Source of the DNA: Podarcis gaigeae
Taxonomy: Eukaryota
Length of the DNA stretch: 64,000 bases
Assembly (NCBI GenBank): GCA_964106915.2
Contig: OZ066923.1
Reading direction: 5' to 3' (one strand)
Shown here: piece by piece, positions 1 through 64,000 of the stretch
Position numbering within the stretch: the stretch's first letter is position 1
How the letters are laid out: every line of letters begins with the position of its first letter
The notes under the pieces: generated by a model
The model's input: the letters and a program-made list of their open reading frames with translations, nothing else
Databases searched by the model: none
What the model was told of the DNA's origin: nothing
Made by a program: the position numbers and the translations under genes

Positions 1-117
1 CGATTTCTGTTCTCATCCTGAAGCAAAGTTCTTAACCTGAAGAATATTTCTGGGTTAGCAGAGTCTGTAACCTGAAGCATATGTAACCTGAAGCGTATGT
101 AACCTGAGGTACCACTG
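1..117. mobile_element. Tc1/mariner (Tigger-like) MITE, right part, cut by the window edge
   Basis: Ends ...GAGGTACCACTG followed by TA. Same family as the copies at 14219, 36838, 41063, 55627 and 62318. Confidence 0.85.
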
Positions 118-3100
118 TATAAAGGATAGAAGCAAAACATTGCTGCCAAAGGCCAGCACTGGAAATAAACAAACCTTGGCTGTGGCTCCTGGTTAAGGTG
201 GTGAGCTTAATCATGAGTCCAGATTTGGCAGATACACTAAGTCAAAACCATGGCTTAGCTGATGCATTACACTGAACTGAACCCAAGGGACATGGAAGGA
301 GTAAAGCAACTGCGATCTCTTCCCCGGATGTCATCACACTTCCACAGTCCTGGTAAACTACAGCTGCCTTACCATGATGTACAAACCAGGCCAGACTCAC
401 TCCAAGTAGCTAAAAAATGCTTTCATTTCTTGAGTTTCAAAACCACCATACAATCATGTAATTTTCAAAATTTTATTCATTATATCATTAAAAAATACTG
501 TTGATGTTAATATACAGATTTTTTTCCTAACTGATGTCTCAATCCTCATACAGGTATTTAAAGGCAAAATAATAAGAAATGAGAACTTCATGAGAGGGGG
601 GAGGAAGCTAAACTGTTTTCATTGTCACCTCCAAGTTAAGTGTAATAATAAATGATAATTTCGCACCTCGGACAGTCGAAAGGCATTGATATTTGCTTCT
701 TCTGAAAACCCAAGGATTACATTTAATCTGATTCAGAGAACTAGCTTGTTTTGTGAGTTTCTGGCACATTTTTAGAGCCTGATAAAAACAGAGCACACCT
801 TAGAATGCTTTTCTAAAAGCATGTCTTTTAGAAAATAACAACCTGTCAGCTTTTTTGCTATGTTTACTACTTCCAAGTTGCTTATCTAATGGGTTTATTC
901 AAAAGCATGCTGAAATGGATGAGGAAGCACACTGCAGAGCAGAATGCATGATCCTGATAATATTTTTAAAATGTTTAAAAGAGCATCATAAACAGAAAAT
1001 GACATCTGATAAAATATATTGCGCTTGACTTTTGAATTTATTTTTTCAAGTTTCTGAGAAATAGTGAAGGCAGATAAGTACTTTTTCATGTTTGGCTTTG
1101 GCCAATGCAATTATTAATTTACAGTAAACAAAGGTTTGGCAGCCATGACCTGAGGCAAATAGCCTAGTGAAGTTCTAATACTAAACAACGGCTTAATGTT
1201 GTGAGAATGAGCCAAGGAGAAACTTGAATTTCTGTGCCTCTGCTTTACTACTTATTATTCTCCGAATCAGTGGTAAGGAGATTGTAAGAGTCCACCTTCA
1301 GTTTTGAATAAATCACAGTATCTCATTAACTCAGAATTCAGGAAACTGTGCCTAGTTTAACAAACCCAAATCAAATTGTGGCTTCAGATTCTAGTTTATT
1401 AACTAACCAAAATCAGAATAAACCACATTTTCCTGAGTTTGAATGTAACAGGAAACTGTGCTTTTTCAAAGCTGAATGGGGAGCATTCTTCTTCCCTCAT
1501 ATAAGCAGGAGGGATGGAGAGAGAGACAGCAAGCCTAAGGCTCACTGCAGAACATCTTTGCGAAACCAAACCATGTTTTTTGTGTCTGTACTGGCCCTCT
1601 ATATTTCAAAGTTCTTAGCTTGCGAGTTCTTGTTAACATAGACTCAAGTATCTAGGGTGACAAATCTGTGGCCCTCCAAATGTTGCTGGTCAACAATTCC
1701 CATCAGCTTGAGCCAGCATTGCCAATGGTCAGGGATGATGGGAGACAGAGTCCAGCAACATCCAACCTTGTGCTAGGGAGCTGCGGAGCTGTGCGCTGTG
1801 AGATGTTCTAAGGTGAGAAAGCCTCAGCTTAAGGAAAATTAGACATGATGCAAACGATCCATGATTATGCTCTTCCATTAGTAAAAAGAGAAAAAGCAGC
1901 TGCACAAGAAGCTGAACCTCACTAGAAATGTGACATTGGGTGAGGAGTTGAACTATTTCCATGCTATTTTCTCACAATTAAAATCTCAACCTCCTTCTGA
2001 TGATTCTCTTTGCTCCACAGGGGAAAGTGTATGGATAACTATATGGTACCTTAAGCTTTCCCAATGGAACTCATGAAAAGGTCTCAAAGGTTAATTTTCA
2101 TGGGGGAAATGTTTCCAAGGCACAGCAGTCCCAACCAGATTCACCTCCTCCCTGGCTGTTATTAATTTAAACAAACACAATAGATCTTAATCACCATCTT
2201 CTGCATGATGTCTATTTTAGCCGTTAAAAGGCATAAACTTTCTGAGATGCAGTGCACTCAAACTAACAGCGGCATACTGAGTACAGAGATAGCCTGCTGG
2301 GATGGGAAGACTACAGTGGCTTCTTATGAAATATGTTCACTCTGATCACGTTGGAAAAGCCTCCCTGTTTTTCAAACATATTTCATTTTTAAACCAGTTG
2401 ACCCATCAAACTCAAAATGCCCATTTATCCAATTGACTGGCTAAGTTATATAAGAAAATAGACTACCTTCGGCTATGTTATCTTTCTGGTCTGTGTACTG
2501 CATTCTGCCCTCAATTAACCCCTCTAACTTAAATGATTGTTCTTGCTAAATGAGGCTGCACTTAGCTGAGCACAGAAACCAAGTCATTGTATGTCTATCG
2601 TTAAGAGCCATTATTCTGTGTCTGAACAAGCTTTTCCACAGATATCAAAGATTTCCTTAGCTATTCTCTGACATTCCAAAAGCCATACAATTAATATGCC
2701 TTATACGGTTTGACAGGTTTCACTGCTTCAGTTGCCCTGAATGAATTCCAATGGTTATTTGATTTTAAGACTAGGGCATAGTATCAATATATCACAGTGT
2801 TAAATATTAGGGAAAACAAAATCCAGATTCGCACTTTTGTACAATGAATTAAGAAATGTACAAAAGTGAAAATGGGAAAATATTCTTTTTTTATTTTTAC
2901 CACCTACTTTAGCTCAGACTTGGCAGACCATTGTTAAATGCACCACTTCAGCAATTCTGCTTGAGCCAAAGATACAACCGTGAAAATATCTAGGTTAAAT
3001 ACTTTGGACTGTCTGTTGCTGGAAATCTTAGTGCTAGCTTTGACTGGCAGAGTTTGGCCTGCTGCCACTTCAATTTCACAACAATGAATGTAAATGACAA

Positions 3101-6100
3101 AAACTGTTAATTCGCTCTTGTGCTCGTGCCTGTGATTTGCCATTTTAAGGACAGAGCAGCTTGTAATAAGCTTAGCATTATAATTCCTATGTTCACAGGC
3201 ATACCAGCTAAGAAGCGGGTCTGGACTGAAAATGGTATTCAAATACTTGTGTAGACAAAAGAGAAGCTGCTTTCAAGGAGAAAAGGTTCAAACTGGCACC
3301 TAGCATCTGCACTGCACTCTCATAGCCCACTAATCACTAAAGCGATATGCACTATAAAATAATACACTCCTCTGTCCAGAACTTTCCATTCAAAACAGAA
3401 TATTTGTTTCCTTCAGTATGATTCATTGCTTCAGTCTAATCGAAAACCGGTTGCCTGAAGAATACATCAATAAGGGGAGATGCAAGTGATGGATGAGTCT
3501 ATAGCTTGGTCAACATTTTAAGGTGAACTAACTTAATTCACACCTCTCAAGCTCCTTTAAAGCTTGCACTTCTCCAAACTTTGTGAACTAATTCTCAGTT
3601 CAAAACATGTGCAAAATGTCATGGCAAGATGCTAAAGTTATTTTAAAGCCCCATTCATGTATGATTTTTTAAAAAGTAGATTTAGAGTGCATTAAATGCA
3701 CCAAAAACTAAGGCAGCCTTGGACTAAGGCAGTATAGTCATTACAAATCCACTAAGTTGTGTCCATGCACACCAAAGTCATGTGTGTACATAAAGAGGGC
3801 TGGGGGGGAAGGAATGAACCAACTCTTTTGCTGTTTATAAGAGGTTCCCTGCCTTGTCATCTAGAAGAAATCTTTTACTTGCCATAGGCTACTAGCGAAA
3901 TAGTGGTTTACAAGCATGAACTAACGATGTTCCGTATATATGAGTATTAAAGCAGTTTTTGCTTAAATAAATTTGAAATGCAAATATGAAATTTATATCA
4001 GTCAGTCTTCTCATTTGAATTACAAATGCACCTCTTCTGCATTAGTAACGATCAGCCTTTCAGATAAACAGCAAAAGAGAGGCTCACACTGATGTTCAGC
4101 CTTAGAGAGTTTCGAACGGTTTGCTGGAATGAAATGTTAGTACCCAGAGTATCTCCAACAGCCTACTCTCTTATATTAAATGCTTTGAACTAAAAATGTA
4201 TAATTATTCTGTTGATTTTTATTCTGAGAAAATTGAAGATACTGGTCACAAGGATCTAGGTGAGCAGAGCCAGCCAGCCACCCAACCTCTTCATCCCACC
4301 AGGCTATGTGTGTTTCAAGTGAGTGGGGATGTCATTCCATTCAGCTCTACTGGCTGAGCCAGCTGCTGTCACCAGATGACACAAGCATCATTCTATTAGG
4401 GTTGTGCTCCCCATTCTACTTGCTATACTTGCAGGTGGTAGGCCCATGGGGAGCTCCAAGGGTGGGGCTGAATGGAACTGGCATCCACTGAATCCCAAAG
4501 TTTGGTTGATGGCATTGAGGCTGATCCAGTGTGGGGTGGAGGGTAAGGATCAGGGGGGGGAGGAAGGCGGGTGTGGTGGGGATTACCGGGTGTCACAACT
4601 GAGAGGGTGACAAAATGCCGGCCAGCACTCACCGCAGGGCCTGCGGCATGCCCAAGCAATGCATCTCTCCTGGGAGTGACGCAGTGGGTTGGGCGCCCAC
4701 AGGCTCCACTCTGCCCTAAACAGTCCACTTGCCGCCTCAGCTGTAGGGCGGCTGAGTGGGAGGAGGCAGGCAGACTCCTTGGAGGCCCGGCAGAGCGTCC
4801 TGCCCTGGCTGGCCCTGCCCCAGGCTTGCTCCGCTGCTGGTAAGGACTGCAGCCTTAGAGAATGAGAGAAGGAAGCATATGCATTGGCCTGCAGAAACCA
4901 GGCTTTACTTTTTCAGTGCAGTCAAATGCAAGTTAACAGGTGTAGTAGGGAGACCTTAGATGTAAAGCCAGTGTGTGAAAATCTCAGGTGCAAATTGGTG
5001 GTCAGCATGAGGATAGCTCACTGGGTAGCCATAGCAAACTGTAAAGCAGGATAAAATTTGCAAGGATAAAATGAAAGATAAACTGATATAAGCCATGAGC
5101 TTCTTAGAGGAAAGGGAGGGTAATAAATAACAGTAGAATGCAATCACCTATCTTTCTGTTTTCTAAGATGCCCCACTTGGTTGTCATGTATATATTTATT
5201 ACTATTAATAGTCACCACTATTATTTCCATACCCATTTATGCTAACTATTTCAAAACCTATCAAAGACTCATATGCATACCAGCATACAGAATCTACAAG
5301 TTAATTTTTAGCTGACAAAAACAGTTATTCAACTTAAATATATCCTATGATAACTGTGTGTTGGCTTCTTTAAAAAGCTTGAAACAGAACTTCATCCTTG
5401 TGAGTTTCCATTTCACGGAAGATCTAACTTTAAAATACTTAGCTGCAACTTCTTTTTGTGGAAAACTGTGGGCTGAAAAAGGTACATGATGCAAGAAGGT
5501 GCTCACAGGCCTGTGAGTTTTACTTCTAAATGCAGCACCATGAAAGGATAATGTAACATTGCCCCTACCATGTTCCCTGGAAGCCACATGGGGCCACTTG
5601 TTTCTGTGCTGCTCTTCGCATGATAGATAAAAAGAACTATCCAATCCAAAGATCATGTTGTTTTTAAATCTGCCTCCATATCTGTTGCTGAGGTACTGAA
5701 GCAGCATATATATCCTGGCCTGAGATCCCAAACTTTAAATGTTTTTAATTTAAGAACAAAACAGAATGGCTTCTAGTCAAGGTGGATATGATTTGATTTA
5801 AGTAAGACTTGATTTAAATCGTTTACAGAAAGACTCATTCTTGCTGGTATAATCTTAGTATTTGCAACCAGATGAAGGTTTCATTTTCGGAATAATAAAT
5901 TTTCAGAGTAGCTTTTACAGTCCTATAAAAAAATTACTGATTTGGTTATACTGTTAGAAATACATCAACAGATAATTATGAAATTATTGTGAGGTTTAAT
6001 AAGTTAACTGTTTATATTTGGACAACTTTTCTGCTGTACTTTATTGGAAGTACATTTCCTTAATAACAATTGAAACAATTTATTTAACTAAAACAATAAC

Positions 6101-6482
6101 ATTATAGCATATGTATCCATGTTTGTTAACTGATGTGGTTAAACAATTAGATTGAGTTTTACCACACATGAAAAACTTAAAAGAAATCCTTATTTCATGA
6201 TTAATAGCCTTTGGACTATAATGTAACTTAAATAGAAAACTATCTTTAGAAAGATTTTTAATAGACCAATCTTTGTCTGAATGGAATAGACCAGGGGAGA
6301 AAACTCCCATGATTAACTTCTCTTAAGATGGTATTGCTGTGTGATCAGTTTTTTGCCATTGTTTTAAGCAACTGCGTTTTCTAAAATAATTAAATATATG
6401 GTGAAATATATTCAAATAAAACCACTTCTTTGAAAAATAGCTTGCCACACTTAGTTACAGAAAAAGTAGAAACTCATCTTAC

Positions 6483-7515
6483 CTATAAATAAATGGTGCT
6501 ACTGTGGCCGTATTTGGGTGACTGTATTGCTGTTGCTGAGGAAGTTGCACAATACTGCTTCCTGGTGCTTGCCCACTAGTTGCAGCAATGGAAAGAGCAG
6601 CAGACGAACTAGGGGTAAGAGCCGTACTAGATTCCTTTCCTTCAGAAGAGGGAAGACCAGAAGGAGTGTATGCTTTCTCATTACCTTGCGATTTTGCTGT
6701 TGACTGGGGTTGGTTCCCCTTTGCACTCCTCAATTTTTCCGCCTCTTTACTTCCTGAACATGCCGGTGAAGTACTTTGCTTTGATGTCGGTACTTTTGAT
6801 CCAGGTTTTGGTATACCACTAGATGAAGGTATTAGACTTTCCTTCTTGGCTGATGCAGCCTTGTTCCCCTTGGGGATCAGGCTCGCAATTTTTGAGGTCT
6901 TTTTTGCAGGTGTCTCTGTGGCCTGGTCCTTCTCTTCCTTCACCGTCTTCTCAGTGCAAACTTTGTTTTTGTCCCTGCTCTTTTCCTCTTTGTCCTTTGG
7001 CTGTAGCAAAGACTTTTTATTGCTGAGATTTTTGCTTCCAGCTTTTGGAGGGGTTAGTTTAGGTGATATTTTAGGGCTGCTGCTGCTGGTGGAGCCACCA
7101 CTGTTGAGACCACCGCCGAAGCCGTCCATTTCGCCACAATCTAAAAAGGCTTCTTCGTCTCTCCCGCTGTCACTGGGACCCGAACTGGATGACAAGGGAG
7201 GCCGCAAAACAGTCCTAGCGTTAACTAACTTGAATTTCTCTAACATGGATTTCTGCCCAGATGAAGGAGTTTTGGGCCCTTCAGAAAGGGGTGGCTTAAG
7301 CCTATCTGAAGGTGGCGTAGGAGAGGTTGCGGGACTGGGCTGCTTGACAGACAGCATGGTAGAGGTGGCACTGTGTTTGACATTCATGGATTTGCTGCGC
7401 CAAGGCTTGCTGGCACTTGGAGAGGGGATGGCAGAGACCGGCTGCTGCCCAGTGCTGGTGGGATGCTGTACATTTCCATTCATGCCTGCAGATGGATGAG
7501 GACCTTTGGGTGATT
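6483..7515 (-). CDS. NAV3: NAV3 large coding exon (exon 8 equivalent), Ser/Pro/Lys-rich region with SxIP EB-binding motifs
   Basis: 1033 nt inside ORF 6479..7690, running (E)SPKGPHPSAGMNGN...KPWRSKSMNVKHSATSTML...SMLEKFKLVNAR...SKIASLIPKG...SGIPKPG...HPNTATVAPFIYR. CCAG acceptor (7516-7517), AG|GTAAG donor (6478-6482), phase 1 to 2. Confidence 0.97.
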
Positions 7516-10500
7516 CTGGTTTTGAAAGAGAAAAACACGAGGGCATTAAAATTGCAGAGCTCCCCAAACTATGCATTCCAAATGATGATGATGGATGATG
7601 ATGATATAAATTTGTATACTGCCCTATGCCTGCAGGTCTCAGGGAAGTTCTAACATAAAAACACACAATACATAATAAAAACAAAAACAATCCAATAATC
7701 TTTCAATTAGTTGCACAATTGAAAGCACTGTGGGAACTGAGCCTTCTAAAACATGTTCCCATTGACCTAGTTTAAATACGTAAGCCTACCCTCTTGTCGT
7801 TTCTCCAAACTTGTCAGAAACTTAAGTACAAAAATACCTTTTGATTGCTTAAATTATTTTCCTCACAAATCATGCATTAAAATTGCTGTTTTATGCTCAG
7901 CAAGAAGCGTTTTGGATTGGAGGAAGCTTCAGCCGCCCACGTATTAACAGGAGCTCCAGATTACAAAAGGATATGGCACTGGGCTGGTGGGTAACAGGAA
8001 GAGGAACATGAATCTGTAATTATTTCCTTAAAAAAATAAATGGATGAAACTAACAGCCTTGTCCTAGAAGCCACTGTGCTAGTGATAAAGTGTATAACTG
8101 CATGCTGCAAACGGATTCAGAATATTGGCTTGGAACAGAAACCTAGGGTGATAACAGTGAGAAGGATAACAGGAGGAATGAATCAAGATCTGAAATAATA
8201 TTCTTATTGTGACATTCTAGAGGCCCTTTTGGCCACTACAGAGTCACCAAGGTCAACACAAGCCTATGTATCTGATTTAACAGGATTGAAAGTGACAGAC
8301 AGCACAGTAGGATAGGTCTGCCCCACTTGCCTCATGTAGGGTCCCCTCTAGCTATGTCGGCACCAGCCATTTCCACCTGCACAGTCACATCCATCAAATC
8401 GGGGGTAAATTAAGGCTGACACTGACTGCTCTCTGGCCTGGTTAGATTAAGGTTACCAATACCTGGTATAAAAAATCCACCCCTGTGACCTTAACAGCAG
8501 CATGGAGGTATGGCATTCAGCAGGTGCATTTTATCTCGGGGCTTTAGCTCTATGACATGACTACTAAAGACATAAGGGCTCCTATGGGCAACATGAAGGA
8601 AATATCAGAAAGGTCAGGTGTAGGATTTTGTATGCAAAAGGAGCTACACCAGAAATATTTGTAAGATAGAGGATAAGGGGAATAAATGAAGCTGAAGCAA
8701 GCACAGTATGGAAGTAAAGGAATAGCAGCGATGAAACCATTCATACAAGGGTGGTGTTGCTGTTTTCAGTGGTTTACCCAACAAATATATTGGTGGAATT
8801 GAATCTCAGTAATAAAAATAGGACAGGGCTAGAAATTACCTGAGCAGATGGTATCACTACAAATTAAATAAAGGGAACAATTGAATTGAATCAGAACAAG
8901 ATTGAAATTTCCACAGGCCTCAAGCTTGAAAAGGATTGGGATAATTTAACTCCCATGTTTCTTTTTAATACTGATCATGTCAAAAAGCTTCAAGACTGAA
9001 GTGCTTAATAATACTAGGGATGCTTGAGAAATTAGTTTTCTGTGAATTCAGATGTCACATGACCTGATCTCCACCATGTGGACTGTTGCGTAGATTGGAA
9101 TGTAATGTTGCTCTCTGCTCAAAAATCATGCCAACATGCATTTGACCATGCACACTTCAGAATAAAATATGTTTAGAATTCCAGACACTGAGATACAGTA
9201 TGCATTTATCTACATATTTTGTCATGATATACGTGTTATAAGCGTGTGTGCAAATACAGATTTTTGTGCAGATTATTTTAAAGCGTTATCAGATTTATGT
9301 AGAAATGGTGCAAAGAAGACATAAGTGAACACATAAATTATTGACAGTTCTACGTACAGGAAAACATAGGGCGTTCAATGGTGTTGCTAAGATGACAGTA
9401 ACACTCCTGTCAGCAGAACAGGGAGGGAAGTAATTTGCATTGGTACCAGTGGCAGCTTCTCTCCCAGTGCAAACCAAACCTTTGGGTGAGGACAGATTTT
9501 CTGTAGCAGTGTGCAAGGAGTTAAAAAGAAACCCTACCCGGCTCATCATAGCCCTGATCCTGATCACCCCCCATTGCTGCTATTTAAAGTAGAAAAAAAT
9601 AACTACAAAAGGCAAAACTATACATTTATTGTTTCCTATGTGAACGTAATTTGGTTTGGAATAAACCAAGCTAATTTGGAAAACAAAGCAAAGATTTGGG
9701 GAAAGGAAGTGTTAAATAGTGATTACTCCATAGAAAACCACCAGTTATGTTTGCCCAACCACTGTACATAATTTAATTATTTAGATCACTTTTCCAGTTA
9801 GCTAAAAAGGATTTATAGCATGGATTTATGCTATTTAGTTTCACAGTATGTCAAAGAAAATACTCTTTCTGTATATGTAGCTAATGGTTTCAATTTGGAG
9901 CCCGTGACACAAATGGAAAAGCAAGCCTGAGGATCCAATAAAATAATCTGAGAATAATAGTTTGAAAAGAAATTGTAGCAGCATTTTTTTGTCCTGAAAG
10001 CAGAGATTATGGAACATCCTGCTTTTACACATTAAATCATATTTGTATATGGCTTAGCGAATCAGTGAGTAGCTTCACCAAGAACCTACCAGGACTATCA
10101 GTTTAGTCTTCAAAATATTAGACTTGCATAGAGGGGCAGGAGTGTGCATTCGAGGAAACTCCATCCTCAATTCCCCAGCACCACAAACGTGATAAGACAT
10201 TCATGCCTCATCAGGATTTTCAGTTGTATGGAGGCTTCTAAGCATCTTCCGTCAAACACACACAGAAGCTTCTCTCAATTTTTAAATTCAATGCACAAAG
10301 CTCTGAGAGAAGCCCTCGCTGAAGGGGGAAATTAGGGCAGTGCTTATATTTGAAACCATTTTTTAGGATCCACTTTATTCAGGAAAATGTTTTCTTTTTC
10401 AGGTTCAGCAACTCTGCAGATTGGGTTATGGAAAATGTCTGCAGGTTGCTCTAATTTAATAGCCAAGTGTCCCTGTAGTGCTGCAATATGGTATTCTAAA

Positions 10501-10965
10501 CCCCCTCCATTATTTATTTATTTTTATTTATCTACTGCAAATTTATTCCTACAGTAGTAGTAATGGGATTGATTTTGGCAAATAACAATATTAACCTTTA
10601 AGGGAAGCTTTTGATGCAAGGTTAATTGTACAGCTACTCAGCACAAACAGCATGGATTATAAATATGAAACCCATAAATTATTATGAGATCTGAAGTATT
10701 TTGAAGATTCTCTTATGGCATAAAGGAACAATCAAATTATGGATAGTCATGCAAATTAGAACCAACTGTTTTCCTTTAAGTCCTTTGTTGCTCTCCTGAT
10801 ATATACTACCAGTATATATCTTGCTACTGTTTATTTTTAAAGCCCACGATTAACCTAGCAATCAAAATGCATTACCTCTAAAGTATTATTAAGATTCCTT
10901 TACATCAGTAATTATTATGTTGGGTAACAAACATGATGTAACAGGTTCTCCTTCAATGTCTAAAG

Positions 10966-11149
10966 CGGGGTTGTCAACCTGGTCCCTACCGCCCACTAGT
11001 GGGCGTTTCAGGGTTTTAGGTGGGTGGTAGGGGTTCTATGGCACAAGCTGAATCCTCCTTCCACTGAGCACTGGTGGGCGGTAAGGAAACGTTACCATCA
11101 AGAAAGATGCATTAGTGGGCGGTAGGTATAAAAAGGTTGACTACCCCTG
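10966..11149. mobile_element. hAT (Charlie-like) MITE
   Basis: TIR C(A)GGGGTTGTCAACC / GGTTGACTACCCCTG with 8-bp TSD GTCTAAAG/GTCTAAAC. A second copy is at 39486. Confidence 0.85.
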
Positions 11150-11921
11150 GTCTAAACGATGCTCCATAGGCATCAAATTCTCTTAATTATGAGGTGGATC
11201 ATAAACCATATTGAGTCCTACCACTACCCAAAATAGGTAGAGAATAACAGATTGAACACGATGATAAGTAATGAAGATGAAATGTTAATATGGCTTAAAG
11301 AAACATCCTTAGAGAAAGACACCACAATAAAACTTGCTTGGTACAGGAATTTGCAATGCCTATGTGAATTAATTCCTCCCCCACATCTAACTGAACACTG
11401 GTGTTCATTCAATGACATCTACTCCCACCTTGTGGTAAAGCTGCTGCACATTGCTTTTTAAAAATGTTCTATTTTCCTGACCCCTGAGATAGGGGGGAAA
11501 AAGAATATTTCAGTGACCGAATATATGCAAGAATGATATTCTTGAAGGCAGAAGGTATATAATTTACCATAAGTGTGGAAGAGATGCTACAAGTAGCATC
11601 CTTGATGCAGGATGCTTTAAGACTCCATTCAACACTGAGCCATCACCGAATGTCAGATTTTATAAAGTTTCCACTGCTTAGGATTGAAATCTACCCCCAA
11701 AAAACAGCTGCTGAAAATTTATATATATCCAACTGCAGCTCAAAACGTTAGACATCTTTTGCCAGAAATAGAAGGCTCCTCAGAGCCCAATTGAAAACTC
11801 AACAATTATATTCTACTTATATCTCAGAATTAGTATTTTAAACATTTCATCTTTTTTTCCTGACTTGTGTAGAACCTTTACAGATTTGTATGCTCAGCAA
11901 GCCTGGCATACAAACACTTAC

Positions 11922-12061
11922 CTTTTTCATTTCCATTTGCATATTGTGGAGGCTTGTTTTTGTCAATGCTATTAAAGCTCTGACTTCTCCGATTTAAATT
12001 TGAGGCTCCCTGGACTTTGGTACTGCTGCCTGCAGCTGGCACCCTTGAGGGCCCGGGAAGC
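11922..12061 (-). CDS. NAV3: NAV3 coding exon (exon 7 equivalent)
   Basis: 140 nt encoding (R)LPGPSRVPAAGSSTKVQGASNLNRRSQSFNSIDKNKPPQYANGNEK(E). TTCTAG acceptor, AAG|GTAAGT donor, phase 2 to 1. Absent from the ORF track. Confidence 0.96.
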
Positions 12062-13539
12062 CTAGAATAGCACAGTCAGAAATGAATTTCTTGCAATTGC
12101 ATATGAGACAGTTAACTTTTCAGTTGCAGAATAAATTCACAGAGCTGATCAACAATGGTTTTAAGGAAGGTCATGACAATGAACAACAACATAATTAATG
12201 GTTAGTCAGACCATGGACAAAAGGAACACCTTAAACGGTACAAAAGAAGAAAATATGATATATACAGTCAGAGACAAACATATAAGGATCCTTTGCATTT
12301 TCCATTTACACTGCAAAAAAGATTCACCCATGTTTTTCCAGGAGCCATACAACTGTTTTATTCAAATAGTTCAGTTCCATATATTTCTAAGATAAATATA
12401 ACAAAGCTAAAACAACCCATGGAATACAGTTTAGTGGAAATATATACTCTAAACACAGTTTTGAAAATAAGCACTATACTCCACGAGTGCTTTATTTCTT
12501 CTTTTGTTCCAGAAACACTCATATCTGCAGAAGGCATTAGATGGTAAGATGAGAAATTCAACATTTTACATTGCTCACATCTTCATTACTTCAAATGAAA
12601 ACTCTTGAATTAAAGAGATCTGCTCAGGCTACATATTTCACTTGTTGGTATTTGCTGCCACCATCTGAAATATCCTGGGTATCAGAGTTAACAATAAAGA
12701 TGCCACTCTCTGCAATAAGTACAGACCCACATTGTAATTATTTTGATTTGATTGTCTGGTGTAGAGATTAAGCAGTGTTGCGTTGTCTTACAAGCTGCCA
12801 ATAAAAATAAATTGCTCTAGTTCAATGCACACAACTGGTACCTCAACAGACTTAAGGACAGGTTAAATCAGGATTGTGAATATTACCTAGAAGCAGGTGT
12901 TACTAGTTTACGATATTTCAAACATTTGCATTGTGAAATGCTAATAGCTGCCACAGTGGGAGAAAAGAGAGAAAATGCAAGAAGAAAATGAAAGGGGGCA
13001 TTTGTTTAATAAAGGGCTTTGCTTACTATAGTGGCACATCAAGAGAGCATATTTTAATATAAAACTGCACTATATCTCTATCTAAGCAGGTCACCACTTT
13101 GTGAAGTAGATAACTGGAAAATTGCGATGTTAGATGTCTAATAATCCATGTTACTTTTTAGTTTATTCTGGCTGTTGGCCTGTTCCTTTGGAATCTGCAC
13201 TGTCAGCAAATCTAAGCATACAAAATTTTATCATGGCCTATAAAATCCAGATAAGACTGGGGCACTGTTAGTGAGTGGTTCCCTAGACCTCTGAGGGCAC
13301 CGGTGCGTAACTTAGGGGTACTTTGCTGTCAACTTTGACTGGTGTCCCAGCTATGCCCCTATCTGGACGGGGATAGCCTAACACCTGTTGTTTATGCTCA
13401 GGTAACCGCTAGGTTAGATTACTGAAACACCTTATATACAGGGCTTTTTTTTCAGCTGGAAGTCACTGGAACTCAGTTGCATTCATGGTGAGTTCTGGCA
13501 CCTCCTTTTATAGAAAACTAGCACTGGGTATGAAGGGCT

Positions 13540-14150
13540 ACCTCTGAAAATGGTTTGGAAACTTCAACTGGTGCATAAGCTGGCAGTGAAATTGCTCATC
13601 GAGGGAAGACAGTTTGATTAAACTGTCTTCTGGCCCAAACACTGATCCTGGCCCAACTGCAGCAGCTGCCAGTTAGTATTCAGGCCCAATTCATAGTGCT
13701 GCTTTTGACCAATGAAGCCTTCATGGCTCAGGACTGAAATATTTCAAGGACCGTCTGTCCCCATAAGGACTACCTCAACCCAACCCTGCAATAATCATTT
13801 GAAGCCCTTCTTCATGTGCCTCTTCCATGAGAGGTTTGGAGGGTGGCAACAGCAGAACAAGCATTTTATGCGCTGCCCCCCCCCTTTGGAATGGTGTCCC
13901 CAGGGAGGCTCACTTGGCACCCTCATTACATACCTTTAGATACCACCAGGCAAAAATGCTTCTCTAGAAGCAGACCTTTGGCTGATTAAGATTCTATGGG
14001 CTTTTAAATGTGTCTGTGGGAGGGATGTTATTGGCTTGTTTATGTTTTATTGTGTATTTTGGGTTCTCATTTTATATTTTGATGTTGTGAACCACCCTGT
14101 GATCTTCATATGAAGGGTGGTATACAAATTCAATTAACAACAACAACAAA
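13540..14150 (+). mobile_element. Degenerate L2-clade LINE 3' fragment
   Basis: Decayed KLQLV..AA.LL / F.VL.LT..A C-terminal coding motif and 3' stem-loop tail GTGAACCACCCTG..AGGGTGGTATACAAAT. Boundaries approximate. Confidence 0.6.
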
Positions 14151-14218
14151 TCTATGGCTACTGATCCAGTTAATTTACAAATATACAAAAATGCATGTTA
14201 AAATTCAGTTTACTTATA

Positions 14219-14432
14219 CAGTGGTACCTCAGGTTAAGAACGTAATTCGTTCTGGAGGTCTGTTCTTAACCTGAAACTGTTCTTAACCTGAGGACCACTT
14301 TAGCTAATGGGGCCTCCCACCACCACCACACGATTTCTGTTCTTATCCTGAAGCAAAGTTCTTAACTTGAGGTACTATTTCTGGGTTAGCAGAGTCTGTA
14401 ACCTGAAGTGTCTGCAACCCAAGGTACCACAG
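14219..14432. mobile_element. Tc1/mariner MITE (CAGTGGTACCTC TIR family)
   Basis: TA|CAGTGGTACCTCAGGTT ... AAGGTACCACAG|TA, with internal AACCTGAA repeats. Confidence 0.88.
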
Positions 14433-16584
14433 TATTAATAACCATATTTCTCAGGTACCTCCCTCCCTATATTCCAGTTAAGAAAATGAGGCGGGAAACA
14501 GCCCAAAAGGGCCTTTGTGATACTTGAAAACAGATCTCAAGGCTATTGTCACACACACACACACAATTCATTCCATTTCCAGTCATTCTCCCACAGAATC
14601 ATTTAAGCAACAAAGGAAATGCAAAGTATAAAGGAACAGGTAATTCACAAGGAACATACTTCTGGTCAAAAATGTACAAACACTGTTATAAATTTATATC
14701 ATTAGACAAGAAACAGTTGTTAGAGCCCAGACATGATGAATTGTGAAGGAGACAAGAGAGCCTACAATAAATGCAGACTGAAAACCTATGACCACAGGTG
14801 CACAACAACTGTGCTTTGGTATAGCTCATTCCAGGCTATCACCAGCAGTTCAGCTTACAATAGAAAACTGATGCCATACATTGGATTACACAGCTGATAG
14901 TTCATTGTTAGCAATGAACTGCAAAGCAAATAATGTGAACAGTTTCATTTTTTAACTACACATAATCAACATGGACTGAACAAAACAAGAGGAGCTAGGA
15001 GTCCTCCTTTAGGAAGTAAATGCACAGATTTTAGTGTTTATAATAGAGAAGTCACAATCAACGGCGGAGGTAGAACAGGCAATCAACATGCAAGCCATCT
15101 AAGACTAAGATTTTGTTTCATTTAAAGACAATTCATTGTTTCAATTCATTTAATTCCCAGCTCCACACAAACAAAAGTTGTCCCTAACAGTAGAAATTTC
15201 ACACAATACTTTATTAAATACATTTCAGGCTGAAGCAGTGCTAATTCTTCTACCCAAGTGGTTCTTAAACTATTTTCATAGGAAGCTGTCGCACTGAGTC
15301 AGACCTTTTAATTCAGTATCATCTACACTGCCTAGCAATGCCTGAGAGCTTCAGAATATTTACTAGCCCTGCCTGGAAACTATGTGCTTTTACCACTGTG
15401 TTACAGCCCTTCCTGTCAGGGGTCCCTCAATGAAAAGACTGATAAAGGCATAAATACTCATTCATTGCTTTTCTGATCTTACTATATTACCCTTGCAGTG
15501 CCCAGGCTGCATGTGATATCCACATTCTAGGGTTCAACTTACATAAAATGAGCAGCAGACCCCAAACTCTACACTAGCAATGAGGAATATAGGCAAGAAT
15601 GGTCTGCAATAGACAGATTCTGACAATAACTTGTGGAATGTTTTAAGTGGCAGTCTAATAAATGCAATAAAGAAGGGATCCAAAAGGTGAAGTTTGAGCA
15701 TTATTGTTCTAATCCTTTCCCACACTAACAACCCTCCTGAACATGCTTACATTTTAAAATTTACAGTTGTTTTCCACCAAGATAAACAGTATCATACAGT
15801 TCAATTTCTGCTCTATTGAGCTGGGCCAATAAACTGAAAATCTGATTAGTAGAATTTATATTCACTTGTGAACCAAATTATGGGAGCAGACAGACATAAC
15901 CTGAATAAAGAGCTTGCAGTGGTGCTGTGATGTCACAACTGAGCCAATATATGTCCTTGACTACTACACCCCTCTCTGGATCATTCACTCGCTGCTAGCC
16001 TTCTTCAGCTGATTAAAAGCCACAAAGCTTTATTTAGCCAAGTACCTGAAATGGGATGCTTCCCAGCTCAGGCACCCAAGTACATGATAGGTTGTTAATT
16101 TTCCCCCAGACAGGTAGAGGAAGCACAGCAGAAGTTGGCAAAGAGTAAGGGGCAATGTGGGTAGGAATGACAGTGTGGATTTCATTGTATGATTCTCTAT
16201 CAACAGTTCAGATGCAAAGTTTCCCCTGTGGCAGAGCTAAATAATATGCTTCAAGTCTGTCTCTAGTCTGTGTGTTGAGCAAGAAGCATAAGAGCACTAA
16301 AATCCCTCTAGAAACTTGACAGCTCATTTAAATCAATTATTTTACATACAGTATGCTAAGTTGCAACACACAGATATCCCTACAGCTATTATACAAAGCT
16401 GTTATTTTTTGCAGTCTTGGGCAAGGCTTTTCCACTGGCCAACTAAAAATTATGCAAAGCTTGCATTTAAAAGCTATGGTGATAAAGAGTTGAATGTCTA
16501 CTGTGGTTTAAAGAATAAAATGCCAGTGGGCAGTGACTCCATTAAGTATCACTAGCAAGCAATAAATTAGAGATGTTAACTGAC

Positions 16585-16653
16585 CTAGAAGGCTTTTTTT
16601 GACTGGTTGCAATTCCACTGTGATTAGACTGAGTTGCATATCTGGCTGTCAGA
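16585..16653 (-). CDS. NAV3: NAV3 coding exon (exon 6 equivalent), 69-nt symmetric cassette-type exon
   Basis: Encodes (S)LTARYATQSNHSGIATSQKKPS(R). CATACAG acceptor, AG|GTCAGT donor, phase 2 to 2. Confidence 0.94.
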
Positions 16654-19600
16654 CTGTATGAGAAGAAACAGAGAAATTGAATTAACGGATTTTTTTTTTT
16701 TAATATGCATAAAAAGCAAAAACTTACCACCAAATGATGACTTAATGTTATGCAAATAGAACATGGATAGAAAACAAATTAATCAAAGAATGCATTAAAT
16801 GTAATGATTATACCATGAGTTTTCAAAGTACGGACTATGTTGTAATGCAAGGCGTTGTAAACTGTCCCATCCACAGATTCCCAGAGTGGTGAAACCTATG
16901 GGAGTAAGATGTGGGAAAGGAATTGGACTGGGCAGACTGGTGCAATGTGTGTACTAAGAAACCTCTATCATCTGTTTTTCCTAAGACTAAAGAAATAACA
17001 TTTAAGATCTTACACAGGTGATACTTGACACCCCAGAGGTGCAACAGAAACAGTTCTCTATTTTCACCACACTGTTGAAGGAAATGTGGCTAGGCTGGAA
17101 GCTTCTACCATATGTGGTGATTATTAGAAGCTATACACATGGTTTAAAAGACATTCTTACAAGAGATTACTCAACAGTCTTTGCACCCTATTAGCTCTGT
17201 TAGCCATTTTTGATGGGGAGAACAGGAACATTTCTATTGGCATTCAGTTGCACACAACTGGAAGAATTTGGACAATTTATCTAAAGACTGTGGGTGCCAA
17301 CAAATCTGGTCAATTGTTCCTATAGAGAGATTTACCAAACAAGCTTTAGATGGAGAAAAAGATAATGATTTTATTGAGTTTTGGTAGGCATGTATTTCTT
17401 GTGTGAATAAGAATAAGTAAAACTCACAACTGCCAGCCCCACATGGTAATCTCTGGCAGAATGTTCTTGTTTAAGTCTTGCTTTTTTTTTGATTCAGGAG
17501 CAGAAGGGAGTGAGTGGGCGACTGGAGATACTACTTTTGTTTCTGTAATATTGTTCTTTATGTTGACCATGGTAAACTGTCCACATTCTAGGTGGGTTAA
17601 AACTCAAGATGTATCATTGCTGAGCAAACTCAGAGCTTGCTGCAGATACAAATACTGGCACTGAACTTTGCAGTAGATGCCATAAAATTTTATCTAAGCA
17701 TCCACTTTCAACACTAATTGAGGGTATCATCTTTGCTGAAGAAAGCCATTATTTATTGGGAAGGGAAACTTGTGGCCTCCAGATGTTGTTGGACTCCAAC
17801 CTCAATCAGCTCCAACTAGCAGGGCCAGTAGTTATGGATGATGGGAGCTTTAATCCAGCAACATCTGGTGGGCTGCAGTTTGCCCATTCCTGCTTTACAA
17901 GGACACCCAAAAGTATTAATGGGGACCATGTGCCATGTATTATCGTCAAACTTCATTAAAAAGCACATTAAAGATTTTATACAGCATTTTAGGGCTGTTT
18001 TACTAAAATCAACTTTTTTTGTGAGAAGACCTAACCAGAATGACAGACCAGAATGACACTGTGTAGCAGACAAATCTACTTTTTCATTATATTATGACAC
18101 ATTCGTCCCACTGTTATTATCCAGCACTACTGGCTTGGAAACATGGATACAATGACGATGTGTTCTGTAAGCACAGCCTATGCCAGAAACATGCATAGCA
18201 ATGATGCACAAAATGAAAATCAAAGGAAGGTAATGGTGTTAGTAAAGAACATAGCATGGTTAATTCTAAGAGGTGATGATAGTGACAAGTGATGTGATGT
18301 GATTTGGCCAGGAATATATGACAAGGGATGTAACTAGACCACTTATAACTTTGTGAAACTGTTGCTGGACTGTATAACTTATTACAGCTGGGAATCACAA
18401 GACTAAATCCTTCATGCCGCCACCCCTTGCTGCCCCCAAAAGTGATGGAAAGTTAGGTGCCTGACTTTTCCCATTACACAAGTGAGAGGAACACACAATT
18501 GGGAGGGAATGCAGAATGGGAAGAACGCAATAAGGTGGTGCTGAGCTGGGCTTCATCTAGATTGTCTTAGCAGTGCACAGCTAGTATTAACAGCATCAGA
18601 GAAAACACTGCTGCAATCCAGGGATTTGGAACCAAGTTCACATATACTGAGTGACGCTGTTAAAACTCAGCATTTGTCCATTTGGAAGTCAAATCTAGTA
18701 TGTTCGTAATTCTTGAATGTAACGTAATTCCAATGAACTTTAATATTTTCATACTTCAAGCTGAGTTTGGTTACAAGTTAGTTTGTATTTTCTGTGCCTG
18801 TGCAGTTGGAAAGAAAAGTGATATGGGGTGATTTGAGGGCTTTCAAACCATTTCTTTTTTATTTTAACTTCCTTGCCAATAAAGATTAGAGCTTGAACTT
18901 CCTTACATGTCAAAGTCTCTCTGGCAGACTAGGAAGCATACTTCTTGCCAGTAGTGGCTGGCGAGGCACTGTGGGTAGGACAGTTTTGTTGACTTCACTT
19001 CCCAATGCTGCACATCACTGTCATCACCAAGAGGGAGACAGCAGGAAGCTTGATATGGCAGCAGCAGTGGAGCTACTCTGATGCTCCTGCCACTACACTT
19101 GCACTGTGCTGAACTTCCCATCGATGGCCTGCTCATCCCCTTCTCAATAACTGGCCTCAACATGCAACATTGGGAAGCCAGATCAGCAAACCATTCCAGT
19201 CTGTGCCACCCTGCCAACTGCTACTGGTTCTTGCCACACACTTTCGAAGCAGGGCGAGAAATGCCCCTGGAAATGGCTCAGTGTGATCAAATAGCATTAT
19301 TTATTTTTCAGGGAGCATGCAGAGGAAGAAAGAAGACTGTCCACATGGACCTATGGAGGCAACTTTTACACACACAGCCTAATTAAGCACCAGGAAATAA
19401 ATGTTACATTATGACGTAAGTGCCATTTCCAGGGACATTTCTGGGCCTACTTTTAAACTATGTGCTCCCTAGTCTCTTAAAGGGGGCTTCTACATTTAAA
19501 GAAGTTAAATAAAATGGTTTTAAAGCACTCAGACGGCCTCACACTACTGCAGGTTTAAATTTGAAGATACTTCAACATTTTGAACTATCAAAAGAACTTT

Positions 19601-22600
19601 TGGCAAAGTTGTAATGTTGGATTTGTTACTTGGCAAGAAAATTACCCTTTTTGATTAAGCAAGTTCACCCTTCACACTAATATTGAGGAGTGAACTCTGG
19701 AAACTGTCAGAGAAAGAGAAATCAATGGGCATGGTCAAAGTTTTGTCTGGACTTTGTTAATTTTCCCCAGCAGCAGCGTGAGATGGTAATATGGAGTGGA
19801 GATAAGGGGTGAATAGGAGAGGCAAGGCTGACAACTTGGAACAACATTCAGTTTGAGGCTATGCTTGCCTGTTGGAAAAGTGAAACAAGTAAAAAGGGCT
19901 GCAATTTTGGTGTAAACCAAATCACTTGGCATTATGAATATAAAAATGATGACTATTAGTTTCTATGTGATAAGCTGGCATTATTCCCCAGTCTCTTCCT
20001 GGAAGCAAGAATGGTTCTATGTGGAAAATGGAAAAAGTACTTTGAGTGACTCACAAAGGCAGCTAGCTACTTACTGAAAAGTGACTTAAGGGAGAAAAAG
20101 TCTACATTGCAGTGCAATAGACTACTCATTTCATCAACAGGCACCACTAAACTCATGTCATCAAGAATCATAAGGGAAGAATACTAGCCTGTGGTGAATA
20201 CTAAAGCTAATAGTGAAGCCTGTGATTTATTTTTGAAGCCTTGGGTAATAAAGCAAATAGTATAGTCCTGTATTGGATTAAAAACAGGTTGCAAAGCAAT
20301 GCAGATATGCCAATAATCTGAAAAGTCAAATATGTTGTTAATTGTAGGAGCAATTTTGTCTTATATGGGAAGAAAATCCCCAAACTAACCATAAAGCTCA
20401 AAAAAACTTAAGCATACAATTTTTCTCTTTTAGTTTCCAACACTTTTAATGAGATCTCACATGTATAGCTTATATAATAGTGATAGAATATGAAAATATT
20501 ATGCACTGTAAAAACTACACCAACCTAGATATGATTATGTCTAGATATGGTTATGTTTCCTTTTACAGAGGAAAAAATATATGGCAAGAGACAGTATTCA
20601 AAACAAAATAATAAGAACACATACCATTACCAGATCTGCATGTGAACTTGTATCTTGCATTCATGTTCACAGAACAATTACACTGGAGACAACTGAGTGC
20701 CATAGAGGTTATCACAAGAAACAGGAATGCTTTAGAAATACCAGCATTGTCTTGCTTACTTGGCAAAATTAGCAAGAGCCAAAATGCACAAACTGGTGGG
20801 CACAGAGTAAAATTGCTTTACTTATCTTGCACATGACAGACATTGATCTCAACACAGTCCAGCATTCACAGCAACCAACTAAATGCCTAGCCAAGACATG
20901 AGGAAAAGAACCCTCTGTTGCAAGGCCATTACTTTATCTAGCTCCGTATTGTTTCAAATAGTCATCCCTTCCCAGCCCCTGCCTAGGGAAGCCAGGAATT
21001 GGCTACAGCCTCTGTCCTGCTGGATAAATTTGTCTACAAGTAGCATCCTCCAAACAGTAAAGTTTGTAACAGTATTTATGCACACAGTCATAATTGTAAT
21101 CCTAGTAGTTATTTTGTTTATTTAGCATGTGCATGTTGAGGTGTAGGAACCTGTGCCCCCACCCCAAAAATGTAAAGGTTCCAGGCTTTCATCAACCCCA
21201 GCTAGCACTGACAACAGTCATGGATAATGGGGGCTGTAGTCTGTCAACATCTGGTTGGGTTTCCTACTGCATTCGACTCCTTCCTTAAAGACACAGTCAG
21301 AACCGGTCAGTACCAGTCAGTACAATGTACTTGGATATGTTAGACATATTGGACAAAGTCCACCACAAAAGGCTCCTAGGGAAACTCATGGGATAGAATG
21401 AAAATGGATTGACTGAGAACTTAAAAGTTAATAACCAAAATTAGGAAACAAAGAGTAGGCAGAGGGGACCCAGCACCCTTAATCTTTGACCTCTATCCAT
21501 GCTGACTGAGGCTGATGGGAGCTAGATTCCAACATCTGGAGAGGCACAGGTAGTCCACCCATGATAAAAGCAATTCACTCAATGAACATAATCTATAAAT
21601 ACGGAAATTTGTTATTTCTTTTTACTATCCAGCAGGTGAGGTGGTAGATGTGTTGAATCACTGTGATAATGGGCTGGATGAGGATCAATTCACTCAATCA
21701 ATCAATTAAAAAAAAAGCTCATACCAGACGAAACAGAGATACTGGTAGTTCCTCCCGATACAAACAGCATGCAGTAAATAAAAAATGAACTTTAGCTATG
21801 GTTCATGACTTGTCTGGAGCAAGCCAAGGTATGACACTGGGCTTGGACATAATGCTAAACAAAACTATGGCTTGGCTCTGAAAAGAGCAGCAGGAGGAAG
21901 ACCAAGGAAGGGGCAAACAACTGTGAATTTTGCTCCATGAAGTTGTATGTTTGCTCATTTGGTCATGGTTTGTCCTAGTGTTACATGTGAACCAGGCTGT
22001 TGATTGGCTTCAAAAAAACTCACAAGAACGGCTAGTCCAGTGAGAGTCATTATTCCCTTTGCTTTTTCTGTGAAAGAGCAAAGTAAAACATTACCTACAA
22101 AAAAACCAGCCATAAGTACCAACCAGCCAAATATATTTGCTTTTCTAAAGTAACACAGGGTGAACTTTAATGAATTAAGCAAATCCATCTGGCTGTCAAG
22201 CTGCGACCACTATTTCTATATGTGATAATGTTGGTTTGCCTGCATTTAGGAATTTTGCTGACAGCTTCTTGAAATCAGTTACCGACTAATCCACAAATGG
22301 GACAGAACTTTCATCTACATGTGTTTTCCCTTAGCATCTGGGTGGTTGAAAGATCATCGCCATGGCAAGCTTAGATATATGCTGCAATGATGAAACAAAC
22401 TAGCAAAATATGTCATAAAATATAATATAATCACTGTTGCCATGCATTTCTGCTGACAGGTATAAATAAGGCCATCAGCGCTGTGACCTTTGTGTATGTG
22501 TAAAATAAACTAAAACTCGCAAGTGAAATGTAGAAAAAGAGAATTCAGCAGAACTGTTCAATATAACTATTTTCACCCCTTTCTCAGAAACAAAGGCTTA

Positions 22601-23048
22601 CTGATGGCCAAAATGTCTCTCTTGTAAAACACCCTTTCCTTTCATATTTATCTGGATGGATTTGGGGCAGTCAACATTATATCCTCCAGATGTTGCTAAA
22701 CTACAACTCCTATCATCCCTGACTCCTTGGCATCCTTTGCAGTCTAAGGAAGATGGGAGCTGTACTGCAACAACTCCTTGACAACCACAGCAATATTAAC
22801 AGCCTGGATATAAAGAAGGTTCCTCACTGGAAAGATACAAAGCTACTTAGATGCAGATTAATATGCTAACTTCCTCTCATTGCACCTTCTTTGAACATGC
22901 AAAGTGTGAATGTATTCACACATCTCTGAAGAAACATCATATGTTAGCTCTACTGGCATATGAACAAAAATAAGCCCCTACTTTGTACATTTCACGGGGA
23001 AACTGAATAATTCATGCATCCTGTCTGTTTGTTTTACCATCCAAGACT

Positions 23049-23184
23049 CAGGCATAGGCAAACTCGGCCCTCCAAATATTTTGGAACTACAACTCCCATC
23101 ATGCCTAGCTAACAGGACCAGTGGTCAGTGGTGATGGGAATTGTAGTCCCAAAACATCTGGAGGGCCAAGTTTTCCTATGCCTG
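23049..23184. mobile_element. Fold-back hAT-type MITE (ACTACAACTCCCATCA family)
   Basis: TIR CAGGCATAGGCAAACT / AGTTTTCCTATGCCTG, near-palindromic throughout. Degenerate relatives lie near 1655-1775, 17760-17890, 21140-21270, 21470-21560 and 22665-22800. Confidence 0.8.
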
Positions 23185-23456
23185 ATCCCAGTTCTCCTTA
23201 GTGCATCAGACAAAGTGATCTCCCCCCACCCCCCAGCCTTTGGAAAATGCACATTCTTCTTAGTGGAGAACTTCCCATATGCTTGTCAGCCTCTACAATG
23301 ATCTACACTGATCAAGGGCCAAGCAAAGGCTAATTACTCTGATTAATGTTTTTACAATCTACACTCCCTCACAGAGAAACATAACCATAGTGCCAGGCCA
23401 CATTTTTACCCTATTTTATTGGACCACAAGGAATGGCTCAATAGATCTTCATATTC

Positions 23457-23492
23457 CAATACATCCAATACATCCAATACATTCCAATACAT
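23457..23492. repeat. About four copies of the 9-mer CCAATACAT
   Basis: Read directly from the sequence. Confidence 0.85.
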
Positions 23493-25247
23493 CAAGATCA
23501 GTGTGAGACATTTTTTTACTGTGCACTCTTAAAGTTACAGTCATTACATTAAATGATTCTACCTGATGAAAGGTATTCAAAGTAACATAAGGAATCTCAA
23601 TGTTCCTTTTATCTTTTTTGGGGGGGGGCAGGGAATATATCCCAAACAATGCAACTCTAATTGTAATATACCAAATACAACTATTTTCAGCAATATAGTG
23701 TCCACTATGAATACTATACATGCACATTCAAACACAAATTAAGACAAACTATCTGCAAATGTTAGGATGAATGAAAACAATTTAATTTTTGGGAAATGAT
23801 TCAGTTCATTTCCAAGCCAATCACAATTTAGCCTCGCTTATCCTCCCTCCTCTGTATCTCTTGAACCCATCCCAGCTACCCTCAGTCACCCCACCCTGCA
23901 GCCCTTTCATCTTCCTTTTAAAACACGCTTACCAGCTGGGCCAGAAGTGGCAATGCTGCTCCAGCCACAGTAAAAAGCGGGAGTGTTTCTTCCTCCCACT
24001 TGGCCCCAGCCTCTTGCAAAGAACCAATTGCCCCTTGGGAAACTACATTGACTGTAATGTAAGTACTACCCAATGTAGTTATTGCAATATTATAGTGTCA
24101 TGAGCCGCAAGGCACTTTTCCTAATGACTTTACGCTTCATTGGGAAAACAGTGCACACCTGTTGCCAACTATCCTACTGTAGATTGCATTTCAATAGTTA
24201 AAGCAGAAAAAAGGAACGAGAGAGAAACACTTTTTAATTCAACTCCTTACTCTTCAAAAGCACTGAAAAGAAGATGAGTGAAAAATTTACACAAAGCAAC
24301 ATGTTGTATTCAATTAAATATATATCACAAAATGTGCAGATTTGTTCTAACCATGAATTATTAAAATAAGTGTTATGAAGTGTATTCTTTATTCATGCTT
24401 ACCAAAGTCTAATCATCTGTGTGTTGTGTTACTATTCTTACAGAATGAATTAAAGAAATATGTTTCACTGTATAAATAAAATCCTGTTGATTATCCCCTG
24501 TTGATAATCCAGATTTGAATTTTCTAGACAGCACTAACAGTGATATAACAGAGTAGTTTAGAAGCCTAGGTGAGTAGACTTCCAGTTACCATTTATTATA
24601 CCTTCTACAAACCATGTTCAGTAAACTAAAAGATAAATGCAATTTAGGAGTGTATTACTCCATTTATAAGAATGTAAACAAACCGTGCATATTATTCAGA
24701 AAAGTAATCTCTGTTGTGTTTTAAGAACTGGGTGCTTTCTTGCCCTACCAGAGAAGATCATGTTCAATTACTGTACATGGTGTAGTGACAGCCCAGAGTA
24801 CTTCCGTACTACACTATTTATGCCAAAATCATGCTATTCTGTGTAGTAAAAATAACTCTAGGAAGGGGAAGATAGGCCTTATCCCTGTAATGTTTTCACA
24901 ACAAACATTGCAACACACAAGAGTTAGAAGAATCCATACTCATTTCTTTACTCTGTATCTCATTTCACATTTCACAAGTTGATCCCCTCAATGTGCAAGA
25001 TATTTCTTTATAATTAACAAGTTTCCCCAACTCGTCACGCCACATCATTCATGCCACTGTTATTGGGAACAACAGAGAAGTTAAAGTAACTGTTTGTGTG
25101 AATGCAACCTAAGGCTGCGATGCACACTTAACTCCCCAGTCAAATTGAATTTAGGTTTAATTCCAAGTACACAAGTATTTAGAATTGTTTCTAAAGAAAA
25201 CCATTACAACATGGGAGCACTTTAATTGCATATTTTATCTGACCTAC

Positions 25248-25431
25248 CTGGACTGCATATCTTGCTGTGTTTTGGGCTGGCCAATATCAGCAGGAGGTGG
25301 AGAATGAGAGACGTGCTGCTGTAGCTCTACCAAAGACTGATAGTACTGTTGCTGTTGGTGTTGCTGCTGTTTATAACGAGACAAACTGAAAAACAGCCCT
25401 AAAATGGCTTTCAAATTTCCATTCCTTATTT
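25248..25431 (-). CDS. NAV3: NAV3 coding exon (exon 5 equivalent), end of CH domain and Q-rich segment
   Basis: 184 nt encoding (E)IRNGNLKAILGLFFSLSRYKQQQHQQQQYYQSLVELQQHVSHSPPPADIGQPKTQQDMQS, inside ORF 25244..25492. TTTTCAG acceptor, AG|GTAGG donor, phase 1 to 2. Confidence 0.97.
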
Positions 25432-26074
25432 CTGAAAAAATGAAGAAAATATAAGAATTAGACTTCTGCTCTGCATGCTTTGAAGTTTCCACATCCTCTT
25501 CAACAGCAGACCCACAGACAATGCATTGTAGGAAGTTACCAAATGCAGGTTCTCATGTGCAAGGAGGTTAGAGGTTGCAAGTATAGCTAGTAAAGCTAGC
25601 CATGTTTTATCACTCCTCACATCGTGTCCTGGCTCTCTGGAACTGAGAGTGCCTGCAGGAAGGCCCAACTGCTGCAGCTACAAACAGCTTACTACTCCAG
25701 AAAGGGGCAGAGGAGAGCTGACGTCTGGAACAGAGGAAGCCTACAAGAATCTGTAAAGGTCAGTCCGATCCATCTATAACTCATTGGAATTGTAGACATA
25801 GTCACCCCACCACTCAAGTCTATTTCCACGTTTCACCCCAGCAGAATTTGATCTCTATCAGTCTGATAGACTGGACACTTTGGATAAGCAGATTTCAAAG
25901 GTTCTCCTAGATGTCTGAAATGGTTTGCACCAATCCAAGAAGAACTAGATAAGCAATTCCTATTTTACCAAGATACAATTTTTGAGGGCCCCCTATTCGA
26001 CTCCCGCAAGCAAGAGCAAGGAGAGTCAATACCTGGCTTCATCACAACCCTATGTGCTCTCATCCAGCACTTAC

Positions 26075-26244
26075 ACAGTGAGGAGCTGGGCTTGGCTGTT
26101 CAACCTTAGCTCTGTCTCCCTATCTCCACACATGAGCACTCAGCTCAACTTGCCTCTCTACAGCCAACTTTTGCACCCAAAGACATAACAAGCAAGCAAG
26201 CAAGCTGAGTTCTAGAGGTGCAACCCTGTCTCTCTCCTTTTATA
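26075..26244 (-). promoter_or_regulatory. Candidate internal promoter and alternative first exon of NAV3
   Basis: Minus-strand TATAAAAG at 26237-26244, a YR dinucleotide about 31 nt downstream (26213), and a GTAAGT donor at 26069-26074, about 640 nt upstream of the exon 5 acceptor. Confidence 0.35.
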
Positions 26245-27541
26245 AATTAGCCTTTGCTACAGAAGCAGCTGCTGTTAATCTGTTTGATAATCTGAAGCCT
26301 TCTTTCCCCACCTGTGCTCCCATTCTAAAATTTATGAAGGTCACCAGTTCTGCTTCCCTAATAAATGAGTGTATGAAACCACATTATTAACCTCTTATTT
26401 TTTATGATTAATATGTTATTAGAAGAATTTCATTTGTAAATAAAGTGGTCAAAGAAAAAAGGGGGTGTGGGGAAAAGTGCAGAAAGTAAACTGTAACGCA
26501 ATTAGTATAATTAGCATCTACATTTCAAGCAGTTTGCAAAAATGGATAAAAAACAGACTTACAGGAAAAATTCATTACAAGGCAGCTGCCTACATTTTCT
26601 TATACTGCCCAAACTGTATAATATAGTGTTTTAAACATTAGTATGAATCAAACTACATGTTATACTTGAAACACAGCAAGGTCCTGTGCCTCCTTGTTTT
26701 CCTTTAATGTGGGGCAGATCATTATTGGGATTGTAATGTGCAGTGAGGGGGGGGCTTCTCTCTTCCTCCCCTTCCCAGGCGTGACCTCCCTGACAATCAT
26801 CTTCCAGGCAGCTACACGACTTAGAAAAAAGTTCCCAATGGTATGAATCAGATCTTGTTTTCCTAAGCCTCGTAGCTACACAGGGAGCTAATCTGGGGTA
26901 GGTAGGGGAGAATAGCTCAACAGACTAGGGATAAACTTCCCTCCCTACACAATGCAATCCATACAACAATTTGGCCTCCTCTGCTGGCAATGAAAGTTGT
27001 TGCTGTTTATTATGACTGCAGACCAATAAAATTACACAAATTACTCAAAAAAATTACACAAATAAAACATACAGCTAGTTAAAATGAAACATACAGCTAA
27101 ATAAAGCTTTAAAATGAATACATCAAAATATCTCCCCCAGACAGCCAACATACAATCTTTTTTGCAAACTTCTCAGTAATGTGGCTTTCAAAATTCCCTG
27201 AAAATGTGCTTTATAGAGGGAGAACCAGCCTCTCTCTATACTTGTTATGCAGGTTCCTACGCAAAAGAACGTGAACAACAGACTCTATTGCTTCAGCTCC
27301 ACAGAAATGCCAACCATTTGTTAACCAGAATCTTGTTGAATCATCTACTTAACAGCACAGCAAACAGCACATTAAAATGAGCAAGCACAAATGCTTTCCT
27401 ATACTCGGAGACAGGTATGAAGCTAACCCTTCCATAATATGAAGTGTCGTTAAGGAGCACCAGAGAAAAAGATTCATTAGCTGCAGTTCTCAGCTAATAA
27501 GAGAAAAGCATGGCATGTAGCTGCATGCTATGCATTAATGT

Positions 27542-27837
27542 GTAAAGGGACCCCTGACCATTAGGTCCAGTCATGGCCAACTCTGCTTTCAGCGCACCCG
27601 GCGCTCTGGGAAGCAGGCTGCTATCTGCAGCCTAGACAGCCCTGTGGGAACTCCCGCAGGGCTGCCTAGGCTGCGGATGTCTTCCTGAAGCCTGGAAAGC
27701 GAGAGGGGTCAGTGCGCACCGACCCCTCTCGCTCTCCAAGCTTCAGCAAAAGCCTGCATTCGCTCCATAGGACGCACCCAGATTTCGCCTTCATTTTTGG
27801 AGGGGGAAAAGTGTGTCCTATGGGGCGAAAAATACGG
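27542..27837. mobile_element. Chimera: about 45-nt Sauria SINE 3' end (minus strand) fused to a left-truncated Tc2/pogo-like MITE
   Basis: 27542-27585 matches the SINE tail. 27586-27837 ends GTCCTATGGGGCGAAAAATACGG|TA, homologous to the right end of the 30559 element. Confidence 0.8.
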
Positions 27838-30558
27838 TATTTTTATTTATTTTATTTTTGAAATGGATGGAAAACATTTCACACACACACACTTCGCTTA
27901 CAATAAAGGCAATTGTAAATATACTCTTAACATGTTTCCTGGCAAGTAAATCCTGTTCTCCCCAACAAGGCTTCCCTCTCAAGCATGTGTGCATAGGACT
28001 GCAGCCTAAGGCTATGATTACAAGGAAGCTACTATCAAACAACGGACATTAAAAATCCAGCTGTGACAGGAAAAACTATTACTTTTTTTAAAAGGCAGAA
28101 TAAATGAGAAACACAATCCTATATCATATAGGTTTTGGAGCTTTTCTGTTTTTGGGGGGTTTTTTTAATTACAGAATTAGATAAAACCCTAATAAATTAT
28201 ATCATTCTATGGAAGGTTAGCCATTGCTTTTAAAGTATTTCCAAACAGACTAGCATCATTGATTGCTTAAAGGACACCTGGTTACTGGATGTTCTTCTAA
28301 GAACATTTGTTAATGCCAGACTCTTTTAGGAAACATAAGAGGATTGATCAGGTGAGAGCAGTGTTATGGATTGTTTTGTACAAAATACACAGGATTGTAT
28401 CCAATACTGCGTAAGTGGTGTTCTTCTCATGCAATAGGACTTTTGTTTCCTCTCATCTCCTCTCCTCTCCTGACATGCCCCAAAACCTGCTGTGGAGGTG
28501 AAAGTTTCATTGCACAAGTCTGTTGCATGGGTGGAACAGAAGCATTGGATAAAAACCACAGAATTATATACCAAAAGCAATACTAGTATATTGAATATAA
28601 AGAAATCCTGCAAATTTCCTTCCCAGGACCAATCCTACTATTAGGCTGAATAACCCACAGCAAGCAGATGCTGGGGGGACAGCAGCAGGGCACCAGACAT
28701 TATTCCTGAGCTCGCTTGCCATTTCCCTCTCTTGGAAGACAAAGCTGTGTGTGCTACACATGTTGTGAACCCCCTAAACTAGCCTGTTATGTTCACTTCC
28801 CCATTGCCAATGTTGAAGTAAGATTCAATGGCCAGCCTAGTCACTTTCTGTACATGGAACAGAATAGGTGCCATCTTGTCCTTTGTTCCTCAGGCATTTT
28901 GGGCTGGGCTTGATCCTATCTGATCTCAAATACTACCTTCAAATATGGAAAACTCAGATACTGTAGCTGTTCTTTTGATACTGACCATATATAAGCCTAC
29001 TCAAGCTGAATTTGTGGTGCGGAATTTGTGAAGTGTGACTTTTAATACAAAATACAGACCTTCATGTTGTAAAATACAACATTTATAAAATTGAGCAATT
29101 ATTATATTTATTAATAAGAACAACTTTGGGGAAAATTTCAGATATTTATATTTTGCATCTGCAGCATAAAGAGAAACAAACTGGTGACATAAACTGCAGT
29201 TAAATAGTTTGCAATTTGAATAATTATATATATTTATATTTCAAAATGGAGAAATACATTTGGGAAGTTTCTAAATATTTGCACCCTATTTCACACCAGT
29301 ATATCACCTTTGCTCAGTACACAGACTTGGAACACTGGGAAGATACAGTACATACAGGCGTTTTTTTCCTAGAAAAAGAGGTGCTGGAACCAAAGTTGTT
29401 GAGTTTGCCCCACCGCCAAGGCAAAATAACATGAACTGCCACCTTATGCCACTGACGGCCATGTCGCTCCAATCACCATGCCACCCACCACCTCCAAAAC
29501 ACAGTCCCAAGTGCCATGCCGTGGAACAGCACCACAATGCCACAAAGGTGTTGGAATGCAACCAGTAAGTGACAGAATGCACAAAAGAGGTGCCAGAACT
29601 CAGTTCCGGTGACTTCTGGCTTTCAAAAAGTATGACCCCCTTCCAGGAACATCAAACAAATCTATATTCTCTGATGTGAATGAGAGGGACCTATTATACT
29701 ATTTAAAAAAAATGTTTCCCACTGAAGTTAGCAGAATCTGTTTTCTTTTGAATACAGTTGAGAGAGAAAAACATTTCATCCATTTGATCTTTTCAACATT
29801 GCTCAGATATATGTCAAAAAACTAATTACTTAAATCTTCTCAAGAGATGGGAACTATTAAGATAGTTCTAACAATTACATCTTATGTTTCCTATAAAAGA
29901 GAAAGTATAATTCAAAATTTATCAGTTTAGTCATCTATGCAAAAAAAAAAAAAAAAAGAAATGTCTTTCAACTCTACAAGTCTATGATTTTTCTGACTTG
30001 ATTATATGTATACTACTCACCATTTTTTAGTTTTTAAGAGCCACTGAACATGATGCTACTTTAGAATTAGTCGGGAAGATTCAGTATAATGTTATGTCAT
30101 TAAGTGCAGCACGTAAGCCTGCACACACAAAAAGTTTTTTAACTTCCATTCTTAAAAATAGTAATTCTAAATCTATGTAGTTTTACTGACAGTATCAGAC
30201 AATGGCTGATATTCCCAGTAAATAACAAACTCCACAACTTGAGAAGATTCTGAAGCAAATGCTTGCAATTTCTGATCTGGCAAATTCTGATGAGTTTTGC
30301 TAAAATGAGGTTTGCTCCTGACTTCAGTTGTCTGCACTATACAGTACAGTAAGTCACATGTGCATTTTTCATTTTGTGCTTGTAGAAAGCATATTTCTAG
30401 CTATGAATCTTAAGGAAGAGGAAGAAATGGAGGCAAAGATATTCAAGGGGAAAGTGCTAATTTAAATAAATATTTCCCATAGGAAATGGGTTTTTTTAAG
30501 TGTTTTAATTTATGCCAAGAATTATGTCAAACCAAAACTGTATTTTATAAGACAACTG

Positions 30559-30782
30559 CCGTATTTTTCACTCTATAAGACACACCAGACCATAAGATGC
30601 ACCTAGTTTTTGGAGGAGGAAAACAAGAAAAAAAAAGATTCTGCTTTTGCTGTGCAGTGATCCCTCCTGCTCTTCTGGCTTCTGGGCTAGCTGCACAGCC
30701 GGCATTCGCTCCATAAGACGCACACACATTTACCCTTACTTTTTAGGAGGGAAAAAGTGAGTCTTATAGAGCAAAAATACGG
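30559..30782. mobile_element. Tc2/pogo-like MITE (CCGTATTTTT TIR)
   Basis: TIRs CCGTATTTTTCACTCTATAAGAC / GTCTTATAGAGCAAAAATACGG, with right flank TA and left flank TG. It lies about 100 nt into the intron after exon 4. Confidence 0.85.
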
Positions 30783-30880
30783 TAATATCTTTTCCAAAAT
30801 AATATACTGCAAATCAAGTTTGAAGAAGTACCTTTCCAGTACTATCTCTGATGATGATGATGATTATGGCTTTTTCTTAC

Positions 30881-30953
30881 CTTCCGCAGAAAGACCTTGG
30901 ACATTTACTCCTCTGGCTGCCAGAAAGTTAAGGCAGACATCAACATTCTCAAT
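30881..30953 (-). CDS. NAV3: NAV3 coding exon (exon 4 equivalent), CH domain
   Basis: 73 nt encoding IENVDVCLNFLAARGVNVQGLSAE(E). TTTGCAG acceptor, GTAAG donor, phase 0 to 1. Confidence 0.96.
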
Positions 30954-31519
30954 CTGCAAAATGAACATGAAATAGCAAAGCAGTTAAAGGCTATTTTGCA
31001 AGATGGACTTGAATGCAGCAAAGGGAGGGGGGGGGAGAGAAATGAATACTTTGCATTCATCACATACTCCAGTTCTTTAGTAAAGTTTAACAAGAATGAT
31101 TACTGTTAATTGGTCAGCTGCTATAAAAGCTTTCATTGTCCACTTTGGTGCTTAAAAACAATTCATAAAGGCTTGATCCAGAATGGCACACTGACAAATC
31201 AGCAACCCACCTACTTACCATAAAACTGGATTCTGTACACAAAAATAAGCAACAATGGACAATACTGCAGCGTGTGTACAAAGTCGTGGGTGAACAGATG
31301 ATTCAATGACAATGTGTCAAGAGCAAAATGGAAAAAATGGGTTGTAAAAAGTATGGGATAAGGTGTGATATCAGAAGATATTATTTACTAAGCTTTGTGA
31401 GTGAGCTTTGTATGTGTTATTATTTAAACTAAATTAAATAATGACAATAATACTTCAGTAATATTATATGATTATCACCACCACCACCATTATCTCTTGA
31501 ATTCCTTCATGTTAATCTA

Positions 31520-31883
31520 GGGACGCAGGTGGCGCTGTGGGTTAAAGCCTCAGCGCCTAGGGCTTGCTGATCAGAAGGTCGGCGGTTCGAATCCCTGCGG
31601 CGGGGTGCGCTCCCGTCGCTCGGTCCCAGCGCCTGCCAACCTAGCAGTTCGAAAGCACCTCCGGGTGCAAGTAGATAAATAGGGACCGCTTACCAGCGGG
31701 AAGGTAAACGGCGTTTCCGTGTGCGGCTCTGGCTCGCCAGAGCAGCTTTGTCACGCTGGCCACGTGACCTGGAAGTGTCTCCAGACAGCGCTGGCCCCTG
31801 GCCTCTTAAGTGAGATGGGCGCACAACCCTAGAGTCGGACACGACTGGCCCGTACGGGCAGGGGTACCTTTACCTTTACCTTT
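31520..31883 (+). mobile_element. Sauria SINE, full length (subfamily with GGGCAGGGGTACCTTT 3' end)
   Basis: tRNA-like head GGGACGCAGGTGGCGCTGTGGGTTAA, B box GGTTCGAATCC, (ACCTTT)n tail, and TSD TTAATCTAG (31512-31520 / 31882-31890). Confidence 0.92.
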
Positions 31884-31905
31884 AATCTAGGAAACCTGTT
31901 TCATT

Positions 31906-32039
31906 AACAATGGTTTGCGTATGAAGACCCCCAAGACCTCCCGCAAACAATGGTTTGCGTATGAAGCAAACAAGACCTCCCGCAAACAATGGTTTGCGTA
32001 TGAAGCAAACAATGGTTTGCATATGAAGACCCCCAAGAC
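31906..32039. repeat. Irregular tandem repeat: four copies of AACAATGGTTTGC(G/A)TATGAAG
   Basis: Four 21-mers with variable spacers built from ACCCCCAAGAC, CTCCCGCA and CAAACAAGAC. Confidence 0.9.
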
Positions 32040-32746
32040 ACAGTTGACACCAATATTAGTTTAAGGTTACTGGCATAATTTTGGCCACAACTTTATTGAT
32101 TACTGAATGTGAGTGGTTCGCTTAGGCATTGATTCAACTAGCTGCACCTACACCTCTGGCAGGGCAGCACTGACAACTGGACACCGGCAGAAGTCAGTAA
32201 GGGTAAACAGACTGGGGGAGCATTGGTCCTACCACAGACGTAACCTCACCCCAAAATGCTCCTAGGTGCTGTGGCGTGGCCCTAACCCCTGGAAGGGGAT
32301 CGTACAAAAGCATGGCAAGCGCCTGGATTCCTTTAAAAGAATACCCTATTGCACATTGGGAGGGGCAGGTGTGTCAACCTCCCCTCACCACACCTTGAAC
32401 CAATGCCTAACCTCCAAACCTTACAAAGTTGTGACAATTTGCTACACAGGAGGCGAAACCCAAGTGGCACCAGCCAATCAGCCAAATGGGGAAATTCCTA
32501 CTGGGCCCCTGCCCCAAACGCAGATGACCCACAACAGCATAGCAAGGTCATAGCAAGACCCTAAATATAGGGATTTGGGCGGGTGAACCGGTGCACGAAG
32601 CGCTAAGAGGAAGCTCGACGCAACGTGCAGTTGTATAAATAGGTCCCCCAGCTGCAAATTCTCTCGACCCCATTGGCCAGAATTACCCCAGCAACTGAGG
32701 GACCCAATTGGGTTGTGGTGGCTATCCAAACAATCCCACCCACACA
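32017..32746 (-). mobile_element. Probable solo LTR, sense to NAV3
   Basis: GC-richer block starting TGTG on the minus strand, with minus-strand AATAAA at 32092-32097 about 75 nt from its end. Candidate flanking direct repeat AATGGT. The left boundary is uncertain. Confidence 0.5.
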
Positions 32747-35156
32747 AATGGTAAAGTCAGTTTTAGTGATTTCACTGCAGCATGTGCCCTCCATGAAGAG
32801 GACATGATTTTTCATGAAGTTCCAGGTTCATTCTAGGCTTATCTACCACTGGTTTATCAACTTACATATTTGTGAAGCATAGCTATTTCATAGGGAAATG
32901 ATGAAGGAACAAATGACTTCTGAAAAATAATATTTTAATTATAGAATCCCCCCCCCCATCAACCCACCAGAAGCTCCTTTTAACACTTGGGCTATTCACT
33001 CCATCCATAAAAGCTCAGAGTAAACTGCATGCCAAAAGTATAGAAGGCTATATTTTATGCTGGAAAGAACACACCAAGTTACTGCAATGAAAAACAAAAA
33101 ATTTTCAAAGTAGTTCTTCATGTAAGATGTGAAACAGCATCCAAAGGACAACTATCATCTGTCAGGGCAAGGGTGAAAACATCTCTCCCAAGTATGTTTT
33201 GCTAAGACCAACAAAATGTAAATAATATAATAGCTAACACATTAAACTAAACATATTGGTCTATATTTTAACGACACTTTCATATAAATCTGGACTAACT
33301 TCACTGAAGTAAATATGCAGAATTCAAAATTACCCTGCTGCATGTAAAGTCTGAAGTGTCATTTGATAGAATGTTAAATGATGTTTACTGGAGATAATTG
33401 TATAAGCACAAAACTGGTATTTTTTATATAAAAAAAATCAAAACTGAACTTGCTATGAATATCTTCATTTATATGAAGAAATACTTCCGCACAGTAATTA
33501 ACAGCATCATTGATATTTGCAGAGGTGGTTGCAAGAAAAAGAAAGCTCTGTGAAGAAGTTTGGACACTTCTGTAAACATATTTCCTGTGTTAAGCGTCAA
33601 TTTATTCAAAAACAAAATTGCCTTTTATTGCACATATGGTTACCGAATAATACAGGGGGCTTTTTGCAGCGGGTTGCTGACACAACAATAGAAGGGGCAA
33701 GAAAAAGCAGATTAATTAATCCTTTTTGAACAATTTGTTAACTGTTTCTAGATTCTTGAGTGTGAAGTCATGTATAACAATATAAGGACTTACACATGTC
33801 CATGGTGTTATTACATCTGCATTTGCTGAATAAAACAAACTAGTGCAGCTTAACAGGTAGAACTCAGTTCAAATCCCACCCCAGCCAAGAATTCACTATT
33901 TCATCAAAAGCAAACCACTAATCCTTTTTGCTCTCAGGCCTCATTAGCAATATGAGGATAACCACAGTCACCTTCCCTAACAGTATCTTGCAAAGATCAC
34001 CAAGATAATGTTTAAGAACTACACTGAACGCTTGAAATGTGCTACATAAATACTGTTAGAAGATCCAGCATGACACTGGGTAATAAATTATTGGGGTTAT
34101 TTTTCACTTTCATTTCCACTCAGTAATAAAAAAAAACAACACTTCAAAGTTTAACCATTTTGAAGCTTTCATTGTGTACATAAACGCTGCTTTAATTACC
34201 TTCTCTTTTGCCTTGGCAAACCACAATTATTCTTTGAACTCAGACCCCAGCAGCCCTAAACACATTTTATTCAAACTTACAAGCAGATGAAAATAATTTA
34301 AATTTTGCAGTTGCAGAAGTTCGAATAGACTTTATCCAGCTTCTAAGCTCTCCATACTGTTTCAATCAGAGCTAGCTAGAATGGGTCTCTGAAATCAATG
34401 TTTACTAAAGGAGCAAATTTTAGGGTTAATGTAGTATACAGTACAGTTTTACTTCCTACTAGAACTTCTTAGTAATACTTGTCTATATTGTTGGGTTTTA
34501 CATAAGGCAGGATAGTCACTGTGTCAACATAACACAAAACAACAAAACAACAAATATGGTCCATTTAAAAAAATAAATCAGTCCTACAATGTACCTAGTG
34601 TGTGCATCTCTATCCTGGGATCAGCCAATCCATCCTCTGTAATCTCACTGAATTCTGTGATAAACTGCTGTGAGCAAAGCAAATATTACGAGAATTGTGG
34701 CTTATGCAATATTAAAGCTACAAATCTTACAAGTACTGAATAAAAGATTTCTGTGAAAAGTTCAGAAAGGGCTGTAACTAAAGCAAGAAACTAAAACAAT
34801 ATAAAAAAGAAAGGCAAGTCCAATGTACCCAAAGGAAATTTTAAAGGCAAATAGGGTTGAGACTCATAAAAAAGTTAAGTACCTGTTACTAGAGACAGGA
34901 GTACTACGTTCATCACAGCTCTTTCCCACTAAGTTCACTAGTGAGAGTTGAGGGTGCTATGTGCCTAAAACTTTGAGAGATGAAGGAATTTGGAATTTAG
35001 ATTGAAGGTTTAATATTCTTTTGGGACCCAGTTTATTTCTTTTTAAGAAGAACTTAATATTTGTAGTATAAATATAGAAGATTGTTATAGTTGTTCAAGG
35101 GGTTAGGACTATGGCTGGAAGAGATTAGATGCAGCAACCATATTGAATCTGACCAT

Positions 35157-35447
35157 AAAAGTAAAGCTACCCCTGACCGTTAGGTCCAGTCGCAGACGAC
35201 TCTGGGGTTACATGTTCATCTCACTCTATAGGCCGAGGGAGCTGGCGTTTGTCCGCAGACAGCTTCTGAGTCATGTGGCCAGCATGACTAAGCTGCAGCG
35301 CACAGAAACACTGTTTACCTTTCCGCCGGAGTGGTACCTATTTATCTACTTGCACTTGATGTGCTTTTGACCTGCAAGGTGGGCAGGAGCTGGGACCGAA
35401 CAGCAGGAGCTCACCCCTGTTGTGGGGATTCAAACCACCGACCTACC
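35157..35447 (-). mobile_element. Sauria SINE, 5'-truncated and diverged
   Basis: Reverse complement of the SINE body (CCCCTGACCGTTAGGTCCAGTC ... GGGATTCAAACC). Confidence 0.85.
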
Positions 35448-36179
35448 AATAGGTAATTAGAAAGACAATAGGCTATTAGGATGACAACAAGCTATCTACT
35501 ACCTACAGATTGTCCCATTATGTAAAAATATTAGCAATGCACATTCCGAATTCATCCCTGTGAAGCAAAAGGTTAATTTCCCCCTTTTGAGGTGCTTGAA
35601 TGGAATACAAGGTGAGTATTTCATACAGTATCTTAATATTTTACAAAAGAATAATTGCAAATCAAAATTTAGTTTGAGCATATGTCACTATCCAGTAACT
35701 GCAAGTAAATAAATTTACATGAATAATTCAGTTGTTGGATAGAAACTCACCACTGGCTTATCTTAAAAATGTATATTCTTTATCATTGATTTTCGTATTA
35801 CTAAGAGTTGCTTTCATCTCCTTCCTCTGGCAGATTGCACCTTCTCTGCTTCCAAACATAATGAATTATAGCATGTACATAGGATAATTAATGATGACTA
35901 ATACAACTATATATTATTCCTTCCTTTCCCTGAGATTAATCAGTTCCATAAATATGACAATCTGCCAGATTCTCAAGCCTTTACTAAAGAAAATATACTT
36001 GTGAGAGCCCAGAATCTTAAGCACGCTTAGAGAAGTATTTTATTTAAAGAAATGAGGGACACTTCTAAGGAAATGTGACAACGATTAACGATTAAAAGAT
36101 AGATTTGTTACGTTTCTGAGTTTTTGCATCCATTGCCAAAAGTAGATTTAAAAGCCCCAAAGATTGATGAAGAGCTTGG

Positions 36180-36311
36180 NNNNNNNNNNNNNNNNNNNNN
36201 NNNNNNNNNNNNNNNNNNNNNNNNNNNNNNNNNNNNNNNNNNNNNNNNNNNNNNNNNNNNNNNNNNNNNNNNNNNNNNNNNNNNNNNNNNNNNNNNNNNN
36301 NNNNNNNNNNN
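36180..36311. other. Assembly gap (132 N)
   Basis: Run of N. Confidence 0.99.
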
Positions 36312-36837
36312 TTATGAAGTTGTGATATGGATTCTGTTAAACTCATTTGGGGAGTGTGGAGTCTTTTCTTGGGTAATTCTAAGCAAAATATCCTTAAATT
36401 GGATAGGAAGGTTATTTGACATGAAGTATTCACAGAGACAAATAAAGGCTTTCCATCGATTATATGCACTTTTGTTACCTACTTGTCTTTTCCAGTTTCT
36501 CTGCGTATTCAACTCTTAAGAGATTCTTGAGTAATCTTAACTCATGGCCCTGAGGTCTGGGGCTGAGATCCAACAGAAAATGCCACTGGCAAAACACAGG
36601 AGGCTATATTGACTCAACAGGAGGTGACCTGTGTCACCTCTCATGCCGGTCTGGAGAGGCCCCCAACACTTTGAAGCACATTTTCAGAGTGTACAAGGGA
36701 CTGCTGGGGAAATGGGAATCAATGAAAATAACCACCCTCCTTCTGCAAGTGTGAACATCCGGGCATGGGGGTGGGAGATACTCCAGCAAGCCTACGTCTA
36801 GTTAGGATCCAAGCTATCGTACCAAAGGGCAGAAGTA

Positions 36838-37079
36838 CAGTGGTACCTCGGGTTACATATGCTTTAGGTTACAGACGCTTCAGGTTACAGACTCCGCTAA
36901 CCCAGAAATAGTACCTCGGGTTAAGAACTTTGCTTCAGGATGAGAACAGAAATTGTGCGGCGGCGGCACAGCGGCAGCAGGAGGCCCCATTAGCTACAGT
37001 GGTGCTTCAGGTTAAGAACAGTTTCAGGTTAAGAACGGACCTCCAGAACGAATTAAGTTCTTAACCCGAGGTACCACTG
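36838..37079. mobile_element. Tc1/mariner MITE, opposite orientation to the 14219/41063/55627 copies
   Basis: Perfect TIRs CAGTGGTACCTCGGGTTA / TAACCCGAGGTACCACTG with TA on both sides. Confidence 0.92.
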
Positions 37080-37207
37080 TACATGTTATGAAGCTCCATT
37101 ATTTCATAATGCTAATGTGGAAAGCGGTGCTTAATCCCTTTCTGTGTCATATGGCAGCCATTATTCCTCCATCTCTAGGTGTGTGAATTGAACTGAATAC
37201 TCATGTA

Positions 37208-37439
37208 CAGTGGTACCTCGGTTTATGAACTTAATCTGTTCCGGAAGTCCGTTCTTAAACTGAAACCATTTTAAAACTGAGGCGTGCTTTCCCTAATGAG
37301 GCCTTCCACTGCCGATGCCCTTCCACCATTCAGATTCCATTCTTAGACAGAGGCAAAGTTCTCAAACTACTTCTGGTTTTGCAGAGTTCGTAAACCGAAT
37401 CATTCATAAACAGGGCTGTTCTTAAACCAAGTACCACTG
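37208..37439. mobile_element. Tc1/mariner MITE, related subfamily
   Basis: TA|CAGTGGTACCTCGGTTTA ... AAACCAAGTACCACTG|TA. The internal sequence differs from the neighbouring copy 130 bp away. Confidence 0.85.
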
Positions 37440-39485
37440 TAGTACAATTTTATACATGTAAGGTCTACCTATTTTCAATCGAGCTTAATCAAAGCTAAAT
37501 ATACTATGTTGCAATCATAGGATTGCAACATCAAACACAAATTGAGTATTATTATCCTAAGCATAATTACCATTAAAACAGAACTAAAGCTTTTTGAAAT
37601 AAACACATTTTGAAATAAACACAGTCCAGATAGATAAATAAAGTAACACCAGGGTGACACCAAGTTCTAAGTGGGGGAAAGCCCCACAAGAAATGACAAC
37701 TGATCTAAGAATGGGAAAATAACCAGAAAATCAGCTGTTTCAAAAATACAGCATTTTTCTTTTGTTTCAGAATGAAAAAATGCAGGATAATCCTTAACGT
37801 ATGCCTTTTTAGGAAGAGGGAAAGCGAGAGAATGAGGGACACTCACACATGATATAATGATAAATATGGTTCTTATAAGGTGCCATATTAATGTATGAAA
37901 TGAATGTGTTGTTACATCAGTACTGATTAGAAGTGTTATACAGCTGTTCATCACCAGAGGAACCAAAGCAATATAAAATGGGCATAAATAAACTAACCAT
38001 GTCAAAGAGTGCAATGCAATAAAACAATATAATCATAAAATATCTTAAAAGCTATTATGCATTATGTGGTTGCTAACGTTAATAGCAAACAATGGGTGAA
38101 GAAAACAGCTTTTCCTGCAACTATTACTGGTTATTTTCTTTCTTCTCCTTCTTCTTCGGAGATCACTTGTACCCAATTAAGATTGTCTTCCATGAATGTG
38201 GTCTTAACAGTGTGCATGTCCTTAAGTGACTGTTGTTCAGACTGGCTATTTTACAGGGTTTGCTAACCTGTGGCACTTCAGATGTTGCTGAACTCCCATT
38301 ATCCCTGGCTCCTGTTTTAAAGTCCTTTGTGAAATGAATTATCTTCCCTTACACTCCTTGGGGTTTTTGCCCTTGTGTATTCTTGACTGTTTATACCCCA
38401 TTTGCCTCCATCCAGCATACTGATTTAACCAAAAAACCTTTCCACTGTCTTTGCATAACCTTTTCTGTCCTTGGATATAAGTGATTCCCCCACTTTTCCT
38501 TCCTCTTTTTCAGTCTTCTGCTTCTCTTTATATCTTTCTGAAGTTGTGAGACACATGCAGAAGAGAATCATAATTTCCTAGGAGGAAAATCAGCAAACCA
38601 GTCAACCATCTTAAGCACTCACTACATCAGTGAGATTTCCCCCCCTCTTGTTGTTATGTAGATCTCCTGGGTGCATGTTATCAGCTTATACAGTTTGCTA
38701 AGTCAGTCAGGTTTCCAGACAAGGTTAAGTATTTTTGAGTATTTGCAGTAGATAAACCTAAAACTCAGCGTGACCAAGTAACAAGGAAGCAGATATACAA
38801 ACGACAGCTATGCATGATATGTTGGTGAAATATTTCTGCTTAGAAACAAATAACACCAGGTATGCAGAACTCCTTCTGGGCAGGCTTTTTGAGGAAATGA
38901 TGCTGAACAAGAGATTAAATGCTATCCCAAGGCCAGCCGCAAAGATGAATAGATACTGCTGTGAAATGTCACAGTTTGCTAACAGAACTTAGAATGCCCT
39001 ACTTGATGGAAAGCCCAAGGCTATTAGTTGTTGTTCTTGGTGGTGGTGGTGGTGGTGAGGAGTTATATGTCCAAGGACAGAGAAACATTTAAAATTGGGG
39101 GTTTAAAAAATTGCAGTCTTCAGCTGCTGGGGTTGACACACCACCACTGAAAAATAAGCAATGGTGGCAAAAGGGGGGGGAAGGGGGGAGTGAGACAAGG
39201 GGCCAATTTTGGAACTTTCATCTCAGGCCAACTCACAATTAGACAATGTGGTTCAACAATCTCAAGCATCCCCTAAATCTCTTCTGGTAGTGGAATCCCC
39301 CAATCCTCCAGAGCAAATCTGGGGGCAGCAGGGAGCACACAAGGGGAGGAGGGGGAATTCTCATTGCACCAGCAAGAATCCTTGCACTGACTTCCATGGG
39401 AACAAGAGGTTAGCACAATATGGTGCATGGGAAGCTGCCTTATACTCATTCAGACTATTGGTTTATCTAGCTTTATATTCTACAT

Positions 39486-39663
39486 CAGGGGTTGTCAACC
39501 TGGTTCCTACTAGTGGGTGTTTCAGGATTCTAGGTGGGCGGTAGGGGGTTCTACATCACAAGCTGAATCCTCCTTCTATCAAGCACTGGTGGGCGGTAAG
39601 GAAATTTTACCATCAAGAAAGATGCATTAGTGGGCGGTAGGTATAAAAAGGTTGACTACCCTG
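39486..39663. mobile_element. hAT (Charlie-like) MITE
   Basis: CAGGGGTTGTCAACC ... GGTTGACTACCCCTG with 8-bp TSD TTCTACAT/TTCTACAC. Colinear with the 10966 copy. Confidence 0.88.
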
Positions 39664-39810
39664 TTCTACACAGACAGGATTTCAGACTGAAGACTTTTCC
39701 AGGAGATTCCAGGAATTGAAACAGTGGTCTTCTTGACTAAGAAGCCTGTGCTCTAAAGGAAACTGCAGAAGAGGGTGGAATGATGGGACGTTGCTGTGCC
39801 ATGAATGCAT

Positions 39811-40107
39811 TAAAAGGTAAAGGGACCCCTGACCATTAGATCCAGTCGTGACCGACTCTGGGGTTGGGGCGCTAATCTTGCTTTATTGGCTGAGGGAGCT
39901 GCCGTATAGCTTCCGGGTCATGTGGCCAGCATGACTAAGCCGCTTCTGGTGAACCAGAGCAGCGCACGGAAATGCTGTTTACCTTCCCGCCGGAGCGGTA
40001 CCTATTTATCTACTTGCAATTTGATGTGCTTTCAAACTGCTAGGTTGGCAGGAGCAGGGACCGAGCAACAGGAGCTCACCCTGCCGCGGGGATTCGAACC
40101 GCCGACT
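39811..40107 (-). mobile_element. Sauria SINE, 5'-truncated
   Basis: AAAGGTAAAGGGACCCCTGACC ... GGATTCGAACCGCCGAC is the reverse complement of the 52860 copy. Confidence 0.9.
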
Positions 40108-40914
40108 GCTTAGCTCTAAGCTTCTCTCTCCTAGGCTGTTGATGGTGGGCTGTTCCTGTTTGTTGCTACTGCCAATAGAGAAAGTGGAAGTGCTTAAGTC
40201 AGCATTCATGTAGTAATACATCTTATTTGAATAAACGTGAGTTGTTTGGTGCCTGCTGCTTCAAGCATTTTGTTTCTTATGAGTCAGGCCTCTTAAGGTC
40301 TAGGCAGATAAATTGCAAGTCAAATCAAGACCCTGGTTTCTGTTCCTTGGGGATACAGTAGCTATTTGTTTCATAGCTGTATAGGGACGTATCATTGTAT
40401 CATTTATCCCAAGTCCAGCTTACACTTGGTTCTGAATTTCAGTTTAATAATACACATTGAAGGGGGGAGTTTATATAATATTGCTATTGATGTTATTTTA
40501 AGTGGTGGGTAGCATTCTGCACATTCTTTGTATCTTTAGCATGCTAAAACGTTTCCTTTCAAACAATCATATAAATAGACTTTGATGAATCCGACATATT
40601 TTTCTAATCCTTCTGTTACCCTGAAAGAAATTTATTCATTCCTGCAACAAACAGGTGTGCCTAGAATATTTCTTAGAGTCAACTACTGTCTTGGTATGTT
40701 TACAAGACCAAGTAACAGAGTTTGATTATAGCATACTTTTGTGCTCAGATAAACACATTCAGAAAACAAACTGTCTAATTGTGAATAGTTTGCTGTATTT
40801 TTGTTACAAGGCATGCCAGTTTTACTAAATCACATTACCAACAACACAATGCAATGCAATGCAACCAATACAGGCCCAATTCACTAGCTATGTACGTAAA
40901 TTATATTATTAATA

Positions 40915-41510
40915 TTTATTAAATTTGTATACTGCCTTTCATCTAAAGAAGCCAAGGCAGTTCACAACATAAAAATACAAAAGGAGAATACAAAATATAC
41001 ATGATAAAGCAAAAACAAACCAATAACCCCACACTTTCACAAACACATTTAAAAGCCATATACAGTGGTACCTCGGGTTAAGTACTTAATTCTTCCCGGA
41101 TGTCCGTTCTTAACCTGAAACTGTTCTTAACCTGAAGCACCACTTTAGCTAATGGGGCCTCCTGCTGCTGTTTTGTTCTCATCCTGAAGCAAAGTTCTTA
41201 ACCCGAGGTACTATTTCTGGGTTAGCGGAGTCTGGAACCTGAAGCGTATGTAACCTGAGTTACCACTGTAATGTTAATCAGTTGAACACCCAGTTAAAGA
41301 AAAATACTTCACCTAAAGATATGCAATGAAGGAACCAGCCAAAGCTCCCTGAGGAGAGCGTCCCACAAATGGGGAGCAAACACAGAAAAGGCCCAGTCTC
41401 ATATTGTCACTCTCCAGATATCTTGGGTCAGTTTATATGGCGAGAGGCAGTCCTTGAGGTACTGCAGTCCTAAGCCATTTAAGGCTTTATAGGTCAAAAC
41501 CAGCACTAAT
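40915..41510 (-). mobile_element. L2-clade LINE 3' fragment interrupted by a MITE
   Basis: Reverse-complement homology to 13700-14135 (TTTATTAAATTTGTATAC..., AAGGCTTTATAGGTCAAAACCAGCAC). Boundaries approximate. Confidence 0.6.
41063..41268. mobile_element. Tc1/mariner MITE nested in an L2-like fragment
   Basis: TA|CAGTGGTACCTCGGGTTAAG ... TACCACTG|TA, with LINE-like sequence on both sides. Confidence 0.88.
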
Positions 41511-41539
41511 TGGTTGCAAGTACCCTCAACCCAGATCCT

Positions 41540-41880
41540 TAACCTCTGCTGCCTTGTGGGATATTTTAGGGAGAAGAAAGGGCTAAGGAGTAAACTCTAC
41601 ACAAATCTGGAGTAGAGTCCCTAAGATGGTTGGATGGTGCCTTGTACGCTTCCTTCCGGCAACTCCTGCAGCCAAGTTGGTGCCAAGCATATTGCTCTGC
41701 TTTCCTTTGGACCACATCGGTGACGCCAGGGATGGGGTCTTGTCATCTTGGCATCCCAGGACGTCCATACACACTGCCCAGGCTTGTGCCCCAGAGAGGT
41801 CACTTTGATGCAAAAACACCACAGTAGGCAGCAGTATTGAGCTACCAGTCTCTGCAGCCACAGCAGCCACTGTGATTCTC
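41540..41880 (+). mobile_element. Possible RTE-clade LINE 5' UTR fragment
   Basis: GC-rich block with GGGCTAAGGAGTAAAC and GGCAACTCCTGCAGCCAAG.TGGTGCCAA, resembling recalled RTE 5' regions. Unverified. Confidence 0.35.
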
Positions 41881-43699
41881 TAGCAGTTTGACTTCACCCC
41901 CAGAGGTACACTCCATTGTCATTGAGAAAGACAGATGCCAACAAAATGAGGAGAGCGCTGCCTATGTGGTCTATCTGGTACCACCTAAGCAAGCCTGCTG
42001 TTCTCGGATACAGTGGAATATTATGTCCCGTCACCAGTTTTAAAGAAGGAGTTAAATGCCAGTCCTGTTGGCTTTTGTTCACGAAATTTGAGGGGAACCA
42101 TCTTGTCCTCTAACCCATGCAGCAAATGCCTTGGGCTTCACCCCTGCCTGCCATGAGGGAAAATAGGCCTTTTAATCTTCAGAATTTATTTCTTTGTTGG
42201 TATAAATTAGCACTCTTCAGAAAGGCACCATCAATATCATAAGAATATTTATAGATTTGGTCATTTCACATTTAATCTGCAGGGCTTTGAAGATTTGACT
42301 AATCTGAAGCTAAACATTTCCTTTTAAAAACAAAGTTGTACAACTATGACTAACCTAACTGCTAGCCTTGACAACATCCCTTTAATAAGAAGCAGACTGG
42401 CTGCCTAGAGGCCTCGCTAGAACTTTTAACAATTTCCAGATTTTGAAATATTTCACAGAAAACTAAGATTCTAATTACTGACCATTAAAAAAATAAAGAA
42501 TTTAAAAGTAATGTTGCATATTAAATTGCTCTATACGTTTTTGTTTTCTTATTTCTCCCCTACTCCTCCAAACCCATTGCCTGAAAGCTATTAAATCAAA
42601 ACAATTTCCCATTAAAATTTAACTGGGCCAAACTTAAGAGAAGATCATTCACTTTCATGGGTGGTCACAATATTAATCACTTTTGGGGCATGCTACCTTT
42701 TACCATCCTGGTCTGTCTGCTGACTTATTCTGTGGTGATAAAAGCCAACAGCTTTTAATCTCTGATTTTAGCACTAGGACCCCACAGTGCTAAGACAAGA
42801 TAAACCTATGTCTACTTACTTTTGAGCAATAAGAGGCTTATCTCCAGACTCAGTGCTGTGGGACTACAGTACTAAGATTGGACATAAGCCTGTGCCTGCT
42901 CATGATTGACAGGTGAGTATCCCACCCACCAGTCAAAAATGGGGCACAGGTAAGTTGTGGACCCAGCTCTTGGGCTGAAAAAGCTTCTCCACACCTGCTG
43001 TTGAGAAATAAGTCCTATTGTGTTAAATTGAGCTCACATACCTCTGGGTAGTGGGTATGGAATTGCAGCCTATAGGGACAGGCTACAAGGACAGGCTATT
43101 TCATAATAAATGATACAGCTAAATCCTACCATCTCCTTCAGTGCACCCTTCCAGACATCCTTTTTATTGCACATTCATTATGATTTGTGCTCATTATGCT
43201 ATTAGGGCAATCACATGCAATCCAGCTTTCAATACTCTTTGTGCCTGCAAAGTGTTGGGGTAGTCATACTGCTTCATTTCCAATCAGTGCATATCCCATC
43301 ACTTCCTGCTGAAATCCCTTAATTTTTTATACCATAATTGTTCTGGACTGCAACTATGTTGTGGTAATGGAGAATCATTGTAGTACCGGAGTCTACCACT
43401 AATGCACTGTATCAAGGACATATTGCAGAATACACCTGCAGTCTGGAGAGGCCCAGAATCATAGATAACATCCTTGGAGTGCTCTTTCTTTTACATATAC
43501 AGCCCGGAAAATATGCTTTCTTTTCTTTCTTTCTTTTACAGGAAGGTCTGAAAAAGCAAACAAACTTGTTCTCCAAAATTTTACTGAGTTCTACAAAGTA
43601 TTTAAAAAGTTTTAAAAGTGGCAACCCACTAATTATACTGGTTAAACCCTTGCTTTATAAAAAATAAATAAATAGGTCTAGTATTTTTAAGCCACCATC

Positions 43700-44000
43700 A
43701 CATTCTATGGCAATGAATTCCATAAGCTAACTATGCACTGTGTGAAATAGTAATTTCTTTTTGTCTGTCCAGATTCAGAACAAACATACATTTCATTGGG
43801 TATCCTAGTTTTAGTACAATGAAGAAAAATCCTCCCCCCCCCCATCATGTTATAAGCCAGTTTAATGATCCTCTCAAAGGTCTTTCTTAATAAACTAAAA
43901 GCCATATAAGCTTCATCCTTCTGTCCTAAGCCCAATATCGTTTTAGCTGCTTTTCTTTTGTGAACCATTTCCAGAGAAGATAAAGCCTTTTTGAGATAAG
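43700..44000 (-). mobile_element. CR1 3' fragment
   Basis: The minus-strand translation ends YYFTQCIVSLWNSLP (compare CR1 ORF2 FF..RVV..WN.LP). Confidence 0.65.
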
Positions 44001-44069
44001 AGTGAAGGAATCAACAAGTGCTGCTCTGAAAAGGGGACAAGTTTAAAAGACACATTGCAAGCCACCTGT

Positions 44070-44160
44070 CATGCATGCTTTAGTTGAGATTCCTGCATTG
44101 CAGGGGGTTAGACTAGAGGACATTCATGGTCCCTTCCAACTCTACAATTCTATAATTCTA
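44070..44160 (+). mobile_element. CR1 3' terminus
   Basis: GATTCCTGCATTGCAGGGGGTTAGACTAGA..GGTCCCTTCCAACTCTACAATTCTATAATTCTA, a CR1 stem-loop with octamer tail. Confidence 0.8.
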
Positions 44161-46189
44161 CAGACAAATTCCTCAAAAGTGCTTAAGAAACCGCTTCATG
44201 CCTTATAATTGGCAGGAGAAGCCCTGCTGCATAGGAGCAAACTCCTAGAAGTTTGCCCCTCCCAGCAAAATATCTGAAGGGGCCAGCTCCCCCAAAGTTG
44301 GTGGCCATTGTCATTCAAGAGATGTATGCATGCCATATCTTGTGATCAATTGTGTGGGGCTGGTTTTATCTCTCCCTCCCCACTATACCATTCAAGTCGT
44401 CCCCCCCGCCCTGTTGGTTGTGCCAGCATTGGCCACTGCCCTGTTGGCACTGATCCATAACAGGATCTTTTCACTAGTAGTTCTGTTTGTTGGTTGGCCT
44501 TCGCTGGTGAGGTGAATCTGCCCCCCCCCATTATTGTTGTTCATTTAATAACATTCCTCTTTATCCAGACTTGATGGTTGAAAGGCACTGTTCCTGGCAA
44601 CCTTGATAGTATTAGCGGTGAATGCTTTTCCAATTTTTTAACTGTTCAATAAAGTTGGCTTTCTAAAAATTGTATTTATTTTCTTTAAAAAATATGTATT
44701 TGCCACCCTGAGATCCTTTAAATTTAATAAAAACAAACAACAACAACAATATACCTGAAACCACCATTTATGCATCCTCCTTTCCATTCGGGATAGGGGA
44801 GAAAAAAAGCTTACCTTTAGTCAGGCAAAGAGAGAGAGAAAGAGAGAGAGAGGGAGATTGTAGCTTTCAGGTATCATCCCACTGGAGAGGATTCAACTGC
44901 AACTCCAAGTCCCAGCATCCCCAACATGAAAATGATGCTGCACATGCTATTCCCACTAAGGAAGAAGGCCCTTAGTGAGCCTCTGCTTCATTGGGAACCA
45001 TGTGACATAAGCACACTGAGGATGCTGGAATTTGTTGCCCCAGTCCGTTCCCCAGCAGAAAAAGGATGTTGTGTGCATGAGTCTCACAGAGAGGGAAGGC
45101 TCCTGAGGGCTCTCTTCACTGTGGGAGTAGCACTCTCCTGGGAACTGGCAAAGGTGGATCTAGGAGAGCAGAGCTTCTGGGGTGCTGCAGCAGGCACCAC
45201 GACTATGACATCCAATGGAAGGCCAGAGGTGAGGTGTGCTGGTTTTGGGGGTTGCATAGGACACCACTGAAATCTGAGATACCAAGGTCTGTCACTAGGA
45301 CTGGGAGAGCTGAACCACTTTGGCCTTCATCCTGCTCTGAGGAGCACTACAGGAACAAGGACAGAAGGTAGCAGCAGATGCAGCTTGCAGGATCAGGGCA
45401 AGTTGGACCATACTACACATCTGGCCCTGTTCTCCCTGATCACTGTCTCAAATATTTGATCCAAGGTACTTCCATTTGAAATTGCATATAAGCTTTCGCA
45501 AAGGATCTGAATGCCCTTTCTCTCCTTCAGCTTCCCTTTAACCAGTTCCCTCTTGTTGGGGGAAATTCCCTGAAATTAAGCTTGACTTTGTTGATCTCTC
45601 TAGGCCATGTTTACTTTATATGTTGACTTTGTCCCTGTTGTATTCACAGTTGCACATGTCTAGCCAGATTCTGGGCAAAAATCAAAGGTCCTTTACCCTT
45701 CTGGCCAACTCTGTGACTAACCCTTAAAAAGCATTAAAATATTATCATACAAAGTCGTGTTGTTTCTTTGTCACGATAAGAAGGTGCGTTTGCTTAATCA
45801 GTATGGAAATAATTGAAAGCTGCCCATTTTCACAACATCTCTTTTAGCTGTCTCTTTTCATTTTAAGATAGTTCTCCCTGTCTCTCTCACACACCCTTTA
45901 TCTTCACATCACAACCACCCTGTGAGATAGGCCTGAGAGACCACGACAAGACCATAATCACTCAATGAGGTTCACAGATGACTGGGAATCAGAACCTGGG
46001 TCTCCATGGTTGTCTCGCCATGCGGAAAGCCAAGACAGAGTGGTGAGGTAGGAAGAAGGGAAAATAATGGACATAATTATTTTATATGTAGGAGCCTCAC
46101 AGGGGTTCTCTTATTTCCCCACAAGGTTCTTCATCCTACAGGCAGATTTGCTCATTGCAATATGCTTGGGGAGGGGGGGACACCTAGTC

Positions 46190-46760
46190 ATTTATTTATT
46201 TATTGCCTTCCTTTCACTAAATAGTTCTGTGACAGGTTACAAAAATATCACAGTTAAAACAGGTATAAATCATCATTTAAAAATATTTTTTTTAAAACCC
46301 ACAAAACTGACCAGTAACAAATTTAACAAAGCAGAAGAGTACAGAAGAGCAATGCAGGAGAAAAGAAGACACTCACTTGTATTGACCAATTGTTTAAAAA
46401 AGCACTCAGTGATGGTGTAAGGGGCATCATGAGAAGAATGTCATTTCCCAAGCTGGGGGTCAACACAGAGAAGGCCCTTTCATGCATCATCAAACCACAG
46501 ATGATGCATGAGATCTTATCCTGCAGATCTTATCACCCAAACAGGTTCAACGTGGGAGGAGGGGTTCAGATACCTGGGATCCAAGCCATTTAAAGAATTA
46601 TATGTCAGTGTTAACACCTTAATTTCCACTTAGTAGTGATTTGGCAACCAATAAAGGTCTTTTAAGACTGTACATACAGAAGCAGGCTCACTGCTGCATT
46701 CTGCCCTAGTTGCAGCTTCGAAACCCTCTTAAAGAGCAGCCCCATGTAAAGCCAAATGGC
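46190..46760 (-). mobile_element. Old L2-like LINE fragment
   Basis: TTTA tail followed by ACAGAGAAGGCCC, CCAAGCCATTTAA and CTGCTGCATTCTG motifs typical of L2 3' ends. Boundaries approximate. Confidence 0.45.
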
Positions 46761-47201
46761 TATTTAGCAGTCTTGCACTCCTTGGATGGAGGCGTTGACC
46801 CACCCAGAGATCATTTTTGTCCCTTGGAAGCTCTGGGACCACAGGGATGTCACATAAGCAAGGTATCATGTGAAAGTATGTGGAAGTAGTAATCTGAACC
46901 AACACACACTGGCTGATGGCCCTAAGAGCTGCCTGGATTAGGTCAGATTACTCTTAGGCTGCAATCTTATACACACTGACCTGGGAATGTCTCACTGAAG
47001 CTGACTTCTGAGCAGACATGTACAGGAATTAGAAAGTTATGGTCTTCCTTCTTGCCCCTTCCTTACTGCCCCGTATCTCTATTTCTCAGGCATTTCTTCA
47101 TTTTTAATGTAAGCTGCCTAGTGCCATATAGGAATGAACTTAACTGCAATATAAAAAAATTCCTTCCAGTAGCACCTTAAAGACCAACTAAGTTAGTTCT
47201 A

Positions 47202-47240
47202 GGTATGAGCTTTCGTGTGCATGCACACTTCTTCAGATAC
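47202..47240 (-). ncRNA. Minimal type I hammerhead ribozyme motif (minus-strand copy, sense to NAV3 pre-mRNA)
   Basis: The minus strand reads GTAT-CTGAAGA-A-GTGTGCATGCACAC-GAAA-GCTC-ATACC, with an intact core, a perfectly palindromic stem II and a 4-bp stem I. Confidence 0.7.
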
Positions 47241-47246
47241 TTCTTT

Positions 47247-47286
47247 GGTATCTGAAGAAGTGTCCATGCACACGAAAGCTCATACC
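47247..47286 (+). ncRNA. Minimal type I hammerhead ribozyme motif (plus-strand copy)
   Basis: GGTAT-CTGAAGA-A-GTGTCCATGCACAC-GAAA-GC-TC-ATACC. Stem I is GGTAT/ATACC, followed by core CUGANGA, a stem II hairpin, GAAA, palindromic AGCU in place of stem III, and a CUC cleavage triplet. Confidence 0.75.
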
Positions 47287-48406
47287 TAGAACTAACTTAG
47301 TTGGTCTTTAAGTTGCTACTGGAAGGAATTTTTTTATTTTGACTATGGCAGACCAACACGGCTACCTATCTGTAACTTAACTGCAATGTTTATGTAATAA
47401 GATTCTGAATTTATCGTTTCACTATTTGTTTTTGTTTCTTAATGGGCATACTGGCAGAAACACACAAAAGTTATTAGCTCAACTTGAATTAGCCGTCTTT
47501 CTCTCAAAGATGATCAACACCTGCTGCTTAGTTTTGCCCAATCAAGCAGCTTGTCAATGAAGAGTTAATTTTAGCATCCGCAGCTTCCTGTGTCACACTG
47601 AATGTTAGCAGCCTCCTTTCTCAACTATCTAGCAGAGATATGATTAGCAGCTAAAACATACAGTGTCATTATGCCGCTAAGTAATTAGAACAATCCTATA
47701 GGAGTCTACAAATGTCATTAAAAAAACAAACAAGTGGGGAGAAAATTAAATGAGAGATCTGAGGAAAGGGAGATTCCATGTGTTATTTCCACAAAATTCT
47801 ACAATGAATTCTCTTTATAGCCACAGACACTGCTAATCAATAAAGAGTACAAAATATAAGTCCCACTTCTGGATGGGAAACTAATTGCCTTGGGATATAT
47901 CCTGACTTTCAAGTACTTGCTGGTTTTAGCTCAGCCTCTTCCAGCAGAAGGTTACACATGTCTCAAGAGATACTTCTCAGACTATTTAACTGGACTTCAT
48001 TGTGGACAAGCAGAGAGGCTATTTATATTCATTAAGAGTTGGCAAACGCCTTATTTCAAACCAGTAGTCCAGACACAAAGACTCCACTCAAAATTGGTTC
48101 TGCTATTTTCTGTCTTTAAAGCAGCTTTGGAATTGAAATTATCCATATAAATCTGAGTAACATAGAAATAAGTTGAAATAAATACATTCATAATTAATCT
48201 AATAGTCAATGCTAATGGTGTTTTTCAGCTCCCTTATACCCCGAACTTGCTTCTATCCAAAGATAACAAACCAAGACTATGTTTTCAAAAAGCCAAAGGA
48301 AATATACATAGCATAATCAACATAAAGCAAAATGAATAGCCAGTAGTACACAATCCAGTAAAGCTCAGATGTGACATCATAACACAAAAATCTGGTTTAT
48401 TCTTAC

Positions 48407-48459
48407 CATTTGAGACTGGCTTCGAGGACAGCCATTGATATCTTCAACCTTTTCATTTG
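48407..48459 (-). CDS. NAV3: NAV3 coding exon (exon 3 equivalent), CH domain
   Basis: 53 nt encoding (A)NEKVEDINGCPRSQSQM. CAG acceptor, GTAAG donor (48402-48406), phase 1 to 0. Too short for the ORF track. Confidence 0.96.
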
Positions 48460-48903
48460 CTGAAGGAAAACAGTGAGGGTTTAAAAAAAAAAGTCAGAGT
48501 AAACTATGTGACCGCAAAGAAGAAAGTAAACAGACATACAAGAATTTTGTAGATCCTGAACTTTGCTCTAAGCACACTGAAACCCTACACAGTAACAATC
48601 TGCCTTGTTAACAGCAGTTCCTTCCCCATGCACAAATCATGCAAATGGGAAGTGCAAAAGGAGGTTGCTACCAATTCTCCAGCCCCTGCCAAATGACTGC
48701 TGACATGAAATCGTCCACAATTGTCTTTGTGGGATCAGGATACAGTTTCAAGGCATCTCAGAAAGTATAAACTACTCCAGCTAATAAAATGCACACATTG
48801 GAGACATATGGCTTAATGAAGCATTCATTTTAAACAATGCCAAGTGTGTGAAACAGTTTTCTGGCCCTTAAAAGAATGGTGGAGCAGACACAAACATATC
48901 TAT

Positions 48904-48931
<28 letters not shown>
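48904..48931. repeat. (CA)14 microsatellite in the short intron between exons 2 and 3
   Basis: Read directly from the sequence. Confidence 0.97.
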
Positions 48932-48935
<4 letters not shown>

Positions 48936-49080
48936 TATATAAAATCTGGGAGAAATTGGAAGCCAAGTCACGGCTCTCTATTTGGTACCCATCTTACAGT
49001 TAAGCTGGCTCTACTTCTATTGCCTTTTCCTTCGTAAGCCACAAGTCAGATCATGCTGTGGCTCAGAGCACAGATCTTAC

Positions 49081-49198
49081 CAATGATCTGGATGATTTCT
49101 GCTAGCAGAACTCCATCGGCAATGTCCTGTTGCAAGTCCTTGATCAGCCGCTTGTGGCCAGATTTTGCTAGATAGTGATTTGCCCAGTCAGTGTATAT
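49081..49198 (-). CDS. NAV3: NAV3 coding exon (human exon 2 equivalent), start of the calponin-homology domain
   Basis: Translates IYTDWANHYLAKSGHKRLIKDLQQDIADGVLLAEIIQII(A), matching recalled NAV3. It is 118 nt, with a polypyrimidine tract plus CAG acceptor (plus-strand 'ct' 49199-49200) and GTAAG donor (49076-49080). Phase 0 to 1. Confidence 0.97.
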
Positions 49199-50039
49199 CT
49201 GCAGAATAGAGGGAGTGGGAGAAATGGGGAGAGAAAGAGAGACAATAAAAATTCTTAAGACAAATGTTGGCTTACAGATGAGCAGGGCTCTAAAGTACAT
49301 TCCAGTTTAAGGAGTCAGAAGAAAAAAACAACCTTTAAAACCTTTTAAAAAATTCTGTCCCCGTGCCATTTTTTTTAAAACCATGAATGAATCATTTTAT
49401 TGCACAATGAAATGCCACAGTCACTGTGACCAAGCAAAAGCCCCTTTAGGAATGCCAAGGAAACTTATGTCAAAATTTACTCTTAGTCTGATCTGATTCA
49501 CTTAAATATACTTAGACTGAAAACTATGCTAAGTGGTGCTGTTTTAAGCACTGTGGTGTATTTTCCCTGTGTCATTGTTTAATAGATCGATATATTCCCA
49601 GTACCTTCCTGCACTCCAGATGTATATTAACGCAATAAGTTATCATTACCACATGGTCTGTTTAGGCAACCAAGTCATCTTTAAGGAGACCTCCCCCAAT
49701 AACTTGGAAGAGTTTACTGAAAGAGCCATGAGTACATAAAGAGTACACCTTATTGAGGAGCAAATGAAAAGGAAACGAAGGGCAAACTGTGTTGCATGTG
49801 TGCCCTTGGTACAAATTCATTGGGTTTGTCATTCGCAACCCTGTGGGTGACAATGTTTCTTGTTCACTGGATGCAACAGTCATACAATTGCTTGCTGCGG
49901 TGAGACAGTTTCATTTGTCCTGTCACCTTCGCTTAAATGTGCTGAAATGCCCATATAGGGCTGCAAAACCAACACGTACATAGAGGTCACATTGTTGAAA
50001 GAACTGCATATATTTTGAAAATATGCTGTGTTGACAGTT

Positions 50040-50470
50040 AAACCAAAGATGTCAACAGTGGAAGTCAGTTGGCAGGTTGGACAAGAGAGAGACTGAACAG
50101 GAAATGACAATGAGTGTCAATAGGCATATGAGTAGGGGGTGGTCCAGTTGACATTGTGTGCTTAGATTTTCAAAAAGGTTTTGAGTCCAAAGACTGCTGA
50201 ATAAGGTTATCAGTTTCTGGACATCCCAACTTCACACGTTTTGAACTGGTGGCACTTGCCAAGGATAGAGATTTTAGAGTCATGGTAGACACTGCAACAA
50301 AAAACATTGACCTCCGTGGCAGGAGTGAAATCGGTTAAATCTATGTCCATAAGAAAGGGGTTGGAAATAAAGCTGCCAACTATTAGACTGGTGGTAAATG
50401 AATCTACAGTGAGACTGCACTGGGAATATTGTGCTCAGTTCTGGTATCCACACTTCAAAAAAGGACAAGA
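50040..50470 (+). mobile_element. Degenerate CR1 reverse transcriptase fragments
   Basis: Encodes VDIVCLDFQKGF (compare CR1 VD.VYLDF.KAFD) and VRLHWEYCAQFWYPHFKK (compare RPHLEYC.QFW.P..KKD), with large internal deletions. Confidence 0.75.
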
Positions 50471-52859
50471 TGACCATGAGGCTGGAATAACATTTTTCTG
50501 GGGGTACTCAGGTATACACAGTACTGGCACCTTTTTTCTAGAAGAACAGCATGGGTTAAAGACACTTATTGTAACAACTTCACAGTGAGTGAAGTGGTGA
50601 GCGTCCCCCTTTTTCTAGAAGAAAAGCACTGAATATAGGCAAAATAACAGATAGACAAACAAGCAGAATTTTTTTAAGACAACAGCTGCCACTTCTCCTC
50701 TTCTTTCTCAAAGTATGGAAAATAATGCGCCAGGAAGGTTATTCTTCTACCATGATTGATAGTTAGCCAAACAAATGGTTTGCTCCTCCAGACTAACTGG
50801 ACTTTGACAAATTTATATTGCTTGCTTATTTAATGTATATACCACTTCATATTTCAACAGAAACCTCTAAGTGGGCTACAATTTTGAGCAAAAGGAAATT
50901 GGTATAAGAAATAAAATATAAATTCCACTTTCAACATCCATAATACTGAACTGCGGAAGTTGCACAACTAAAACAAAAACAAAAAAAACCGTAATTTAAA
51001 AGAATAACAAGTTCAAAGTCTTGTTCTAGATAAAAACCCTTCCTTCAACTGTTTCTCTAATCCTCTTTCAAAGCCAGTGGACAGCCAATGCACTGGGAAC
51101 TCAGATTTCTGCCAGCAGGTGGCTCCCACTGAAGTCATGGGGGGGCGTGTTGCAGAGAGGAGTTTGGAGTCAGCAGACACAGAAACAGTAGCCACACATT
51201 TAACTAATTAACTCAAAAGCATAGTAAATTTTCCAAAGTGGGATAGTCCCCAGGGAAGGATCTTGCAAGGAAAGAGCAGACAAAGATGAGTGCTGGATAC
51301 TTCTTTTCTCACCAGCCATTCACACAATGAAGCGATGGGCACTGAATGGAGCAATAGACAAGGAAAGAGGTGTGCAAAGTAGCAAAAAGTTCACATGCCT
51401 AATACGTCAGTGCACACATCCTTTCTGCTTACTTTTATGCTTCACATATTCATTCCAGGCGTTTTCTTTTCTTAAAGTGTTTACAATATACAGATTATTT
51501 TCAGTTTTAAAAAGCACCTGTTTGCAGTTCTGCAATGCCTCTTGTGCATATTTCTAATGTTTTACTGCTGACTCCCCTTCCCTCTGTCATTTGCATTCCA
51601 GATGTGTGGTATTTGTTTAATCTGCATTTTCCATTATGAGCTTCTGTTTTAAAATAGAACTATCACAGCTACAACAGCTGATAATTATCTAATGCTTTTA
51701 AGCCGCACAGTTTTATGTTTCAATTTCCAGTTATGCTGTAGGAAGCAACAGGGCAAACCAAAGAGAGAGCATGGCTTTGTACATTCTTCCAGTCAGCTCT
51801 TGCACTATTCTATTTTGAAACAAATTCCTTGCAAGCCAGCACATAAATAAACTCAACTCTTCCCTCCCACATCCAGCATGCAAACGACATAAAATTGAAG
51901 CAAGTCAGCCATATATTAGAGTCATTTTGATTTTGACAGGGTGGTGAGAATTGTGAGAATCTTGTGAGAGATCATGTCTTGTCAGTAAAAGTAGGGAAGG
52001 CATCGTCACATGCAAAACTTGTTGTCTTGTTTATTTGTTCATTCAGCTTTCAATTATTTTTCGCTATTAGAAAGTTTACACTGACAGACTGTGTCAAGCG
52101 TCACATCTAAATGAAAAACATTCAGAGCATTAGTCACTGCGCTCAACTTTGCTAATGCTTCTCAGTAACTGATCCCTGGAACAAACTGCAGACTTACTCA
52201 TTTCCTTAAAAAGTTCCCTCTCTTTGCCCACTGTTTTGTTTTTTATATAAAAAACAACTGCATTCAACACAAATTGGTTGCACTACATACCAGGAGCTGG
52301 AATCATCTGAGCCTTAACAGAACAATCTCAACAAGATGTAAAAGAATAAATTCTGCATCTGTGTGGTCCCAATGTGTGTGTGTGAAGGACAGATTAACTG
52401 CTTGCAATGTGAAACGCTAGACAGGATAGGACAACTTGAGCAAGGAAGCAGCTTCCTTGTGTTATTAGCTATCTATTCTTCATGTTAGCATTAGGATTCT
52501 TGAAGTACTTGTCATCACACGAGCAAAGGAAATTAAATTATACTTAATAATGTCCAAATATAGATATAAACTTCACGCATAGCAAAATTGAACAAGATTT
52601 GAAATAACACTTGGGGGGGGGGAATCTTTGAATGCAAAGAAGCAAAAAAAATAAAATAAAATAGAAGGACCCCAAGAAATGAGCTTTATCTGCCAAAATA
52701 TGGGCAATATCTAGTTTGAGGGCTGCTGCATTAATGCATAGAGCACATATCCCTCTAAATGTATGTGGTGAACCACCCTGAGATCTGTGGATAAAGGGCA
52801 GTATAAAAATTTAAATGAATAAATAAACTGTTGATTTCTCAGTTGTTAAAAGTGATAAT

Positions 52860-53214
52860 GGGACGCGGGTGGCACTGTAGGTTAAACCACAGAGCCTAGG
52901 GCTTGCTGATCGGAAGGTCGGCGGTTCGAATCCCCGTGGCGGGGTGAGCTCCCATTGCTCGGTCCCTGCTCCTGCCAACCTAGCAGTTCGAAAGCACGTC
53001 AAAATGCAAGCAGATAAATAGGTACCGCTCCAGCAGGAAGGTAAATGGCATTTCTGTGTGTTGCTCTGGTTCACCAGAAGCGGCTTAGTCATGCTGGCCA
53101 CATGACCCAAAAGCTGTACGCTGGCTCCCTCGGCCAATAAAGCGAGATGAGCGCCGCAACCCCAGAGTCATCCACAACTGGACCTAATGGTCAGGGGTCC
53201 CTTTACGTTTACCT
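52860..53214 (+). mobile_element. Sauria SINE, full length (GGTCAGGGGTCCCTTT subfamily)
   Basis: A and B boxes and tail present, with 14-bp TSD TAAAAGTGATAATG (52847-52860 / 53214-53227). Confidence 0.93.
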
Positions 53215-53714
53215 AAAAGTGATAATGATCTCTTAGAAAGTCATGATGTGATCCATAGAGCCTTAGGCAACACAGAGGACATACCCGACCAGAAACCCTG
53301 TTCAGAAGTTGTTTCCATGTGCATAGAGCATTTGCTGGGCTGTCTGAAAGGAAGGCCTGCATTATTCTCATAGTTGCTGCTGTTAAATTTATTAGCCACG
53401 CTTCACCAGCAGGTTCCAGAGCGTGTTACAACATTTTAGAATCCAGCATGAAAAACAGTTAAATTACAAATTGCTGTCACAGGACTGAGCATACAGCTGC
53501 ATACACACAGATAGGCATTCCATGTGGTCTCCAAGTCAATCATGTGAAGTTACAGACTCCATGCAGCTGTGTGCATTTAAGCGCTTCTGCTAAAGCATGG
53601 GGTTTGGGACTGGGACCACTGTGGCCAGAATACTGGGTTCAGGGCTCCTGCTTTTAGTGTATGCAATGAATCCATTTCTCAACAGGGCTTCTTTCTCACT
53701 GGGGTGGGGGAACC

Positions 53715-53715
<1 letters not shown>

Positions 53716-53757
<42 letters not shown>
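53716..53757. repeat. (TG)21 microsatellite
   Basis: Read directly from the sequence. Confidence 0.97.
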
Positions 53758-53761
<4 letters not shown>

Positions 53762-55591
53762 AGGCTATAGGTTTTGTACTTGTTCCCCATTTGTTTGATG
53801 AACTTAATAGCTCAAGATGGTGCCAATCACCCCCTGTAATTGAAAGGAACGATGCAGTAGAGATATGCTCAGTATGTACAATAGTAGGCTATATGCAGGG
53901 AGAGGTAAATGGTTACAGGCACACCGGTACAGCACACGGCACACCAGACAGCATAAAAAACCCGTGAGCTTAAATTTGAGTATTAAGCCAATGACAACAC
54001 AAGGAAACCTCCACACTTTCTGATTTTTACAACAGCATCCATTCTTGGCTAATGCAAGGATAGCTTTCATGAGGCAAACAAGTTTATTGGGCTGTTACAC
54101 CGCTGTTCCAACATTGTACAGCCAAGTATAAGCTTCAGCCAGCTTCCAGAGCTACGTGAATACAAGAAAGTTGTTCATTTTCCACAGCGAGCAAAGCTTG
54201 GATCTCCTTTCTGTTCCATTAGAATTGGCAGCCAGCAAGAGGCTCGACTGACCTAGCTGCCAAGCACCTACCAACCTTTGGCTGCCTGATACTCTGACCC
54301 TTCCACAACCTCTGAGAGTCACATTCGTAAGAACTCAGAGATGATTTCTCTCTCCCTCACACCCCAGCCATAAAGTTCAGGAAGCAAAGATACGTTACAG
54401 TCTCACAGCTGGCCTCTTCCACCTTATTTACAAGAGAGACCTGCCAAATCACAGTGGAACGGAAAGCTACCTGATGATACAACTCTGAAAAGCCCTCTTT
54501 GTTATACAGACTGGCTTCTGCTTATATCATGCACAAGTTTAAACATTTTTGTAGCACTTTTTGAGTCAATTCACATCAGGTAATATACTCGTTTTCTTCC
54601 CATCTATCACAATGCCCTTCCCAATGAAAGATTGGTACAAGCTCAGGGGACTCACATGCATGCTTGAAGTGAACTGATTAGAAAGGCAAGCTCTTAAATC
54701 CTTGTGGGATTATTCAGACACTTCAAGTCAGCCTTATATTATTGGAAAGAAACATGCCAGTTTCTGTAGTGGTACACTGGTTTGAGCTTTCAGCTTGGGC
54801 AATTTGGAGCCAAATCCCAGCTCAGTGCACTATACATTTGGAGAGATATCTACCTTAAACATCTGAACATTGGGGATAATGGTGACTTATCTCTCAGAGG
54901 ATTATAACAACCATATAGTGCCAAGATTCCCAACTGGAAACCTCAGCTATCTGTGCAGTTCTCTCTCTGGTGAGGCCCAGAACTGCAGTTTGGAGCACCT
55001 CACTGGGCAGCACAGGAGTATTCTCCTGCTTAGGACTATAGCTGCCTCCTTAGGCTGGCCACTAGGCCCTACTTCACAGGAGGAGGCATAAAAGACTTCC
55101 TGTTTGGGCTGAGACTTTGCCTAAGCAACTGCAGTCTACCTGGCTCTGGGGTATTTTTGTGTATTCCACAGCTCTGACTCAAGTTTCCCCTTCCTTTATG
55201 AGGCCTGCAAGCCCACAATTCTGAAAGTCTAAGCCTTCTGTTTCCCCAAAACAGGCCTTCCGACAACAGCAATGGGAAAAGACCAAAGGAAAGAGTTGCT
55301 CCCTGAGCCATCATTAGAAAGCTTTTACTAAAGACAAGTTTCCAGGGCCTTGTGGAATTATTGTTTGCCTGGTTGTCTGCAGTTTAGAAAGTAGTGATTA
55401 AAATCAGTGCAGTTTTGAAAAGTACAATCCACCTTCTTGATTCAAAAGAATGTCCAACTGTAGCCAGACACAGATGAAACTTGCTCCTTGATCTCTGAAA
55501 CCATCATGCAAAATTTGGTCATAACATTTAAGAGATGCCTAAATGCATAGTGAAGATATAAGCAACTTTCCAAAATATATAATAGATACAG

Positions 55592-55598
<7 letters not shown>

Positions 55599-55628
<30 letters not shown>
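55599..55628. repeat. (CA)15 microsatellite abutting a MITE TIR
   Basis: Read directly from the sequence. Confidence 0.95.
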
Positions 55629-55630
<2 letters not shown>

Positions 55631-55852
55631 GGTACTTGGGGTTAAGTACTTAATTTGTTCTAGAGGTCCATTCTTAACCTGAAACTGTTCTTAACCTGAA
55701 GCACCACTTTAGCTAATGGGGCACCACCGCAGCACGATTTCTGTTCTCATCCTGAAGCAAAGTTCTAAACCTGAAGCACTATTTCTGGATTAGTGGAGTC
55801 TGTAACCTGAAGCGTATGTAACCTGAAGCGTTTGTAACCCGAGGTACCACTG
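55627..55852. mobile_element. Tc1/mariner MITE
   Basis: CAGTGGTACTTGGGGTTAAG ... CCCGAGGTACCACTG|TA. The left end merges into a (CA)n run. Confidence 0.88.
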
Positions 55853-56895
55853 TACTTTAATTAGATTAAGTTTACAATCCTATGCACACTTACTCATGGA
55901 GCTTCTAGTAAGACATGCCTTGGTTGTGGCCACATATTAAAATAATAAAATCTCTAAGCAAGTGTAAAGCTCTGAGCTCTGCTTAAGTGAAGCCTTGTAT
56001 TATAAGATCAGATGCATCCCAGGTATATAGATGCATAAACCAATTGCAGGAAACGGAAGGGGGGCTGTCTCACTTTTCATTCATCCTTAAGGAAACACGA
56101 AAGCTTTTTGAGATGTTAAGCCAGCCACATAAGAGGGGAAAAGACACAGGCAGGCAACAAAATGTATCTGTTTCAAATTGTGACTCAGTTCATGTTATTT
56201 AACAGAATACTTTGTACACTGTAATTCATAAACTCTGCTTTTCAAACCCTTGCTGAGCAAATGGCAAGTTCAGTGTGCCTTTTGCTCTCCAGTATTCACA
56301 TTATGTAGGATCCCAGCAGTTCCACTTAAAATACAAGATAATTAAATAGATTCTCAGCAGTCGTGAGATATTTTTTTTTTAAGTAAGTAGCTGAAATCTT
56401 CAGTGTAGCAATCATGAACAACCTTTGAAGTCCCTATCTATCTCCAAGCCACAGGGAGAAAAGTACTGAATCATTTAAATCAATGAATGTTTTAAACTAC
56501 CTGGCATCAAGGTTGTGTTAGGGCCACATGCAATGTTAGTCCTACTTCACAGGACCCTTTGAAACTGATGGACATGACAAACTTGCCAATTAATTTCAAT
56601 GGGTCTACTCTGAGTACTACTAATATTGAATATAATCCCATAAACCTGGCCAGAATTTAACAATCACAACTACTAGCAGCAAGGCTGACATACCAGGGAC
56701 CAAATTTTCTCAAATATACAGTATGAAAACAATGAGATCTCAGTGAATGCAATAATATTTATGATAGCTCGCAGCTTTCTTTTTCATGAATTACTGACAG
56801 GCATTTAAGGATTTTTACAGCCAATATGCTATCAGTATATTTACAGCCAAACTACAGCCGAATAACACTATCTTGCTACATTTGTAGTACAGTAA

Positions 56896-57253
56896 GGGAC
56901 GCGGGTGGCGCTGTTGGTAAAACCTCAGCGCCTAGGACTTGCCGATCGCATGGTCGGTGGTTCGAATCCCTGCGGCGGGGTGCGCTCCCGTCGCTCGGTC
57001 CCAGCGCCTGCCAACCTAGCAGTTCGAAAGCACCCCCAGGTGCAAGTAGATAAATAGGGACCGCTTACCAGCGGGAAGGTAAACGGCGTTTCCGTGTGCT
57101 GCCCTGGCTCGCCAGATGCAGCTTCGTTACGCTGGCCACATGACCCGGAAGTGTCTGCAGACAGCGCTGGCTCCCGGCCTATAGAGTGAGATGAGCGCAC
57201 AACCCTAGAGTCTGTCAAGACTGGCCTGTACGGGCAGGGGTACCTTTACCTTT
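56896..57253 (+). mobile_element. Sauria SINE, full length
   Basis: Same subfamily as the 31520 copy. CpG-rich (young), with an ACCTTT tail and only a short TAAG direct repeat. Confidence 0.92.
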
Positions 57254-57914
57254 TAAGCCACCCCAAGAATGTTTATGCTGATGATGACATCTCTCTCTCG
57301 CTCAACTAAAATACAACACAAACAATGACATTTAATAGGTGTTGTTGAGGATTTGCTACAGAGAAATATATCATAAAACTGGAGAGTAAGTACATCCATT
57401 TTGTAGAATGAATTCTTTATTCTGCTCTTCAGAGGATCTGCTGTTTGTAATCTATTCACCATTTTAGGATGACTCAGGTAACTGTCTGTCTTGCAGTTCC
57501 GGCAGAACACCACAGGAAGGTGCTCGAACATCATGCTGCAACAGCAGAAAACAGCAGGCTTGACAGCTGATACTTCCCAGCAGTGTGTTACTGCAAATAA
57601 TCACTGTTCAGGCAGTGACACATCACACAACTGTTAATTGTGGTGTTGAGTGTCAGAAGAAAAAGAAAACGACACTAGCTGTCAAAATGATCCCAACCAG
57701 AGACAAGCATTGCTTAAACTGAGTCATCATTCATCCAACCCCACAGATTAGCTTTAGATCTCAGTTCAGATCCAGTGGTCCCTTTGAACAATAACTATAG
57801 GAGGCTTCCAATAAAAACCTCCTCCTACTGATGTGTATTATGTGCAGATTCACACTTAGTGGAAATCTGTGTTCGTCTCCATAAAGTGAGGCTTGGGCAA
57901 TAGGTTGTTGATTT

Positions 57915-57915
<1 letters not shown>

Positions 57916-57966
<51 letters not shown>
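57916..57966. repeat. (TAA)17 microsatellite at the tail of a minus-strand LINE 3' end (57970-58100)
   Basis: Perfect repeat directly followed by TTTATTTATACCCCGCCCTCCCC..CTCAGGGCGGCT. Confidence 0.95.
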
Positions 57967-57970
<4 letters not shown>

Positions 57971-58667
57971 TTTATTTATACCCCGCCCTCCCCAGCCAAG
58001 ACCAGGCTCAGGGCGGCTAACACCAGGTATAAAAACAATTGATTAAAATACAACTTAAAAACAAGATTAAAATACAACACTAAAATGCAGCCTCATTTCA
58101 GTAGAAACTCAAATCAAATAAAGTGAAGGGGCAAAAATCTGTCGCAGGGGGTAACCATATGACCTGAATAACTTGTACCTTTGATTGTAATGGTAAGACC
58201 TAAACATAAGAAGTGACCAAACATGCAAGAGTCTAGAATACATGACATTATTTTTTTCTCTCTCTTTGAATGTGGAAGAGGAAGACTCACTAAGATGACA
58301 GAAACCCACAGGTCTTTCATTGTGGCTGGCCCTGTTCTGTGTAACAATATTCCCACTGAGATACCACAGGTCGCTTATATCTATGCTTTATGTAAACAAT
58401 CAAAGGCATTTCAGCTTTTCTTGTACTCAGTTGTGCTGCTCTTAAAAGGTTCTCTTTTACTGTTTATAATGACACGTTAATGATAATGTTTAAGAACATG
58501 TCTATCAAATGCCCTGGGGCACATACATGGAAGGCAATTCACAAATTTTAATTAATTAGTTTTGTCATTGAGACATTCCAGCCAGATGCTGTCTGAAGGG
58601 CAAAAAGAGAGAATTCTTCGAAAAACAGTAGCCCATAGGTCCCAAGGCACCTGAACTCGAGTCAGAT

Positions 58668-59188
58668 TGTCAGGGACCGGCACAGCTCCAAAGAGTGCAG
58701 GGTGGAGGCAAGGGACCAGGGTAGTGACACAGGAAAGGGGACTAGTGATTTATGGGGTGTCACACCACCTGCAAGGCAGGAACCACGGGCAGTACAAGGC
58801 AGAGGAAGGCGCACAACATATAACAGAGGAAGAAAGGGGAGTTCAGGCAAGGGATGGGTCCATAGATTCCCCATCTTTCCCCACCTCACTGTCTCCTAGA
58901 ACCAGGAGGGGGTTGGAAAGGGAAGAGCAGTGGACGTCTGTGCAGAAGTCTCAGGTTGCAGGCACACAATTCATAAGAGGAGGGGATATAAACCAGGGGA
59001 GGGGAGGGGCCCAACTGTTGCTGCAACTGTTCCATGGGGCCCAGACCTATGGACAGCTGCCTAGACGATGGAAGCATGTTTATGTGTGTGTATCTAGAGC
59101 AATGTGGAAGCTGCTGTAAATTCTTCTCTTGCCAATAAAGTGCTAACTATTAGACACGTGTCTTCCTTATCTGGGATGAGCCATGACA
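58668..59188 (+). mobile_element. Probable solo LTR (Gypsy-like), 521 bp
   Basis: TGTCA...TGACA termini, purine/GC-rich body, TATAAA near 58987 and AATAAA at 59134-59139. No matching TSD. Confidence 0.65.
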
Positions 59189-60046
59189 TTAATTAGCAAT
59201 TGCAGTGGTCAGTTAATTGATGGAAAGAATGACTAAATCCAGTCACTTAAACAACCAACCCATGATATTACATGCACACCCCGCCAGTTGAATCAGGCCA
59301 GAACTGCATGTATAGCACCCATTCGCCTCTAGCTAAGGTTATTGTATAGAAACCTTTATGCCCCCTCTGTATGAGGGCAACATTAAGTAAGACAGACATC
59401 CTTTCAGTTAATCTACTGCAGGGGAAAGTATTTGCTACACCGTTAGTCAAGACATAATAAAGCAAACCATAGTGTATAGTCTTGACAGGTGGGAAGAAAA
59501 TAATCCAACTGGGCAGCAAATGCTAAATACTTCATTGTACTGATGTTAGTGGACATGGCAGTTCGCAAACAAGTCTTACTCACATATGCCATATTTAATT
59601 ACAAAACATGCCCACTGGGAAAGGTATGAAGTAAGTTAGTCCTCTGATGTTTGCTGCCAAGAGATGAAACTTTAATTCCTAGAACCTCTCAGCTAGGAAA
59701 TGGTAAAGGATGTAACTTGGGAGGGAGAAGTGAATAGTTTCTTTTCTGGTATGCCTGTTGTTAAGCAGCAAAAAAAAAAATGTGAATCCACCTTGGGAGG
59801 TGTAGCAGCAAAGTTTGCGAAAAAAAGCTATTGTGAAGGTGGGGGGAAGGATGTCCACCAAACTACAGGTCAATGGAACTTAGCATGAGTGTCAGAGCAC
59901 CCAGCAATGAACTAGAACAGAAAATCAATTCAATTCGTATACCTGTGGTTGGTGTGTGTGTGTTACAATTAGGGATTGAAATTTAGTTCAGCTCATATTT
60001 TAATGTGAACTTACCTACTTCACACTTCCTAAAACAAAATGCTGCT

Positions 60047-60102
60047 GTAGTTGTTTAGTCATCTCCGACTCTTCATGACCCCATGGACCAGAGCAGGCTA
60101 GC
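60047..60102 (-). mobile_element. RTE/BovB-like LINE extreme 3' end (56 nt)
   Basis: GTTGTTTAGTC..TCCGACTCTTCATGACCCCATGGACCAGAGC resembles the recalled BovB 3' terminus. TSD ATGCTGCT at 60039-60046 / 60103-60110. Confidence 0.72.
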
Positions 60103-61254
60103 ATGCTGCTATCCGTCAAAATTCACACATTTCCAAATTTTGTGATGCTATATTTTGGGTATCTGATCTAACGTTTAAAATTCATCTGTCTCTCTTTGAC
60201 CCCTCCTTTCCTTACATTCTGCAATTTACATCTCTTTCTTCTGTGGTTTTGTACTGAAACAAATCCAGACACAGATACTTTTAAAGTGATGCTTCCCCAA
60301 CAATATTAACAGGTTGGGTTAACCTCAACCAGATTAATTCTTATTTAGTTTGAAAATCTAATTAGCTTTTTGTTGGAGTTGAGGCAACAACTGTCTAAAC
60401 TTATTTTAACACAAATGTGGTAACCATTTAATTACCAAACAGTTCACATATAAATACAAGCTGCCCACTTTCATGGCATACAATTTTGCTTTCCTAAATA
60501 AAACAGATGTTTGCTAATTCACTGTGTCCATTTTTTTTTACTGTGATTATGAGGGATCCACAGCTGGCCTTCAGCAACTGTTCAATAAATGGTTCCTTGT
60601 TTGGATTTTTAGAAAACATATTATAGTACACCAAATTGTGGTGTGTTTACTCTGTTTGATGTACTAAAGAAATAATGACCTAAAAAGTAGGCCAACACTT
60701 AAGGCAATTCATTACCTTTGAATTCAATTCCGCAGACACAGACAAAGCACAACATTAGTAATGTGATCCTACTGGTATTTATATTAAAATCCACAGATTT
60801 TCCTTGCAGTATGCTTGTTGACTCTAGTAGTGGTTTAATTTATATGGGTAAGTGGATTGAAAAAAAAATATCATATTCACTTGTAGGCTTACAGCCTAAT
60901 TCTGAAATTATTTTGATGACACATTTTCAATTCTTAATGAGTAAAGCTAACTTACTCAAGAATCTAGGGCATTGCTGAATAACTATTTTGCTTACCACAG
61001 CCACCTTCTTTTCTATATGCACCTCTTTTAGTGTTAGACCGCACCACTCTTTCCCCCAAGAAGCTACATTTCTCTAAATCATTTTGATCATCATCAAACA
61101 TCAGTATATTAAACATTAGATTCAAGCTGTATTTTGCTCTATTATTTTTTTAAAATCCAGTTTAATCATTCAAACTAGACTCAATTGGGTCTAGTGGCTA
61201 GGTTGTTGGATAGAGACACCTAGGATCAATTCTATCTCACCCTTTCAGGACTCT

Positions 61255-61468
61255 CTAGGCAGATGCACAAATGTTGGACAAGGTCTGGGGAGACCTGGGT
61301 TCAAATTGCCATTCAATGATGTAGTTCATTGACAGACCTTGAGCAAATCGTCAACTGTCAACTTAACCTACTTTGCATGTTTGTTATGAGGAGAAAATGA
61401 GGAAGAGGATCATGTACGTGACCTTGGTCTCCAGGGAGAAAAGGTGGCATATACACATAATAAATAGA
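61255..61468 (+). mobile_element. Old tRNA-derived SINE with an L2-type tail
   Basis: B box GACCTGGGTTCAAAT, GACCTTGAGCAA core and an AATAAATA tail. A related minus-strand copy lies near 45895-46010. Confidence 0.55.
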
Positions 61469-62317
61469 TTGCACATCACTATTGACAAATAACCTTATTG
61501 TTTAAGTACTTTGAATACTAACATCATTTTCATCACATCAATTCAAAGCCAAATTAATTCAATTGGGCACTTTAACATTGGCTTAAAAAATCAATATAAG
61601 GTAAAATACATAAGTTTTAAGTGGTTTGTAGATTGCCGGTAGGTGGGATGAAAAAAAGATGTGGAAAGCAAGAAACAGTTCAACAAAGCCTTGGCACAGA
61701 TCCTGCATATGAAATTGTTACTTGAAAACATACGCAATTTTGATGTAGTTTGAGTTTTCTATTACACACATTGCAAGACTGATCTATTTGAATTTGGCTT
61801 TTGTCTGAATTCACAGAATTAGTAGAGATATGAGTTCACTGTAGTCCTCTTTTCACAAGCTGACTCTGAAAATAATGTTTCAATTTTCCTTTGCAGAACT
61901 AATTGGTTTATAATTACACAATTGTAACACACAAGTAATGAGATCCTACACCCTGATAGCTAAACACATTGAAGTATCTATCTATATCATCTACTCATAC
62001 TTTTGTTGCCGTTATTATTGTTGTTGTAAATAATGTCTTTGATTAGTCAACCTCTTATAATTGCTATTAGGGATCGTTAAGTATACAAACTGGAGACAAG
62101 AGGAGAAACAGATATAGATATAGATATACACATATAAGTATCTGTTTCCTTAATTGTTTCTCTATGTATATATTCCAGTTATTGCTATTCAGTTATTGCA
62201 TCAATTAAATTCCATACTTCTTTAATTAAAGCTCAACAGCTCAACGTTGTTTCAAAATATTTAATTCCAGGAGACTTTTAGAAAGATAAATTTTGGTTGA
62301 ATTTCTAAATGGTAGAA

Positions 62318-62530
62318 GGTTACATACGCTTCAAGTTACAGACTCCGCTAACCCAGAAATAGTACCTCAGGTTAAGAACTTTGCTTCAGGATGAGAACAG
62401 AAATCGTGCTCTGGCGGCGCGGCAGCAGCAGGAGGCCCCATAAGCTAAAGTGGTGCTTTAGGTTAAGAACAGTTTCAGGTTAAGAACTGACCTCCGGAAT
62501 GAATTAAGTACTTAACCCGAGGTACCACTA
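62318..62530. mobile_element. Tc1/mariner MITE lacking most of the left TIR
   Basis: Colinear with the 36838 copy from GGTTACATACGCTTC to CCCGAGGTACCACTA. Confidence 0.82.
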
Positions 62531-62534
62531 TACT

Positions 62535-62690
62535 ATGACAATGGAACGAACTTCCCAAGAGGATTGTAGACCCTGACTCACTGAAGGTCTTCTAGCAGAG
62601 GCTGGGCAGTCATCTTTTAGGGGTGCTCCAGCTCTGGATTTCCTGCATCAAGCAGTAGGTTGAACTAGATCAATGCTGTACCAAATATTT
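62535..62690 (+). mobile_element. CR1 3' fragment
   Basis: CAATGGAAC..CTTCCCAAGAG..GAAGGTCTT..GCAGAGGCTGG..GATTTCCTGCAT..GGTTGAACTAGAT. Confidence 0.65.
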
Positions 62691-63506
62691 CTCCCACATT
62701 TCTTTTTAATTAATGGACAAAGCTTGCATTCAAAACTCAACAAAGGGGAGAGAAAATTTGGATAAATTCTCATGGATGAGGTGCAGGGTTTTTGTTGTGC
62801 TTGCCTTCCATTCGAAGTAACAAAGACATTGTGAGTGTCCTTTCTTTTATTCTGCAACCAACTCTCCAGAGGTCTGCACCCTGCAGCTTTCCTGGGTGCC
62901 CACATTTCCTGAAACACCATGAAGTCCTCAGGTGATCTTTCCTTTAAAGAAGGTAGGGAGGCAGCCTACTGTGCACCCTTTTTTCAAAAGCAGAAATACT
63001 TTCTCAAAAGGTAAAAGGAAGGATTCCCCTTGAAAATAACGTACGTTCACTGATCTCAAATGCCCAGCAACCAGCCTCCCCAGATTACTGTGCTTCAGCT
63101 GAAACTCAGGGGACAGCATGGTGAGGTAACCCCTCCCGTGGAGTTTTTTCAAACTGGGCAGCTGGAAAGGCAACAGAAACGTTCACAGAAAAGAAAAACT
63201 ACATCACTCGTTGTCACTGCACAACAATAAAGAATGCTCAAGTCTACACAACATTCTGAAGAAATTCAAAAAAATGTGGAAGCCCCCTAAGAATGAAGGA
63301 CAGAAGTAGAGGCCTCTTTCACAGGGGAGGAAATCTTTTGAGAAACTGAATGGTGTGTTTCAGCATAGCACTAAACCAGGTGGCCTATAAGGCCCACTCC
63401 ATTATTATTGCGATTTGATACGAAGAGGCTTTTCCAAAGAGGAAACTTCTTTCCTGCAAGAGGATCTTTCCATTACAAGAAGATAACTTTTGGATGGAAT
63501 CCATTG

Positions 63507-63771
63507 TGTTATGTAGTGAAGTTTCACCCTGGGCCAGCAGGGGGATACTGTATATAGTTTTCACTCAGGTCTGTAGATAGTTTTCACTCAGGTCCACGTC
63601 AGTTATTTTTGGCGGGAACTCTGGGCTGTTGTTGCTACAATGTTGACAGCCGGCTGCCTATAAAAGCAGGCCGGCTGAGCTGTTTGCAGTCAGTTCTATT
63701 CCATCTTACAAAATAAAGAGCTACTTGGAGAAGTCGCTGTGTCGTCTACTATGTCAACCCACAACTTAACA
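63507..63771 (+). mobile_element. Solo LTR, 265 bp
   Basis: TGTTA...TAACA termini, perfect 5-bp TSD CATTG (63502-63506 / 63772-63776), TATAAAA at 63659-63665, AATAAA at 63712-63717, and a 23-bp internal tandem duplication at 63548-63594. Confidence 0.88.
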
Positions 63772-64000
63772 CATTGTTTCCTGATGTTTCACTCAATATT
63801 TTTGTAACTATTAAATCCATTTTTATTAATCTGGCGATTCTTCTTCCTTTAATGTAATTATACCACTCTGGTATCAAAACCCAAGCAAAGCAAACATGCC
63901 TACAGGAGAATGAATATACAGTCTATGAAGCAAGGTCTACCTTTCAGGTGATGGTCCCCACTTGGCTATGTGATTTACCCCATACTGAGTGCATTGGAAC

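Follow-up and report, generated by a model that had tools for sequence, protein, structure and literature searches.

Penelope-like elements (PLEs) integrate as insertion units in which an inverted, 5'-truncated copy, a tail of 30 to 40 bp at one end only and a target-site duplication (TSD) are combined (PMC8557442, Fig. 2; PMC3846280). For the rotifer elements in PMC3846280, self-priming on an antisense template was proposed, and the origin of the inverted copies is called open there. Hammerhead motifs have been described in Neptune elements and in reptiles, including dual motifs on opposite strands that are 100 to 700 bp apart, and a single minimal motif gave no cleavage and dimers little (PMC4209133). 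For the anole Poseidon element PAc, in vitro work documented that both target strands are extended and that the reverse transcriptase (RT) starts at two internal sites, and the later integration steps were named in 2024 as not yet validated (PMC11167929); no discussion of the inverted geometry was found in the accessible text of PMC11167929. The inverted copy, the tail and the opposite-strand hammerheads are thus already in print. A search of titles and abstracts, with most subscription journals outside its coverage, yielded no printed twin-priming model for PLEs.

The current study concerns an insert of 223 nt in a window of 64,000 nt, i.e., the whole stretch of DNA that was analysed. With a probability of roughly 0.7, we regard it as a species-restricted PLE stub in which both ends of the cut target copied the same RNA in a head-to-head arrangement, and whose hammerheads are passengers and, by prediction, locked in the resulting hairpin. 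Element positions are counted from +1, the first G of hammerhead stem I, and the features of the locus are as follows.

47137..47150, no strand: target-site duplication, left copy; its 3' end is the would-be top-strand primer
47151..47240, minus strand: inverted copy of the 5' end of the element RNA without the tail, +1 to +90; outer end within the T-tract
47203..47240, minus strand: minimal type I hammerhead with intact family sequence, sense relative to host transcription; cleavage predicted 3' of the C at 47207
47241..47247, plus strand: junction filler of 7 nt, non-parental (the parent has other bases there)
47247..47286, plus strand: minimal type I hammerhead in antisense orientation relative to host transcription; cleavage predicted 3' of C47281
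47248..47373, plus strand: tail-bearing copy of the element's 5' RNA end, +1 to +126; 95% identical to the full-length copy L235
47338..47373, plus strand: tail of 36 nt, present on one arm only; start of the parental open reading frame (ORF)
47374..47387, no strand: target-site duplication, right copy; it opens with AACT, 4 nt identical to those with which the element itself continues
48408..48460, minus strand: host neuron-navigator exon (ANEKVEDINGCPRSQSQ); nearest upstream exon, given as context

The insert is bounded by two 14-nt direct repeats that are 100% identical, and its two inverted arms (47151-47240 and 47248-47337; 90 nt each, 7-nt spacer) differ only at 47175/47313 and 47224/47264. 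The ATG of the parental ORF (47345-47347) and the nine first codons are contained in the tail, and with its inverted 5' copy, 36-nt one-ended tail and 14-bp duplication the insert displays the features of the published insertion unit. In organisms B, C, E, F and G, single contigs lead from 47136 directly to 47374 with one copy of the 14-mer, and both insert junctions are present in two samples of organism A; six organisms were judged, organism D being left out for want of a single bridging contig. Because the empty sites of the relatives retain one 14-mer copy, the repeat is a true target duplication, and a true insertion confined to one of the six judged organisms follows from the five empty sites. 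Coordinates and empty sites, which an earlier note made from the sequence alone had proposed to seek in relatives, hence bear out its description of a 223-nt insert with a 14-bp TSD, 90-nt arms and one hammerhead per strand. Its assessment of the insert as probably young, drawn from the two mismatches, calls for qualification, since a divergence of 2/90 equals the family mean (137/7,778 sites). Elsewhere in the window, read depth rises about 15- to 20-fold at 46950-47010 in all eight runs and the relatives have 9-nt insertions there; this is a short piece of another repeat. Positions 36180-36311 consist of 132 N.

The hammerhead core (CUGAAGA...GAAAGCUC) is found once per strand, at 47252-47281 on the plus and at 47236-47207 on the minus strand, and three other loose matches to the core pattern occur within the window. 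Stem I comprises 5 bp on the plus and 4 bp on the minus strand, the AGCU palindrome is present in both motifs, and in the plus-strand motif stem II is altered by G>C at 47264. Core boxes, a helix I of 4 to 5 bp, an extra base 5' of helix II and palindromic positions 15.1-16.1 identify both as minimal type I motifs, and the motif class and the cut positions C47281 and 47207 named before appear to be right as predictions. The Rfam hammerhead models, recommended there as a check, gave no match at E values up to 10 with either 1,601 nt or one arm alone, as expected because the motif lacks stem III. The predicted fold of the insert RNA has an energy of -160.4 kcal/mol (z = -23; as good in 0 of 200 shuffles), and the AGCU duplex of a dimer is predicted at only -2.5 kcal/mol. 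Whichever strand is transcribed, the ribozyme arm is preceded on its 5' side by the antisense arm, which contradicts the former view that the minus copy is made before its complementary arm. Since the antisense arm is transcribed first, the hammerhead is predicted never to fold; in simulated folds of the growing minus-strand transcript, the core had an unpaired probability of 0.00 at 9/9 lengths tested, in agreement with the earlier idea that the hairpin sequesters the ribozyme. Both hammerheads are accordingly modelled as locked in the hairpin, with the minus motif completely base-paired with its counterpart arm. The intronic duplex predicted for the host pre-mRNA could possibly be edited by ADAR or diced, and no sign of selection was seen. 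Among 145 arms, the ribozyme core differs at 14/1,425 sites vs. 56/5,667 in the flanks, mostly by CpG decay at G12. A core no more conserved than its flanks had been named as evidence against a ribozyme, yet equal decay is what dead, unselected copies are expected to show and is uninformative on the active parent.

With respect to the host gene, minus-strand neuron-navigator exons including a CH domain (best PDB match, the NAV2 CH domain, E 1e-19) and further exons were detected, so that its orientation had been given correctly. We take the paralogue to be NAV3, and the exon number is likewise presumed. The distance from the splice donor at 48408 to the insert is 1,021 nt. A 407-codon open frame on the minus strand at 6479-7702, which is rich in serine, proline and lysine and had no match in a Pfam search, is presumably a large exon of the same gene. 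The sequence of the insert gives no sign of a locus-specific function.

The parent family was traced by a protein search, which recovered four open frames of 921 to 966 codons (L233-L236; G000:C17, C32, C29); two other candidates (L181, L182) were dropped, as they are not full-length. L235 is complete in the order pLTR-ORF-pLTR, with direct, hammerhead-bearing pLTRs of 331 nt (98.8% identical) flanking a 910-aa ORF whose ATG lies in the tail. The window sequence 47248-47377 matches the 5' pLTR and ORF start of L235 with 95% identity over 130 nt, which supports the Penelope-type origin proposed before and derives the insert from the pLTR plus the ORF start. In a Pfam search, the ORF of L235 matched RVT_1 at 438-586 (E 9.5e-12) and GIY-YIG at 808-856 (E 7.8e-6), both above the curated cut-offs, and no RNase H family. 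A single ORF with an RT followed by a C-terminal GIY-YIG endonuclease (EN) defines the parent as an EN+ PLE. The motifs DKG, YLRYIDD, CNKPRCQLC and YIG are present in L235, DKG and CNKPRCQLC each in 4/4 long ORFs, the ORF start motif MADQHGYL is found in the four long ORFs, and the translations contain a CCHH finger (KCQQC before YIGQTG and two later histidines). The definitions of DKG, the CCHH finger and the CX2-5CxxC linker were taken from PMC8557442, where the linker that separates RT from EN is assigned to Neptune and Nematis and described as absent in Penelope and Poseidon. The parent is accordingly designated "Neptune-type" by this one character, which Nematis shares, and the nearest named proteins are unclassified turtle proteins with about 60 to 69% identity. 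The family may have been recently active, given its four open frames and the near-identical pLTRs of L235.

In the 1.51-Gb genome, 8,207 exact matches to the tail and 11,151 to the 34-nt core were counted (control, 0), and at least 668 loci have cores back to back within 10 nt. An unselected set was formed by the first 90 of 100 listed tail matches (L071-L160), which were chosen by tail and position only and mapped on a natural copy reaching to -620; it includes one ORF piece and one possible older neighbour, and 5 end values are bounded by the reference. The first 30 loci, which are biased by the query junction, were left out of the counts of arms, 5' ends and core decay and included in the comparison of arm alleles. 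An automatic rule assigned an inverted arm to 69/90 copies, and 15/90 have the same build as the window copy, so that the locus is not special but an ordinary stub of a high-copy PLE. The outer ends of the inverted arms lie at +84..+104 in 58/69. Tailed arms end at +122..+134 in 62 copies with a duplication of at least 12 nt, a range that is partly forced by the pattern and the search range, and only 288 copies continue exactly to +139. Duplications are 12 or 13 nt long in 47 of the 77 found. Inner ends fall within -10..+5 in 34/90 tailed and 34/69 inverted arms, with a density of 6.4 per nt at -6..+4 vs. 0.17 at -100..-11 and 0.66 at +6..+75. Sister copies have junction fillers that are similar to that of the window copy yet different.

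Several sister copies show additional rearrangements. Recurrent deletions of about 7 to 12 nt between two similar short words at +53 to +68 (L046, L047, L053, L056, L058) affect one arm only in two-armed copies and may mark a site of RT slippage. At L036:1066-1560, the inverted arm fuses an N-terminal part of the ORF to pLTR +54, an internal jump that is unique among the copies. Tandem units of a pLTR end plus 40 to 80 nt of ORF (L161, L162, L163, L165, L167, L168, L175, L177, L180), in which the next copy restarts at -3..+1, look like RT jumps from the 5' end of one RNA to an internal site of another. They yield same-strand hammerhead pairs with a distance of about 170 to 210 nt; such pairs could form dimers and are reminiscent of nascent retrozymes.

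The arm statistics and the shared alleles provide moderately strong, if indirect, support for one RNA copied from both target ends. The sequence of events would be as follows: transcription from the pLTR promoter would give a capped RNA starting at -3 to +1, i.e., the 5' edge of stem I; the endonuclease would make a staggered cut of 12 to 14 nt, judging from the duplications; and priming would occur near +126 to +134 from one 3' end and within the U-tract, near +89 to +97, from the other. The tail would then correspond to the interval between the two priming sites. In the absence of an RNase H, both copies could reach the 5' end of the RNA, the second displacing the first, an early stop of the tail-primed copy would leave arms that abut without overlap, and the two 3' ends would be joined with a short filler. 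The filler of the window copy (47241..47247) may be a short re-copy of element +11..+7 with one extra base and a cap-like G. Start site, cap and twin priming are in each case deduced from the ends of genomic copies. As to the machinery, we lean towards a dimeric protein that uses a single capped sense RNA with two fixed priming sites, one for each target end, and often copies the cap. If true, this would explain the tail, the head-to-head repeat and the common 5' end together and replace the published idea of antisense self-priming, and long, near-perfect hairpins, several thousand of them in the genome, would be available as a potential input to element silencing.

At position +47, 96 arm pairs comprise 51 A/A, 41 G/G and 4 mixed cases vs. 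47.5 mixed pairs expected from random RNAs, a concordance that is possibly also to be expected if one source locus is active at a time. It would also be explained by a single cDNA that reaches the 5' end of the RNA, folds back, copies itself to the T-tract and joins the second target end. This snap-back is the best of the alternatives, though a rather unlikely one. It is compatible with the 28/69 copies whose arms have an equal 5' reach within 8 nt, allows a shorter inverted arm (14/69) and suits 4 copies that are centred on the stem II palindrome (+13). In 27/69, however, the inverted arm extends beyond the tailed arm on the 5' side by more than 8 nt and holds up to several hundred nt of sequence that the tailed arm lacks, and it is therefore not a copy of the integrated tailed arm. 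Loss of the centre is known from long palindromes, and under the snap-back the asymmetric copies could possibly reflect later deletions there; in the 6/69 copies whose tailed arm ends at +70 or later, such a deletion must have halted right where the other arm begins. These abutting arms are the pattern of L1 twin priming, in which the second target strand primes internally and an inverted 5' part comes to lie inside one duplication. Among the first 50 listed tight loci (spacers of 10 nt or less only), inspected by eye, 31 have at most 2 unpaired centre bases and 6 have none, and centres of 0 to 2 nt are too tight for a snap-back loop. Asymmetric reach, abutting arms and tight centres thus argue against one cDNA folding back, as does the extension of both target strands reported for PAc (PMC11167929). 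A G>T change at +66, found on one arm only in 6/6 two-armed variant loci, was dropped as evidence of independent copying because its 10 genome-wide matches are about the neutral expectation for an arm total above 10,000 and the change is not confined to one type of arm.

For the position of the inversion point, the RNA start appears to be a better explanation than the guidance by ribozyme structure that the earlier note had suggested. Full-length copies have a TATATAG box upstream of stem I, followed by about 25 nt and then TCAGT, and the first T of the box lies 30 nt before the A at -3. This spacing fits a polymerase II start, and TATATAG is one base off the consensus. Among 124 distinct stem I starts (L031-L180), 99 have at most 4 parental bases upstream. 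A G precedes 29/40 ends at +1, where no parental base is kept, and at -1, a position occupied by T in the parent, G is found in 2,345 copies genome-wide and A or C in 1,237. In other retrotransposons, an extra G of this kind results from copying of the cap. For 11/29 of these G's, microhomology with the CAG end of the partner arm is a potential source, and a one-base extension of stem I could be another. The simple cap account fails to explain the ends at -2, of which only 2/36 have an extra G; a T precedes 31/36 of them, where the parent has A in 100/100 listed, and many of these ends may reflect a partner arm ending at -3. A spliced 5' exon of the kind known in D. virilis, ending here at the TTTCAG that precedes stem I and resembles an acceptor, was rejected, as the upstream bases share no exon sequence. 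The promoter mapped in a fly element is internal and TATA-less (PMC2377424), and the type of promoter therefore differs among families.

That stem I instead stalls or redirects the RT and thereby sets the inversion point is improbable. Ends pile up at its edge, and TWGG accounts for 524/2,345 genome-wide; of the first 100 of these listed, 75 have TTGG, which is complementary to the usual extension of stem I, and the TTGG share is perhaps twice that expected from base composition. Against such guidance, identical 5' ends about 30 nt after the TATA-like box are found in copies without inversion and at tandem junctions, only 4/159 ends lie at the cut site (+34..+36), and the RT would presumably meet the 3' strand of stem I first and unwind it before +1. 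The extension of stem I as the source of the upstream bases was discarded, because the added bases do not track the +40 allele: T at +40 occurs in 2/20 TAGG vs. 0/20 TTGG copies (p = 0.49), one of the two being an alignment artefact, and the window copy is discordant in combining T at +40 with TTGG. In view of the TTGG excess, a minor route via stem I remains conceivable.

Self-priming on an antisense template, as proposed for the rotifer elements, was published for exactly this head-to-head geometry (PMC3846280), but it predicts neither the extra G nor the abutting arms nor ends just past a TATA-like box in sense orientation, and the template in vitro is sense RNA (PMC11167929); we consider it very improbable here. 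Equally hard to credit is a hairpin that is itself the mobile unit or is retained because it serves the host as an editing substrate, a small-RNA source or a cleavage switch in NAV3: the duplex is very stable, lies in sense in an intron of a neuronal gene and has both junctions in two samples of organism A, but sister copies vary in arm length and filler and are thus not MITE-like, the exact junction matches no other copy among 40 scored, five relatives have the empty site, core and flanks decay alike, and the Rfam miRNA matches on the insert are hairpin artefacts that all remain below the gathering scores.

The locus itself matters little, being one of at least 668 near-identical structures. 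The family bears modestly on the origin of the head-to-head inverted copies of PLEs, a question left open in print (PMC3846280), and the intact 910-aa ORFs in the genome offer a Neptune-type protein for tests of the mechanism.

Compared with known systems, L1 twin priming is an analogue outside the PLEs; unlike in L1, most copies here overlap by the whole 90 nt with both arms reaching the 5' end of the RNA, and the priming sites are fixed and not set by target homology. Non-LTR retrozymes are likewise small, non-coding, hammerhead-bearing and PLE-derived (PMC7229834; 10.64898/2026.07.22.740005), but they are described as same-strand tandem repeats, whereas the insert is inverted with one motif per strand and no tandem array was found at the locus. 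As in PAc (PMC11167929), two RT start sites would bracket the tail, and the PAc hammerhead is reported to be dispensable for insertion; in contrast to PAc, the parent has the CX2-5CxxC linker, which is absent from Poseidon, and its ATG lies about 60 nt after the ribozyme and not inside it. The hammerheads resemble those of the PLEs in PMC4209133 in their helix I of 4 to 5 bp, a long helix II preceded by an additional base, G10.1-C11.1, palindromic 15.2-16.2 and lack of helix III, but differ from the dual motifs described there in being 7 nt apart and mutually pairing. The closest match is provided by the units of EN+ PLEs, e.g., Pen2a_Av, with their head-to-head inverted pLTR copy, one-arm tail, target duplication, ORF start inside pLTR plus tail and TATA-like and Inr-like motifs in the pLTR; the insert is a minimal form of 223 nt that lacks the ORF body, and duplications in the family measure 12 to 14 bp in contrast to the 8 to 10 bp given for those units. 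Unlike the rotifer set of PMC3846280, the family is represented by thousands of copies, which permit statistics of the ends.
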